A stretch of DNA of 63,637 nucleotides, counting the filler, from Aduncisulcus paluster (taxonomy: Eukaryota), in NCBI GenBank assembly GCA_024181965.1. It is 8 parts of 8 records of this genome, joined end to end, with 100 filler letters (N's around TTAATTAATTAA, not from the genome) between each part and the next. Parts side by side here need not be neighbours in the genome. Positions count along the whole stretch, not along the records: positions 50,638 to 58,345 come from BQXS01010885.1; 7 more parts are not named here. The stretch is one strand, 5' to 3'. A model generated the notes under the pieces. That model saw nothing but the letters and a program-made list of their open reading frames with translations. It was not told the DNA's origin and did no database searches. The position numbers and the translations under genes were made by a program. Of the stretch, positions 1-63,637 are shown piece by piece. Numbering within the stretch: position 1 is the stretch's first letter; the number at the start of each line of letters is the position of its first letter.

Positions 1-2333
1 CCATAAAATAGGACGGAGGTAGGGATTGAACCCAGATTACCCGTTCTGATAGAAGGAACCGAAAGGGGAAGAATGATATCGAGTGTAGCAATCCTTCGAA
101 TCTCAGCATGTGAGGGGGGACCAAATGGATCAAAATTAACAAGCTCAGGCTCTGGGAATTTTGACACTGCCTTTTTCTTCTTCCCTTTCCCACCACTTCC
201 TCCTTTTCCCTTGTCCTTTTCCTCTTCATCTTCTTCCATGGGCTGGATTACCTGTTTGATTGAAGGGAGAGGAAATAGACAATCGTCTCCAACGAAATCA
301 TCCAGAGAAACAAACGGAATTCTTTTCATAACACCATTCTCAACAAGTTTAGCAAATGCATTCTCAATGGTAAGATCTTTAAGAGGTGATTCCTTTTCCT
401 TTCCTTTCTTCTTTCCTTTCTTTCCTTTCTTTCCTTTTTTCCCTTTCTTCTTTCCTTTCTTTCCTTTCTTCTTCTTTCCTTTTTCCAATTCCTTTGCGGC
501 TTTCTCATTCTCGATTTCTTGTTGAACCTCGTTATAGGCCTCACTATAAACAGACTGAATGACACCGAGTCGGACAGAATCCTTGATTAACCCTTCATCA
601 AACCCACTGACAGAGAGCTTGGAAGGGTCATGATCCTGCCACACCTCAAAGAAGGCCTTTGTGGTGGAGACAAGGGGTGCTAAATGATCACTGAGAGGTG
701 GAGGCGGTTCTTCTTCTTCATCTCCTTTCTTCTTTCCTTGGGGCTTTTTGTCCTTCTTTTTATCCTTACCACCTTTGCCTCCTTTCTTGGGTTTCTTCTT
801 CTTCTTTGTATCTTCCTCTTCAATGGGGATTCCAAAGGTTTCTCGCATGTCGGGAGGTTTCGCAGGAAGTTTCCCATTATTGGCGTCTTGATAATCCAAT
901 AAACCCTGTTTAAACGCAGTAACCATCTCAGCTTTGAGACTGGTGGCCTCAACAGCTCTAACATCATCAGTAACACGGGGAATGGCACTTTCAAAGGCGT
1001 GGGCAAGCTCTTTCTGAGTAAAACGACGCTTGACAGCATTAGCGAGAACATCTCTCTCCATTTCTGAACTGAAATTCATGTCAATTGCAGATACTCCACC
1101 TTGAATAAGGGAGGAATATGGAACAGTTTCATCAGTCTTTTCAAGGGGTTGAATCCCACGAATGGGGACCAAAGGCTTAGTACGTTCACCAGATTCAACA
1201 CCGATATTGGTTCCATATGCAGTCAACGTGGGGTAAGCAGCATTTTGTTTTGCACCGGACTTAAGCTCGGATATCTCAGTGAATCTCTCTTGATCATTAT
1301 CTACAGAGAGGCCGAGGAATTGATTTTCTTTCACTCTCAACTCTTTGAACATCCTGGCATCTCTGAATGCTCTGAACGCAGCCTGAATGATAATGGCAGC
1401 ACGAGCAGCCTGAGGACCGTAGGACATGGCCCCCATTGACATTGAAAGGCCGTCTCCATCCTCGGTGACCTCAGATATACGAGATTGGAATCCACCACCA
1501 GCAGCAGTGGATTCCTTGAATTTGTCAAGGGTTTTGGCCTTTAATATCTTCAAAAGAGTACGATCACGACCAAGGTAGCCACGGATATTCTTCTGAATCG
1601 TAAGAACATCTTTCCTCTCCCTGGCAGATATGGGTTTCCGCGGAAGAGGACAAGTGAATGGATTTGTGGCCTCATCTCCGGTAGCCAAGGAGATATCTTC
1701 TTTTCCAGGGATAGCAGTGGAGCCTTCCATTGGAGCTCCTGAACCTAGACCAGGACCACCAACCTCAACCAAGGATGTTGATGTTCTTGCTGCGGCCGTC
1801 ATTTTAATCTGTTTAGCAACTTCATCGGTCGGAACAGGCATTACATGAGTAGAATCAGCATTTCCATCGTTCAGATCAAGAACAGCAAATCTATTCGACG
1901 CAAGGAGCGAATCCAATAGTTGAATACGATGCTCAAGAAGATCAGTGGATTCAGTCCGGATAAAATGTGGAATGGGTACATCTAATTCTCCGGGTGTCAA
2001 CTCAAAATCTGGCAACAAACGTCTGATTGGAGGCAATAGACAGCCAGTAAGCGTACATATTTCCTGCTTAAGCTCCAATAACCGACCTATTGTTGCTAGC
2101 AATGCAACACGAACCACTTTACGTTTTTGTGGGTATATCATTTGATCATAGCATTCTTCAAGGAGCTTATAAACTTTCAAATATCTAGTGTACCATTTGG
2201 CCAATGATATTTGTCGGGGTTCAGCATCAGGACCCCTTGGAGGACATTCATTGAGTTTAACTTCTTCTTTTATGAGTTCAAGAAGCATAGTCATGGCTTC
2301 ACGCCATTGTTTATCATAGAACAATGATGACAT
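1..2333 (-). CDS. DRC11: IQ and AAA domain protein (dynein regulatory complex subunit 11), 3'-partial
   Basis: Missed by the ORF track because there is no stop in the window. Manual translation from ATG 2333: MSSLFYDKQWREAM...YLKVYKLLEECYDQMIYPQKRKVVR...IGRLLELKQE (IQCA1-type N-terminus), IQ motifs TIQKNIRGYLGR and IIIQAAFRAFRDAR, K/G-rich tracts, ending ...SVLFYG at the window edge, just before the expected AAA Walker A. Confidence 0.9.
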   Translation of the reverse strand, partial: MSSLFYDKQWREAMTMLLELIKEEVKLNECPPRGPDAEPRQISLAKWYTRYLKVYKLLEECYDQMIYPQKRKVVRVALLATIGRLLELKQEICTLTGCLLPPIRRLLPDFELTPGELDVPIPHFIRTESTDLLEHRIQLLDSLLASNRFAVLDLNDGNADSTHVMPVPTDEVAKQIKMTAAARTSTSLVEVGGPGLGSGAPMEGSTAIPGKEDISLATGDEATNPFTCPLPRKPISARERKDVLTIQKNIRGYLGRDRTLLKILKAKTLDKFKESTAAGGGFQSRISEVTEDGDGLSMSMGAMSYGPQAARAAIIIQAAFRAFRDARMFKELRVKENQFLGLSVDNDQERFTEISELKSGAKQNAAYPTLTAYGTNIGVESGERTKPLVPIRGIQPLEKTDETVPYSSLIQGGVSAIDMNFSSEMERDVLANAVKRRFTQKELAHAFESAIPRVTDDVRAVEATSLKAEMVTAFKQGLLDYQDANNGKLPAKPPDMRETFGIPIEEEDTKKKKKPKKGGKGGKDKKKDKKPQGKKKGDEEEEPPPPLSDHLAPLVSTTKAFFEVWQDHDPSKLSVSGFDEGLIKDSVRLGVIQSVYSEAYNEVQQEIENEKAAKELEKGKKKKGKKGKKKGKKGKKGKKGKKKGKEKESPLKDLTIENAFAKLVENGVMKRIPFVSLDDFVGDDCLFPLPSIKQVIQPMEEDEEEKDKGKGGSGGKGKKKKAVSKFPEPELVNFDPFGPPSHAEIRRIATLDIILPLSVPSIRTGNLGSIPTSVLFY

Positions 2334-2557
2334 ATGCTTAAATACCCAATAATATTGTGAAGTCTTTTCGTTTTCGGGCAAAAATTGCCAAAAAAAAAAT
2401 TGCCATCGCAAAAAGGAATAGAGATCGGAAAAAGATTAATATTAGTTAAAGTAGAAATATAGCAACCCCATTTCAACTTCTTTTATTCACTTTAAAACGT
2501 AATTTCAGGACACACACACAAATCCTCCATTTTGGCTGCTGAAGACTTATTATAAAT

Positions 2558-3052
2558 ATGGTATGCACTATTCTAGCTTTTAAACACCTTGTATATTTCA
2601 AAATTTTTCCGATTAATTATCTTATTCATCGATTTCCATTATTTTAGTTGTTTGTCTCTTTCTTCCGTTCTCTCCCAGGAAAAAGAATATCTGTTGAATT
2701 AAATGAAGGAATAATTCTTGAAGGAATTCTTGATTCAGTTGATCCCTTCTTGAATTTTGGTTTATCCGATCTTAAAGTGATTAAAAGTGAAGGGAGATCA
2801 TATTTACATTCATTGGATACCATATTTATTAGAGGTAATAGAGTTCGTTATGTATCCATTCTTGATGATAAAAATATTGATGTTCCTCTCCTTGTTGAAG
2901 CTTCGAGAAGAGCCTCCAAAACCATAAAAATCATTGTTTCAGAGACCAAAAGAGAAGAAATTATCGATAAACACAAACAAGAAGTTAAAAAACAAGACAT
3001 CACTGATGAAGTTGAAAGAGAAGTTGAGAAAGCTCTTGCCGAGATCGAATAG
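2558..3052 (+). CDS. LSM2: U6 snRNA-associated Sm-like protein LSm2; join(2558..2560,2648..3052)
   Basis: ATG at 2558, then intron GTATGC...TTTTAG (2561-2647). The spliced product MLFVSFFRSLPGKRISVELNEG...GILDSVDPFLN...FIRGNRVRYV...LLVEASRR matches LSm2 Sm1/Sm2 motifs. Confidence 0.88.
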
Positions 3053-3278
3053 TCGACCAATTTAAGGCTCGTATAGATTATCATCAATTTTTTTTTCAAT
3101 AAATATCTCACAAACTAATTTATTTTGGCGATGATTGTCGATTTAAGCAAGGGATTATCCATTTTCTTATCCCAAAATTTCTGTCATGTATATTTGTTGG
3201 TTCAGTTTAATAACAACTCAAAATTAACGATTTATTTAATATGTTCTAACTTTTTCTTAGTTCTTTATCCTCGATAAC

Positions 3279-4730
3279 ATGATTCTATTGGGTCATCTCA
3301 AAATTGTGAAACAAACCCACCTGATGATGTTCTTTTGGTCGTACGTCATGGAAGAATTAGCACCAAAATTGGCTGAATATATGCCTAAAGATGAGGTTGA
3401 AGGTTTTCTCCATTCCTATTCCCGTTGGATCGGTGGAGAAGGTGGTTTTATTGATTTCGACAAAGTCACTGATGTAGAACCTGACCGTTACTATAAATAC
3501 GAAGATATTCGCTGCCGTGAAGATGTTCATTTGTTACGGGAGTCTCTTGACAAGCTTGCTGTTGTTAAGTTAGCTGGAGGTTTGGGAACCTCCATGAAAT
3601 GCTCCCATGCAAAGGTGACTCTTCCAGTAAGGGATGGAAAGACCTTTTTGGATCTTATTGTTGAACAATTGATCTGGATTAATACGAAATATACAGTTTC
3701 TATCCCTCTTGTTCTCATGACAAGTTTTGCCACCCATGATGAATTGGTAACTGCATGCAAAAAGTATGAAGGAAAACTAAACATTATGTTTTTCAAACAA
3801 AGTCAATATCCTCGTGTGGATATTGAAACCAAGCAACCACTTTGGGAGCATGCTGGTGAAAAATGCTTTTTCTGTCCCCCTGGTCATGGTGATCTAATTT
3901 TGAAGATTAAAACTTCTGGAATAGCCCAAAAACTATTTGATTCTGGCAAACGTATGCTTTTTGTTGCTAATTCTGACAACCTTGGAGCCACAGTTGATCT
4001 TAAGATCCTTTCTCTTCTCTTTGGTTGTGAAGAAGGCCAAGACATCGAGTATTTGATGGAAGTAACTCCTAAAACCTTCAAAGATGTTAAAGGTGGAACT
4101 CTTGTCTCCTTAGATGGGAAAGTTAAGTTAATGGAGCTTGCCCAAGTTGATCCAAAGCACCATGACGAGTTTAAATCAATTGAAAGATTTTCTGTTTTTA
4201 ATACCAACAACGTTTGGATTAGACTTGAGAATCTTCTTCATCTCAAACATCCAAAGTTAGATTTGATTCTCAACAAGAAAAATGTTCACGGACGTGACGT
4301 TCTTCAATTCGAAACTGCTATTGGATCTGCCATTTCAGAATTCGAAGGTGCTGGTATTGTCGTTCCAAGGAAGAGATTTTTGCCCGTTAAAACAACAAAT
4401 GATCTTATGGTTGTTCAAAGTGACTGTTTTGATGTATCCGAAGGTGGTTTCCTCTCTTTATCCCCACTTTGCCATCAAATCCCGACAGTTCGCCTTGGCC
4501 CATCCTTTAAAGGGGTTGCAGAATTTGAATCTAGGTTCCCTGATGGAATTCCCAGTCTTAAGTTCTGCCAATTTTTCTGTGTTGATGGTGATGTGACCAT
4601 CAAATCTCCATCATTGAAGGGAAATATAATTATTATTGCCGAGGAAAAGGAAGAGGAGGAGCCTTTAGTGATAACAAGTCCCATTGAAAACAAAATTATC
4701 AGACACGGAGAAGAATGTCCTTTCTTCTAA
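3279..4730 (+). CDS. UGP1: UTP--glucose-1-phosphate uridylyltransferase (eukaryotic UGPase)
   Basis: Motifs KLAGGLGTSM, PPGHGD, NSDNLGA, DVKGGTL, FNTNNVW, RFLPVKTT. Start uncertain: ATG 3279 or 3348, and a possible acceptor CTAAC..TTAG at 3260. Confidence 0.95.
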   Translation: MILLGHLKIVKQTHLMMFFWSYVMEELAPKLAEYMPKDEVEGFLHSYSRWIGGEGGFIDFDKVTDVEPDRYYKYEDIRCREDVHLLRESLDKLAVVKLAGGLGTSMKCSHAKVTLPVRDGKTFLDLIVEQLIWINTKYTVSIPLVLMTSFATHDELVTACKKYEGKLNIMFFKQSQYPRVDIETKQPLWEHAGEKCFFCPPGHGDLILKIKTSGIAQKLFDSGKRMLFVANSDNLGATVDLKILSLLFGCEEGQDIEYLMEVTPKTFKDVKGGTLVSLDGKVKLMELAQVDPKHHDEFKSIERFSVFNTNNVWIRLENLLHLKHPKLDLILNKKNVHGRDVLQFETAIGSAISEFEGAGIVVPRKRFLPVKTTNDLMVVQSDCFDVSEGGFLSLSPLCHQIPTVRLGPSFKGVAEFESRFPDGIPSLKFCQFFCVDGDVTIKSPSLKGNIIIIAEEKEEEEPLVITSPIENKIIRHGEECPFF

Positions 4731-5016
4731 TCTCTTTGAACTGCTACACACGTATTTTCTTTTGTAGTTTTCTTGTTTTATTAAATTGGTTTATTTATCC
4801 GTGCTTGGGTGAGTGGTTAAATGTATGTCTCCTGTCAGAATTCCTTTCAACAATATCAGTAGGAATGATTCCAAAGATTGATCACATACACGTTGTAATA
4901 AGACTCTAAACAACTGAGTTTAGAATAAAAATGAATTAGAACTTGATTGTATACTTTACATATCGCAATTTCTTGCTTGATCACACCGGATGCTGGGTAA
5001 ATAGAATAAAATACAC

Positions 5017-5754
5017 TCATTTTTGTCCTTGAAGTGCAAATTGATCTCTCATTTTCTGCAATTCAACTTCAAATCTATCTTCTTGCACCTGCATTTGTTG
5101 GATAAAGAACTGCTTCTGCTCCTCCAATTTCTGTTCAAATTCTTCCCTTTGTTTTTCCATCTCGGCAAGAACAATCTGGATTGTATGGGTAATTTGACCC
5201 ATTTCAGCAGGAGGAAGACTCCCTCTTCTCTGTTCATCCTCGGACATGGCGATCATTTCATCAATTTCGTCTTCCTGTTCTTTTTGTTCGTCAATAACGA
5301 AACGAATGTCACACAGTGTCGAATATTCAGCTGATCCATCCCAAGTACTCCTTAAAATGAGGTCACAATCTATAACATTGTCAATATCAACAGGAATAGT
5401 AAACCATTCATACTCGTCCTCTTCGATACGGTAGAATTTGTATTTCTTCTTAACTTCGGCTCCATCTACAGTATAAAAGACGAAATCTAACTCTTTGAAC
5501 TGATCTTCACCACCAACTGTGCATAATAATATTGATCCAAGAGTCCGAGGCTCTTCGAATGGGAAAAATAGGGAGCGAAAATCAACCGAACAATCCCCAT
5601 TCAAGAATTTCTCACGAAAATGTTCTAATGAATGCCATGAAGCCAATTCACCCTCAGCTTTGTCTTTATCAACTTTCATAACACCAGGATCTTGTTCACC
5701 AATAACATCAGCTTCAGTCCATCCTTTTCGAAAGAACTCTGCGTCTTCTCTCAT
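5017..5754 (-). CDS. Hypothetical protein: ~150-aa beta-rich domain plus C-terminal coiled coil
   Basis: 245-aa ORF. The domain aligns by eye with residues ~180-333 of the Rab fusion at 18521-20290. Probable 5'UTR intron at 5755-5847. Confidence 0.8.
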   Translation of the reverse strand: MREDAEFFRKGWTEADVIGEQDPGVMKVDKDKAEGELASWHSLEHFREKFLNGDCSVDFRSLFFPFEEPRTLGSILLCTVGGEDQFKELDFVFYTVDGAEVKKKYKFYRIEEDEYEWFTIPVDIDNVIDCDLILRSTWDGSAEYSTLCDIRFVIDEQKEQEDEIDEMIAMSEDEQRRGSLPPAEMGQITHTIQIVLAEMEKQREEFEQKLEEQKQFFIQQMQVQEDRFEVELQKMRDQFALQGQK

Positions 5755-6549
5755 CTTTTATAATAAAATTGATACAACAGTTAAAATAAACAAACAGGAA
5801 ATGCCAACAAGGAACGTAAGATCCACGACAAAATATAACTAACATACAATATGGAAATTTTAATGATATAATAAACCTTTACGGAATTAATTTAGTAAAT
5901 ATAATGTGCAAACTAGGATATATATCCCAATTTAGGTACAAACCACGTTTTCAACGTTCATATTTTAGGGGGACTAACACTTCCCAACAATATTATATGG
6001 TTGATCACAAGCTGAAAATATCTTCGAAATAAACAAAATACCATTTATTATTGCTAATTCAATGTAATTCCGACTATAGAATTTCTGGGCGAAGTAATAA
6101 ACTAGTATTATAATCTAATTTTAAAATAGCAGTATAACAATGCATTATTTATAAATTAAATCAATATAAAGAGTATTCGAAGTGTTGTAGATTCCAGCAT
6201 CTATTCAACCGCTTTTGTTACTATTCGGATGTCAAAAGAGAGAACAGCCGCTAAATGGTGCCGTTGTTTGAATATAGGGTTAAATTATACTGTTTGTTTA
6301 GATAAAGAGCCAAGAGTTACCTCTAAACTGAATCAATACTTCAATTCATGGAAAATACCCCGCGATGAAGATAAATTAAAGTCAATAAGCTGTTTACCAA
6401 TAAGAGTAGAAAACTATGAAATCATAAATAATTCATTTTTTCATCACAAACCCATTTTTCATTTTCAATCCCAAATAGGGATTATTCATTTTTGTACAAA
6501 CTGTAATACTCCTCTAATCATTGAAATTCAAGATTGGAAGACATTACTT

Positions 6550-9126
6550 ATGGATTCTCCTTCACCAAAGCGTAGTACTCACCATAGTCAAACAAGTGAC
6601 TTATCAGATGAAGGCGATGTAACTCCAACCTTGAAATCTTCTTTGCATATTCCTGTAAGTGGATCATCTATCTTGAATCCTGTTATATCTCGGCTTACCA
6701 ACGGGTTAAATAGTGGAAAGCCATCTCCACGCTCTGACCGGAGTATGAGTCCGTTATTTTATACTACAAATAGTCTAATAAGCCTCTCCCATGTTGAACA
6801 GATTCTCCGAAGGGATGTTCCACCTGTTCATTTTGTTATCCCCATCCGTACTTCTCTTGTTATCCCTATATCGCCTCATCCAGTCTTTTCTTCTTTGCTG
6901 CAGGTATTTGTTGATAGTACCCAGAGTGCTGAGGATTCGGATACCCTTCTTGTTGACATCTCCCACATGCATTCCCCTTCTTCGTCTCCCTCCATCTCTT
7001 CCCCTTCCTCCCCAAGATCTCATTCGTCCCAACACCTGTCATTGTCCCCGCATCTATCACCGTCAAGTAGTATGATCAATCCTCACGATGCCTCACTTCT
7101 TTTGGATCAGACAGAGAAAAGAATATCCCCTGCTGTTCAGCTTGTGGATGAGGTCGAGGATGAATTTGCAGTGAAAAGTGTGATCGATGAACTATTAGAT
7201 GTTGGCCGTGAAGACAAACCTCATCGCCATATGCCAGATCGGACTGATGTCACCCGGGAATCTCGGTCTTCCAAGTCATCCAAATCCACCTCCATCATGA
7301 GCTCATTCATCGGATCTCTTATGTCTTTCCTCTCTGAAACTCATCCAAAACGCCCTGACAATTCTTCTTCCTCCTCTTCTTCCTCCTCTTCTTCTCTTGA
7401 ACGTCAGAAATACCCTTCAGAGACCCTTTTGACTGATAACATGAAAGGAATCATCCTTGGGGCCAAGAAAGAGTATAACCATGTGCATTCTCATCTCCTT
7501 CAGCAGCTGGACAAGAAACTATCTGACCCAATTGTCGCCTCCGAGATGAGACAGAGAGTCGAGGAGTGGGAGAGGGATCACCTTGCTCAGCTATCATCCT
7601 CTATGTCGGAGATTATGGTTGATCTGCTTGCTCAACACACTGAACAACTCAGGGAGGAGTGCTCACGGATGGCCATTGCCATGGATACGACGAGCAACAT
7701 GTCTGCCGTGCTTAGTTCCAGCATTCACCTTGAGGATATAGTCCAATACCAAGCAGAACAACCATTACAACTCGGAAGTACATCGTCTACACCAAGAAGA
7801 GATATGGTAGGCACAGGTGCTGGGAAACGTGGCGGTGTGAAGATGCTCAGTGAACTTCGAGATGAGTATGACTCCAAGGTGACAAAGTCAGGAGACTCTG
7901 GGTCGACGAGAACAAAGCCATCAAAGATGTCCAATGGTGGTAAATCATCTGGCAGACCCCATTCTCCTCTTATTTCCTCATCTGGAGGTCAAACTGTACC
8001 CCCAGGCCTTCCTCCAATCCACCCTGCTCATTCCACGTGCAGTCCGTCCTCCAGTGGGAAAGATGGTGCCCTTGACATGAGTCAACAACACTCCATGAAA
8101 GGCCTTGGTGGTGGTTCCATGTCCCATGCCCGTGATGCAGGTCAATCAAACACACCATCCATTCTCTCCTCCCCTGTGCACACGCCATTGCGAGACTCTT
8201 CTCCTATGAGTCTGATCTCTGACTGGAGCAGTGTGGATGAGATGGCTGATAATAATCAGAGCAAAGTTGATAGTCGGAGAATGATATTTCACGATTCTTC
8301 GTCAAAGTCGACATCAAAGAACCTTGTAAAGGCTATTGTGACTGCCCAAGACATTGAAGAGTCGTCCATCTCGACCACAAGTGCTGAGAAAATAGTCATC
8401 AATGTAGATCATCAAGTCCATGAGAATCCTCTTGTATCAGCCTTTGTTGATGAGACTGAGGCCTCAGAACCTCAATCCCCGCAGAGCAGTGGCAATGGTA
8501 TGTCTGCGTTCGTGGGCGATGTGAGTGACTCTGACGAATATCATGGCGAAGAAGAGGAAGAGGAAGAAGAGGAAGAGGAAGAAGAGGAAGAGGAGAACCG
8601 TGGTGAGGATGAACTATCCTTTGAGATGCTTGATCCTGAGCGTTACGGGTCAAATATATCCTCCTCACATGGCACCGATGATCTGTTTGCCTTCGAAGCG
8701 AGTGGAAGACCCAAGAAGTCAAGGTCAGGTAGCCACACTCACGTGCATGTTGTGGATGATCTCACTGGGGATAACCAAGGCGAGGATGACCTTCCGATGA
8801 GTGTTGTGGGAGATCCTCGGAGTCTCTTTGTGAACGGACGTTTCTCAGATGAAGAAGAGAGGGAGCATGAAGGGAGAGCTGTCACTGATATATCTCTCGA
8901 TGTATCCACTGTATTCGATGGTGCCATTGATCTGGGTAATATTGACGACGAGGATGACGAGGATGATAGCCAGATAAACCCAGGAAGACCGAGTGAGGAC
9001 GACTCTTTCCGTCAACACGTGGAGGAAAAGATGATTGTCCTTCATGAAGACGAGGAACTTTTGATGAGTCTGCCTGGTCATACAGATATTTCAAGGTCTA
9101 TGCTATCAAAAGATGAATATATGTAA
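6550..9126 (+). CDS. Ser-rich/acidic low-complexity hypothetical protein with central helical region
   Basis: Long ORF. Composition changes from AT-rich to coding-like at ATG 6550 (MDSPSPKR). Contains poly-S and poly-E tracts. Confidence 0.75.
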   Translation: MDSPSPKRSTHHSQTSDLSDEGDVTPTLKSSLHIPVSGSSILNPVISRLTNGLNSGKPSPRSDRSMSPLFYTTNSLISLSHVEQILRRDVPPVHFVIPIRTSLVIPISPHPVFSSLLQVFVDSTQSAEDSDTLLVDISHMHSPSSSPSISSPSSPRSHSSQHLSLSPHLSPSSSMINPHDASLLLDQTEKRISPAVQLVDEVEDEFAVKSVIDELLDVGREDKPHRHMPDRTDVTRESRSSKSSKSTSIMSSFIGSLMSFLSETHPKRPDNSSSSSSSSSSSLERQKYPSETLLTDNMKGIILGAKKEYNHVHSHLLQQLDKKLSDPIVASEMRQRVEEWERDHLAQLSSSMSEIMVDLLAQHTEQLREECSRMAIAMDTTSNMSAVLSSSIHLEDIVQYQAEQPLQLGSTSSTPRRDMVGTGAGKRGGVKMLSELRDEYDSKVTKSGDSGSTRTKPSKMSNGGKSSGRPHSPLISSSGGQTVPPGLPPIHPAHSTCSPSSSGKDGALDMSQQHSMKGLGGGSMSHARDAGQSNTPSILSSPVHTPLRDSSPMSLISDWSSVDEMADNNQSKVDSRRMIFHDSSSKSTSKNLVKAIVTAQDIEESSISTTSAEKIVINVDHQVHENPLVSAFVDETEASEPQSPQSSGNGMSAFVGDVSDSDEYHGEEEEEEEEEEEEEEEENRGEDELSFEMLDPERYGSNISSSHGTDDLFAFEASGRPKKSRSGSHTHVHVVDDLTGDNQGEDDLPMSVVGDPRSLFVNGRFSDEEEREHEGRAVTDISLDVSTVFDGAIDLGNIDDEDDEDDSQINPGRPSEDDSFRQHVEEKMIVLHEDEELLMSLPGHTDISRSMLSKDEYM

Positions 9127-9927
9127 GATATATATATGCCTCTTTTCCCTAACTTATTATATTCAACTGATATGATTCTACTTTAAATATATATAATTCA
9201 TCCTCGGTTTTCTTTTTGTTGAATATTAGATCGCTGGAACTTCATCCATCTCAATCCTTATTGTTACTAACGACTTCGTGTAATATCAAAATGGTTATTT
9301 TTTTTTTTTTTTGCTTCGGGTTTTCGATATATTTTATCTTTTTTTATTTATATTGAAGAGGTTTTGATTGAACTCATATTTCGCCTTCAATTGTCATTTT
9401 TCATGAACACTTTTTCTCTTTCAATGGTTTAATTTTAGTAAATTGGCTTATAGTCATATAGATTCCATATAATGCATCAAACATGCTATTCAGATGGTTT
9501 GTTGAGGTATTCTGGGTCAAAGGATGTGTGCTGGTCTGTATTGCATGAATCATTGGTGTTTAGTTTCGTTAACACTGTTTCATCAGTCTTACTGATTCAA
9601 TCAGTAGAGGTATTTTAAGGCAAAGAAGAAGGTTTAATTCAACACCATTTTAAACGGGAGACAAAATTTGAGTTATAATATTAAGCCAGGCTGAGGATAG
9701 GGTTGAAAACAAACAAAAGGAAAAAATCTGTTTCTCACTCATTCCACAAAAGTCCTATTCATATCTATAACACCACCATTAAGTTATTTTAATGGCCGCT
9801 GTTAGAGTAAAAATTAAATTTTATTCACAACAAGATATTTTCTTGAATTATTAATCGTCTTATTGCTAAATTTCGACCTCCATCAAAAAGTCGCTTTCTT
9901 TTGATTTTTGGTGCCATAAAATCTCTC

Positions 9928-10620
9928 ATGAAGTTATTATTTGTGGCTTTCCTTGCTCTCTTTGCCATCGCTTTGGCTAAACCTGTTGAATACCCATACT
10001 CTATGAAGACAGGTTCCTTCAATTTTACTTCTGGTACTGCCACCTACGATTTGGATTTCCTTGCCACATTTGAAGATGATGTAATGAAAGTTGCTGATAT
10101 TTTGGCATCCACTTTCCCCGATTTATTAACTTCTAACTGGTCAAACTACCTTGGATACCAAGAGATCCAAAATCTCATTGAAAACAATGTGTGGTCCTCA
10201 GTCACAACCAAATATAACAACAATATTTTGTATTTGTATGCTGCTGTCATGGATTTCGTTTGTAGTACTCAAGTTATTGCTCTCGCTCAGGATGCTCCAT
10301 ACACTCTCCATGGAAACCTCTACAACACCCTGAACTTTGACAAAGCCAACTTTGGTGTTGATTTGAGTATCCCCCACGACACCTTCGAACATCTCTTTAT
10401 TGATTGGACAGTTACTTACAGCTCTAAAGTAACTGTTACCCCTACTACGGGAAGAGCCATTGGTGTTGTTGGTCTTCCAGGAGTCTACATGGCTTCGACC
10501 AATGAAAGCACTTTTACTGTGGCTTCTATCGGTTCTGATCTTGAGGATTTGGTCACCAATGGAGGAATTTCCACTGCTCTTACAAGTATTAGAAAAGGTT
10601 CTACAATGGGAACTTACTGG
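9928..10620 (+). CDS. Secreted hypothetical protein, 3'-partial
   Basis: Signal peptide MKLLFVAFLALFAIALA|KPV; the ORF is open to the contig end. Confidence 0.8.
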
Positions 10621-10720
10621 NNNNNNNNNNNNNNNNNNNNNNNNNNNNNNNNNNNNNNNNNNNNTTAATTAATTAANNNNNNNNNNNNNNNNNNNNNNNN
10701 NNNNNNNNNNNNNNNNNNNN
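10621..10720. other. Artificial contig linker
   Basis: N-run / TTAATTAATTAA (stops in six frames) / N-run, 100 bp. Confidence 0.99.
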
Positions 10721-11867
10721 CTGTGGAAGGAGTCTGACACTCCCACCCACGAGTATATTAGGACATTTTTCCTCAAGACTGATATGGAAGAGAGGTTGGA
10801 ACGTAGAGATCGGAAGAAGAGGCGAGAGAAGAAGAAGAAAGCATCTGGATTGACACACGAAGAGCATGGGAAAGTAATCAAAGAAGAAGATACTGGTGGC
10901 GAACTAACTGGTCGTGAACCTGTCGATAAGGATGAATTAGATTGGTCCCCTGATGCTCGTCAGCAAGATGGGGCTTTGTATGAGTCATCTGGCCCCGATT
11001 TTAGCGATATTTATGAAGACCTTGAACAACTTGATGTTGATCTTTCTCACTCGTCTAAAAATAAGAACAAAACGGACAATTCCAACGGAAATGTGATGCG
11101 TCTTGAAGGATTTGAGTATAAAATGTTAAAGTGGAAAAGGCAGAAAGATGGACGGCAACTGGACTTAAGTACCACTGGTTCCTCCAGACATGATGATGAA
11201 AGAAGCTGTGATGATTCTATGGATGAGATTGAGCGTGATATAACTCTTAAAAGAAAACAACAGAGAGAACAGTTAAGAGAGATTGAGGAAGAAAAGAGGA
11301 GAGAAGCTGAGGCTGAGGCTCAAATTGAAGAGGAAGGGCTTGGATTGGACATGGCTACCCCTCACGAAGCTGACAATGTAAAGGTTGAGAAAGAGGGAGA
11401 AGAGGAAGAAGAAGAGGGAGATGAAGGAAGAAGAAGAAGAAGAAGAAGAAGTTTCCTTGCCAGAAATTGGTGCCTCAGCGTATCTTTTGACTCCATGTCT
11501 GAAATATATGAATGGTAAACCCACAAAACCACCTCACGATAAGCTAATTTGGCTTAAGGAAGGCAATCTGGGTGAGATTCGCATTGAATGGGGCAAGAAA
11601 GTCGAGAAAGCTGACGGCAGTGTGAGTATTAGCGGGTCACGTTCTGTGTGTGGTAACATGACTCTTTTTGAGCAAACTACATTAAAGAAAGGCAAGCCAC
11701 TAATTATTGACACTCCTTCTTGTTACTGCCAAGTGAAGAAAGGGGAAGAGAAGGAATATATGGTTGTGACTGTTGCTCCAAGGGATCAGTGCAGAAGCAT
11801 AACGTTTGTCTGCCAAGATGAGAACAAATACAAGAAATTAAAACGGATATTAAAGGAAAGGGTATAA
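10721..11867 (+). CDS. 5'-partial acidic protein with possible C-terminal PH-like domain; frameshift in GAA tract near 11427
   Basis: The frame is open from the contig edge. The poly-E tract continues in the +1 frame (ORF 11385..11867) into a beta-rich domain ending in a helix (KY...KLIWL...IEWGKK...SITFVCQDENKYKKLKRIL). Confidence 0.6.
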
Positions 11868-11876
11868 CTATAAATG

Positions 11877-11879
<3 letters not shown>

Positions 11880-11910
<31 letters not shown>
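11880..11910. repeat. (GA)15 microsatellite
   Basis: Direct reading. Confidence 0.98.
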
Positions 11911-11912
<2 letters not shown>

Positions 11913-12835
11913 TTTTTGGTGTTTTGGGAAATATGTATGTGTCTGTGGATATATCAAGACAGCTATACACATTATATGGTACAGGTATAGTGCAGTAGAC
12001 GAATGAATTAATTAGCATTCGTTTGTTTCAATCAATCGTTTATTTTGTCCTTATTTTGTGGTATTATTATTATTATTCATCTGACGCTCCTCTTATGTTT
12101 GTTTCAATCATTTTATTTGCACTCAATACATACATTTTCCACTATTGTCTCGATCGAAAGTTTTATTCTGTCTTCACTCAATCCGCTTGTTAGATGTTTT
12201 GTTTTATTTCCATCAGAATATAATATTATTATGATTTTGTTCATTCAATCGAGCTAAAATTATACAAATATATTATAAAAATATTATCTTTTGGAGTTCT
12301 TTGTTTTTCTATCATTGATGCTTTGGATTATTCAATATTATTTTGTTTTGTGAGTTGAAGTGAAATTCTCAACTTTTGTAGAGAATCTATTCAAGATGTT
12401 TTTCTTATTCCTTTTGTTTACATTTATGAACCAACTTCCATTCTTGGGACTCCCAAGCTTGGGAGAATAATTCTCAGAATAGAATTTGGTGTCAAAATAA
12501 ATCATAATAGATCAAATGCGAAAAACACAAAAATAGACTGACAGAAATCGAAAAAAAGGAAAAAAAAAAGAAAAAGGGATAAGAAATTTGCTTTAGAATC
12601 AAAAAAAAAAAAAAAAAAAGCAAAGAAAAAAAGGAAATAAAATAAATAAATTAAAACCAATATTTGTTCGTCAGTGTCTAAAAATTTGGTCAAAAAACAT
12701 ATAAATATAAAAACAATATATAGTAAGCAAAATACGGGATATTATTTTTGGAAAATAACATAATAATTCAAAAAAATAGAATTCATAAACTTGATGGCAA
12801 AAACCAACATCAAAGTCAGGTCTCTTGTGCTTCTG

Positions 12836-15800
12836 TCATGAAGTCAGAGATACTGTTGCTTCATCCTCACTATTCTCAAGAATTCCAATTGACTCGAGAG
12901 ATGGCTGTGAGATCTGTTGGTAAGTTGACTCACGAACAGTTGTCTCTGTCATCTCCTCAAGAGTTCCACCACTGGTGAGAGAATGAATAAAATTATCACG
13001 GTCTGCATTTTTCTTTATATTCGCTTTGACGGCCAGAAAGACTGTTATTGCTAGCGGAACAATCGACAACAAGACCCCAAGAACCATGAGGAAGATAACC
13101 CCACCGGTCAAAGATGAATCTTGGAATGAGAGAGGGATAGATTCCTCGATATTATAGCAATACACTCGACCACCGATTGGATTGTTGAGTGAAGTGGCAC
13201 TTGGAGTTCCCACACAAAGAGTGTGAGCACTCCCAACACCAACACTGGAACCATACTCTTCCTCAGAACCCCCGCCACTGTGGAATCGGTGAATAACGTT
13301 GCATTTCAGGGTGTCAATAACAGGGCCATCACAATCGACAACGGACTCATATACATTCAAAGCATTATTAGCATCATACACAGTGATAGCTACCCTACGT
13401 CCAGAGCAAGATATTCCATCTTCGAGGATTTTCCAGCTGGTGTCGTCACTGCTTGAGGAAACAAGAGAAGCCGCTGAAATATAGACTGAGGTTCTAACGT
13501 TATTATGTGAATTCAAACCGAGAATATGGATAGTGGATGAATCCATTGTGAGGACAATAATGTCGTCGCTGAAACATATTGATGGTATCACAGAATATGA
13601 ATCGGATGAATCTGAATCCTTTGAAAGGGATATGTCCTGAGTGGCGGTGAGATCAACCTTCATTTTTTCATGTGAGAGAGAGATCGAGTAGAATGAGAAC
13701 TTACACTGACCTTTGGCAGAGCAATTCATACATCCAATCCCATCGATAAACAATCCACACTGAGCATTGGGATCAAGAGTGATGGGATCATTAGAAACAA
13801 GCAGAACATCAGTGCCTGAGACATATTCACCTGTAATAGACATTTGGAGATCTGCAGTGTCATTGGGTTGGATATTGGGGGAAGAGAGGTTTTCAGAAGA
13901 GAAAGACGCAGACTCACCATTGTTAGATGTTGTCGCTTCTTCAAGCCAAACGGAGAATAGCAGTGTCGTAAAGTCTACACTGGCTCCCACAGGTGTAATG
14001 GCATCACAATATACCATATTTGTGTGCATTTCTTCATATCTTGCATGAGTGAGTGTGTCATGAATATCCACAATAACAATGCCATCACTGAGACACAGCG
14101 CAAAGGATGCTGGTGCAAGGAATTCAGAGTAATAGGAAGAGGATGGAGATAAAGCAGATATCCCAATAATGGACATGGTACTATCTTGTATATCGTTATC
14201 ACCTAGAATGGACAAATCATCAATGGATTCGTTGCCTGATACACTCTTTATCAAGGAATCTTCGTGCATTCCACCAATAAAAACAACTCCCAAAGGCATC
14301 ATTAATCCAGCATCATCATCGATGGAATCATTAGTTCCCACAGAAAACATGAAAATATCAGTGTCATCAGCAGTGACGAGAATAGAATCATCGAGGATAG
14401 AAGTAATCAGTCCAAGGGGTTGGGAGGCCGTATTGGAGGGCAATGAAGAGGGATCTTCAGGGGTAATGTTGTACCCGGATGGTTTGACAGCAGTTCCGAA
14501 CAGCCCCTTGACACCATCCACGCCCTGTTGAGAGAGAGTCGTACAGAGACCTCCAGTGAAGCCGGGAACACATTCACATGTCTCAGACACATTATTCCAC
14601 ACTCTGAACAAAGAACCATTGGAGTATGGGTTAAATGCCGGGTTCTCACATGCCTCTTCATCAACATTATCAGCATCAACAATGGCAGAACCAAAGGAAA
14701 TGGAGCTGTCGAGACTATACGAAAATGTGACTGGAGCATCAACAGGATCGTCATTTTGAATAGAAGTTGTGTCCAACAGTCCATAAATAGCATCAGTGGC
14801 CACTGATCCAGTGTATAGGGGTGATCCAAGATAAGAGAAATTTATAGCACTCCCGCCCATGAGACCAGTTGAGGAACAATTGATAATCTGGAGATTAGTT
14901 GAAGATGTTAAGTCGAATGGATTTCTCCCCTGCTGAGCTGTACTATCCCTATCATTTAATAAATTAGAGTTGGTTGTTGAATTGCTGAGAGTTAAGAGAG
15001 CGGTAGAAAGGCACATACCACCTCCAACCAGGGCCTCACACATCTCGAGGAAGACTGTGTTGATAGCCAGAGTCATGAAAGAGGAATTGGCATAAACGCC
15101 TCCTCCGCATCCACTTGAGATGGCTCTGTCAATCTGAATACTTGACAATGACACTGATAGAGTACTTGAATATGCAGAATCAAGGTAGACAGCACCACCA
15201 TGGGACTGGGAAAGACTACTGGAAGATGCAGTTGGTGATGAAAATGAAGAGTTTGATAGTTGAACAGTGTCAGCATAGATGGCTGCACTTCCACCTCCAG
15301 TCTGACTTGAGGCGTGGGAGGAAGTCACATCAGAGAAAATGACTGTACTGGCTTGAGATAGAGTGCTTCCAACATTGATGGCAATGTCACCACCCATGGA
15401 CTGTGCTGTGTTGTTCTCAAATGTTACATGCTCAAGACTCACGGAGAACACGTTATCAATGGATATGGCTCCACCATTGTATGAAGATGCGTTAGAAACA
15501 GGGGTCGTGGTACCATTATCAGGTTCTTGAGTCGATGTGTTACCAATGAACTGTGAGTTTGAAATGTCAACATCAATATACGATACAGAAATGGCTCCCC
15601 CAGAAGTGTAGGAAGTGTTGCTCGTAAATTGACTATTGGAGATTGTTAGACTGCCTGAATGTTGCTTTTGAAAGGATACAATTGATACTGGAGCTGTATT
15701 TGAGGAGTAAGAAGTCGAGGATTCAACATACAAGGAATCGAATACAAGATTATCAACGTCGGATACAGACACATAGAGAGGCTGTTGACACTGAGATACA

Positions 15801-17179
15801 TGCATTCCAGCAATTGTAGTCACGGTTTGAGACACTTCATCGTCTGATTCAGAGAGATCAAGGTACAAACACCCACCTTTCTTTGCATTCGTATCAGTAC
15901 ATGTCAAATTGGCAACATCAACACATCCTCTTCCAGAACACATGACTTTAATGGCCCCATATGATGTTCCTCCGCCGCTAAGGACAGATTCAGTATGTTC
16001 AACCGTGACATCACTCAGAGTTGTGAGAGATCCAACACTATAGAGCACAACTCCACCAGTAGAAGTCAAAGCAGAGGCTGTAAAAGTGGAAAAGGTTGAA
16101 GATGAGATGGAAATTGTATGATCTGTGTTGGTATTATGAATAATGGCGGCAATTATAACATTATCATGAGAGGCTGAGAAATTTGAGAAAGAAGACCCAG
16201 AAATAGAATATGTAAAGTCATTACCTGTTATGGGATTGATTCTTGGAGTTGTTTTTTGATCCTTTTCCGGCAATGTTTTGGACGAGCTGGAATCATCGTA
16301 AGCTGACAAGAGATTTGCTGAACTTGAAAGAATAATATTGTCAAACGTAGAGTCTTCAATCAAAATTGTCTTCCCTCCGATGAAATATAAGTCAGTTATT
16401 GACACCAAAGCGACAACGGAAACATTCTTCACAGTTCCACCAATGAAGGAAACGGAAGATTTCTTGGCTTTAATAAAACACGCATTATAGTTTGATGGGT
16501 CAATGTCATCATTTGGAGATGAAATGCTATCTTCTAAAGTGGGAATTTCTCCAAAATCCCATGTGCCTGGGCCATATTTAATCCCAGTGAATGTAGAACT
16601 CAGCGATGAAGTTGATGAAATAAAAGGAAAGCGATAGAGGGTCGTGGCTTCTTTATACGGGATAAGAATAATATTTTGCATGGAAAATGAGATGCTAGTG
16701 TTAATATTGAGAGCAGACGCCGAAGAAACTGATGGTAGACTCAACACACAGGCCGACTGGTTCGAAGGAATATTCATTTCATTTGAAGGAGAAAGAATTG
16801 TGGTACCATCCACACACTGAATTGAAACAGAAGCGAGAGATTGGAATGTACCAGTGGAAAAATCATCTGTGATGGAAATAGAATCTCCAAAATCAATATA
16901 ATCAGTTTCAGCTATTGGGTATTCCGAAGAAATAAGGGCAATGTTCAAAGAAGTTGCGATGTTATCTGTATAATTATTGAATATCCACTGAAATGCTCCA
17001 CTTAAAGTTTTACATGGGTTTTCTTGATCGCATGTTAGTGAAGCATCATCACCAACGCTGGATACAAAAACTGTTGTGGAATTATCATCATTTTCACAGT
17101 TAGAAGGCGATACTAGTTGAAGTATGAGAAGAGAACACAAAATAAGAAAAAAACATTGAGGATGAATTATCAGTTTCAT
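12836..17179 (-). CDS. Large type I membrane protein with Pmp-like (GGA[I/V], FxxN) beta-helix repeats and an EGF-like motif
   Basis: Signal peptide from ATG 17179. Repeats FTSNTSYTSGGAIS, YNGGAISI, FENNTAQSMGGDI, GGAVYL, GGGVYA; EGF-like CECVPGFTGGLC; TM GGVIFLMVLGVLLSIVPLAITVFLAV with a short cytoplasmic tail. Confidence 0.88.
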   Translation of the reverse strand: MKLIIHPQCFFLILCSLLILQLVSPSNCENDDNSTTVFVSSVGDDASLTCDQENPCKTLSGAFQWIFNNYTDNIATSLNIALISSEYPIAETDYIDFGDSISITDDFSTGTFQSLASVSIQCVDGTTILSPSNEMNIPSNQSACVLSLPSVSSASALNINTSISFSMQNIILIPYKEATTLYRFPFISSTSSLSSTFTGIKYGPGTWDFGEIPTLEDSISSPNDDIDPSNYNACFIKAKKSSVSFIGGTVKNVSVVALVSITDLYFIGGKTILIEDSTFDNIILSSSANLLSAYDDSSSSKTLPEKDQKTTPRINPITGNDFTYSISGSSFSNFSASHDNVIIAAIIHNTNTDHTISISSSTFSTFTASALTSTGGVVLYSVGSLTTLSDVTVEHTESVLSGGGTSYGAIKVMCSGRGCVDVANLTCTDTNAKKGGCLYLDLSESDDEVSQTVTTIAGMHVSQCQQPLYVSVSDVDNLVFDSLYVESSTSYSSNTAPVSIVSFQKQHSGSLTISNSQFTSNTSYTSGGAISVSYIDVDISNSQFIGNTSTQEPDNGTTTPVSNASSYNGGAISIDNVFSVSLEHVTFENNTAQSMGGDIAINVGSTLSQASTVIFSDVTSSHASSQTGGGSAAIYADTVQLSNSSFSSPTASSSSLSQSHGGAVYLDSAYSSTLSVSLSSIQIDRAISSGCGGGVYANSSFMTLAINTVFLEMCEALVGGGMCLSTALLTLSNSTTNSNLLNDRDSTAQQGRNPFDLTSSTNLQIINCSSTGLMGGSAINFSYLGSPLYTGSVATDAIYGLLDTTSIQNDDPVDAPVTFSYSLDSSISFGSAIVDADNVDEEACENPAFNPYSNGSLFRVWNNVSETCECVPGFTGGLCTTLSQQGVDGVKGLFGTAVKPSGYNITPEDPSSLPSNTASQPLGLITSILDDSILVTADDTDIFMFSVGTNDSIDDDAGLMMPLGVVFIGGMHEDSLIKSVSGNESIDDLSILGDNDIQDSTMSIIGISALSPSSSYYSEFLAPASFALCLSDGIVIVDIHDTLTHARYEEMHTNMVYCDAITPVGASVDFTTLLFSVWLEEATTSNNGESASFSSENLSSPNIQPNDTADLQMSITGEYVSGTDVLLVSNDPITLDPNAQCGLFIDGIGCMNCSAKGQCKFSFYSISLSHEKMKVDLTATQDISLSKDSDSSDSYSVIPSICFSDDIIVLTMDSSTIHILGLNSHNNVRTSVYISAASLVSSSSDDTSWKILEDGISCSGRRVAITVYDANNALNVYESVVDCDGPVIDTLKCNVIHRFHSGGGSEEEYGSSVGVGSAHTLCVGTPSATSLNNPIGGRVYCYNIEESIPLSFQDSSLTGGVIFLMVLGVLLSIVPLAITVFLAVKANIKKNADRDNFIHSLTSGGTLEEMTETTVRESTYQQISQPSLESIGILENSEDEATVSLTS

Positions 17180-17452
17180 TTTTATGAATAGAATTTTGAG
17201 AAATGCTTTAAAATAACTTCCGGTCGCAAGCCTGTGACGAAAAACTTCCCCAACTCTTGAATTATGCCTCAATTCATATAATAAAACATAAACTCGGAGA
17301 TAGTATGGAATTAATTGTGTTTTTTGATTCCAATTAAATTTTTATTGTTCAGGAAAAGAATGGGAAGTAGATTCCTATTTTCTTGCTAGAGGGTTTTAAT
17401 TCGCTCTTTATTTATGTCATTTTAATTTTCAATTGGGTCATACAGTTGAAAT

Positions 17453-18420
17453 ATGGAATTAAAAATTGTTATTAGAGGCCCTGGAAGATCTGGAAAGACA
17501 TCTCTCATAAATGCTCTTCGTGGTCAACCTTTTGCCCCGAATACATTACCAACTAAAGAAATAGCAGTATACAAAGATGAAATGCTCTTCAATAAGCGAA
17601 AAGATAGGGCAGAACTTGTTATATGGGAATCTCCATATCCCCCACTCTCTGTTGAGGAATCTGAACCGGATACTCAAGCTGAGCGTATCGAAGAAGATTC
17701 CAAAAAAGCTAAAACTATGTCACCAGAGGAAATTATTGCTGAAGCTCGAAAATCCGTTGATGTCTTCTCCACAACTGCTGGAGTGATCGTAACAATCAAT
17801 GAATCACCTACAGTTCAAGCCAAAGAACCTCTCGAGGCTCTAAAAGCATTTGTGCATGATGTTCCGGATTCTATTCCTGTTCTGGTTGTTATTACGCATT
17901 CCAAGATCGCTACTTCATCTCCTTCTCCTTCCCCGAGTCGTGGAACTTCACCAGATACCTCCTCGAGGTCTTCAAAGAAGTTAGAAGTTATTAATCCGAA
18001 CAAACCCACCATCCACCCCTCATCTCTTCGAACAATCCCTCTATATACCCTTTCTCGTGATCTCAGAGCAGTAAGACAGGGTGAAGGCATCGGTTCTGCT
18101 GTTTGGCCATGCCGTCTGCCGTCGTTAGCCTGTTGTCGTGTCGATCTATCCCGTGGCGCAGGTCTACACGGTGTTCTTGAGTGGCTTCGAGTCCCCTTTC
18201 TCCTGTGCAAGTACAAACAACTTAAGTTTGAGTTGGCTTTAGTCCAGATAAACTTTGAGAAAGCTGTTAGAGAGTCCAGTGCACGCGAGATGGATGAAGG
18301 TGATATCCTTGTCTTCAGTGCAAGTTCCTCTGAAGATTCAGAAGACCACACACATGAGAGTGCTGAAGATGGTGCTAAGGATATGATAGATGAGAAAATG
18401 GGAGCCATGTTGGATATTCC
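17453..18420 (+). CDS. RABL6: Rab-like protein 6 (RBEL1/PARF)-like GTPase, 3'-partial
   Basis: LKIVIRGPGRSGKTSL..LRGQPF....PTKEI and GLHGVLEWLRVPFLLCKYKQL resemble RABL6 (MKIVIRG..GKT..LQG.PF...PTQEI; GL..L..F..IPFL.L). Confidence 0.7.
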
Positions 18421-18520
18421 NNNNNNNNNNNNNNNNNNNNNNNNNNNNNNNNNNNNNNNNNNNNTTAATTAATTAANNNNNNNNNNNNNNNNNNNNNNNN
18501 NNNNNNNNNNNNNNNNNNNN
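18421..18520. other. Artificial contig linker
   Basis: N/TTAATTAATTAA/N. Confidence 0.99.
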
Positions 18521-20290
18521 CATCTTGCATGTCACTTGACGAATACTCTCATGCATGGTGCACTTGCGAAGACCATTGTTCATGTCAGTATCATGGAGAT
18601 GACCATCACTCAAAGCATCATCACACCCATCATGCAAAGCTCGGAACAGACTCACGAGCCCAAGCATCATCATGGCATTGTGAGAGAGTGTGCCATCATC
18701 AGACAATGCATTGTGCCACAGTGAACATGGAACGCTTGTCATCAATGTGGAACTCATCGTGTCCACATCACAACTCACAGAAACATACTCACTCAAAGGA
18801 GACAGAACACTCACACGACGGGAAACAGTGTCAGCATGATTCTTTGTCACACTTGCACACAGCTCTGGCGGTTGTCCAGACACACGAGCAGAGACACATG
18901 ACAGCTCACGTTGCAGAGATCGAATGTCACGGGAAAGAATCAATCGTTTCGTCTCAGACGTTTGTTGATCCATCGACAGTTCCCTTGACAAAGAGTCCAT
19001 CTGGGCTTGTTTCAACTCAAGCTGCTTCTCAAACTCTTCGTTCTCTTGAATTCGAAGTGTCTTCTCGGCCTCAAGCTCAGCCTTTGTGTGCGATAATTCT
19101 TTCTTTGTTGCATCAAGATCATCTCTCAAAGCACTCAGAGTCTGTTTGGTGGAAGATATGAAATCACTCAACAATTCATTGATCTCAACTCGTCGCTCTT
19201 CTTTCACTTCTGCAGCTCGTCTGGCTTCACCTTCAACACGAAGTTTCTCAATCTTGACACGTTTCTCTTCAGCTTTCAGCTTCTCCATTCCCTTATCGAT
19301 AACAAATTGAATGGCATGTAGTTGTACTTTTGATTGTTTGTAATCTTCATCTAGAGAACGAACTTCAAGATAACATGCTTTAATTGGAACAGATATTTCA
19401 ACAATGAACTTTTGCCAGAAGTAATTATCTGGAGGAATATGAAAATTTATAAAATACTCTTTGATGGAAACTATTTCATCAACAGTTGCATAATAATAGA
19501 AATGCATTTTGAACCTCTTTATACCACTTGGAACATTCTGACTACTTATATAGAAATGACTGATAATATGGGGTTCTTTAAAAGGAATTCGTAGATTAAC
19601 ATCTCCCAGATCAGGAGTTAATGACAAACTTGTCTTGCCCTGAAAGAACTTCACTAATTTGCTCTGGCTATACCCTTCTGTCGATTCAACTCGAGAGGTG
19701 TCAATATCACATATGAAAGAATCATCCATACAAGGAAATATGTATTTGGTTGAAGAATCAAGTGAATGTAACATATGCTCTTTCATAACACATTTCTCAG
19801 CTATTCTAGAGAACATTTCCTCAACACCTTCTCCAGTTTTTGCACTTGTCTCGAAATACAAAATGTTCTTTTCAGTTATAAATGCCTCAGCAGTCGATTT
19901 ATCAACTTTTCCAGATTCAACAGCATCCATTTTGTTTCCAACAAATGCTACGATTGAATTTTTCATTACCTCCTTCATAACAAGTTCAAATTGTTTCTTT
20001 GAGTATTCAAAAGAATCATGTGAATCTGTCAAATCAAACACAAGAATTACAACAGAAGCATCCATACAAATCATAGGAGTCAACGACCAAAACATCTCCT
20101 GACCAGCAGTATCCCAAATTTCAAGTTTTGCAGGTCGACCGTGAATATTCACCGTTTTTGAGCAAAAAGCCAAGCCAATAGTTGTTCTCATCGTAGATTC
20201 ATCATAGTAATTCTTGATATACCGTCGAATCAAACTTGTTTTGCCCCCACCAGGCCCTCCTATAAAAACTATTTTGTAATGGTCATCCAT
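18521..20290 (-). CDS. Rab-family GTPase fused to an unknown beta-rich domain and coiled coil, 3'-partial
   Basis: G-boxes GGPGGGKT, TIG, WDTAGQE, GNKMD and ETSAK in aa 1-170, followed by >400 aa of extension that is open to the contig end. Confidence 0.9.
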
Positions 20291-20873
20291 TTTTAATCGT
20301 TAAGAATTCTTAATATCTTTAGATACAGCAAAAAGTGACAAACTCCTCTAACTCAGCCAACGACATCTATTTAGGAATAAATTCCTCCTGAAAAAATATT
20401 ATATCTTAATGATATGTATTTTTATTATTTTTGAAGTATACAAAATCCATTATATGACGAAGACAAAACAGATCGAGCCAAAATCATCCTTTTGGCTTCC
20501 ATATTGGGGATATAGAACTTATAATATGGTATTATAAATATTTTATTGTTATATCTTTGCTTTCTTTATATGTTGCAGCTGTATTTCTCTACACCACTGA
20601 TGGATCGCATATAAAATCCAAAATTCACCACAACAGAAAGTTGGAAAAGATATCATGTGTTTTGCCGTATAATATTGAGTCAGAACAAAACATTTGGTAA
20701 TTTAAAGGCCGTGTAATTTTTTTGAATCTCAATGAAGTGATTATAGATAAGCTTGTGATAACAATAGACTTACCTCTCTACAGAACAAATTGTATTTTAA
20801 ACTTTATGATGTTTATTATTTATATTGTTTCCTTGATATTACTTAAACAACTAATTTAAGAAAGAAATATTTA

Positions 20874-23800
20874 TTACTGTTCGATTTCCCGAAGTAATAC
20901 CCATTCATTGAAATGAATGGCGAGAGTAGCCAAAATCCCATCAATAGAGCTCGGAGCAAAGTAATTTTTAATACTCCATGATGTTTCAGGTGTGGATATG
21001 ATCTTTTTACCCTTTGTGGAGTCACAAACAAGCACAACATTCTCCTTACTTTTTACATGAGAATCCAAGAAAGGCCGCAGAGGGAAAACCCGTGAAGGAT
21101 GCATCGGATCACAAAACGCATGAGCGTTCAATGATGCTTCGGTCAGTATTCTTTCAATATTTCCACTCAATCCGGAGGTATCAGCGTAGCCTCGAGCACT
21201 TCGGACAATACTGCCATCATCATCAACTAATACCAATCCATCGATCATTCCTCCACTCAAAAATAGCGACAGGGAGGCCAACTCAGATCCAAGAGCAATA
21301 ACGATCGTGCGGGGAGGCTGTGAAATCACCGAAGACGATTGGGAAGAATGATCGCTGAAAGTATGACGATCGCCGGAAGAAGGAGTGTTTAGGGACAAAG
21401 AATGGTGGAATAATAAAAACTCTTCAAGTCCTCCTTCCGAACTGTGACCACTCTCAATTAGTTCAGAAAGTGGACGATCACGATATTCATTTTTCTTCAC
21501 GATATCATCATTTTTGGACCAACTTTCACCGAAAATTTCAATAAATTCTCCGAGAAGAGTTGAATGTTGCACCTGTAAAGTATAATCCTCTTTGCTTGAT
21601 GGATTTGAAAGCATATCGAACGAATGCAAGAAGAAGGCATCTGGGCAACTCCCAACTCCCTTCATTGCTCTTTCAAGATATACGTCTGATTCTGTTTCCC
21701 CCTTTCCCACTTCCTTTCCTCCTTGACGCCAATGAACACCGCATTTACGACCCCTGATACACACTCCTTTCCCACTATATGAAGTTCCCCATTTAGAACT
21801 CATTGTCGGCACCTCAGTTTCATAAATAACGGACACAATGACAGAGCGTAGTCGATTCCTCGAAAATATTCGCCCAAGACGAAGAGCAAGTGCCATATGT
21901 TTAACAGGCTGTAGAGAGGCGATGATGATGCGAGTGTTTGAAATGGGACTTGCCGGGAACAGATCTCGAGCAGACTGTCTCAAGTTCTGAATCAACGATT
22001 GTCCGCTAATCAGGGAATGCTGTCCAAAAATAGATCCTCCTTCGGTTAGGGGAGATCGTGGGATAGGAATGGAACCCACAGGATTATTCATTGGGGAGGT
22101 CTCGAATGAAGAAGCTATTCCAACCCCCAACCCCTCATGTCGCTCTGGTTCCATCAAACGGAACTGCTCTCCATCTTCCTCCTCACTCTGCAAGACAGAA
22201 GACATGTCTCTCCCGATACATCCAATATCGTGCATGTCTTCACTGAAACTTTCCTCAGTGTCAACAATTGCAACGGGGCAAGACTTTGTAGATGTTGAAG
22301 AACGGGACGACATCGAACCCTGAAAATCTGTGGATAGCCGGGAGATACGACCTTCTGACGTGGAGGGGAAAGAAGAATATTGTTTGAAAGGAACAAGTCT
22401 GGAGGTAATAAGAGCAAGCATATGACGGAGAAGAGGGTCATTTTGAATCCCCAACTTACTACATTTGCTCAGTATTTTCAGCAGACATTCCCCCAAAAGC
22501 TTGAAATTAATTCGTATCATTTCAGTAGAGTTGAAAGGAGTCGGAGTGAACAAAAGATCCAAAGAATATGATAAAAGCGAGAAGAATAGAACAATTTGAG
22601 TCGTGGGAAGGTAACATAGAGCTCCAGGTGAAGCGGGGTGGAAAAGGAATACAATTCGACAAGGTAACAGAGAAATATCACTGATGGCCATTTCAAGAAG
22701 TGTTGGAATCGACAGTGAAGAATCATCTTGAAAAGCTGTAGAAAGTTGTTTCCGGTCTTCCTTGCGAATGTTTTCCTGATGAAATCCTTCTTGATGATCA
22801 CGTTTCACTTCCCCATTATCCTCACCAATCTTCGTGGAGTTGGAATCGACTCCCTGTCTATCGCCCACTCCTAATAACTCAGTATCTGGGAATCCCACAG
22901 GAGGAGGTGAGATCGATCGAGAATGGTCTGATATTGAGCATGATCTCTCGAATGAGAAGGTTGAACAAGGATCAAGGAACACATTATTATTGGTGTTTCC
23001 ACCCTTTGAAGTGTGAGAAGGTTCATTATCAGGTTGTGAGTCACTTTGAGAGATGGTGCTTGAACTTGAGGCCTCAGACACTTCATCGTGATCAAGTTCA
23101 AGGTCTCCGTCACCTTCCTGACACTCCCCATCCCTTGTTCTTGTAATACTTGGATATATAAGAGAAGCAGGAGCTTTCTTTGAAGGCTGAGATTCGTCAT
23201 GTTTAGTTGTTCTCTCAGCAAGGACCGCTGGACTTGAACTATCACCCAGACGAATGAACATGAAATTGAATAATAAAACATTATTATTACGAGTGTTTGA
23301 AGAAGAAGTATTGATGTTGGGTGAAGAGTTTGAAGGGGTGACCTCATTTTCTTGAATAATATTATGCCCTGTACTCGCTTCATCTCCAACCTGCCCAAGA
23401 AGACTGGCACAGGAGTCATTAGCGTGATCGGAACCCAACAATGGTTTCCACCCGGATATTCCAAGGAAAAAGAAGCGTAACAGAGACACGTAGAATGGTT
23501 CTTTGGTAACCCTTTGAAGCATTACACACAAGGACAGCAGACAAGGAGGAAGCACCATCGAGACAAAAGGCCATCGAGGAGCTGTTTGAGGTCTTTCAAG
23601 TGGAGGATTTATGGAATGTTCGAGGAGAGACATAAATGATTCGGAAGGTGGTACTCTAAAAATAGGATTATCAGTGCCACAAGAAATGATACCGATAGAG
23701 AATATATTTGGAGAAGGCTTGATCATTCCAAGAGAACAAGATTCAACATGTTCCTTTGAGAGCTGCAAAGAAGAGAATACGGTAGCGATATCCTTATTTT

Positions 23801-26800
23801 CACATACGATCGAACAAGCACATACTTGGACATTGAAGTTATTATTATTCCCTTGAGCATCATGGAATGCATTCTGGTGCTCTGGTGAGGAGATGGCAGG
23901 AAGGATTATTCGGTTTCCACAATGCTTACATGTCGTCCACGCCCGTTTCCTGGCAACCCTTGATGGTCCCATAGTTTTGTGACCCCTCATAAGGACAGAC
24001 ACAGAGCCTCTCCCACTTACACACAGACTTCTGAGTGGAATGAGAGAGTAAATGAGCGACAAAGCAGTCACATCGAATGGAGAAAAGAGAGAGAGGGCCA
24101 ATTGAGAGAGAGAAGGGGATAGAAGCTTGAGGGAAGGGGAGAGGAGAGATGTGATAAGAATAAGAGAAAGAGAAGACTCGTCGGACAAAGGGGGGTTTGA
24201 TTCGATGGCAGAATGACAGGAATGACAAGAATCACATGAAGGCGATGTTAGATCAACCATGCCAAGACCACTATCACATTGTGAGACAATCTCAGAGCCA
24301 GGGAGGAAGGGAATCACACCACATCCTGGAGGAGCTTCATGGGATGTCAGAGTTATACTCTTTCTTTCTCCCTCTGCTTCTTGTTCTCTAAGCCACAAAA
24401 TATCGCCACGTTTCTGCTCCACAGCTTGCTCAGCCTCAATATCACCCAGAATGGTATCATTCACCGGTTGGGACCTGCCGATCACTGGTTTACCCATCCC
24501 ATCGGTGCCACCTCCAACCATTGTTTCAGCAGTCCCCTCCTTCCATCTATGACTACCTCTCTTCTTCTGACAACCAGTTGCTACATTTCTCTCTTCAATA
24601 AGTCTTTTCATAAGGCTAAACCCATCAGCGGCTTCATCAGAGGCATCACTTTCAAGACCTCCACGTGATGATGTGTGCAAAATGCCATCCTGTGCAAGCG
24701 AAATGTCCACATCACCATCGTCAATCTCACCGCCCATCTTCCCTCGTCCACACATGGAGCACACAGCCACCGCAAGATGAAGGGCATAGTTCACTCCAAC
24801 ACCGTTAAATAAGAGAGATGAGAGTGCCAACGAAGGGGGTATAGAGCCAAGCGACAGCTTAGAACTGGGAAGAGAAGATTCAGAGGAAGAAGAGGAAGAA
24901 GAAGAGGAAGAAGAAGAGGAAAGGAGACTCTTTCTAGCAATGGGAGCCTGTTCTTTCTTCCCGTTAGTCTTTGCTTGCTCATTCAATACAGATTCCTCAT
25001 TCCACCCCAGGACAGTGTCCAAAAGAATGGTCTTCACAGCATCTTGGCCCTCGGATGTCTTCCTATTCTTCAGTGTATTCACACTGTTTCNNNNNNNNNN
25101 NNNNNNNNNNAGCCACCGCAAGATGAAGGGCATAGTTCACTCCAACACCGTTAAATAAGAGAGATGAGAGTGCCAACGAAGGGGGTATAGAGCCAAGCGA
25201 CAGCTTAGAACTGGGAAGAGAAGATTCAGAGGAAGAAGAGGAAGAAGAAGAGGAAGAAGAAGAGGAAAGGAGACTCTTTCTAGCAATGGGAGCCTGTTCT
25301 TTCTTCCCGTTAGTCTTTGCTTGCTCATTCAATACAGATTCCTCATTCCACCCCAGGACAGTGTCCAAAAGAATGGTCTTCACAGCATCTTGGCCCTCGG
25401 ATGTCTTCCTATTCTTCAGTGTATTCACACTGTTTCCAATATCCAGCATGTCTCCAAAGGAAGAGAAGGAAGAAGCACCCATGAGTGATGAAAACATCAC
25501 CTCTGAGGATGTCTGTTGGGGGCCAGCCGTTCCGGAGGAAGAAGCAGAAGTTCCTGGTTGAGAATAGAGTTGAGCTGTCGATATCTTGTGGCTTCCTTGA
25601 CCTCCTTGATGTTCACGAGAGTGTCTTGGGGAAGAGGTTGAAGAGCCATCTTGCCCATACAAAGGTGAAGGAGTCCTTGAAGAAGGTGGGGACAGACATG
25701 AACACACACCACGCATCGGTGGCAGTGATAACAAGAGATAATCATCATTCATGCACATCACATAGGCTTCAGAGGAGTGCCGAGTCGATGGATACATTAG
25801 AATCTGACTCGTGGCAGGAGAAATACGGCCAGACGAGGAGCCAGAGATCCTATCTGCGGCTCCGTGATGCCCCCATTGGTTAGAAGTTCCTTCAGAAGGA
25901 GGATCAGCACCCCCGTATCCTGATGAATCGTCCCAAACAGCTACTCTGACTCCACTGCCGCGTTGAATGAAAGGGAGGTAGAAAGGGACAATCAGTTCCG
26001 GTACTTGTAGCGATGCCACGGATCCGTGTCCTCTTGTAGATAGGTAAGGAGTTGATGGAGCAGATATAATCAGAGATCCACTCTCGCTATTGATCAATCC
26101 AGGCAATGGAGAAGATATCCCAGCACTACTTGTTGCAGAAACATCCCATACTTGTGAAGAACCTGGCAAGTTGCTTGAGAAAGAGTGAGAGAAAGATTGT
26201 GACCTTGAATGTGGCTGATGTTGGGAGGAGAAAGAACGAGCGGAACAATGATAGGAGCCACGAGAGAATGTTTTGCCCCACATGGCAACATGATGAGCTG
26301 CTGGAGAGAAAGAGTACGTTAGATCATCAACCAACAATCCATTTTCGCTGAGAATGGAAGTGGATGACCGAGCAAAGGGTCTTGACGAGAGAAGGGAAAA
26401 TGGAGAACGAAGAGAAGATACCAGGGACTTTGTGAAAGGGAAGGAGAATCTGCCTATATTTGTCGAACGAGTAGTCGTAGTCGTATCAGATACTTGGTAC
26501 TTCTTGGATATTTGATATTGGGATGAAGTTGTGTTTGTGCCACATAGCTTCCTAATAAGTTCAAGATGTTCCTCTGAAGATTCATCGTCTTCGGACAGTC
26601 CATCGAGTGTAATATCATTCATATCCTCATCAAGCATCAGGGGTGTTGAAGAATTCAGAGATCGCGGGACAGATGAGATATCATCGCCTGTATATCCACC
26701 AACAATACCCTCGGAATCCCTGGCGCTAGCAAATGGGAATAGGGTGGAAGGGATGATAATTCCATGTGAGGTTGATTTGTAATGTTGGAAGAAGGTATGA

Positions 26801-28763
26801 TTTAGATATGGACGAGAAGTCCTTCTATTAGAAATTGATGACAAAACCCCATTTGTGAATTGATTATTAAATACTTTATCATACGCTATTCCACCATTCT
26901 TCTTGGATTTCGAATGACGCGAACTGATTCCATCGTATTGTTCAGATGCCGACAAATCGAAAGAATTCGTCGTTGTTGGTTGATCATTATCTTCAGTAAA
27001 TACCATTTCAGGCGGAAATACATCAGCTGACCCCACAGAAGGGAATGAAGGGTTGAAAGGCATATGAACGCTAGTCATCTTGTCAATGCCATGCTCGTCA
27101 CTCACAGAGAAATGCATGTCAGATGCAGACAGAGATAGAGACGCCCGTGGAGATGATATCCCACTTTGAATGGACCCGAGAGTCCCACTACGAGCACTGT
27201 TCAAGAGTCTGTGTTGATAATATGGGATTGGCGTTGCATGAACTCCACTCATGACGATAGAAGACGGGGGTTGGGGGAGAAATGATACCACTCCACAGCA
27301 AGATGAGGAGGAAGAAGGGGCCGCGTAGCCATCCANNNNNNNNNNNNNNNNNNNNATATGAACGCTAGTCATCTTGTCAATGCCATGCTCGTCACTCACA
27401 GAGAAATGCATGTCAGATGCAGACAGAGATAGAGACGCCCGTGGAGATGATATCCCACTTTGAATGGACCCGAGAGTCCCACTACGAGCACTGTTCAAGA
27501 GTCTGTGTTGATAATATGGGATTGGCGTTGCATGAACTCCACTCATGACGATAGAAGACGGGGGTTGGGGGAGAAATGATACCACTCCACAGCAAGATGA
27601 GGAGGAAGAAGGGGCCGCGTAGCCATCCAAAGCCTTGTAACAATCATTGTCACACAGATCGTAGCCAGCACAGCTTGTGCCTTCAAAGAGTTTCCTCTTT
27701 CCGCGCAGACAAGAGTGGATCGGGGTTGGATTGACACGACCGACATAATGAACATGGGAGAAAACAACAAAGCCATGCACAGGTAGAGAGAATGAGATGG
27801 CCCCTGAACCTACTCGAACATTGTGAGAGGCAAGGAAGTGAGTCCTTGAGGCCTTGGTGAATGAATTGAGGGTAGATAACAACGAAGGCTGTCCCTTTCC
27901 AGTAGAATTCCTTGAATCGATTAGAGATCCTCTCTGTCCACCTCTCTTGTTGGCAGCAGGAGACTGGTTCAATCCAGAAAACCTACCAGGGATTCCTCTT
28001 GTCTCTGCATAAGGAATGAAGACATTGTGAGTATGATTATGCGACATCATTCGCAGCAATACTCCATAGTCATTCAACCATCCTTCTTCACCTTCACGCT
28101 CTGTCTGGAGCTTCTTATACGCTCTATTTGAACTAACCATCGTCCGAGCTCTCTTCTCCTGGCGTACACTGTTCTCCATGGCTCTGACATCGATAGTAAT
28201 CCATCTGTCGACATACATACTCTCTTTCCAGATACACTGAATGGAAGGGATATGAAGGAGTTCTGGCGTGTTTAACACATGAGCGGTCAAGAGAAGTGAA
28301 AACTCTGAGGAAAGAATAGAGAATAAAGATGGAGCTGAGCTTCCATTCTTGGTACTTTGACTCATGAGAGAGTGTTGAAGCAGAGAAGATTCGTCAGAAC
28401 CAGGGATAAATCCACAACAACAAGCAGTAGTAATGGGTGACTTTCCATCTTCCTTTGCAATAGAATTGTACCGGTTGATACTCTCTTTCTTGCTCTTCCA
28501 TTTCCACTGTCCTTCAGATTGGACACTATTACCATTACTCTCATCAAGAAGATCTTCATGAATACTATTTCTGTACATTTGGCCCCATCTCGAGGGAGAA
28601 CTACAAGAAGAAGGAGAACTACAAGAAGAAGAAAACAAGGGGGAGCATTGTGAACAAGACTGTTCATGAAGAATGTTTTTCTTGTATCTACCTGATCCTT
28701 TCAGAGTTTCTTTCTCCTTAGATTTCTCTTCGTTTCTGGCCTTAACCCATTCATCTCTTCCTC
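20874..28763 (-). CDS. Giant Ser-rich hypothetical protein (>2400 aa, 5'-partial), split by two scaffold-gap duplications
   Basis: Removing the duplicated overlaps plus Ns (346 and 294 bp) gives one continuous frame of 2416 codons, open to the contig end. Contains CxxC (CKHC) and an alpha/beta-like C-terminal region; no family recognised. Confidence 0.75.
24765..25436. repeat. 326-bp direct duplication flanking a 20-N gap (assembly overlap)
   Basis: 24765-25090 matches 25111-25436. Confidence 0.93.
27062..27629. repeat. 274-bp direct duplication flanking a 20-N gap (assembly overlap)
   Basis: 27062-27335 matches 27356-27629. Confidence 0.93.
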
Positions 28764-28863
28764 NNNNNNNNNNNNNNNNNNNNNNNNNNNNNNNNNNNNN
28801 NNNNNNNTTAATTAATTAANNNNNNNNNNNNNNNNNNNNNNNNNNNNNNNNNNNNNNNNNNNN
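28764..28863. other. Artificial contig linker
   Basis: N/TTAATTAATTAA/N. Confidence 0.99.
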
Positions 28864-29610
28864 GGCAGAGTAAGGAAGTGGGAACAAGAGCTCATACATG
28901 TCGTTCTTTCGAGCCTGCTCTTCTTCTAGAGCAATTATATCAGTGATCTCAACATCAGAGAGTGAATCAACATTCAAAGTGGCCTCATGGGAGTCTAACA
29001 TAGGGATAGAATAGTGTCTGTGAACATAACTGGAAGAGGAAGCAGTAGAGGGCCTTGAGAAAGTCATTGAAGAGTCCTTTTTGTCGATCCTGGCATAGCT
29101 TGAAACAGACATAGGCGGTCTGAGACTGGCTAGATGCATGGAATACTTCAGCATGGGCCATTTTATCCGTTTGTCGAGAGGGGAAGGAGAACCAGTAGAT
29201 GGGGAGGTATTGACCTCAATAAGCCACGGTTTGAGTTTGTCATCGATCAAAACATCGAAACCATACAACTCAAATGCAACAGGATAATCTCTTTCACGGC
29301 CGGAGGGAGTAGCAGCAATCAAGGAGGACACAACGTTAGGTTCAGCTGCAATAAGAGTCTTACGAACTAAATCCTTGATTCTAGACCATAACACGGTCGT
29401 GTTGACACCATTCGTGGCAAGATGGGACAAGAGTTGAGTGAGAGCCCATTTAGAACTCATTTCATCACCTGTAGCAGAGTCAGGTTCAACAAACTTCTCT
29501 CTACCCTTGTTGAGGCTGTAATTCGTCAAATGCATGTATAAGTGTCTCCGAGTAATAGCACACCGCTGCAAACTTGATTTCAATGAATACTTTGTGGTTA
29601 TCAAATCCAT
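28864..29610 (-). CDS. Tubulin polyglutamylase (TTLL4/5-like), C-terminal half of the TTL domain only
   Basis: MHLTNYSLNK, SSKW, FELYGFDVLIDDKLKPWLIEVNTSPS, DKRIK. The N-terminal ATP-grasp motifs are absent upstream. Confidence 0.85.
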
Positions 29611-29869
29611 AGACAGCGTTAGACTCCGTTATATATCCATCTATCTTCTTTGGGTTGATTAAAGTTGTAAGCAAGCATATGATCCTCGACAGACCTGAGT
29701 AAAAGCTATGCGATTGATATCGTCTTCTCTGATATAAAAATTGAGACTGGGATCCACAATAAAATATATATTGGTAAGGTTTATTGTGCCAATTGGAGAT
29801 GGATCCGAGAATTCAAGGTGCATTTCACCTTTATTGTTTATTCAACTAAAATGGAAATAAATCAAGAAA

Positions 29870-30739
29870 TCACCTCACTTCTTGCAAAACCTCACCTATC
29901 TCTGATAGCATTTTGTCATATAGCATATTGTCATCTGCAGAATATTCATCCAAAGGTTCTCGAGGGATTTCGGTCCTTGATTCGCTATTACATATCATGA
30001 CCGTGGTCACTTCAGGAATTGTTTTATGTTCAATTGGTTTTCTTGTTAGGATTTTCTTTTTCTTAACTCTTCTTCGCACTTTCCTTGCACCTTGTATAGG
30101 TAATTTAGGAAAATGTTCCACTAATGTCGTTGGAAGTTGAACTGGAGCCCTTGGTGCAGGTATATATTGGGTTCCTACGGGAGTACTTATGCTACATGTC
30201 TTATTCTTATGTGTTGAATCATGTTCTTTCTTCTTCTTAGATGTTTTATGATGTTCAGATATTTTATAATGTTCAGATGGATATTTTCTCTTCTCTTCTT
30301 CTTGTTTTAATTGTGCTTCCATATGGACAACTCTTTGCCTGTCCCAAGTATACAGAAAAGTCGAGGGAACTCGACGATAATAGGTTGATACAATGTCACA
30401 AGCACCTTCTTTCCCAAAATAAATATCTTCATCATCTGGTTTAGCCATAAATATTCCATTTTTGGGGTCATAAATAGAATAAGAGAGAGGTGGAGACAGG
30501 CTTTGTGAAGTATCTTCCTTCTTAGGAGTTTTTTTCACAGGAGAAATAGAAGAATCGCCATCATCTTTGTTCATATCAATTCCAAAGTGCATATGCATCA
30601 ATGACCTAGGCTGAGATGTCGAAGGAGAGAGTGAAGTATCTAATGGTGCCGATTTCTTATCTACTGGTTTGTGCATATTTGATAAGAGGGATAAAGTGCG
30701 CCTACGTACTTCGTCCCTCTTCTTTTTTATGATATTCAT
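29870..30739 (-). CDS. Basic hypothetical protein
   Basis: ~289-aa ORF from ATG 30739. Confidence 0.65.
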   Translation of the reverse strand: MNIIKKKRDEVRRRTLSLLSNMHKPVDKKSAPLDTSLSPSTSQPRSLMHMHFGIDMNKDDGDSSISPVKKTPKKEDTSQSLSPPLSYSIYDPKNGIFMAKPDDEDIYFGKEGACDIVSTYYRRVPSTFLYTWDRQRVVHMEAQLKQEEEKRKYPSEHYKISEHHKTSKKKKEHDSTHKNKTCSISTPVGTQYIPAPRAPVQLPTTLVEHFPKLPIQGARKVRRRVKKKKILTRKPIEHKTIPEVTTVMICNSESRTEIPREPLDEYSADDNMLYDKMLSEIGEVLQEVR

Positions 30740-30848
30740 TGTAATTGAAGACAAAAATGAGCTTTTGAAATTTTTTTTCAAATCTTAGAAGACACCACTC
30801 ATTCCATCTCACATATTATCCAAAATAATCAAATATCTATCAACAATT

Positions 30849-31850
30849 TTATTCTCTAAGAAGGCTTTTCTTCATAATTTTCATTCTTTTGCTCTTCCAT
30901 TTCTGGAGCCCCGATTGAAGTTTTTTTATCTCCTTTTCCTTTCCCACTATCATTTTATCGAAACGAGCGGACCGTTGTTTAACTTCTTTCAATGCACTCT
31001 TAATCCCAAACCTAACTTCGAGAGGGGCGTCTTTCTCATCTTCATCATGGAAAACTGCCAGAGGACGAACGTCATCTGAAGAAGATTTCATCAATTCTTC
31101 CCCACATTTTTGCACGATATCACCGATTGTAAGAGAGGACATCGACCCAATATCTCCAAGAGAAATAGAAGGAATGCTATCATATTTATATTTGAGAGAG
31201 AACATATGTTTATCAATAAATGAGGAGCAAAAAGTTTTCACCGATGAATACTTACTCGGAACACCCAAAGATTCTCTCTCAATATCTGATATTCTGCACA
31301 CTCCATTCTTATTGATGAATTGATGGATTAAACATTGCCTTGCCACATTTATACTCATGCCATCGCATTCAATGGCATCTGATACGGCAAGAGTAGATGA
31401 ATCTGGCTTTGAAAAAAGATGATGAAGAGATTTTGGAAAGAAAACATATGGAGTATGGATAATAATTTCGGAATGTGGTTGAGGAAGATTAATAATGAAT
31501 ATATTGATCTGACTATCGTGATATTGAAATGATGATTTCATTAAGGGTTTGGATTCGTGATCGTCGACAGAAAAAGTTAACTTCTTTGAACACCTTCTAT
31601 TTGGTCGGAATGCTTGTGGGTTATGAATACATTCTTTGGTTTTAAATAAATTACTTTTAGATGGATCATATATGGAAATAATAACACAAAATTCACTCTT
31701 GGTCACTGGATCGATGAGAATTATTGGTAAATGCATTTCAAATTCAATAAAGTGACTTTCGTCATCATTTTTCTGTTTTTTTAACGTAAAAGACGAAACC
31801 TTTTCTATTGAACTTTCAAGATGTCTCAACTTTTCAAGTAGATGTTCCAT
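30849..31850 (-). CDS. Hypothetical protein with C-terminal coiled coil
   Basis: ~333-aa ORF from ATG 31850. Confidence 0.7.
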   Translation of the reverse strand: MEHLLEKLRHLESSIEKVSSFTLKKQKNDDESHFIEFEMHLPIILIDPVTKSEFCVIISIYDPSKSNLFKTKECIHNPQAFRPNRRCSKKLTFSVDDHESKPLMKSSFQYHDSQINIFIINLPQPHSEIIIHTPYVFFPKSLHHLFSKPDSSTLAVSDAIECDGMSINVARQCLIHQFINKNGVCRISDIERESLGVPSKYSSVKTFCSSFIDKHMFSLKYKYDSIPSISLGDIGSMSSLTIGDIVQKCGEELMKSSSDDVRPLAVFHDEDEKDAPLEVRFGIKSALKEVKQRSARFDKMIVGKEKEIKKLQSGLQKWKSKRMKIMKKSLLRE

Positions 31851-32071
31851 TCTAAGGGCACAAAGCCACAGTTTGTTCCCAGTATTTTGCAAAGAATATT
31901 GGGAATGATAAAATGTATATTATACATTCAACGAAAAGTATTAATGATAATTTATCGTTTTATTTTTGTTTGAATCGAATATCCAGCTCGCTACAATTTT
32001 TCCTATGTTTTGGAACAAATACAAATATTTTTTCACCTTAATTGAATCATATTTATTAATACCAATTCATA

Positions 32072-32752
32072 ATGAAAGTATACGGCGACCTAATTCGTTC
32101 GATGCATCTAGATGTGAAACACTCTCTTCTACCTGCTCGATCTGTTCAAATGCTTCTCGAATTTTTTGCTTTGATTGATGTTCGTGGAAAAGGATTTATT
32201 GATGATATTGTTTTTACTGTTTTGATGGAAATATTTACTGATCTAGGCCCTAAACAGATCGAAAACGTTTTTAATATGTTTGATGTTGATTTGAGTGGTT
32301 GTATGGAATTTGATGAGTTTTATCTTCTTATTTGTATGCTCATTGCTATTAAGGATGGCGATGAAAAGTTATTTTTGTTCAGACATTCAAAGATTTGTTT
32401 CCAGCTCCTTGATGTTGATGGGAGTGGCACAATTGATCGACAAGAGTTAGAAAGATTAGGTATCATCTTTAATTTTAGTACAGTCGCTTCGAGACGGCTG
32501 TTTGATGAATTTGACATTAATGGGAACAAACAACTCGATGTGAAAGAGTTTCAAATGCTTACTTTGGCCTGTTTGGATGAAGAACAGAAACTTGTGTCAT
32601 ACACAAAAGAAAAAAGGAAAGAGGGTGGATTTCCATGGCTTTGGTTCAATATTAAGTGTTTCTTTGGAATGGCCATTTCTGATGTTGATGAATATCTCGA
32701 AAAGAAGGATAAGAAATCAAAGTCTGGGTCGGCATTACGTGACGGAGGTTAA
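32072..32752 (+). CDS. EFCAB9: EF-hand Ca2+-binding protein, EFCAB9 orthologue
   Basis: Collinear with EFCAB9 as recalled: HLD..SLL..RSV..L.EFF..IDVRGK..DD..F...TDL...QI..VF.MFD....G..EFDEFYLLICMLIA.....EK.FLFRHS...FQLLD, FN......LFDEFDI.G...L...EF. Confidence 0.82.
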   Translation: MKVYGDLIRSMHLDVKHSLLPARSVQMLLEFFALIDVRGKGFIDDIVFTVLMEIFTDLGPKQIENVFNMFDVDLSGCMEFDEFYLLICMLIAIKDGDEKLFLFRHSKICFQLLDVDGSGTIDRQELERLGIIFNFSTVASRRLFDEFDINGNKQLDVKEFQMLTLACLDEEQKLVSYTKEKRKEGGFPWLWFNIKCFFGMAISDVDEYLEKKDKKSKSGSALRDGG

Positions 32753-32799
32753 CAAATAGAGACAGTTGCAATTTATTATTCTTTCGGGAGACAAAATAA

Positions 32800-33612
32800 T
32801 CATTTTTCGAGATGCTTTTCGAGTTTAGCGAAGGCAGATTCATCAACACATACATGCACAGGAGCACCGCCCCGAAGCCAAGCGGCCGGACAATGTTCTG
32901 GCTCTCCAAATACCATATCATATAAAGCCTGCTGTTTGTTAGCACCTGTTGCAATCAACAATATTTCTCTAGCTTCACATATTGTGCCAATTCCAACAGA
33001 TACGGCACGAGACGGGACAGAACAATCGGAATCAGTAAAAAATCTCGTGTTAGCTTCGATGGTATCCTTTGTTAGCTCAACTATTCTTGTTCTACTTGAT
33101 TTTGAAGAACCTGGCTCGTTAAAGGCGATATGTCCATTCCTTCCAATTCCAATCAGCCATAAATCAACGCCTCCTTTATGAACAATAAGTTTTTCGTATT
33201 CTTCACATTCTTTTTTAACAACATCGTCGAGGGAGCTTTCTTCTAAATCTGGAAAATATCCTTTGGGAATATGAATCGAAGAAGATGGGATTGGAACATG
33301 AGAGAATAGATTATGATTCATGAAATGGGCATAACTTTGATCATGGGTTGGGTGGAGTCCCAAATATTCATCAAGATTGAAGGTTTCGATTCTAGAAAAA
33401 TCAATGGACCCATGTCTAGATTTTTTGATTAATTCTTGGTATGTTAATACTGGTGTACCTCCAGTGGCAAGGCCAAGATTAAAACATGCCTTTTCTGGAC
33501 GGGTTTTAGCTTTGTAAAGTCTTTCGACAATATTAGAGGCTTCTACAGCAACTTGGACTGAATCTTTGGATACAACAAAACTAAAATTTGCATATTCATA
33601 TAGTTTTGACAT
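32800..33612 (-). CDS. nagB: Glucosamine-6-phosphate deaminase/isomerase
   Basis: LGLATGGTP, TFNLDEY, GIGRNGHIAFNEPGS, ANTRFF, ATGANK; ATG at 33612. Confidence 0.96.
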   Translation of the reverse strand: MSKLYEYANFSFVVSKDSVQVAVEASNIVERLYKAKTRPEKACFNLGLATGGTPVLTYQELIKKSRHGSIDFSRIETFNLDEYLGLHPTHDQSYAHFMNHNLFSHVPIPSSSIHIPKGYFPDLEESSLDDVVKKECEEYEKLIVHKGGVDLWLIGIGRNGHIAFNEPGSSKSSRTRIVELTKDTIEANTRFFTDSDCSVPSRAVSVGIGTICEAREILLIATGANKQQALYDMVFGEPEHCPAAWLRGGAPVHVCVDESAFAKLEKHLEK

Positions 33613-33991
33613 TGCTACGAAAATATATGCAAGAAAACCTTCATAATACTGCAAAACAGTCTCTGCTTCCTAATTCCAAACATTTTGTTAATTGACTGGC
33701 TTAAATCAACATTATTTAGCTATACTTACATTTATTGAAATTAATTATGATCGATAAGCTATCCATTGACTTGATAGGGAGTTTGTGATTCTGGATCCCA
33801 GTGCAGGGAAACACTAATGTTGATGTGAAATTAGTGAATGCATAAATATGTATGCTATACAACAAAAAATATTTATCTTGTTTTTTAGGAATTATTCAAG
33901 AATAGAGCGAGATTGAAAACTTTTGCTGTTTTTTGACGCATTACATTATTTCATACTCTTATAATTATATTTTTTATACATTAATTCTCTG

Positions 33992-35789
33992 ATGATTTAC
34001 AGCATTGATGTTGATAAGACTAAACGGAACGATATCAGCGTTGTAATTCTGGATGATACTTTTGAGAGGGCTCACCAAAAAATAACTGATGATACTCGGG
34101 TGAAAATTGAACCCGTTAAAGATGGAGCCTTTATTACGATTGGGGCTGATGCTGAAGAGGTGATGAAACCTGTTACTCGACGAATTCCTGTTGAACCACA
34201 AAAAGAGGAACTAGAAATTAAAAAGAAGAGAAAATCAATTGGTCTTATTCAAGATGATATAATGATGGACGATGAACCTCTTGAAACAAAGTGTTGTCAG
34301 CGTGAAGTCTGTTGTGATGTTTCTTTAGAATTATATTTTTTAGCCACACTTTCCTTGGCTTGTTTATGTCTTATTATCGGAATGGTTTATTTATTTTGGA
34401 AAATTAACGGAGGATCAATTACAAATTCCGAAATTCAAGTTATGATTGACAATTCTATTGACGAATTGGAGCTTGGCACAACGATTGGAGAATATATCGA
34501 TCTTGGACTCCCATCTTCGTCGAACAAAATTCGTATTAAAAATGATTCAGGAGTCTTGTCGATCTCTTCGAATGAATTTCAACTTACTGATGGGTTGAAC
34601 ACAACTTCAATTATTTACTCAAGTCCCACCGTGTTATTCGATACAGATGTCGATGTTGATGCAAGTGTATCAGCCGAATCTTTTATTATTGGGGACATTC
34701 ACTTAACAGAATCCAACAGTTCTCTTAACTTGGATTCTCCTCTTACTCTCTCGGATTCCATCACGCTTACTGATGGAACAAACTCTGTCGTTTTAAGTAT
34801 TATATCTGGAGGTGATCTCAACATTGACCAATCTGTTTATGTTGATGATACCTTGTATGCTGATGTTGTTTCGTCTCCTACGGTCAAAATTGGTTCTGCA
34901 ACATTGACATACTCCACTCCAAATCTCGTCTCAAGCAATGCTCTTACAGTATATGAGTCATTAACACTTCTCAAGGGTATATATTCCACTACATTTACAA
35001 CTTCATCTTTTGGAGTGTCTGTTGATGATACTATGCTTGTGGAAGGTGATATCAGCATTATTAATGGCTCTATGGAGGCTACATTATCCTACCTTAGTGG
35101 AACTAATCAATTGACAGTTGATACGCCGTTAGCTGTTATAGACTCGCTTTCTATTACGGATGCCAGCAACTCCACTTTCACGGGCTCATTTTACTTGGAT
35201 ACCTTGGATTCTGTTGAGACTATGGTGTCAAGTCTTCCTTTTGCCGTTGAAACTGGGCCGTTTTCTGTTGGAGATGGAAGCGGTAGTTACGTTAAGCTGA
35301 CTTATTCCAGTTCTGAGCTGACCATAAACCAGAGTGTCTCTGTTAGTGGAAACATTTCTGCTACGAATACATTGTCTGGTTCGAATCTTGACGTTGACAC
35401 GATTTACCTTGGTGATTCCACTATCGTATACACTGGTGCTGACACTGACAATGATGGTACTGATGATTTTTGGTACGTGTCGATTGATTATCCATTGGAC
35501 GTTATAGACTCGCTTTCTATTACGGATGCCAGCAACTCCACTTTCACGGGCTCATTTTACTTGGATACCTTGGATTCTGTTGAGACTATGGTGTCAAGTC
35601 TTCCTTTTGCCGTTGAAACTGGGCCGTTTTCTGTTGGAGATGGAAGCGGTAGTTACGTTAAGCTGACTTATTCCAGTTCTGAGCTGACCATAAACCAGAG
35701 TGTCTCTGTTAGTGGAAACATTTCTGCTACGAATACATTGTCTGGTTCGAATCTTGACGTTGACACGATTTACCTTGGTGATTCCACTA
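33992..35789 (+). CDS. Type II membrane protein with long S/T/D-rich beta-repeat ectodomain, 3'-partial
   Basis: Single TM LYFLATLSLACLCLIIGMVYLFW at about aa 113-135, followed by repetitive beta-strand-like sequence open to the contig end. Confidence 0.8.
35135..35789 (+). repeat. Intragenic tandem repeat, 366-bp (122-aa) period
   Basis: 35135-35423 is identical to 35501-35789 with no N gap between them; the contig ends inside the second copy. Confidence 0.92.
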
Positions 35790-35889
35790 NNNNNNNNNNN
35801 NNNNNNNNNNNNNNNNNNNNNNNNNNNNNNNNNTTAATTAATTAANNNNNNNNNNNNNNNNNNNNNNNNNNNNNNNNNNNNNNNNNNNN
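35790..35889. other. Artificial contig linker
   Basis: N/TTAATTAATTAA/N. Confidence 0.99.
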
Positions 35890-36284
35890 GATTTGAAGGT
35901 CAAAGTATCAGATACTGCTCATAAAACTAATTATTTATTCGAGATATTCTCAAATTTCCTATTCTAATCAATATATATGCTACTTTAAACGAATGAAGGA
36001 GTTATGAATAACCTATGAAGTTAGTTTGAAATATTAAAATGAAGATTGGACATCGGCCACTATTCTATTGTACAATATTGTATGGTACAGTCATAATATA
36101 CTGTTCAAATACTATATTATACGACAAATAAAAATAGAAAGGATTCTATACAGTCCTGAAGGACAAAGATTGTGGAAGAATGAAAATAAAAAAATATTAA
36201 AAAAATAAAAAGAAGAAAAAAATGATTGCTGAATATACTGTAGATCTACTATACTAAAAATAAATTATGAAAGATTAGAGAGTA

Positions 36285-37595
36285 TCATAAAATAACAATT
36301 TTCTTTTGTTTCAAAGTGTCTCTAAGGGCTGCTTTTTCCTCGGGTTTGAGAGTCGAATCGGATAAATTAATACGTTTGAGACTTGTGCTTTCGGAGAAGG
36401 GAGATATCAAAGCAGAACACATCTCACTGTCCAAACGGCATCCAGTGAGATCAAGTGAGGAAAGATGTTTGCATCCTAAAATAGATTCGGAAAGAGCAGA
36501 AACAGTGTCGGCTGAAGAAATGCCAAGAGATGGCAGAGCGAGAGATCGAAGCTTGAGAGAGCTAAGGAGAGAGTCTAGAGATGATTGGGAGGATGCTTCG
36601 AGGGAGAGATTACCAAGAGTTAGACGGGAAATGCGAGGGTAAGCACGAAGGGTTGTAAATAGCTTGGTGAGGTGCTCTTCAGATTGACCCAATGGACACA
36701 CAACATCTAGACTCAAATGCTCTAATTTGGGAGAAATCGGTGTAGAATCGTCGTCTGAAGCTTCTGAGGAAGAAGACGGTGTTGTAAGGGCAACAATAAG
36801 TTCTAAAGCTCCAGTCACATCATACCGATTGTTATGGAGCTCTAGATGAGTGAGTTGGGAACGGAGGGAGGAACAATCATCAGAAAGGATAGCTTCAGTC
36901 AAAGAGGATAAGGAGGCATTTGTAAGATTGTTATGATGGAGGGAAAGCCTGGTCAAGGAAGATAAATGATGCATATTGAAAGATAGAGTTTCGATGGGGA
37001 AATCACCAAGTCCCAGGCCAAATAGAGAGAGACGTTCAAGGTTTTCGAATGATTGGAATATGTTAGTCTCTGAAAAAGCCTCAATATCACTTGAGGATAA
37101 GGAACACTCATGGATCGAGAGAGAAGATATCATTGGGGATACATGAGACAAAATAGATGCAATACTGTCCAATTCACAATTAGATATGTCAATGCTGGTG
37201 AGAGTTTTTGATTGTTTAACAAGTCCAAGCCCAAGAATTCCACAAGTTTCGTCATCTGCCTCAACTTCGAAACATTGAACGTCTAAAATCCCAGTGAGAT
37301 ATAATAAAAGGTTTGAAAGGAGCTCAGCGTCTTGTTTAATGATATGTCCTTGAAGTGAAAGGGTGGAACTAGCGGATATGCCATTCATTTTACATAATTC
37401 AACGAGGGACTTCAACCCAGCATTTTCAGACTCAAGTAAACGATCTAATACATCTTCAAGTGGCAAATTTTCCTTCTCGTAGGATATAACCTTTGGAGAG
37501 GAGTGAACACTCTCCGATTCCTTTCTGGGACTGTTATGAATTTTTCGCATTGGTTCAAGAACTGAATCGATTGTTTTGCTACTACTACACCCCAT
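36285..37595 (-). CDS. RNI-like leucine-rich repeat protein with N-terminal myristoylation/palmitoylation signal
   Basis: MGCSSSK start; LxxLxLxxN repeats (LTRLSLHHNNL, LTHLELHNN, LSSLDLTGC). Confidence 0.88.
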   Translation of the reverse strand: MGCSSSKTIDSVLEPMRKIHNSPRKESESVHSSPKVISYEKENLPLEDVLDRLLESENAGLKSLVELCKMNGISASSTLSLQGHIIKQDAELLSNLLLYLTGILDVQCFEVEADDETCGILGLGLVKQSKTLTSIDISNCELDSIASILSHVSPMISSLSIHECSLSSSDIEAFSETNIFQSFENLERLSLFGLGLGDFPIETLSFNMHHLSSLTRLSLHHNNLTNASLSSLTEAILSDDCSSLRSQLTHLELHNNRYDVTGALELIVALTTPSSSSEASDDDSTPISPKLEHLSLDVVCPLGQSEEHLTKLFTTLRAYPRISRLTLGNLSLEASSQSSLDSLLSSLKLRSLALPSLGISSADTVSALSESILGCKHLSSLDLTGCRLDSEMCSALISPFSESTSLKRINLSDSTLKPEEKAALRDTLKQKKIVIL

Positions 37596-38273
37596 TTCAA
37601 AATGATTATGTTATTATTCTGATCCTATTGGATTAATCAGAAGAGAAATCGAACCAAGTTCATGCCATGAACTTCATGGTTTCTTTCATCGCAAGAGAAT
37701 ATATTATCTAAAAAAGAAAAATAAATAAAAAATGAATTTCTTTATTTGCTTCAATAAAAAATAGAAAAAAAATTTTCAGCCTGAACTGCGCTGAGCGCAG
37801 TATTCGGAAGAAAAAGCGATATATAATGACGAAGAGATAAACAAGGAGAGATACTTAAATGAAAAAAGGATGGAAAAAAGATGTTCCTTCATGTGCAAAC
37901 AAGTTAAAGTGTAAAAAACAGTAACCCCACTACTACATGAAAGGAAAAGCTTAATATTGCCCTAGGGAACGCACTGATCCACGTTGTTGAATGAAAATCA
38001 GCGAGTGTTAATGGGCGTTTTAATGTTCACGAAGAAAAACGTCGATTGAAAAAAAATCTGTTGACTTTCTCACTTGAAAATCTTTCCAAAATAGAGCGAG
38101 ATAGGCTTTATTGGAAATCGGTTCAGTTAAAATTTCTTCTCTGATACTGGATAATAATCTCTCCATGGATACTGTAGATTTTGTGACAAGTCACAACGTG
38201 AGGTCGACATGCCAATCAACACCATGTAACTCAGATCTTCTCCTAATATCTTTCTTGGTTTATAAGCATCAAG

Positions 38274-38729
38274 ATGGTACATTTTTCATCCCATAAATTT
38301 ATATTTTATTTGTTTTTTTGTCTTTTGTTTGTGTCGATAACAGTGTCGGCTTTCTCTGCGAGAGATAGCAATTCTGGCACCATTCGAAGTGGGAAAAATT
38401 CTATTCATAAGGTATATTCACATAAAAAGATAGAAATTGAGCCTTCTTTATATCACCTCAGGAAATATATATCTCAATCTCCGTCTCCACTTTTGATTGA
38501 GATTCGAGTTCCGGGAGGTTGTCTTTGCAAGAGGAATTCCCATCTTAATCAATTGTCTACTTATGGGTGGAATAGTATTGAGAAGAATAATGATACCATA
38601 AAAGTTGTTATTGGTTATGACTCGCCAAAGATCGTTTTCCTTGTGAATCGTCAAATTTATTTTTCTATTTCGATTGAAAACTGGGAGACTGACAAAGTTA
38701 TTGATTTTCTTGAGTCTTTTTTTTTTTGA
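38274..38729 (+). CDS. Sep15/SelM-family (SelF-like) secretory redox protein, Cys form
   Basis: Signal peptide; IEIRVPGGCLCKR (cf. SelM CGGU), GYDSPKIVFL, and ISIENWETDKVIDFLES (cf. Sep15 LSILKWNTDSVEEFLSE). Confidence 0.55.
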   Translation: MVHFSSHKFIFYLFFCLLFVSITVSAFSARDSNSGTIRSGKNSIHKVYSHKKIEIEPSLYHLRKYISQSPSPLLIEIRVPGGCLCKRNSHLNQLSTYGWNSIEKNNDTIKVVIGYDSPKIVFLVNRQIYFSISIENWETDKVIDFLESFFF

Positions 38730-38760
38730 CGAATGAGTAAAAATTTTAAAATGTTTTCAA

Positions 38761-39423
38761 TTAGACTAATAATGACCTGATGAATGTTACCCAATCTGAA
38801 ACCGTCCATTCTGAATCGGAGTACATCCAATCCACAAATTCAACGCCATTGATCATGACTGTGGGTGTTCCACTCACCCCATGTTCACATCCGTATTTCC
38901 AAAATTCACGAAGATGTTCATCCATATTTGAGCTCCTCATTTGGGTAAGAACTTCATTGGCAGAGATATCGTCATCATCAAGGGTTGAAGAAACATAATT
39001 CGCAATATCCTCTTGAATAGTGCTTCTGGGTGTGTTTGCTGTTGAATCATTGTCCCATTGGGATTGATCATTGAAGAAATCGTATATGAAGGAGAAGAAC
39101 ACAGATGAGTTATCCTCAAGATTCCAAGCAGATTCTACAGCAAGAGACATGTCATAAGAGAACATGTGATATGGTAAGGGGAATAAATGATAATAAATGG
39201 CAAGTTGGGCATCAGTGAAATAGGAATCCAAATAGATGATGATGTCATTCCAAATATCAGCAGAATCGGGACATTCTGGATCCAAATATAATTCCATAAT
39301 TATTTCACTTGAAACATCTCCCAGAAAATTGTATCCCAGTGGAGTTCTTGTAGGAATGCTCATTAATCCATAGGAAAAGCTAAACAGCCCAATTAAGATT
39401 ATTATTGATGGTATTATATTCAT
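38761..39423 (-). CDS. Secreted DsbA-like thioredoxin-fold protein (CxxS)
   Basis: Signal peptide from ATG 39423; YLDPECPDS, FPLPYH, GVSGTPTVMING. Confidence 0.88.
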   Translation of the reverse strand: MNIIPSIIILIGLFSFSYGLMSIPTRTPLGYNFLGDVSSEIIMELYLDPECPDSADIWNDIIIYLDSYFTDAQLAIYYHLFPLPYHMFSYDMSLAVESAWNLEDNSSVFFSFIYDFFNDQSQWDNDSTANTPRSTIQEDIANYVSSTLDDDDISANEVLTQMRSSNMDEHLREFWKYGCEHGVSGTPTVMINGVEFVDWMYSDSEWTVSDWVTFIRSLLV

Positions 39424-39977
39424 ATTAAAATAAAATAATTCGATGGAAATAATTTTTCTCACAAAGACCACAATTTCAAATTGAAAAAAAAGTTTTTTTT
39501 TTTCCCCGATCTGTGAACCTATTATTGCGAAATAAAGGGGAATTTTGTAATTTTCGTATATTATGGTTACTTTTGCTCCTTTTTCTTGGGTGTAAATCAA
39601 CCCAGACTCGAGATTCTGAATAATGAATAATTTCCTGTAAGAAATTCTTTATTACATTCATAGATGCCAAGATATTATTACTTTGAAAATGTTACAGCCG
39701 AATTCAGCACAAGATATGACTGTACTAACAAAAATAGAGGTGTGAAAAACTAACATTTTCAACAGACCCAGATGGAGAGTAAAGTCCGCATAAAAATCGA
39801 TAAAAATATGAACAATAATAAAAATAAAACAATGTTGAAACAAAATAGAAGAAAATAATACGAAAAAAAAAATGTTGAGAGGATGTTGATTCAATCAACT
39901 TGATTGGCAAAGATAAAGTTTCGTAATACCAACTGTATATAAGGTTGAGACGACATACTGTACTAATTAACCTACAA

Positions 39978-40057
39978 TACTGTACTATACTGTACTATAC
40001 TGTACTATACTGTACTATACTGTACTATACTGTACTATACTGTACTATACTGTACTG
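39978..40057. repeat. (TACTGTACTA)~8 tandem repeat
   Basis: Seven perfect 10-bp units plus a variant unit; degenerate copies nearby in both orientations. Confidence 0.97.
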
Positions 40058-41179
40058 GTATCCACTCAAATACGAGAACTAATATTGTTGATGAAAAGCT
40101 TTAAATGAGTATGAATAAATGCATTATTCTATACAATGGTGTGCTGTATAATAATACTTCAATGGTCAACCATATTAAATAGTTATATATATAAAAAAAA
40201 ACAAGCAATGAAACCCTTTCATTTGAAAGCGAAATTATCGAATAAGTGGCAAAATAGGGAAGGAATTATCAAGAATCAAGATAAGAAAGATCGGCAAATG
40301 ATCACATCATACCAAATATATACTGTACTAAAAAACAAAGACCATGCTACACATAGTACAGTACTGTACTATACTGTACTATACTACACTATACTATATT
40401 ATACTGTACTAAATCCCATCAAAAAGTACTATATTGTACTAAACAAGGAGAAAAAAGACAAGGAGACGTTTCATTGCAGAAAAATTAATAAAAATAAAAT
40501 AAAATATCTAAAAAATAATTTAATAATGAACAGAAAAAGTCGGCTGCCATAAAATAAAAACAAAATAGAATAATAAATAAATAAGATTAAGAAATTAATA
40601 TTAAAAACAAAACAGGAGACAGATAAAAATCAGACAGAAAGAAAGTATAATTAATTTCACTACAAGAAGTTTGTGAATGATCCATTTCATCATAACAAAA
40701 AGAATGTACGAATAAATTCCAAGAAACTAAAACAAGAATAATTATTATTCCTTTAATAAAATCAAGATATCAGGGAAAGGGGAGAAGAAGCAAAAGAACT
40801 AAGATATACTGCAGTATAGTAGAGTACAGTATTGTATAGTAGACTGTACTGAGGTTATAGGAGCGAAAAAGAGAGAGGAAGAGAGGGAGCTTCTGAGTGA
40901 CATGAAAAGTCCAATTATTCGTCGTACAGTACTATACTGTACTATTACAGTATATAAATAAGATGAATCTTGAAGGAAATGACAACATGTGAAAGATACA
41001 ACAAAGAAGATCAAGCTAGGAAAAGCTAACCTTATTCATAAAAACATAAATAATATCAAATATTGCTTATTCCCAAACAGTACTATACGGTACTGCACTA
41101 TCTATATAGATATTGATGATTCTAAACGATTGTTGTGAAATGTTGTCATCATAAATGGTTGGTAATTTCATTCACAGAT

Positions 41180-41908
41180 CTATTTTTGAAAATCGGTCCT
41201 GTCTTGACTGGGACTTGAGGAGGGAGATGTATAAATTCGGGGCAGATCTGGGTCATCTTGAGCTTGGGTTGATGTCGAAGAAGATGATTTGGATGGGATA
41301 ATTCGTTGGGAAGATCCCGCAGTAGGACGACACGGCTTCACTTTTGTCTTTGAACCGCCAGAATAGAACAGTCCACACTCCATTCGAACGCGTTTAGAAT
41401 CTTCGTGGACGGCTTGAGCAAGAGTTCGAGTGTCACAAAAGTCCAGAATGAAAGGGGCAGGATGGAGATACTTACAATTATCACGAGAACATTTTCGATT
41501 CAGGTGGTCTTTGCAAACACTGTAAAGCCCGAGAGAGAGGATAATGGGCTTGTAAAACTCAGAGAATACAATCATTTCAGCAGGAGAAGGATGATGGAAG
41601 TGACATTGCCTTCCCCGATGACACTGACCCCTCAGAAATTCTCGACAAACGTTGTCAGACTCACCCATCCGACCAGATGTGAGGGATTTCCTTGGTGGTT
41701 TGAGAAGATTGGGGGTAGAGTGGTGTTTTGAAGGTGGAGATGTTGATTGAGTCTTTGAAAGTTCCTTTGATGACTCTTTGGACATGGATTGGTCAACAAT
41801 GGATGGACTTTTTGAATGATTGGATGCCGGTGGTGGATGAGAAGAACACGGATGAGAGGCGTTGGTGCCGTATTGGCATGAATGAGGGGACAAATGTGAT
41901 CCATGGGA
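41180..41908 (-). CDS. Muscleblind-like tandem CCCH zinc-finger RNA-binding protein, 5'-partial
   Basis: VCREFLRGQCHRGRQCHFHHP and VCKDHLNRKCSRDNCKYLHP; the frame is open to the contig end. Confidence 0.85.
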   Translation of the reverse strand, partial: SHGSHLSPHSCQYGTNASHPCSSHPPPASNHSKSPSIVDQSMSKESSKELSKTQSTSPPSKHHSTPNLLKPPRKSLTSGRMGESDNVCREFLRGQCHRGRQCHFHHPSPAEMIVFSEFYKPIILSLGLYSVCKDHLNRKCSRDNCKYLHPAPFILDFCDTRTLAQAVHEDSKRVRMECGLFYSGGSKTKVKPCRPTAGSSQRIIPSKSSSSTSTQAQDDPDLPRIYTSPSSSPSQDRTDFQK

Positions 41909-42008
41909 NNNNNNNNNNNNNNNNNNNNNNNNNNNNNNNNNNNNNNNNNNNNTTAATTAATTAANNNNNNNNNNNNNNNNNNNNNNNNNNNNNNNNNNNN
42001 NNNNNNNN
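41909..42008. other. Artificial contig linker
   Basis: N/TTAATTAATTAA/N. Confidence 0.99.
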
Positions 42009-42718
42009 GAGCCAAAGATGATCCATCCAGAGCCAGTATTAATGATAACAATAAGAAATATATTCCGAGTGGTCGTAAACTCCCATTCCAAGACTCCATT
42101 GCATCGATTGTGCTCAGTGCTAGAAGTTTCAATCCCTCTTCCCTGGTCGTTCTACGCTCCACTGACTCAATCATGGAAGATCCTATCGTAAACATTCCTC
42201 TATCTCCCTTATTCCCTCCTTGTGCATTCTATTTTTATCCTCAGTGTGTCAGAGCCGTTCATGCAGGTCGACATTGTGCCGTAAGGATGTCTTTGTACCA
42301 TCGTGCTCTTCATTTCCGTCTGAGGCTATTCGACAGATTAGTGGGGATAATAACCATTGGCGGATGGGGGAAATATCTAAGAAAAGAGTTTAATTCACTC
42401 ATCTGTGGAGGGGAAGAGGGTGACCAGGAAGAACATGGCAAAAAGCAGAAAGAAAAGGATGGAAAGAGAAGAGCTTCTTCGATGAAATCTCATTCAAAAA
42501 AGCATTTGAGAGCTATTCCCACAGTTGAGATGGTCAATGAATGTGTTAAATATGTTTGTTCCCATGAAGAGTTTATTGAAGCCTTGTTTTGTGAAATCCA
42601 AGCCATTCTATCATGGAGACATCGTTTGATTAATATAAAACAAAGTGATATTGATAAATTAACTGGATCTAGATCAAGTTGGAACCCAGGAATACGCTTT
42701 GCATCACCATTTCTGTGA
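42009..42718 (+). CDS. Hypothetical protein, 5'-partial
   Basis: Frame open from the contig edge to TGA 42718. Confidence 0.65.
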
Positions 42719-42896
42719 TTTGGTTCTCAGATTGTTCCAGTCATGTTTCGAATACAGATTTAGCTTATTTAGTAAATAATATTATGTGATATTGTATCAT
42801 TAATATATATTTATCATGTTAATGGTATTTTAATCTATGAATAAACGGTGCACGATAAAATATTGATTTTGTTATGATTTTGATCTCAATATAAAT

Positions 42897-44305
42897 ATGA
42901 AAATATATTTAATACTAATTATAGTTGCTATTCTTACCGGAATATATTGTACTGTTGAAGAGTTTACAACGGAAGAAGAATTATATCAATTTGTCGAATC
43001 TAAACATTTGCCGATCTTTGTAAAGTTTTATGAGGATTGGTGCATTCATTGCAAGAGTATTGAAGTATGTTTTATCCTTTTTCTTATTTTTATTATGTTT
43101 TTCTTTTTGTTATTTCACTAATATTTTCTTTCCACAAACAACAGAAAACTTTCAATTCTCGGGCACAGGCAGCTTCTTTACTCGCCACTTTTATTAACGT
43201 TGATTGTTCTTCCACTGAGGAAGCTAAAGCATTTTGTTCAAAGCACCACATTTCATATTATCCAACTTTTAAATTATTTAATGGAGAATGGATTGAATAC
43301 TATAAAAGTAGTTTAGATGAGAGGAATTTAGGTCTTTTTCTCAGGACTCATAAGAAATTGCAATCTTATGATCTTGATGCCATTATCAACAATCCTATTC
43401 CAAAACCCACTCTCGAATCTGAACCGATTGAGACAAAGATTATTCCATCTACATTTACTGATATCCAGAACAATTCAGATCCTAAAATCATTGTCTTTGG
43501 AAATATTTATGAGGAAGCAACCCAGCAAGCCTATCGTAATATCGAGGAAGCTCTTGTCGAACTTGGAGACACTTTCCCATACGATGCTTTCAGAGTGGAG
43601 CAAACAAATAATGATAACGATTCTTTCTACCATTTCTTCATTCATAATGCTGAACGTGCTCCAGATCTTCCCCTTTTATTCGTGATCACTCCTCTGTCCG
43701 AAGTTCCACAACCTTTCCTTAATTATCCTATAACTTCCAATGGTTTGGTTGAGTTTATTGAATACATCCTTATTGAACCTGATATGGACAAAGTTCTCTC
43801 CTTTGAAAAATCACAAAAGATTATCGACCTTAGCCATGATATCCCAGTATTTGTCGTGTTCACTGAGTATTGGTGTGATCACTGTACAGCTCTACTTCCT
43901 CACTTTGCAAAGGCAGCCATGAATTTCTCTTCTGACGAAGTTGCTTTTGTTAAGGTTGACTGTTCCCAAAATAGAAATATGAGAAAGTTCTGTAGAAGTA
44001 TTGATATGGATGGTTATCCCACGATGATGATGTTGATTGATGGAAAGTGGAAGAAAGAATATAAAAAGGATCGTTCGTCTGTCGCCATTACCAAATATGT
44101 AAAGAAAATTGTTGAGAAGTCTAAATCGAAGAAAAATGAAGAAGAAACCTTTGAAGAAGAACCAATTCTTGAACTTCTGAATGACGATGAGGAGTCCGTT
44201 GGTTACTCAGAAGAGTTAACACAAACAATAGAGGACATCGATGACGAAAAGGAACCTGAAGAGGAACCTGAAGAGGAATCTGAAGGATATTATGCTGATT
44301 TGTAA
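42897..44305 (+). CDS. Protein disulfide isomerase-like; join(42897..43064,43145..44305)
   Basis: Signal peptide, WCIHC and WCDHC thioredoxin sites, YYPT/GYPT cis-Pro loops, acidic tail. Phase-0 intron GTATGT...CTAAT...ACAG at 43065-43144. Confidence 0.92.
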
Positions 44306-44851
44306 TATTGGTTTTTCCCATTTTCTTGTCTTAATGTTTTTCCAAGAACGATTGGAGAATTTAATCCATCAAAATGCCATGTTATCACCTCAATCGATCC
44401 TTTGAGGATATGAAAGGACCATAAGATCCATACTATTGATCTCTAGTGTCTCCTGCATGCCGTGCTTTTCATAACATTACATGATTCATTTGATGTAACA
44501 ATCTGTGATAATATCCCCAATTCTAAACAAATATCTGGCTTTCATTGAGTATAATATCGTATATGTGGACAATTCAATACTTTTGCTGCAGAATTAATAA
44601 ATTGTGGAAATTGTGCGGTTTTGTGTATATTCAGATTTATTAAAAAATTAAAATACTTCCATCATTTAGAGATAAATACAATGAAGGGATCAATTATATC
44701 AATACTGGCTTGTATTGATACAATCACAAAACACTTTCCATTAATCGAGGTTTTGTAAACATTCGGAAACAATACAATTATATTTTACAAATATTAGCAT
44801 ATCATACTTTAGAAAATTAATATTGTTCACTATTTTTATTGATCTTTCGAT

Positions 44852-45490
44852 ATGTCGAAAGAAGAAACAACAACCAGACTAATATCTTCAGCGATTGGGG
44901 AAAAAGAAGAAGAAGTTTGTGATTCCCAATTCTATTTAATATATCACAATATGGGGCTAGGTACCACCGATAACCCTTCGTCATTATCCATTTGGAAGAC
45001 AAAACCTGTTTACAAAACTGTTGTTGATGAAAAACAGACCATATACTTTTCTTTTTCTGAGGCATATTGTCTGAGTAATTTTCCAGATCTTTTTATCCCC
45101 TTTATTGAATATGAAACATATCCTACTTTTGAATTGACATCAGCGATTGATGTAGATTTAAAACTTCTTCATACTCCTCGTAATTTGCTCCCTTTAAGGT
45201 TATCCCGAGAGGTATTGGTATTTCTTCACCTCAAAAAGCTTGGATTTTATCCTCGAGATGGGTCTAAATGGGGTTGTCCATTCATTGTATATGCTTCTCC
45301 CTCTCCAAAATATAGCCACTCAATTTCGATTGTTTTTATTGTTGATGGTTCCATTGATGCTGCTACGATCACTTCTTTATTGCGTATTGCAGAAAACCAC
45401 GCAAAAACATTAATGATCTGTGATATTATTGATAAACCTGGAGAAGACCAAAGCGTAAAAATAATAGAAATGAGAAGATCAATGTTGTAG
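44852..45490 (+). CDS. SEN2: tRNA-splicing endonuclease catalytic subunit (Sen2-like)
   Basis: FSEAYCL and HLKKLGFYPRDGSKWGCPFIVYASPSPKYSHS...AKTLMI carry the Y/H/K triad. Sen34 is not excluded. Confidence 0.75.
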   Translation: MSKEETTTRLISSAIGEKEEEVCDSQFYLIYHNMGLGTTDNPSSLSIWKTKPVYKTVVDEKQTIYFSFSEAYCLSNFPDLFIPFIEYETYPTFELTSAIDVDLKLLHTPRNLLPLRLSREVLVFLHLKKLGFYPRDGSKWGCPFIVYASPSPKYSHSISIVFIVDGSIDAATITSLLRIAENHAKTLMICDIIDKPGEDQSVKIIEMRRSML

Positions 45491-45821
45491 GTGATAAATT
45501 CACGGAATTATTGTACTACAATTGAATTGCTACAGCATAGCTTGACTCAAGCTGCTTGAGAATTTCATTCAATTTTATTTTCATATCTTAATTTATGAAA
45601 GGTTTTAATTTCCCTTTGATCAATCTTTTTGTTGTTATTAAACAGATCCTCGAGGAATAAACGATTTTTTTAAAAATATTCTATTTTGCCAGCTGACAAG
45701 AAATATAATTCAACAATCTTCAATTTTTTTGTTGTTTGTGTTCTAATCTTATTCTTGTCTCGATTTAATTGTTTTTATTTTGTTATCGTCTCTTTCTTCA
45801 GTGTTATTCATACATATCACA

Positions 45822-46289
45822 ATGCCAGAACCTATCTGTACAAAAAGGCTTCAGCAAGAATTACTTGCATATCAAAGGGCTGTTAAAAAACATCTTCCTG
45901 TCTGTTATCATATTGAAATTGGAAAAGATCTACAACATTGGGTTGGATGGTTATTAGGACCGATTGATACCCCTTATGAAGGTGGAAAATTCAAATTTAA
46001 AGTTGAATTTCCAGCTAATTATCCAATTAAACCCCCTAATATTTCATTTATCACAAATATTTATCATCCCAACATTAGCTCTTCTGGAAGGATTTGCCTT
46101 GATATTTTGGGAGGACAATGGGCTCCATGTTTGACACTTGAGAAAGTAATGTTGAGTTTATCTTCATTATTGATGGATGGAAACCCAGAATCCCCTCTTA
46201 ATTCTGATGCTGCTTCAAAGATGAAGCGTGATCCAGAAGAATATGCAAAGATTGTTCATGAATATGTAATGAAGTATGCCATGGAATAA
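45822..46289 (+). CDS. Ubiquitin-conjugating enzyme E2 (UBC4/UBE2D-E-like)
   Basis: KRLQQEL, GPIDTPYEGG, YPIKPP, YHPNI..GRICLDIL..QWAP; ATG at 45822. Confidence 0.96.
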   Translation: MPEPICTKRLQQELLAYQRAVKKHLPVCYHIEIGKDLQHWVGWLLGPIDTPYEGGKFKFKVEFPANYPIKPPNISFITNIYHPNISSSGRICLDILGGQWAPCLTLEKVMLSLSSLLMDGNPESPLNSDAASKMKRDPEEYAKIVHEYVMKYAME

Positions 46290-46441
46290 TTTACATATAT
46301 ATTGTTTATTATAACCCAATCCTTCGGCAAAGTAGTCTAGTCACTTTGCACCGAGTATAATTAGAATTTCATTGATTTTTCAATCATCTAAAAATCCATG
46401 GATGTTCTTTTCTTTTTTATCTTTGCGAAATATTTGATGGA

Positions 46442-46864
46442 TTATTTCGATACTTTTCTGACCAATTTCAGACATGTCTCTGAGATTATTGGAAGTAAAG
46501 AATGGTTTTCAACATCGTTTGTTACAATATATTTTCCATGTTCCTTAATAGCGACAAGTTTGGCAACAGATAAGGCAATTTCTTGAGATACTCCTCCTCC
46601 AGAGATGCATACGCTAGCAGGTTCATAATGCTGAATAAAATATAAATAAAACGAGTAATTAATAATAGAAATATTAAAATAAAAGATAATAATCCATTAC
46701 AACAATCAAAATTAAAAACATACATCACTGAGTTTAATACAAGAAGCCACAGACGATGCTTTTCCTTTTCGACATATATTGATAATTCCAGATTTAGTTA
46801 AAGGGGTGTAAGTAATTGTAATTTTTTCTTCTGAAGGGATATCAAGAATCTCACGGATTTCCAT
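46442..46864 (-). CDS. 109-aa protein, possibly proteasome assembly chaperone PAC4/PAC3-like; complement(join(46442..46630,46724..46864))
   Basis: Missed by the ORF track. A phase-0 intron GTATGT...TTCAG (46631-46723) joins MEIREILDIP...SCIKLSD to HYEPASVCISGGGVSQEIALSVAKLVA...LVRKVSK*. The family call rests on size and pattern only. Confidence 0.65.
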
Positions 46865-47094
46865 GCTGTAGATAATAAAATATAAAATAAATCGATGTTA
46901 TATAATTTAATCAAAGTATTTCTTTGTTATCACTGGTAAAATTAATAATTATATTAATTCCCAACCAAATAGAGCATTTGGTTCAATATCTCTGCTATCA
47001 TTAATATATCAAAACATAGATATATTTAAAATAAATTTTTTGCAAATTTTAAATGACAGGAAGATTTCCATTTAATATACAATTTACATATTTT

Positions 47095-47490
47095 TCATTT
47101 ACTCATTTGCGATTTCCTAATTGATTCTTCGCCTTTTTCTATCAACAAACTCCCAGATTGCTGTTGAAATGAAGCAATGTATTCAGTTCCTCCATTGTTG
47201 GAAGCAAATACATCTTTTAGCTTCCGGAAGAATTCAAGAGCCTCAAAGGATAAAATACCAGGTGAAATCGACTGTACAGATGCATAACTAGGGATTAATT
47301 CCACTACAAATCCTATATACAATAATACTATTATTGTATAAGATAGTAGCTTTGGTATTTTTAAACTGAAATATTACAAAACATTCGAGATTATTTCAAA
47401 GTTGAGAATGTCTTGTAATGTGTCATCAAGACATTGATACATATGTACTAAAATAGATCCACGATGGCCATACACTAGAAAATATCCAAC
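47095..47490 (-). CDS. Possible small intron-containing hypothetical gene (structure unresolved)
   Basis: Coding-like segment GFVVELIPSY...KSQMSK* preceded by candidate splice signals; I could not find a phase-consistent model. Confidence 0.3.
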
Positions 47491-47744
47491 TTTGTGATGC
47501 AAAAAATGAATAATTAGAGTTATCCAGAATCCAAAAAAAAAATAAAAAAAAATGAAAAAAAAAAAATACACCAAGTGTTGTATAATAATAATTAAAAGAA
47601 ATAAGATAAACGAAGAGATAATTCCGTAAATTACAAACGAATTATGATTATTATCGTGAATTAATCCAATGAATTAAATTCCTATTAGGAATAGAAGGAA
47701 AGATAGAAAATTATAAGAATTATAATAAATATTTTTTTAAAAAT

Positions 47745-49604
47745 TTAAAAGAACATATCAAATATATCATCTTTCTTCTCCTCGCTTTCTTTTTTTGGAA
47801 TATTAGGTTTCGTTTTTTGAGGTGTTGAAGATGAACTTCCAAAAATATCATCAAAAGACTCAATTTTCTTCTTTTCATGAGACACTCTCTGAGATTTGGG
47901 GGTAGCAATTCCAAAAATAGCATCAAATGACGATGTGGGAGTTGGTTTTGATGTAGTTTTCTGAACTTTTTGAGGAACAGAAACTCTTTTCATTTCCACC
48001 TGACTTTCTACTTGGCATGGTGCCTTGGTTGTTGTGGTGCTAGCGGTGCACTGAAGATCTCCGAACAAATCATCAAAACCCACAATTGAAGAAGAGGAAG
48101 AAGGTGTTATTTTCTCTCCCTTATCTGAGCTAACGATTGTTTTCTTTGCAAGAGTCGTTGTGGAAGGAGCGGTGGGAGGTACAGAATCTAGCCCTAACAT
48201 TTCATCGAGAGATGTCAAATTATCCTGGGTCTTGGCACTGGCAACAGGGAGATCTTGTTCTTCGGGATAACTATAAGAATACTCAGCCTGGTCTCCATCA
48301 TCTCCTTTGGTTGCCAACTGTGACGGTTGTTCAGAAATAGTTGGTTTTGTCTGTTTCACAACCGTCACCGATGATTGAGGATTATCAAAGAAATCCCAAA
48401 TATCCTGAGGTTTTGAGGAAGCAGCAGATTGATCGAGAGCAACTTGATCAAAGAAGTCAACCGAAGAGCGAGCAGAAGAGGAAGAACTTGGAGGCTTCGA
48501 TGTTTGATGTTCAGGAGTATGTTTCTTAGCAATTACGTGATCTGCTCCAGGGAAAATATCATGAGGAGAAGAGTCTGAAGCAGATTGAGAGTGGACAATG
48601 GGAGTAGGAGTCTCCTCAGATGGCACTATTTCAGTCAATAAACCAGAGATGACACCCAATCGTTCACATTCAGAGATGACAGATTTCAAATCAGGTCTCT
48701 TGCGGGGATCTTTGATCAACATGAACTCAATTAAATGGTAAAGAGATTCACTATATGTTCTTGTCCTTGGATTAGAGTGTTCTTTAGGATAACTGAACTT
48801 TCCAGTTCGAATGGCGAGGTTGGACACTTCATTATCGTAAGGGGTGCAAAAGAAGGCCAATTTATACAAAAGGATACCTAATGCCCAAATATCCGTCTTT
48901 TCTGTGATTGGAAATCCACTGTATAAATCACACATTTCTGGAGCTCTGTAGAAGAGAGTAGTTGTCTTGCTCAGATTAGATTCTACTTGAGCACGCAGAT
49001 GAGAATCACGTTTAAGAGATTGTCCATCATAGATATGCTTGGTAGTACATGATCCAAAATCGCATAATCTTACGGCAATATCAGCAACACGAGGCGTAAC
49101 TTCTCTAAGATTACGAACTTTGCGCTTAGTGCACAAAAGCATGTTTTCAACCTTAATGTCTCGATGTACAATGGGCGTCGGATGATGGAAATACAAAGGA
49201 GCAACAGCTTTCAGCATTGCTGAAAATAACGCCCAAATTGTGGATTCGGAGAATCGAGATTCGGGAAAATCAATCATAATTTGTGCAATATTACCACCAA
49301 TGCATAATTCCATAACCATATAAAAGGTTATTGCCCCTCGACCGGAATTCTTCTCGGAATATTCGATAAGCGTGGGAATATGCTTTACGGACCTACACAT
49401 ATTCATAATTTTGATTTCTTTCCGTGTATCAGCAACAGCTTGTGGGGTTTGGGCGATAACTTTCTTCACAGCGACTCGTTGGAAGGACCCTGATCCTACT
49501 TCAGGAGAAGATATGTTTTCAGCAAGATACACAAAAGCATATCCACCTTCTCCAAGTAACTTATTTAATCTGTATGTATTTCTTCCAATAATAATTGTAT
49601 TCAT
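47745..49604 (-). CDS. NAK-family Ser/Thr kinase (AAK1/GAK-like) with disordered tail
   Basis: GEGGYAFVY, VAVKK, HRDIKVEN, CDFGS, TTLFYRAPEMCDLY..PITEKTDIWALG. Confidence 0.93.
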   Translation of the reverse strand: MNTIIIGRNTYRLNKLLGEGGYAFVYLAENISSPEVGSGSFQRVAVKKVIAQTPQAVADTRKEIKIMNMCRSVKHIPTLIEYSEKNSGRGAITFYMVMELCIGGNIAQIMIDFPESRFSESTIWALFSAMLKAVAPLYFHHPTPIVHRDIKVENMLLCTKRKVRNLREVTPRVADIAVRLCDFGSCTTKHIYDGQSLKRDSHLRAQVESNLSKTTTLFYRAPEMCDLYSGFPITEKTDIWALGILLYKLAFFCTPYDNEVSNLAIRTGKFSYPKEHSNPRTRTYSESLYHLIEFMLIKDPRKRPDLKSVISECERLGVISGLLTEIVPSEETPTPIVHSQSASDSSPHDIFPGADHVIAKKHTPEHQTSKPPSSSSSARSSVDFFDQVALDQSAASSKPQDIWDFFDNPQSSVTVVKQTKPTISEQPSQLATKGDDGDQAEYSYSYPEEQDLPVASAKTQDNLTSLDEMLGLDSVPPTAPSTTTLAKKTIVSSDKGEKITPSSSSSIVGFDDLFGDLQCTASTTTTKAPCQVESQVEMKRVSVPQKVQKTTSKPTPTSSFDAIFGIATPKSQRVSHEKKKIESFDDIFGSSSSTPQKTKPNIPKKESEEKKDDIFDMFF

Positions 49605-49733
49605 CTGCCAAGAGTCGAAACAGCCTAAGGCTGTCAGCCTTCATTCTGGGAAAACAATGATTTTGCCTCAAAACAATATCCAAAATGAATAGTTTTTTCC
49701 CTTTATGGTTGAATTATTAAATTTTATTATTAT

Positions 49734-50537
49734 TTACCTATTATGATTATGTTTGTGCTCGGACTTCAAGTCCAGACTTGCTGTCAGCAGTTCTGCTGAA
49801 GAGTATTGTTCCTTTACAGATTCCAGAATGGAATTGGTTATATATTCTTCATACATCGAATTCTCTGGATAATTTGCCAGGGAGAGTCTTACAGAATCAT
49901 GTATTTCAATGCATGTCACAGTGACCGTGTCACTACACCAACAATACTTAGACGGATGCAGTTTCAGATGACTACAAAACATCACAGTTTGCTCTGGATC
50001 AATTTGGGACAACTAGAACTGTTCCACAGCCAATTCAAACGACTGTATAACTCCTTCAACCTGAGGTGATTGATACAACAAATGTTGAAATAGATTTAGC
50101 AAATAGTGTTTAATGATGAAGAATTATGAAATCGAAACATCGTATCTTTTCAAATAGATGATAGCTTAGTGGTCCATTGTTTTGTTTGCCAAACTAATAA
50201 TCAGTTTGAAAATAAAATTAGTAATTAAAATTAAATAATTCGTTCCTTACTTGATGTTCTTTCACATTTGAGTTAGTTCTATCTCTTATATCTTGTAAGA
50301 ATTGAGTTGATCTTTTTCACCACTCAAACATTCCGAATGTTGGAGAGTCTCCATCTTCCATACATTGAGAAATACTATCTCCCTCTTGACAACTTGTTAA
50401 TGGCAAGCTATATCGATAGAGGTTGAAGGAATCGCTTCTTTAACATGGAAAGTTTCTGTTCTTCGATTTCCACCATGACTTCGAGCCTCTTCACATCCTG
50501 TTTCTGCCTTGCAAAAGAGATCGTGCACATCTCAACG
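49734..50537 (-). pseudogene. Degenerate coding-like region with in-frame stops
   Basis: Protein-like stretches interrupted by TAG/TAA (e.g. SFELAVEQF*LSQIDPEQ) and an intron-like GTAAG...CTAAT...TAG segment. Confidence 0.3.
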
Positions 50538-50637
50538 NNNNNNNNNNNNNNNNNNNNNNNNNNNNNNNNNNNNNNNNNNNNTTAATTAATTAANNNNNNN
50601 NNNNNNNNNNNNNNNNNNNNNNNNNNNNNNNNNNNNN
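50538..50637. other. Artificial contig linker
   Basis: N/TTAATTAATTAA/N. Confidence 0.99.
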
Positions 50638-52603
50638 CCACGCAAAACAAATGCATGTGATTGCTCAGATGCGGAAAGAAGAGAGGAAACAGCGTCAGGA
50701 AGAAGAGCATCGTGAAAAGGGAACTGATGAAGAAGCCGAAGAGAATATTGAAGCCGAGGGGGCTGACGGTGAGAAGGAATTATCTGAGTTGGGGGACGAA
50801 GTCTCAATCGATGAGGATATCGTTGATGAGTTTGAAGCTCAGTTCGATGCTGCTTTGAAGGCTGTGAACAAAGATAAAGAAAGCATTCAGAGAGAGGAAG
50901 AACTTGTTCATGAAAAGCTCGAGAAGGTGAGCAACCTTGAAAAGAAACACGAAGAGGAAGAAAAGGCTTTGGATATGTCCTTGGAAAAAGAGAAGGAGAA
51001 GGAAATGGTTAAGCATGAACAAGAAATGGAAATGATGAAAAATCGTGCTTCTGAGGAGCTTGACAAAAAACGAGAAGAAGCTCTGGCTCATGCAAACAAC
51101 GCAAAGGAAAGACAGCGTCTGGAGGAAGAATTTAGAGAGAAAAAGGAGAAAATGAGCAATTTGTTGGGAACAGAAAGTGAAAGGCAGAAGAAAGCTCTTG
51201 AGGAACGTCTTGCAAAGCGTCGTCAGCGTTTGATGGATCGTCAGAAGCGAGGCCAACAAGAGGAACAGCGAAGAACCGTCCAAGCCATCGATCGGGAGGC
51301 TCAGAAAGTGAATGATGATGCCACTCGTAAAGCCGAAGAAGAGGCTATCAAACGTACTTTGGAGACTCTTGGTGATACAAACGCTGCTGAAATCATCGAA
51401 TATACTTTGCAGAAGCGTCATTTGAAGGAAACCAAGGATCTTATGAACAGTCAGGAAGAGGAAAGGAACTCTATCCTGACCACCTTGAAGGATACCCTCA
51501 CGGATGAGTATGAAGAGAAGAAGGACGCCCTCATGAGTGAGCAAAAGGCTGAGATGGCTGATCTACTCAGTCACACCAGTGTTGAGGCCCAAGATGAGTC
51601 TACTGGTGTTATCAATACAGCAGCTCGTGATAAATTGGCTAAACAACATGAAGAAGCCCTTGCTGAGCTTCAAAATGATTTCGAGAGTGCTCTTCGCGAT
51701 GAAGTCAGGAGTCAATCCATCCAGCTTGATGCGGCCTTTGTTAAGGCTCGTCTTGTGCAACGCCGAAGACACGACAATGAGTTTATTGTAGCTCTGAAGG
51801 ATCTGTTCCCAGATATTCTGAATGATGTGGGATCTGGCGAACAACAACAAGATGACGATGAGGCTGAGGGAATTCTTGATGATGCCGCTTTGAAATTGAA
51901 GGACCTCAAATCCAAGAGAGAGGCCATTGAGGCCGAAGAAAGGAAGAGGATTGAAGATGAGATTGCTGCTTATCAGAGCGAGCTTCAAGCCAAACAAGAG
52001 CGGGCGTTGAAAGAAGCTGAGGCCTCAAAACAAGCCCTAAAGGCTCAGCAACAGCAGTTTATCCAAGAAAGAGTGGCGCAACATCAGGCTGCTCTCCGTG
52101 AGCTTGGGGAGAATGCTCAAGAACAGACAATGATGCTTATGGAGAAAGAAAAAGAAGTTCGTGATTTATTGGAGAAACGTCTTGAAACGGAGAGAAAACG
52201 TCAGTTGCGTCAGCTCAAAACAATATCTCAGAAGCGTCAGATGATTCTGAAGCAAATGATGCGTAGACGCGCGAAGAAGAAGAGAGAGGATGCAAAGAAG
52301 AAAGAAGACAGCACGAAGAAGAAGGAAGAAACTGTTGTAAGTTCCTCGGGTGAAGAGGATCCTTTCTCAATCGAAGGAAGCGAAGGTGATGATATTTTTA
52401 CTCGTCGTGGAAGTGAATCAAGCGGGGAATTTGGTGACTCTGGTCTCGATTCTCTCTCCGAAACTGGAAAGAGGCCTCAGGCACCTGTTTTGGACATTGA
52501 TTTGGATGACCTTCTGAAAGAACTTAATGATTCCAAACTCACTCAGCAAACAATCAAGGTTCGCGATTTGGTGGAAAAGATGATTGCGTCTACTTCAAAA
52601 TAA
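50638..52603 (+). CDS. Long E/K/R/Q-rich coiled-coil protein, 5'-partial
   Basis: ORF >650 aa, open from the contig edge, with heptad-rich charged helices. Confidence 0.85.
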
Positions 52604-52773
52604 TCAAATAATTTAAACATTTATATTTTTAAACATTGCATTCATATTAAAATAAATAGTATTTCGTAATATCACTGTTTGGACAGATGAAGAACTACCA
52701 GGATTGAGATATGGAACAAAAATCAGAATAATGATCAATAATGGTATATTTAAAAACAAAAATGAATAAAATA

Positions 52774-53476
52774 TCATGGAATTGAAATATGATTGAAAGT
52801 TTTCCCAGAGAGAAGACTTAATTTTGATACGAGAAAATCATGGATAATTTTTTTGATATTTCTTGGGAAATGCCGATAAATAGGAATATCAAGGGAATAA
52901 TCAAATTGTTTAATGGTGCATTCCTGAATCGTAAGTGATAAAATCCGTGATTTAATCGCATCAAGAAATGAAATATCTGAAGCTTCATTCTTTGATGAAC
53001 CACCAAAACTGACACTAAATTTTATAAAAACGTTGATATTTAGGCGTTTTAAATCAAATATATGAGTAGATCTACTTCTAAATCCACATGATTGTGTTGG
53101 AAATTGATGAATGGGAATTAGTTGCTTCTTCGTCTTAATTTTGCCTTTAAACTGAAGGATATCGCTCGATTGAATCGATAAAGAAGTTCCAATGGTTCCA
53201 CTTTTCCCAATTTTTGATAATTCAGCAATCTCAATTGCCGGAGGCTATGTCAAGAAAACAGAAGATAAGAGAAGACGAATAAATGGTAATCAAATCCAAC
53301 AAAATAAAACATACATCAAATCCAACAATCAATTTAGTTGTTTGTCCAGAAAATTCCATATCCAACCATTCAGAACAACGAACGCTTATTAAATTGTAAA
53401 GATAGTCAATGGCTTTCGATAAAGCTTCTTCAATGAATTTTTTTGCTTCTAATGACCAAGTTAAAGAAAGAGACAT
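52774..53476 (-). CDS. 210-aa SMP/TULIP-like protein resembling ERMES Mdm34(Mmm2)/Mdm12; complement(join(52774..53244,53315..53476))
   Basis: Only exon 1 appears in the ORF track. A phase-0 70-nt intron GTATGT...CATAG yields MSLSLTWSLEAKKFIEEALSKA...TKLIVGFD|PPAIEIAELSKIGKSGTIGTSLSIQSSDILQFKGKIK...IKKIIHDFLVSKLSLLSGKTFNHISIP*. Confidence 0.6.
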
Positions 53477-53874
53477 CCTTTCTCTATTCTTTCATTCCAC
53501 AAAAAAACGTTTGACTCTATATCTTTGTGTGGTACTGTTTCATTGGACATTTTGATGTAAAATATTTAATAAAAAGCTTATTTAATTTACATTTTATTTT
53601 AAATGTTATATGAAAGAGAGTTATTTCCCCTTGAAATAAAAAATTGAAAAATAACCTGGTTTTTCGGACTGTATCATTCATATAGTACTTTTGTCTCCGA
53701 TTTATTATTTATTGTAAGTATTAATTTACCTTTAAAATTTTATTTCAATGGTTTTTTCTCGTGATTGACAATTTTGATTGTTTTCAATCTTATTCTCGTA
53801 ATAATGAACAAATAATCCCATTGGGGTGTATTTAATTGCATATATATTGCAAAATTAAAAGATAATAGTTAAAA

Positions 53875-54624
53875 ATGGACGAAAGAATGGAAGATCTAGA
53901 ACTTAAGGGAATTGATCAGTGGCAACGAATGGATGGAGTTCCCGAAACAACACAATTTGAAGATGCTCATCGCCAAATGACTGGAAAATTGACTAGAGAA
54001 CAAGAGGTTCGTGAACAACATAAACTCGAAGAAAATGTTGAAAAAATGATTATAGACGCTTATAAAGAGAAAGAAATGGATGATAAGGATTTTGAAGAAC
54101 TTGAGGAACTTGAAGATGAGTTAGATGAAGATTTTCTCGCATATTATCGGGAAAAATTAGAAGCTGAAATGAAGGAGAAACTATCTGCTGAGAAATTTGG
54201 TGAGATATATGAAATCACTGCTAAACAATATAAAGATGTTGTTTCTGATCCCTCAATTACTATTATTATCCATCTTTCCCAAGATTACCTTCCTGATTGT
54301 AAAGTATTGCACCATCGTTTCAAACAATTGGCCAAGAAATTCAAAGAACATAAATTCTGTAGAATTCGTGCCACCGATGCAATTCATGGATATCCCGATA
54401 GGTTTTGTCCGACTGTGATCGTATACAAGGGAGGTGAGTGTTTCAAACAATTGGTTGGAATGGAGACCCTCGGTGGTCATAGCTTGACGGCTGAACAATT
54501 GGAATGGACCCTTGCAGAGCAGGAAGTCCTCACAACTGAGCTTGAAGAGAATCCTTTCGATGGTGGGGCAAGAGATGAGTTTGCTCAAAGCGTCAGAAGA
54601 TTTATGGAGGATCAAATGGAATAA
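53875..54624 (+). CDS. PDCL3: Phosducin-like protein 2 (CCT co-chaperone)
   Basis: KFGEIYEI, IIIHL, LAKKF..KFCRI, YPDRFCPTVIVYKGG, LEW.LAE..VL.TELEENP. Confidence 0.88.
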   Translation: MDERMEDLELKGIDQWQRMDGVPETTQFEDAHRQMTGKLTREQEVREQHKLEENVEKMIIDAYKEKEMDDKDFEELEELEDELDEDFLAYYREKLEAEMKEKLSAEKFGEIYEITAKQYKDVVSDPSITIIIHLSQDYLPDCKVLHHRFKQLAKKFKEHKFCRIRATDAIHGYPDRFCPTVIVYKGGECFKQLVGMETLGGHSLTAEQLEWTLAEQEVLTTELEENPFDGGARDEFAQSVRRFMEDQME

Positions 54625-54747
54625 ACCACATTTATTAAGATAAATTAATAATTATTAATTAATATTATTAGAAATATAGTAGAAAAGATGGACCATATTC
54701 CACCGAACTTGTGTTGTGGAGAGGAATATGATATCAGTGATATCAGT

Positions 54748-55575
54748 TTATAATATGAAATTATTTTTCCAACTTTTAACTTGTTTTCTTACTTTAGATG
54801 CTAAAGATGATAATATCATTGAGTTTCTAATCTTTAAAGATTCGTGGAAATGAGTTAACGAGAATGGTGGAGGAAACCGTGCCATATGGAAAGAACAATA
54901 TAATTGAGATCCTTTTTTCTTTTTTAAAGATTTTTTATCATCTTCTTTGTCCATTATTTGCTGAAATTCATTGCTAAATGATACACTAATCCCTTGTTTT
55001 TCCCCTGAAGTCCTACTGATTTCTCTCACAACAAAGGAAGATATCGAGAAAAGCAAAGAATTGGGAAATGATAGGGACATTGTTATGGTGTAATTATCAT
55101 CAGAATGTGGAATAAAATTGATAGAATCGGAAAAACGGTAATGTAAACTAAAACTTGTCTTATCTCGAAGAATTTTTTGACAAGATGCAAGAATAGCCCA
55201 GTCAGTTAAATTAAATGCAAGAGAGCATATTCTTTCACTGATTTTTGGGACACTTTCCGAAGCAATCTTTCCAAACCTAAGACAAAATTGAAAAGGAAAC
55301 TTTGGGGGGTTAAAATACACGTTTTTATGCCATTCATCTTCTAATTTTTTTTTAACACCAAGCAAAATCATATCATCCCAGAATAATGGAGGGAAGGATA
55401 CAGACAAAATGAAGAATGGAGCATAATCCACTTTCTTACACTCAATTCGGTAATCAACATTATTATAATCTGCCAAAAATAGTTCTTCGCTGAAATTTTT
55501 ATCTGGAATTCTTAACATAAATAAATTTCGAGAAGGATATGAAAGAAAATTAGTGTATGTAAAAAAAAACTCCAT
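54748..55575 (-). CDS. ARPC2: Divergent Arp2/3 complex subunit 2 (p34-Arc)
   Basis: Collinear motifs ELFLADYNNVDYRI (~EVTFADFDGVLYHI), LHYRFSDSINF...TITMSLSF (~IHYRDDETMYV...TVVFSTVF), FVVREI, VSFS, YCSF. Confidence 0.65.
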   Translation of the reverse strand: MEFFFTYTNFLSYPSRNLFMLRIPDKNFSEELFLADYNNVDYRIECKKVDYAPFFILSVSFPPLFWDDMILLGVKKKLEDEWHKNVYFNPPKFPFQFCLRFGKIASESVPKISERICSLAFNLTDWAILASCQKILRDKTSFSLHYRFSDSINFIPHSDDNYTITMSLSFPNSLLFSISSFVVREISRTSGEKQGISVSFSNEFQQIMDKEDDKKSLKKKKGSQLYCSFHMARFPPPFSLTHFHESLKIRNSMILSSLASKVRKQVKSWKNNFIL

Positions 55576-55811
55576 ATTTCAATGACATCATGGATGATAA
55601 CGTACGAATATATATTTACAAAGGTTTTTTTTAAAAGAATGTTTTCTTTTGAGGTATATGGCATTTCGAAAAGACACAAAATTCCGATTTTCAATACATT
55701 CGGTATTTGTCGGCTAGCCGATATGAAGCACTGATTCATAAAACATATTTTATTAAAGGTAGAATTTCAAATTTTGTTATATATTAAAGATGAATTAAGA
55801 TGTTTGCTATT

Positions 55812-57594
55812 TCACAACTTTTTTAAGGCGATTTGCTGAAGTCTCAGATTCTTCACAGTCGTAATGGATTTAGTTTTATCAGTAACTTGAACTATACTTC
55901 TTGCCTGTGGAGTAATTTTATAATATTGAAATTTGAATCGAGGAATTCCACTATCGCGGCGAACAACAAAGTACAAATCGGCAACGGTCTGAGAAGGTTC
56001 GAAGTTGTATACTTTTGGAGGAATATCTTTCTCAAAGACCACTTTAACCCTGATCGATCCCTTTGTTCCTGCCCCTGAGGAGGATTGAGTTGGTGGAACA
56101 GATGATGTGGATGGTTTTGAACTTGGGATAGAATGAGATGATACTTGGGAGGAAGAAGTTGTACCCGATGACCGGACTGTGCTACTTTTCCCGGAGAAAG
56201 TGGCTGGAGCCTTGTGTTTATGGCCTCCTTTCATACCAACACCAGCGGTGCCACCTTCAACAAAATCACTGCGCAACATCTCTCTTCTGTCAGACATTTG
56301 AAGGGTGAGTTTTACACGGCCTGAAGCAAGGTCCTCGAAGGTCAAATCCATGTAAGTCCCGTATTTATCGAGGATTTTCCGAGAGATGGATGATGAACTC
56401 ATACAATCAAGGAATTCCGCATCTTCAGGATCGTCATACGAGAAAAAGGCCTCACTGTTGTTAATTGTGAAGCCATCCTTGTACATCTCAAGGGAAACTT
56501 CCTTCACAGAGGGCTCAACGGGCTTAGGAGAGATCTTTGGTTCAAAATGTTTTGGTTGAGGCTTTGTGTGTTTTTCAGGTTCATCTTCTTTAGCAGCTGG
56601 ACGACGGATAGATCTGCCAGACCCAGAGAAAAAGGATTTCTTCTCCTTTGGTGCCTCATGGGGATTATCGGTCTCTTGTCTAGCCTGTGAAAACAGATCG
56701 TCGACAGTTCCACGGGCACCTTGACGGTCGTGGCCTTCCATCATAACTCCTGTGGACTCACTGTTGCTTGTGTAATAAGTTTGTCTCTTTCCATGATCTG
56801 GATCACCGGATTGGGGACATCCACCACAACACTCATCATCCTCACCTCGAATATCAGAGAGAGAACACACTTTGCTAGACTTCTTAGATTTGGAATAGAT
56901 AGGACTTCTTCCACCGGTGGAATCACTAGTGTCAGANNNNNNNNNNNNNNNNNNNNGGTTGAGGCTTTGTGTGTTTTTCAGGTTCATCTTCTTTAGCAGC
57001 TGGACGACGGATAGATCTGCCAGACCCAGAGAAAAAGGATTTCTTCTCCTTTGGTGCCTCATGGGGATTATCGGTCTCTTGTCTAGCCTGTGAAAACAGA
57101 TCGTCGACAGTTCCACGGGCACCTTGACGGTCGTGGCCTTCCATCATAACTCCTGTGGACTCACTGTTGCTTGTGTAATAAGTTTGTCTCTTTCCATGAT
57201 CTGGATCACCGGATTGGGGACATCCACCACAACACTCATCATCCTCACCTCGAATATCAGAGAGAGAACACACTTTGCTAGACTTCTTAGATTTGGAATA
57301 GATAGGACTTCTTCCACCCGTGGAATCACTAGTGTCAGATCCTAAATGGCCAATACGACTGGGTTTTGAGGATGATCCTCCAGGCCAACCACCTGATCCA
57401 CGTTTGGGGGTTTCTCTCTTCTGTCCACCAGTTGAGTGACTTGGGGCAGGGTAAGGAACGTCTTTTAATGATTGTTGTTCCAAGAAAAATTCAACAGCAC
57501 GGGTTAAATCACCTCCAGCCGACCTCAATAAGGCTGAACACTCAGTTGTTCCCATCCCAGTAATTTCACATAATTGCTTAATATCACTGTCCAT
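55812..57594 (-). CDS. NSFL1C: p97/Cdc48 cofactor p47 (UBA-SEP-UBX), 459 aa after collapsing the gap duplication
   Basis: UBA-like IKQLCEITG...LTRAVEFFLE, SEP LEMYKDGFTIN..SYDDPEDAEFL, FSG boxes, C-terminal UBX. join(55812..56553,56957..57594) = 1380 nt in frame. Confidence 0.85.
56554..57339. repeat. 383-bp direct duplication flanking a 20-N gap (assembly overlap, one SNP)
   Basis: 56554-56936 matches 56957-57339, except CCACCGGTGG vs CCACCCGTGG. Confidence 0.92.
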
Positions 57595-57880
57595 TATAGT
57601 TGTTATTCAAAATTAAACCTATGTTGGTAAATAAAAATTGATTTGATGTTTCAAAACGGAGGATCTCGGAACAAACTACAAAAGAGGATTCCTGTCAATA
57701 CATAAAGATGATATATTATTGAATCATGTGAAATAAAATTTATTCTAATTTTTTATTTTCTTTATATCACTTCCATACGGATGATAGAAATCGATGAACT
57801 GAAATGATCTCATCGGCAGGATCAAGTTTGTAAAAACTCTGTTTTACTCCAGATAATGACATGAATGTAATGTATATTTC

Positions 57881-58345
57881 TTATTCGATTGCTGAAATTG
57901 TAACATTCATAGATTTTACATCATCTCCATCGATTTTCATGACCTCGTAGTTATCTCCAACATGACCGCCAGTGATTGTAATATCCAAATCATCTCCAGA
58001 AACTCCCGCAAATACACGTTCTGTTCTGGTCTTCTGATGGCCCGATGATTCAGTTTCAGACACAAGAACCGTCACAACATCTCCATCTTCAATTTTCTTT
58101 GCCTTCTTTCTTGGCTTTTTGTCTTCATTTATGTTGTGGCAATAGCGAACAAATACATTCTCTCCAGCTCTCCTCCATTCGTCGCCAAGAACTAGGGCGC
58201 CTTCTGAGACAGCGATGGCATTAACATCCCTTCCAGCCCCTATCTTTCGCTTCTGCTTTTCTTGCTCAACACGACGAACAACTTTCCGTTGCTTCTCAAT
58301 TTGCCTACGTTGGAGACGAGCTTTTTCTCTCGTTTTACGTTCGAT
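57881..58345 (-). CDS. Hypothetical protein, 5'-partial
   Basis: 155 codons open from the contig edge (IERKTREKARLQRRQ...) to TAA 57881. Confidence 0.7.
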   Translation of the reverse strand: MERKTREKARLQRRQIEKQRKVVRRVEQEKQKRKIGAGRDVNAIAVSEGALVLGDEWRRAGENVFVRYCHNINEDKKPRKKAKKIEDGDVVTVLVSETESSGHQKTRTERVFAGVSGDDLDITITGGHVGDNYEVMKIDGDDVKSMNVTISAIE

Positions 58346-58445
58346 NNNNNNNNNNNNNNNNNNNNNNNNNNNNNNNNNNNNNNNNNNNNTTAATTAATTA
58401 ANNNNNNNNNNNNNNNNNNNNNNNNNNNNNNNNNNNNNNNNNNNN
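58346..58445. other. Artificial contig linker
   Basis: N/TTAATTAATTAA/N. Confidence 0.99.
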
Positions 58446-58861
58446 ATGACAATGATCTCATACATGCTAACCGCACATTGAATTCGTAATTTTTATACTG
58501 TACTATACATATTACTCATCCATTGTTTTAATTTTTGTTTATATTGTTTGAATAACACCGCTGTTGCCAAAAGCAGACGTTTTTATTGTTTTCTTTAATA
58601 AGTTTTATTATTGAATATTTAACGCATATTTTATAATAGGATTTTAATTAATATAATTATTTCAATATTAGAATGTTTATTACTACGTTATTACCAGAGA
58701 TCGTAGATGAAAGTTTTTGTATATATTTTCAGTTTACTTTTTGATTCTCTCCGGGCATTCTTCTATTCATAATTAATAAAATTGCTCCACCACCATTATA
58801 AAGGTTATAAAATAACCAACAATATTAATTGGTTATCTTTATTTCCCAAGAAAAAAGGAAT

Positions 58862-58960
58862 TTACGAGTAGCCGGGAAACTTATTACGAGTAGCCGGGAA
58901 ATTCCCAACCAGCCGGGAATCCCCGGCTGGATGCCAGGGCCGGCTAAGCCGGCCCGGCTG
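58862..58960. repeat. GC-rich cluster of AGCCGG direct and inverted repeats
   Basis: TTACGAGTAGCCGGGAAA x2 (22-bp period), hairpin CCAGCCGGG-AATC-CCCGGCTGG, palindrome GGGCCGGCT-A-AGCCGGCCC. Confidence 0.9.
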
Positions 58961-59327
58961 AAGGTAATTCGTGAGTCTCAATTCTTGAAATCACTTTGCA
59001 GTACAATGAATAAAATGGCTTTGCAAGGGATAGAAAGTGTATTTGGTGTTGCATCCAATCAAGGGATATGTTAGTGGCCGCTCCAAATCATTGGATTTCA
59101 TCATGTTGATGAAATCTTCCAATCGTTACCAAATCTTATGAAACCTATTGAAATAAACTATATTTCCCAAAATTCGATGTTCTATTGTATTGAATATTTC
59201 TGAAGATCTAAATGGTAATCATCTCATTTCTTGCCATTTCAAACTGATCCATTTCCCCGACGCTCTAAGAGTATAATTCAACCTATTGAAAATATCGACT
59301 ATTTAAAGCAATTTTATATCTACTTCA

Positions 59328-62300
59328 ATGAAACAAAATCCGTTTCAAGATTTTTCTATGTGGGACACTTTTCATCTCCCCTTATTGATCGATTCTGAAG
59401 GTATTTTGAGAATCCTGTTGAATTATTTCATTTTACCGTTCTTGGTATTGGTATTATCCTCCTTATTATTTTTCGGCAATTCCAATCCCACCCTTTATGC
59501 CCATCATCCTTCTGAATTCCTTGGTTATACTGTTGACAGAAATGTTGGAGATGCCTTTGGACATGTCTCGGATATTTCTATCTCCATGAATTGCAGGGAT
59601 TGTTTCATCTCGTCCTATTCCATGATGTTGACATCTTTCTCTTCTGACCGTTCGGGTCTGATCATTTCATTGTCTGAGTCCACGAGTAGTAGTCTTTCAC
59701 CTCACAGTGCCCATCAATCCCCGTATTCTTCTTGTTGTCGTCTTTGTTCTGCCTGTTCCTCTGCTTTTGCTCCTGGATATGTTATGGCAGGGCATCCGAA
59801 CCGTTATGACCTTTCCCGTGAGATCGCAAATGATCTCACCCATAGCATCGACATTCTTTCTTGTCCCACCATGCCACTCTCAGAGGACCATTCTTTTTTG
59901 CATCCACATCCCCTTGGTCTCCTCATTGCTGCTCTCTCCATCACTCTTCTTGTTGTTTCTATTATTTCTACTATGCTTACTACTGGGAATAGAATGAACT
60001 CTATTCCTTCCATGCTCATATTCTTGGCTGTTCTGTGTGTTTCCTTCCAGTCTGTCCTTGGCTATGGTTTCTCTGAAGAATGTTCCATGTATCTCTCTGA
60101 AGACGATCACTTGGTCTGCAATGAGATATACCCTGGTCGTTACGCAGCCGAGTGTGAGGAGGGGTATTATTATGACCAAGGAGATTATTCTTGTGTTTAT
60201 GATACCAATACTGACTGTCCCAGTGATATGAATGATCATCAAATGTGTGTCAAAACGACAGAAGATCTCATTACATCTGATTGTCGATCTGCCTGGTATG
60301 GTGACGATTGTGACCAGTTGTATCAGGTGCATATTCCAGATCCATTGTTTAGAGGTACAGTGTGTACTGCTGCTGACTATTCGTATTCTCCTTGTGATGT
60401 GTCTGAGTTTGAAATGGCTGCTATAGGTGGATATTTCTATGCTGATGAACCAATGGTATCAAATTTTCAAGGTGCTGAATATTTGATCAATATTGTTTTC
60501 TTCTCTGGAAAACAAACAAATATTTCGCTGGTTTCTCCTCTTCCTACTCTTCTTCAGTTATCCATCTTAAATCTTGAGAGCTATATGTCTGCCTATAATT
60601 TAAATATATATGATTTTTCCAATATATATCCCCTGAATCGATTGACTCAATTATCACTTGATGGAAACGATAGAATCTATGATATATCTGTATCTTTTAG
60701 GAACATTGGAATGACAATGCTATCAATTGCAAATACTGAATGTTCTATTCCTCTTTGTCGGTCAGAATCAGATGATGATTATTGGTCTTTTATTACTTCT
60801 GTATTCCCAATTCATGACCTTGATACAGAGTCCAAGAAGGAAAATTACCTTCCCAATGATTGTCCCCTTAATTCTGGTTCATATATCTGTAGCCCAAATA
60901 ATTCTACATGTCCTTCAATAGTTCGAAATGAGGTTTTCAATAGTTTGGATGGTGCTAAGGAGAAAAAATGTGCTTTCATTGCTAAGGAAGGTGCTAACGG
61001 TCAGTGTTACACTGTTCATGATGATTTTGTTCGTCAATACTTAATTTACGATTGTTTACCCAATGGTTCTGAAGATCTAACCTCTGGAATTATCAGTGTT
61101 GCCACGATGCGTACTAAGTTGACATGTTCTTCGTTGTCGCTCCCTGGAATTGTTTCCAGTTCTTACTCCGTTTCTACTGTTGATGAGATCACGACTCTTC
61201 AGGGTCTTGAGTATGCCCAAGGTACAGATTCAGATGGCAAGTCCATTGGTTTGACATCTCTCAACATTGATGGGTATGACTTGAGTGGAGATATCAATGA
61301 GAATGCCGAGTATGATAAGTTAGTTGTTCAGATCTTAGCGAAGGCTGTTGTGGCATCAAATTCATACGGATCGATAAATTCTGGTCTCACATCTCTCTCT
61401 GCGAGTGGGTGTGGATTGAGTGCTGTCAGTGATGTTCTTGATCTGACTCCTATTGCTAACGGAGATTCAGCCACCGGAGATTCAGCCGCCATCCGACCCT
61501 TCAAACTCACTTCACTTGATCTCTCGAACAACAACATCTCAGATGTGTCTGTTCTCATTACATCTTCCATGTTCCCAGAAAATGTTCTCACAACCCTTGA
61601 CATCAGTGGCAATAACATCTGTGACATTGATAATGTCGTGACGATGCTGCAATCGTATTTCACAAACATTGACTTTGCAATCAACGCAACAAGTCAATCC
61701 ACATGCCCATGTTCTGAAGGGGCTGATGTATCATTTTCTTCTCACAAGACCTGTCGCAAACGTTCTAATGGTTATTATCAAGTTGAGTGCTGGAATGGGT
61801 ACTTCTTGGATATAGAAACAAATTCGTGTGTTGAAGCTGTTTCCTCAGCAGGTTCCATTCGTTGCCAAGTATGTGAGAAGAAAGATATTTTTGTTCCAAT
61901 TCTTGATCTCAACACATCAGATATCTCATGTGGATGTTCATTTGGCTTCCATGGAGATTCCTGTGAATATGTTGACATTCCCGATTCCAACCTTAGAAGT
62001 GCCGTGTGTCTGGCTGTTGTTAATCCAAGTGCTCACGATTCCTCCTGTGATGATCTGACTATTTCAGACATGACAACCGTGACCTCTGTGAGTGCTTCCA
62101 TTGTGGACTCCTTTGAAGGTCTTCAATCTGCTGTGAACCTCACATCTTTGTCTATCTTTGGCACTTCGTCTAGTTCTGTGTCCATTGGGAATACTGATCT
62201 TGGATACCTTCCTTTGTCCCTCGTTGAGTTGTCTCTTGAGGCTGTCTATCTTGCTGCTGATAGTGATTTCTCTATCTTCCCCAATCTTACAACACTCTCC

Positions 62301-63637
62301 TTGAAGAACAATTCATCGTATGATTTGACAAATTCTGCCCTATTCCCATCCTCATCATCATCTTCTTCATCAACTTTCACATGGCTTGATGTTAGTTACA
62401 CTGCATTGTCCTCTTTCTCTTCCATTCCAACATCAATCACGACCTTGACTGCAAACAACTGTTCCTCACTGACGAGTTTCTCAACCATCTCCAATCTCAC
62501 GAATCTTGTGTCTCTTGATGTGAGTTATGCCTTAAATGTGTCAGACTTTTCTTCTTTGCTATCTAATATTCCACTCACAATATCTATTCTCTATGCCGAT
62601 GGATGTAATGTTAGTCCAGACACAGACTTCACAACATTTACAAATCTTACAACACTCTCTTTGAATGACAACACAGAATATGATATCAGTGAGTCTGGTC
62701 TTTTCCCTTCATCTCTAACTTCTCTCAGTGCCAACAACACTTCAATCTCTCTGTTGTTCCATCTTGCTGCTAGCATGCCCAATCTGACTGAACTATCTCT
62801 GAACAACAATAATATCTCTGATCCTTCCCCATTGTATGCTTTGTCCAGCAATACTTCTTTGAGTAGCATTGACTTGTCATATAATCATATCTGTGGTGGT
62901 GATAATGGTGGTGATTCTGTGATTGAAACTTTCCTTGCATCTAAGTTTTCTATTTCTGCTGCAGATGTGAATGCTAGTGGTCAAGAATGTGAATGTTCCT
63001 CTGGTGACCTTGGATCGACTCCACTCACTGCCAACAAGGTCTGTGCTGAGACTCTGCCTGGTGTATCTAACCTATGGTATGTTGTGTGTGCCAGTGATTC
63101 ATACACGTCATACACCGATGCATCAACATTTGCATGCATTTCCCCAGATAATGGTGATGGTACATTTGGATGTTCTGGCGGGTGTGAGTATGGGCAAGAG
63201 TGCAGATATGACTCAACCTTAACTTCAACATCGTGTCAGCAAGTGATAGTTAATGAATCGTTACATGCTTGTGTTGCTGATATGTTTGTGGATTCTGATG
63301 GAAATGCTGATTATGAACATCGAACAGATTCCACGCCTTCCCTTTTCAGCGTGGCTTCCTTGAAGACCCTTGAGTCCGTTGACGATGGTTCTGGCGTATA
63401 TTCCCCAGTATTGTCTTGTCCAACTCTACACATCGTTGAATTAACTGGAATTGAACACATCACTAAAATCACCGGTTTCGATCTGAGTTCAAACGATTTG
63501 GATACGTCTGCCTCGACAGAATGTCTCGATTCTTTGATGCATCTTTCTGCTCTTCTGTCTCTGGATTTATCTTCCAATTCTAACATCACAACGCTTCCCG
63601 ATCTAAGGGGCATGTCATCTCTGACCGTTCTTAGATT
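59328..63637 (+). CDS. Giant internalin-like LRR / Cys-rich (EGF-like) surface protein, 3'-partial (>1430 aa)
   Basis: Missed by the ORF track because there is no stop. ATG 59328 follows an in-frame TAA. Motifs IPD.xLR..VC, FQGAEYLIN, LTSLDLSNNNISDVS, LSLNNNNISDPSPL, CRSAWYGDDC and CSFGFHGDSC; the frame is still open at the window end. Confidence 0.9.
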   Translation, partial: MKQNPFQDFSMWDTFHLPLLIDSEGILRILLNYFILPFLVLVLSSLLFFGNSNPTLYAHHPSEFLGYTVDRNVGDAFGHVSDISISMNCRDCFISSYSMMLTSFSSDRSGLIISLSESTSSSLSPHSAHQSPYSSCCRLCSACSSAFAPGYVMAGHPNRYDLSREIANDLTHSIDILSCPTMPLSEDHSFLHPHPLGLLIAALSITLLVVSIISTMLTTGNRMNSIPSMLIFLAVLCVSFQSVLGYGFSEECSMYLSEDDHLVCNEIYPGRYAAECEEGYYYDQGDYSCVYDTNTDCPSDMNDHQMCVKTTEDLITSDCRSAWYGDDCDQLYQVHIPDPLFRGTVCTAADYSYSPCDVSEFEMAAIGGYFYADEPMVSNFQGAEYLINIVFFSGKQTNISLVSPLPTLLQLSILNLESYMSAYNLNIYDFSNIYPLNRLTQLSLDGNDRIYDISVSFRNIGMTMLSIANTECSIPLCRSESDDDYWSFITSVFPIHDLDTESKKENYLPNDCPLNSGSYICSPNNSTCPSIVRNEVFNSLDGAKEKKCAFIAKEGANGQCYTVHDDFVRQYLIYDCLPNGSEDLTSGIISVATMRTKLTCSSLSLPGIVSSSYSVSTVDEITTLQGLEYAQGTDSDGKSIGLTSLNIDGYDLSGDINENAEYDKLVVQILAKAVVASNSYGSINSGLTSLSASGCGLSAVSDVLDLTPIANGDSATGDSAAIRPFKLTSLDLSNNNISDVSVLITSSMFPENVLTTLDISGNNICDIDNVVTMLQSYFTNIDFAINATSQSTCPCSEGADVSFSSHKTCRKRSNGYYQVECWNGYFLDIETNSCVEAVSSAGSIRCQVCEKKDIFVPILDLNTSDISCGCSFGFHGDSCEYVDIPDSNLRSAVCLAVVNPSAHDSSCDDLTISDMTTVTSVSASIVDSFEGLQSAVNLTSLSIFGTSSSSVSIGNTDLGYLPLSLVELSLEAVYLAADSDFSIFPNLTTLSLKNNSSYDLTNSALFPSSSSSSSSTFTWLDVSYTALSSFSSIPTSITTLTANNCSSLTSFSTISNLTNLVSLDVSYALNVSDFSSLLSNIPLTISILYADGCNVSPDTDFTTFTNLTTLSLNDNTEYDISESGLFPSSLTSLSANNTSISLLFHLAASMPNLTELSLNNNNISDPSPLYALSSNTSLSSIDLSYNHICGGDNGGDSVIETFLASKFSISAADVNASGQECECSSGDLGSTPLTANKVCAETLPGVSNLWYVVCASDSYTSYTDASTFACISPDNGDGTFGCSGGCEYGQECRYDSTLTSTSCQQVIVNESLHACVADMFVDSDGNADYEHRTDSTPSLFSVASLKTLESVDDGSGVYSPVLSCPTLHIVELTGIEHITKITGFDLSSNDLDTSASTECLDSLMHLSALLSLDLSSNSNITTLPDLRGMSSLTVLR

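Follow-up and report, generated by a model that had tools for sequence, protein, structure and literature searches.

In Aduncisulcus paluster, a free-living fornicate flagellate (PMC9933649), a 226-amino-acid open reading frame without introns encodes a true orthologue of EFCAB9. In all probability (roughly 80%, in our estimate) this protein is the subunit that senses Ca2+ on the cytosolic side of an intact CatSper channel. The gene was found in a stretch of 63,637 nucleotides, filler included, which as a whole is termed the window, and its neighbours there are a 333-amino-acid open reading frame that matches nothing in Pfam and, on the other side, a glucosamine-6-phosphate isomerase gene that is convergent with it. 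Features are as follows, with positions along the window.

32072..32752, plus strand: EFCAB9 gene, 226 amino acids, no intron (open reading frame; PDB sequence, fold, Atlas and profile matches)
32105..32140, plus strand: EFCAB9-type N-terminal motif HLD..SLL..R, residues 12-23 (sequence, alignments)
32177..32212, plus strand: EF-hand loop 1, residues 36-47, degenerate, without Glu at position 12 (loop-pattern test)
32282..32317, plus strand: EF-hand loop 2, residues 71-82, DVDLSGCMEFDE, canonical (loop-pattern test)
32372..32389, plus strand: FLFRHS motif between the two lobes, residues 101-106 (sequence, alignments)
32390..32462, plus strand: 73 bases of the EF3 region, duplicated exactly at L016:1552-1624 (genome search, run X1)
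32411..32446, plus strand: EF-hand loop 3, residues 114-125, DVDGSGTIDRQE, canonical (loop-pattern test and Pfam)
32513..32548, plus strand: EF-hand loop 4, residues 148-159, DINGNKQLDVKE, canonical (loop-pattern test)
32630..32671, plus strand: aromatic tail segment, residues 187-200, with one Cys; candidate membrane anchor (sequence, AlphaFold2 model)
32800-33612, minus strand: glucosamine-6-phosphate isomerase gene
28816-29610, minus strand: piece of a tubulin-tyrosine-ligase-like gene
18473-20290, minus strand: 605-amino-acid Ras-family protein with a long tail

Elsewhere in the window, positions 33992-35845 (plus strand) hold a 617-amino-acid open reading frame with one membrane helix, internal repeats and no Pfam match, the last part of which is highly repeated in run X1. 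A 1,447-amino-acid frame at 12836-17179 (minus strand) matches a Chlamydia polymorphic-membrane-protein repeat weakly (E 1.4e-05). No further CatSper gene is present among the 31 window open reading frames scanned.

The first EF-hand loop is degenerate in all 12 of the EFCAB9 rows compared, and loops 2-4 of the A. paluster protein are canonical; these three EF-hands are predicted to bind Ca2+. Residues D71 and D81 of loop 2 and D148 and E159 of loop 4 align with mouse D72, D82, D149 and E160, the positions mutated by Hwang et al., the mapping having been made with jerboa numbering as a stand-in for mouse. An acidic residue is kept in the alignment at all four of the Ca2+-binding positions tested in mouse. 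Contigs of run X1 span 32094-32462 and 32433-33552 with no differing letters and no gaps, but this run may be the source sample and its agreement with the window is then not independent. The contigs thin out between genes; that X1 is RNA is a guess. The genome contains one full EFCAB9 copy (4 matches from 8 candidates), the other matches being a short duplicate, calmodulin and a calcineurin-B-like gene, and the same search found no closer EFCAB9 paralogue. The L016 match was considered as a paralogue and ruled out, as it is the exact 73-base duplicate. This EF3 copy sits immediately beyond a transporter open reading frame, at its 3′ end and on the opposite strand, and its junction is a loose end in run X1 too.

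A genome search with the Ion_trans family gave 9 matches from 13 candidates, a lower bound, and four of the nine are whole single-repeat open reading frames on four contigs. Each has a different CatSper subunit as its best single-repeat PDB chain: CatSper1 for L004 (152.8 bits, filter TLDDW), CatSper2 for L001 (179.1 bits, TLDQW; CatSper3 and CatSper1 follow at 78.7 and 69.5 bits), CatSper3 for L003 (156.3 bits, TAEGW) and CatSper4 for L002 (146.2 bits, TQDGW). All four frames score higher in total against four-repeat Cav/Nav channels than against CatSper because four repeats are summed; the best single stretch of each top match gives only 58-91 bits. When CatSper3 is searched with pore and tail alone, the CatSper3 chain ranks first, and in NCBI the identical A. 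paluster proteins bear the names CatSper2-, 3- and 4-like. By these matches, the genome has genes for four distinct single-repeat, six-helix pore subunits, CatSper1-4. The remaining Ion_trans matches comprise four bacterial-looking fragments on the tiny contigs L005-L008 and one polycystin/mucolipin-like protein (L009).

The TxDxW filter is exact in three of the four pore subunits, and CatSper3 (L003:1144-2427, minus strand) has Glu in place of Asp, which is still acidic; this Glu is read from the assembly only. The CatSper3 filter is TVDGW in mouse and TSDGW and CADGW in two other orthologues, the only further ones found, neither of them from Carpediemonas. In mammals, CatSper3 and 4 carry a weakly charged S4. 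The S4 helices of A. paluster CatSper1-4 have 8, 4, 5 and 6 in-register basic residues, respectively, and those of mammalian CatSper have two to six (PMC8004680). A His-rich CatSper1 N-terminus was not found (one His in the first 90 residues), but short His-poor N-termini are normal in marine invertebrates as well, according to the part of PMC13674862 consulted.

Genes for the canopy subunits and for TMEM249 (theta) were found once each: beta (E 2.2e-32; open reading frame truncated by the contig start), gamma (E 3.8e-14), delta/epsilon (E 1.7e-30; possibly cut by the contig end) and TMEM249 (E 1.5e-17; one in-frame 88-base GT-AG intron). The same searches gave a match in none of 14 control genomes. 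The delta/epsilon gene is nearer to epsilon (74 vs 54 bits), and PDB or Pfam matches back the identities of beta, gamma, epsilon and TMEM249. At the end of each of the beta, gamma and epsilon proteins lies a single membrane helix. The genome thus has genes for the canopy subunits beta (as a partial frame), gamma and epsilon. Together with EFCAB9 the eight CatSper genes lie on nine contigs of host-like base composition (GC3 0.29-0.40 vs 0.41 for the host calmodulin), and there is no stop codon inside the matched stretches. Duplicated stretches of 60-100 codons occur in L004, L010, L014 and L022, three of them beside short N gaps, and inflate several open reading frames; the CatSper1, beta and gamma repeats beside N gaps look like assembly overlaps.

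The channel may be pictured as follows. CatSper1-4 would form a heterotetramer in the flagellar membrane, its filter a ring of acidic residues (D, D, E, D), and depolarisation, sensed through the 4-8 basic residues of each S4, would open it. Incoming Ca2+ would load EF2-EF4 of EFCAB9, which would be located under the pore and kept near the membrane by its aromatic tail. The Ca2+-loaded sensor would in turn feed back on gating and alter the flagellar beat. Neither the His-rich CatSper1 N-terminus nor an SLC9C exchanger was found, and pH gating may therefore be weak or differently built. In the SLC9C search, which gave 11 Na/H exchanger matches, a scan over the full length of the two exchanger frames of more than 1,000 amino acids detected neither a voltage-sensor nor a cyclic-nucleotide domain; three frames of 584-741 amino acids were judged by reading, and the other matches include five with open frames of 124-348 amino acids. 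Taken together, the sequences suggest a flagellar channel that is gated by voltage and selective for Ca2+, on which Ca2+ feeds back by way of EFCAB9, and which has little of the pH apparatus of mammals.

The same channel might be reserved for a cryptic sexual or gamete stage, with no part in the everyday swimming or feeding of the cell. CatSper is sperm-specific in animals (bioRxiv 10.1101/459487; PMC12799140, both consulted in part), and Salas-Leiva et al. suggested a sexual-cycle role for the CatSper of Carpediemonas (PMC8516963). On the other hand, CatSper occurs in several unrelated flagellates (PMC11222122; PMC12638846), and no whole four-repeat Cav/Nav channel is among the nine Ion_trans matches (the lower bound given above), which would leave ordinary cells few other voltage-gated routes for Ca2+. 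Restriction of the channel to such a stage is considered unlikely.

More improbable still is that EFCAB9 is uncoupled from the channel, or that the complex is decaying, an explanation prompted by the apparent lack of ARMH2, zeta and delta. Mouse EFCAB9 depends on ARMH2 and zeta (PMC12638846), and this dependence counts against an intact complex in A. paluster, where ARMH2 has no match. Mouse EFCAB9 also shows no direct binding to the CatSper1 termini, according to the sections of bioRxiv 10.1101/459487 consulted, and A. paluster CatSper3 departs from the TxDxW consensus. Family searches of the genome gave no candidate for ARMH2 or C2CD6 (tau), and a second delta/epsilon gene, a separate delta, was not found in an assembly of 23,235 contigs. 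The searches for ARMH2, delta and C2CD6 were, however, made without a positive control. The Pfam beta-propeller models of gamma and delta found no match in the genome, and as the gamma model missed a gamma gene that is present, blanks from Pfam searches are weak. With so fragmented an assembly, the missing delta, ARMH2 and C2CD6 are weak evidence of absence. Decay is also difficult to reconcile with matched stretches free of internal stop codons and with the acidic residues kept at all four Ca2+ positions. In addition, Tritrichomonas foetus is blank for ARMH2, delta, tau and zeta beside EFCAB9 in the inventory rows of PMC12638846. A large membrane protein beside CatSper3 was considered as delta and rejected; on reading, it is a Ser/Thr-rich surface protein. 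It is a single-pass protein of about 2,200 amino acids (L034:333-7186, minus strand), split by an N gap and directly upstream of CatSper3.

That the window gene encodes EFCAB9 itself is shown by several comparisons. Residues 10-172 align without a gap to residues 11-173 of mouse EFCAB9 (7eeb_I; 110.1 bits, E 1.6e-30), and in a PDB search the top two of 200 matched sequences are EFCAB9, the third and best non-EFCAB9 match scoring 38.7 bits. A profile of 11 animal proteins that a source names EFCAB9 gives the query 183 bits (profile positions 1-181) and the host calmodulin 44.5, the 1,968 targets being six-frame open reading frames of the window and the fetched loci plus 8 proteins rather than the whole genome. 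The AlphaFold2 model (mean pLDDT 79.5, below 50 from residue 189) matches EFCAB9 chains at TM 0.81 (9lwo_A) and 0.73 (7eeb_I), with other listed chains at 0.56 or less, and the top three Atlas clusters are EFCAB9 (0.95-0.96). Identity is 50% with the Carpediemonas protein, 38% with starfish EFCAB9 and 24% with host calmodulin.

Trees are less decisive. EFCAB9 is split from two host outgroups with support of 99/97 in a tree of 53 rows (51 of them hand-picked matches) and 99/98 in one of 13 rows, but AU tests do not reject joining the query with calmodulin (p 0.116), calcineurin B (p 0.118) or both (p 0.379). It is the score gaps, and not the trees, that carry the case for orthology. The rival view of a generic protein of the calmodulin, centrin or calcineurin-B type that resembles EFCAB9 by chance, for which speak these AU tests and the fact that Pfam gives only general EF-hand families, is already largely refuted by the gaps in PDB, fold, Atlas and profile scores, the identities and both tree splits, and is given almost no weight. 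A calmodulin or centrin would have four canonical loops and high calmodulin identity; here loop 1 is degenerate and identity is low.

The earlier note, made from the sequence alone, had proposed an EFCAB9 orthologue, and the proposal is borne out by 110 vs at most 39 bits, by the fold scores and by the profile. A search in the reverse direction, among the window and fetched loci, also gave a reciprocal match to named EFCAB9. The collinearity, described as full-length, holds without gaps for residues 10-172 and ends near residue 172-185, beyond which the tail is lineage-specific. Both non-EF-hand motifs that it pointed out are present, but at the level of the family and not literally, as the mouse protein has YMD..CLL..R and FMYRHS. 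Of the phylogeny that it called for, the outgroup splits agree with EFCAB9 and the AU tests leave calmodulin and calcineurin B joinings unrejected.

An origin of the CatSper genes in a contaminating eukaryote or a recent gene transfer is likewise given almost no weight: the assembly is not clean, as shown by its small low-GC contigs with bacterial-looking channels (L005 and L007, GC 0.26-0.29), but the nine genes lie on nine contigs of host-like composition, the closest named EFCAB9 is that of the fornicate Carpediemonas, and metamonad monophyly is not rejected (p 0.447), though not shown either.

The tail of the A. paluster protein has five aromatic residues in 11 (residues 189-199) and no C-terminal CaaX box. 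Relatives were taken as the best 150 of 3,670 profile matches; 154 proteins were pooled, 23 longer than 600 amino acids were dropped, and 73 of the remaining 131, the query included, extend to the helix after EF4. Among these matches listed, Cys stands four residues from the end in 24 of the 73 near-complete relatives and at each other of the last ten positions in 0-2, and it stands four from the end in 3 of the 58 shorter or partial matches. Named carriers of the CaaX box are Chlorokybus, Paratrimastix, Asterias, Branchiostoma and Histomonas, and it is absent from the rows named as jerboa, snake, chytrid, tardigrade and Carpediemonas; the trait requires at least seven changes on a tree of 42 rows. 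Tails without CaaX often have an aromatic cluster or membrane helices. Among the matches listed, an aromatic cluster (three or more aromatics) occurs in 19 of 37 tails without CaaX vs 1 of 20 with it (Fisher p 4e-4; 57 tails of at least 20 residues, 16 shorter ones dropped), the threshold having been picked after the data were seen, the rows being related and many gene ends machine-called. For listed tails of up to 60 amino acids the counts are 14 of 27 and 1 of 18. The CaaX box and the aromatic tail may thus be exchangeable membrane anchors. As Thecamonas has ARMH2 (PMC12638846), such an anchor need not replace ARMH2.

Several relatives stand apart. P0109, P0137, P0154 and P0159 form a long-branch EFCAB9-like group with N-terminal insertions, and all four have a CaaX end. 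Clear EFCAB9 relatives are found under unrelated or empty database names, namely P0014 of Chlorokybus atmophyticus and P0021 of Chytridium lagenaria, and P0015 of Paratrimastix pyriformis, also a clear relative, is named a transcription factor 3C subunit.

Literature on EFCAB9 prenylation or on a CaaX box in CatSper was searched by title and abstract opening, with most subscription papers outside the search, and none was found. Tentatively, and with more doubt than confidence, it is proposed that ancestral EFCAB9 was membrane-anchored, either by CaaX prenylation, as in numerous protists and invertebrates, or by an aromatic helix in the tail, as in A. paluster, that the anchor is absent in the sampled vertebrates, and that Aduncisulcus has a minimal nine-gene CatSper without ARMH2, zeta and delta, in which the voltage sensors are strongly charged and the filter is D-D-E-D.

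In structure, the A. paluster protein resembles mouse EFCAB9 (7EEB chain I, 9LWO) in its gapless alignment over four EF-hand positions, its fold, the same four acidic Ca2+ positions, the degenerate first loop and a long helix after EF4. It differs in having Glu at position 12 of the EF2 and EF3 loops, a residue lacking there in the two rodent rows, and in its aromatic tail segment; the mouse CatSpermasome differs in its partner ARMH2, for which A. paluster has no match. EFCAB9 is conserved from flagellated single-celled eukaryotes onward (Hwang et al., bioRxiv 10.1101/459487).

A. paluster is a metamonad, a condition that the earlier note had set for its inference, and its CatSper is not a relic but a set of intact genes, with CatSper1-4, beta, gamma, epsilon and TMEM249 present once each; the genome search that the note advised recovered all subunits that it listed except a separate delta. 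Its suggestion that the lineage was undescribed does not stand. Salas-Leiva et al. (2021) reported that Carpediemonas membranifera has CatSper1-4, beta, delta/epsilon and gamma, that C. frisia has the greater part of that set, and that the other metamonads sampled are without it (PMC8516963); neither EFCAB9 nor Aduncisulcus is mentioned in the text or the 10 supplements of that paper that were searched. Like A. paluster, Carpediemonas is a free-living fornicate with the pore subunits, beta, gamma and delta/epsilon, and its EFCAB9, which shares half its residues with the query, is named only "EF-hand domain pair". It differs in having two delta/epsilon genes (PMC8516963), against one found here, and an EFCAB9 tail of only 7 residues.

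For Tritrichomonas foetus, Zhao et al. (2025) give entries for TMEM249, EFCAB9, CatSper1, 2 and 4, beta, epsilon and gamma and blanks for ARMH2, delta, eta, tau and zeta (PMC12638846). In the rows consulted, T. foetus and Thecamonas trahens share with A. paluster EFCAB9, TMEM249, pore subunits, beta, epsilon and gamma, and are blank for delta, eta, tau and zeta. Thecamonas differs in having ARMH2, and T. foetus in its two beta and two epsilon entries and the lack of a CatSper3 entry; its inventory, as far as these rows go, is nearly that of A. paluster. Aduncisulcus is absent from the protist rows consulted. A parabasalid EFCAB9 without a channel was dropped as an idea, as T. foetus lists EFCAB9 and CatSper together (PMC12638846). 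Some algae have an EFCAB9 entry and no canopy genes in the same source, and EFCAB9 alone is therefore no proof of a channel.

The relatives of EFCAB9 found in Carpediemonas, Paratrimastix and Histomonas suggest an ancient presence throughout Metamonada and losses in Giardia, Spironucleus, Kipferlia and Trichomonas vaginalis. No paper among the literature matches listed joins CatSper with Aduncisulcus. The A. paluster CatSper is a further example from a lineage whose CatSper is already in print; possibly new are the idea of an anchor in the tail and the use of Glu for Asp in the filter of CatSper3, and the seemingly reduced set of subunits is a lead as well.

With Aduncisulcus, near-complete CatSper sets are known from two genera of free-living fornicates, which extends the known picture. 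CatSper resists expression in foreign cells, and the compact, almost intronless gene set of A. paluster is a practical start for reconstitution. If the proposal of a minimal nine-gene CatSper is true, reconstructing this channel in foreign cells could be simpler than reconstructing that of mammals. If EFCAB9 is indeed anchored by a lipid or a helix outside vertebrates, the hold of the sensor at the pore would be explained without the mammalian scaffold.

Follow-up and report, generated by a model that had tools for sequence, protein, structure and literature searches.

Among the fornicates, Carpediemonas membranifera has been reported to possess the ERMES proteins Mmm1, Mmm2, and Mdm12, and Kipferlia bialata and Dysnectes brevis have been reported to possess Mmm2 as their only part of the complex (Kucerova et al. 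2023, PMC10648710). The Mmm2 entries concerned are KAG9397302.1 for C. membranifera, GIQ79569.1 for K. bialata, and an EukProt entry for D. brevis. A sequence-only reading of the DNA analysed here had assumed that ERMES was not detected in fornicates, which is wrong in light of these three genera. From their distribution it follows that the common ancestor had at least Mmm2, and the published picture is one of stepwise ERMES loss along the fornicate tree (PMC10648710). In T. vaginalis, Mmm2 consists of little beyond the SMP domain, with a 12-residue tail.

Aduncisulcus paluster is an anaerobic, free-living flagellate. According to Fussy et al. 2022, it branches off between Carpediemonas and the clade of Kipferlia and Dysnectes. 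Its row in the fornicate survey is blank, with no Mmm1, Mmm2, Mdm12, Mdm10, Porin2, or Nvj2, and the HMM searches of that study did not pick up the protein described here, ADUPG1_008191 (PMC10648710). Our literature search returned no report on A. paluster SMP or ERMES proteins beyond this blank row; because the row is blank, an ERMES candidate in this organism would still be a small addition.

The window, that is, the whole 63,637-nt stretch of DNA that was analysed, includes a draft contig of 7708 nt (50638 to 58345, with a 20-N gap at 56937 to 56956) that carries the gene; the remainder consists of other contigs joined by spacers. Translation of the exon frames gives a two-exon gene on the minus strand that encodes a soluble protein of 210 aa. 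Coding exon 1 (53315 to 53476) contributes 54 codons, MSLSLTWS...KLIVGFD, corresponding to residues 1 to 54, with the ATG at 53476 to 53474. Coding exon 2 (52774 to 53244) contributes 156 codons, PPAIEIAELSKIG...NHISIP, corresponding to residues 55 to 210, followed by a TGA at 52776 to 52774. Another TGA lies in frame six codons 5' of the ATG (53492 to 53494, minus strand), and the frame is therefore closed upstream of Met1. The exons are separated by a phase 0 spliceosomal intron of 70 nt (GTATGT...ACATAG; 53245 to 53314, minus strand), which falls between D54 and P55, within G-F-D-P-P-A-I-E-I.

Splicing is seen in a 724-nt contig (Logan contigs) from one public run, whose RNA type is a guess, as it is not on record. 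This contig spans 52619 to 53244 and then 53315 to 53412, skipping exactly 70 nt, and the ends of this joint are CT..AC on the plus strand, equivalent to GT..AG on the strand of the gene. It begins at 52619 and so takes in a 3' untranslated stretch (52619 to 52773, minus strand); at its other end it covers only 53315 to 53412 of exon 1 and ends 64 nt before reaching the ATG; the start codon is accordingly based on the reading frame and the deposited gene model rather than on reads. In the same contig data, a second GT..AG joint connects 55510 to 55606 across 95 nt in a neighbouring minus-strand gene. The stretch from 53578 to 53787 has no contig cover in the same run and was not counted as evidence.

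The gene is real and spliced, and we see next to no room for doubt on this point. The translation of exon 1 plus exon 2 is identical by script comparison to NCBI ADUPG1_008191 of A. paluster (210 aa). The A. paluster genome was annotated using Braker2 with RNA-seq hints (genome paper); BUSCO completeness of this draft is only 40.4 %, so that failure to find a gene in it carries little weight. In UniRef, the protein bears the source's own name "SMP-LTD domain-containing," a label that presumably derives from the PROSITE SMP-LTD profile. The most hydrophobic 19-residue Kyte-Doolittle window (residues 49 to 67) reaches only 0.89, and the N terminus is not hydrophobic; with no window above this value, the protein has no membrane span and no signal peptide, the latter being a feature that fits an intracellular protein of the SMP/TULIP type. 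The gene structure, the intron position, and the soluble 210-aa product described in the sequence-only reading are thus borne out by the frames, the GT..AG ends, the identity with the deposited protein, its maximum hydropathy, and one Logan contig in which the exons are joined exactly at 53244/53315, and every sequence string quoted there is found in the translation. Its view of a "hidden" gene missed through its intron did not hold, as the spliced model is deposited and already SMP-named. Because gene and SMP label are both public, our finding is incremental.

Elsewhere in the window, none of the 33 long frames scanned belonged to the MMM1, porin, or Miro families. A frame of 593 codons that contains a Ras domain (18521 to 20299, minus strand) was considered as a Gem1/Miro candidate and rejected, as it has no EF_assoc and no second GTPase domain.

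The N-terminal region of ADUPG1_008191 resembles, in colinear fashion, the N termini of Mdm34- and Mdm12-type proteins. It begins MSLSLTWS, where solved Mdm12 begins MSFDINWS and fungal Mdm34-type metagenome loci begin MAFNFNW[ST]PL in 113 of 115 cases; the same 113 loci carry LNLGxxPPxLEILEIGD. The N-terminal strand of the Mdm12/Mmm2 class, M-[SA]-h-x-h-N-W-[ST] at residue 1, is present with the single exception that Asn is replaced by Thr. The hairpin motif h-x-h-G-x-x-P-[PA]-x-h-x-h-x-E-I, found at class position ~45-60, occurs as LIVGFDPPAIEIAEL at residues 49 to 63. In solved Mdm12 the motif reads DLGKVGPAITLKEITD, and its counterpart in ADUPG1_008191 is VGFDPPAIEIAELS. Both hhalign and hmmsearch place this motif on LNLGxxPPELEILEIG of the fungal family, and in the hhalign register (residues 47 to 111 versus profile positions 44 to 105) TKLIVGFDPPAIEIAEL is set against ELNLGxxPPELEILEIG. 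The resemblance of the N terminus and of G..PP.hEh to Mdm12/Mdm34, first claimed from sequence, therefore survives comparison with fetched fungal loci and with solved Mdm12.

Local profile comparisons with the fungal Mdm34-type family did not reach significance. The hhalign match to its alignment had a Prob of 0.64 %, an E of 0.09, and a score of 17.0, a value that 23 of 268 shuffles also attained, and hmmsearch gave 1.4 bits (rank 188 of 3001). We also aligned residues 1 to 75 globally, anchored at the N terminus, with 31 fungal Mdm34-type N termini, a test that was devised after the resemblance was noticed and by which Mdm34 and Mdm12 are indistinguishable; its comparators are Pezizomycotina-like sequences only, 63 to 94 % identical to the first row. 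The mean score was 24.9, compared with a mean of -14.1 (SD 8.1, top 8.9) for natural Met-started 75-mers, and in this post hoc test it was reached by none of 785 natural controls and none of 1000 shuffles. Across five scoring schemes z ranged from 3.2 to 5.1, and under PAM250 the anchored score was reached by 2 of 785 natural controls and 1 of 1000 shuffles. Both halves of the region add to the signal (z of 3.99 for residues 1 to 45 and 2.69 for residues 11 to 75). Residues 76 to 210, compared with the same family, rise barely above shuffles (z of 1.69, 50 of 1000 as high).

The fungal Mdm34-type comparator is a true SMP family. By phmmer it reaches Mdm12, residues 1 to 144 on 1 to 144, with an E of 0.0016, and every Foldseek match listed for its AF2 model at E <= 0.001 is an Mdm12 chain (17 in the count). 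The next Foldseek tier comprises Der p 7/Der f 7, JHBP, SPLUNC1, Mmm1, and BPI, and these second-tier families are those that the Atlas gave for ADUPG1_008191.

The language-model neighbours of ADUPG1_008191 in the Atlas are almost all TULIP lipid-binding families, with scores no higher than 0.89. The nearest named clusters are Grp7_allergen (0.89/0.88), Grp7+JHBP (0.87), LBP_BPI_CETP (0.85), Fibroin_P25 (0.85), and JHBP (0.84), and beyond those families come OrfX-like (0.82/0.81) and DUF4403 (0.80) clusters; 8 of the 10 best matches with a family share family or clan with the top one. The membership of these families in TULIP is taken from Wong & Levine 2017 and Levine 2019. All of the scores lie under the 0.9 line and are leads only, shuffled proteins reaching at least 0.8 in a third of cases, and we count the neighbours together as one source of evidence. 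The Atlas's own model (pLDDT 0.50, pTM 0.47) matches CETP with a TM of 0.58 by query over 168 residues, and this same low-confidence model matches DUF4403 with a TM of 0.50 and DUF1439/YceB with a TM of 0.46/0.52. The AF2 single-sequence model was unusable (pLDDT 35.5, pTM 0.28), and Foldseek with it yielded chance rows only (best E of 2.1, none at E <= 0.001). The size, the solubility, and the order of helix, strands, and helices, with secondary structure read from the low-confidence AF2 model, fit a single TULIP domain. A TULIP/SMP-type fold is, in our judgment, probable.

It is possible that such a fold belongs to a lipid-binding protein of TULIP/SMP type that does not descend from ERMES, be it a cytosolic lipid shuttle of another kind or a TULIP restricted to this lineage, with the N-terminal likeness arising from the common SMP helix-hairpin layout. 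The nearest Atlas neighbours are indeed non-SMP TULIP families, with no SMP cluster among them, although Der p 7, JHBP, and SPLUNC1 likewise appear in the second tier for the model of a true Mdm34-type protein. The same explanation would accommodate the lack of significant likeness to Mdm34 in residues 76 to 210, as well as the fact that no ERMES partner has been reported for A. paluster (PMC10648710). It would also accord with Kopec et al. 2010, in which TULIP domains are stated to have no conserved motifs in common, a circumstance that makes any motif-based family assignment weak. However, ADUPG1_008191 shows neither the features of the anchored non-ERMES SMP proteins, having no hydrophobic span that could serve as membrane anchor and no C2, PH, or PDZ Pfam domain, nor those of the secreted TULIPs, having no signal-like N terminus and no Pfam match to PF01273, PF06585, or PF16984. 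Its domain runs from Met1 with M-S-h-x-h-x-W-S, as in Mdm12/Mdm34, and its anchored alignment, albeit in a post hoc test, was unmatched by the 785 natural controls. We consider descent from outside ERMES unlikely.

By sequence comparison, ADUPG1_008191 is an orphan. Pfam returned nothing above threshold, the single match being RIMC1, whose 12.5 bits fall short of the cut-off of 25; as Pfam is also without an SMP match for all four full-length fungal Mdm34-type proteins examined (4/4), its silence here says little. Neither the whole protein nor exon 1 had a phmmer match among all PDB chains at E <= 10, and a phmmer search of 1.84 billion protein representatives returned the protein itself and one bacterial Listeria-Bacteroides repeat protein, which we rejected as spurious because its score was summed over six repeats. 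Word-index searches, for which either the full-length protein or residues 1 to 80 served as query (E <= 10), recovered the query alone (a single candidate each out of 31, 289, and 12), and of 597 pattern matches in metagenome contigs, none was confirmed.

This absence of any homologue in sequence searches would be expected if ADUPG1_008191 were a fast-evolving, lineage-specific orphan that lacks the TULIP fold altogether, with its label, its language-model neighbours, and its N-terminal likeness due to chance or low-level features. The poor confidence of both structure models, Atlas scores in a range that shuffled proteins often attain, and local profile tests at chance level are in keeping with this explanation. 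Set against it is the convergence on one superfamily of the SMP-LTD label, the language-model features and model (8 of 10 in one clan), and the anchored alignment, a convergence in which label and alignment may share signal; the fit of size, solubility, and predicted order of helices and strands to a TULIP domain speaks against it as well. A protein without the fold seems to us unlikely, by a slight margin more so than a TULIP of non-ERMES descent. Finally, that the frame is not protein-coding at all, the transcript being non-coding or the model wrong, is extremely improbable: there is no homologue for a purifying-selection test and the spliced contig stops before the start codon, but once exactly 70 nt bounded by GT..AG are taken out, a single 210-codon frame is restored that opens at an ATG, with an in-frame stop ahead of it, and closes at a TGA, and the same model was deposited from RNA-seq-guided annotation.

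Taken together, we favour, with a probability of about 45%, the reading that ADUPG1_008191 is a homologue of the Mdm12/Mmm2 class, perhaps a remnant of ERMES. As such, it would be a very divergent member of the SMP-type TULIP proteins, whose single domain, like those of Mdm12 and Mmm2 (Mdm34), starts at Met1. Its fold would consist of a helix at the N terminus, a beta-sheet that is long and twisted, and helices at the C terminus, together enclosing a hydrophobic channel for phospholipid acyl chains. Having no membrane anchor of its own, the soluble protein would have to be held at the membrane by partners. Since Kipferlia and Dysnectes are reported with Mmm2 only, a candidate partner may be an outer-membrane beta-barrel of the mitochondrion-related organelle (MRO), where the protein might serve phospholipid movement from the ER into the MRO. 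That it is a working ER-MRO tether in this sense, putative as the role is, appears somewhat doubtful.

A broader proposal builds on the Mdm12/Mmm2-class reading: A. paluster may keep one Mmm2/Mdm12-type subunit while Mmm1, an Mdm12 partner, and Mdm10 go undetected, and the "Mmm2-only" state may be stable and widespread in free-living fornicates. We regard this as speculative and on balance somewhat unlikely. If it were true, "Mmm2-only" would be a stable condition and not a step toward loss, and one soluble SMP protein at the MRO outer membrane would suffice to supply lipids. In yeast, a single SMP subunit, when tethered, can reportedly stand in for the complex. A protein of the Mmm2/Mdm12 class in A. 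paluster would also remove one inferred independent loss, would mean that standard HMM surveys overlook such divergent SMP proteins, and would offer a concrete candidate for lipid supply to the hydrogenosome-like organelles of free-living fornicates. If not derived from ERMES, ADUPG1_008191 would still represent a TULIP-like protein of the cytosol, so far unstudied, from a deep-branching eukaryote.

Compared with known systems, the protein differs in architecture from the extended synaptotagmins/tricalbins, Nvj2/TEX2, PDZD8, and TMEM24, with which it possibly shares the same SMP-type lipid-binding fold. Those proteins are anchored in the membrane at the N terminus and carry C2, PH, or PDZ domains; ADUPG1_008191 has none of these features and, at 210 residues, could not accommodate them. 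The non-SMP TULIPs, which include the group-7 mite allergens, Takeout/JHBP, and BPI/CETP/PLUNC as well as the bacterial YceB (DUF1439), DUF4403, and OrfX/P47, are nearest by language-model features and by the Atlas model, and have a single domain of ~200 residues with a helix, beta-meander, and helix layout. The eukaryotic members are secreted and need a signal peptide, whereas ADUPG1_008191 has no signal peptide and does not match their Pfam models. To our knowledge, the arthropod TULIP families do not occur outside arthropods.

Mdm12, which is the middle, cytosolic ERMES subunit (5GYD, 5GYK, 5YK7, 5VKZ, 5H5A), is like ADUPG1_008191 small and soluble and is an SMP-only protein, as ADUPG1_008191 probably is, and judged by eye the likeness to Mdm12 is as close as that to Mdm34. 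In contrast to the fungal Mdm34-type proteins, which reach Mdm12 by sequence search, neither ADUPG1_008191 nor its exon 1 does so among PDB chains. Mmm2 (Mdm34) is the ERMES subunit on the outer-mitochondrial-membrane side. In the comparison with Mmm2, made with fungal rather than fornicate sequences, local profile similarity is not significant, residues 76 to 210 cannot be aligned above chance, and the helix leading from the N terminus to the motif is ~6-12 residues longer in ADUPG1_008191 than in the fungal Mdm34-type proteins. Mmm2 nonetheless shares with ADUPG1_008191 a domain that runs from Met1 and is probably of SMP type in the latter too, an M-x-h-x-h-x-W-S N terminus, h-x-h-G-x-x-P-P-x-h-E-I-x-E-h near residue 50, and the lack of a membrane span; in T. 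vaginalis it is likewise of SMP-domain size, and it is the part of ERMES that other free-living fornicates have kept.

The minus-strand gene ADUPG1_008191 of Aduncisulcus paluster lies on a contig of 7,708 nt (50638-58345). It starts at an ATG at 53476-53474, six codons 3' of an in-frame TGA (53494-53492). Exon 1 (53476-53315, 54 codons, ending ...KLIVGFD) is followed by a 70-nt intron (53314-53245, GTATGT...ACATAG) and by exon 2 (53244-52774, 156 codons, PPAIEIAELSKIG...NHISIP), which closes with TGA at 52776-52774. Logan contigs of X1, the one public run containing the stretch, whose RNA type is presumed and not on record, were aligned to 50638-56936. One 724-nt contig spans 52619-53244 and then 53315-53412, skipping exactly 70 nt, and the joint ends CT..AC on the plus strand, that is, GT..AG on the strand of the gene. 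This SMP-like gene is real and spliced, with the exon junction where the sequence-only reading had placed it. Because the contig stops 64 nt short of the ATG, the start codon is based on the reading frame and the deposited model.

Exon 2 used as a query returned a single database match, at 100% identity, to the 210-aa 'hypothetical protein ADUPG1_008191 [Aduncisulcus paluster]'. The joined exons are identical to that sequence, and its UniRef label is 'SMP-LTD domain-containing pro...'. Gene calls for this draft (BUSCO completeness, 40.4%) were made by Braker2 with RNA-seq guidance and include 11,743 introns (Yuyama et al. 2023, PMC9933649). As the spliced model was thus already deposited, the gene had not been overlooked owing to its intron, contrary to the original proposal.

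The window contains 17 N-runs: pairs of 44 N flank the linker TTAATTAATTAA, which has stops in all frames, at 10621-10720, 18421-18520, 28764-28863, 35790-35889, 41909-42008, 50538-50637, and 58346-58445, and three gaps of 20 N occur at 25091, 27336, and 56937. It is therefore an artificial chain of draft contigs, and genes across a junction are not genomic neighbors. On the contig of the SMP-like gene are also a truncated Glu/Lys-rich ORF, a phosducin-like, thioredoxin-fold protein (53875-54624, plus strand; PF02114, E = 3.4e-16), and a UBA and SEP protein of the p47/NSFL1C kind, split by a 20-N gap (55815-57606, minus strand). The next gene downstream (54748-55606, minus strand) is an intron-bearing ORF with a 275-codon frame and no Pfam family; its 95-nt intron (55605-55511, GTACGT...TTAAG) is spliced out in a 3,674-nt X1 contig (joint 55510 to 55606). 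The convergent upstream gene has its stop at 52603, with X1 contigs reaching 52587, and the SMP-like transcript contig has its 3' end at 52619; two convergent transcripts therefore finish within about 30 nt. None of the 33 long window frames scanned matched an MMM1, porin, or Miro family. A 593-codon frame (18521-20299, minus strand) encodes a Ras/Rab-type GTPase domain (PF00071, E = 2.3e-41) at its N terminus, followed by a long stretch with no family match; having neither an EF_assoc domain nor a second GTPase domain, this frame was rejected as Miro/Gem1.

By sequence searches, the spliced product, P0003, is an orphan. Pfam gave no family above threshold for exon 1, exon 2, or the whole protein, and phmmer searches of all PDB chains at E ≤ 10 returned no match with the whole protein or exon 1 and one chance match (E = 1.5) with exon 2. 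Against 1.84 billion representatives at E ≤ 0.001, phmmer returned P0003 itself and P0004, a 1,056-aa bacterial Listeria-Bacteroides repeat protein (E = 7.5e-09). P0004, which carries 12 Flg_new repeats, was rejected as spurious because it owes its score to the sum of six weak repeat matches to residues about 96 to 162 of P0003; it exemplifies how repeat proteins inflate whole-sequence E-values. A word-index search at E ≤ 10 recovered only P0003 itself, both with the whole protein (1 of 289 candidates) and with residues 1 to 80 (1 of 12), and none of 597 pattern matches in metagenome contigs was confirmed.

For comparison, a degenerate pattern representing a short N-terminal motif of fungal Mdm34 was searched for in metagenome contigs. 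At 113 of 115 loci, an ORF starts MAFNFNW[ST]PL...LNLGxxPPxLEILEIGDLAEDRFRG, which bears out the motifs cited in the sequence-only reading; the other two (L083 and L028) are chance pattern matches. Thirty-one of these ORFs span 535 to 644 aa, and the family is presumed to be Mdm34 itself on the basis of the motif and ORF length. At many loci (L036, L038, L041, L042, L086, L094, and many others of L002-L116), a common intron directly follows ...[KR]VQ at about codon 86 to 93, and such ORFs read on into the intron and stop after about 90 to 115 codons. Pfam-A (2025 copy) recognized the SMP family in none of four full-length ORFs (L025, L005, L030, and L014), so the silence of Pfam on P0003 is uninformative on Mdm34 membership. 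Judging from these four ORFs, ERMES surveys based on Pfam would overlook Mdm34. The first 200 residues of L025 matched solved Mdm12 over 1-144 on both sides (E = 0.0016); the latter begins MSFDINWS and also carries DLGKVGPAITLKEITD.

An alignment of 31 sequences (A1) was built from the 113 ORFs: 37 ORFs of at least 230 aa were reduced to 23 by a 93% identity filter and to 22 by leaving out L005 (unspliced in-frame insertion), each was trimmed to 200 aa, and nine hand-picked, more divergent N-terminal pieces were added. AF2 modeled A1 at pLDDT 55.0, and Foldseek gave 17 matches at E ≤ 0.001, all of them Mdm12 chains among the matches listed; the comparator is therefore a genuine SMP family whose closest solved relative is Mdm12. 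Later matches were Der p 7/Der f 7, JHBP, SPLUNC1, Mmm1 (E = 0.014), and BPI.

Local profile likeness of P0003 to this family was not significant. By hhalign (probability, 0.64%; E = 0.09; score, 17.0), residues 47 to 111 aligned with profile positions 44 to 105, with the PP motif in register; 23 of 268 shuffles scored as high, and an unrelated neighbor protein gave E = 0.53. With hmmsearch, P0003 scored 1.4 bits (rank 188 of 3,001). A second test, built on the defining Mdm12/Mdm34 trait of a domain starting at Met1, globally aligned residues 1 to 75 from the N terminus with the 31 fungal N termini. The test was chosen after the resemblance had been noticed, uses closely related fungal sequences, and cannot tell Mdm34 from Mdm12. 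P0003 had a mean score of 24.9 and a maximum of 35; among 2,000 Met1-fixed shuffles, none attained the mean and one the maximum. Its score was attained by 0 of 180 natural Met-started window segments, 0 of 88 first-Met segments of the loci, and 40 of 558 inner-Met segments, the last being pieces of Mdm34 ORFs that were later taken out (cleaned controls, 0 of 594). Across five scoring schemes, z ranged from 3.2 to 5.1; four had no equal among 785 natural controls and 1,000 shuffles, and PAM250 had two and one, respectively. Residues 1 to 45 alone gave z = 3.99 and residues 11 to 75 gave 2.69, while residues 76 to 210 reached just 1.69 (50 of 1,000 shuffles as high). We take the anchored test as genuine, though moderate, support for a putative Mdm12/Mdm34-type N-terminal third.

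P0003 is probably a single SMP/TULIP-type lipid-binding domain. An AF2 model made without an alignment had pLDDT 35.5, and its Foldseek matches were noise; the ESM Atlas model has pLDDT 0.50 and pTM 0.47. The nearest named Atlas clusters by language-model features, all under the 0.9 lead line and treated as leads from one evidence source, were group-7 mite allergens (0.89 and 0.88), allergen plus JHBP (0.87), LBP_BPI_CETP (0.85), fibroin P25 (0.85), and JHBP (0.84), and one clan was common to 8 of the 10 best family matches; two odd rows were a fragment of a viral capsid and an actinobacterial cluster lacking a name. With top families skipped, OrfX-like (0.82 and 0.81; family in just 18 to 19% of cluster members) and DUF4403 (0.80) came next, then an unnamed row and DUF3617. 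Structurally, the Atlas model aligned over 168 residues to CETP (TM 0.58 by query), as well as to DUF4403 (0.50), YceB/DUF1439 (0.46/0.52), and also lipocalin-like clusters (0.39 to 0.40). Capsid, DUF3617, and lipocalin rows aside, the named families are TULIP domains, going by the accessible parts of Wong & Levine 2017 and Levine 2019.

The best single account, at a probability of about 0.45, is that P0003 is a very divergent remnant of the Mdm12/Mmm2 class of ERMES subunits. The hydrophobic channel of such a protein would carry phospholipid, and partners would keep the protein at the outer membrane of the organelle. The absence of a hydrophobic span (top 19-residue hydropathy, 0.89), the short length of 210 residues, and the lack of further Pfam domains exclude both anchored SMP proteins (E-Syt/tricalbin, Nvj2/TEX2, PDZD8, and TMEM24) and secreted TULIPs. 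A TULIP-like protein of other than ERMES descent is less likely; in favor of it, the Atlas neighbors of P0003 included no SMP cluster, and against it, the comparator's own second-tier Foldseek families are those that Atlas gave for P0003. Slightly less likely still is an orphan with another fold. That a spliced gene such as this is a non-coding artefact is highly improbable.

The ERMES-remnant reading can be set against what is known of fornicates, of which A. paluster is a Carpediemonas-like member. The sequence-only reading took ERMES to be undetected in this group; the accessible part of one survey contradicts this, listing three subunits (Mmm1, Mmm2, and Mdm12) for Carpediemonas membranifera, a single one (Mmm2) for Kipferlia bialata and for Dysnectes brevis, no parts for Ergobibamus, retortamonads, and diplomonads, and all columns blank in the row of A. 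paluster ('Draft genome') itself (Kucerova et al. 2023, PMC10648710). Our literature search found no publication linking 'Aduncisulcus' with 'ERMES'. The gene, its splicing, and its SMP label are already public, and free-living fornicates with ERMES parts have been described before; the new element is an ERMES-type candidate, on evidence that is suggestive and short of decisive, for the one species that the survey had left blank. Going by the accessible part of Fussy et al. 2022, the A. paluster lineage split off later than Carpediemonas but earlier than the Kipferlia/Dysnectes/diplomonad clade, and its ancestors therefore had at least Mmm2. In Trichomonas vaginalis Mmm2, the tail after the SMP domain is given as just 12 residues in the accessible survey text (PMC10648710), and thus 210 residues fits the size of a metamonad Mmm2 or Mdm12.
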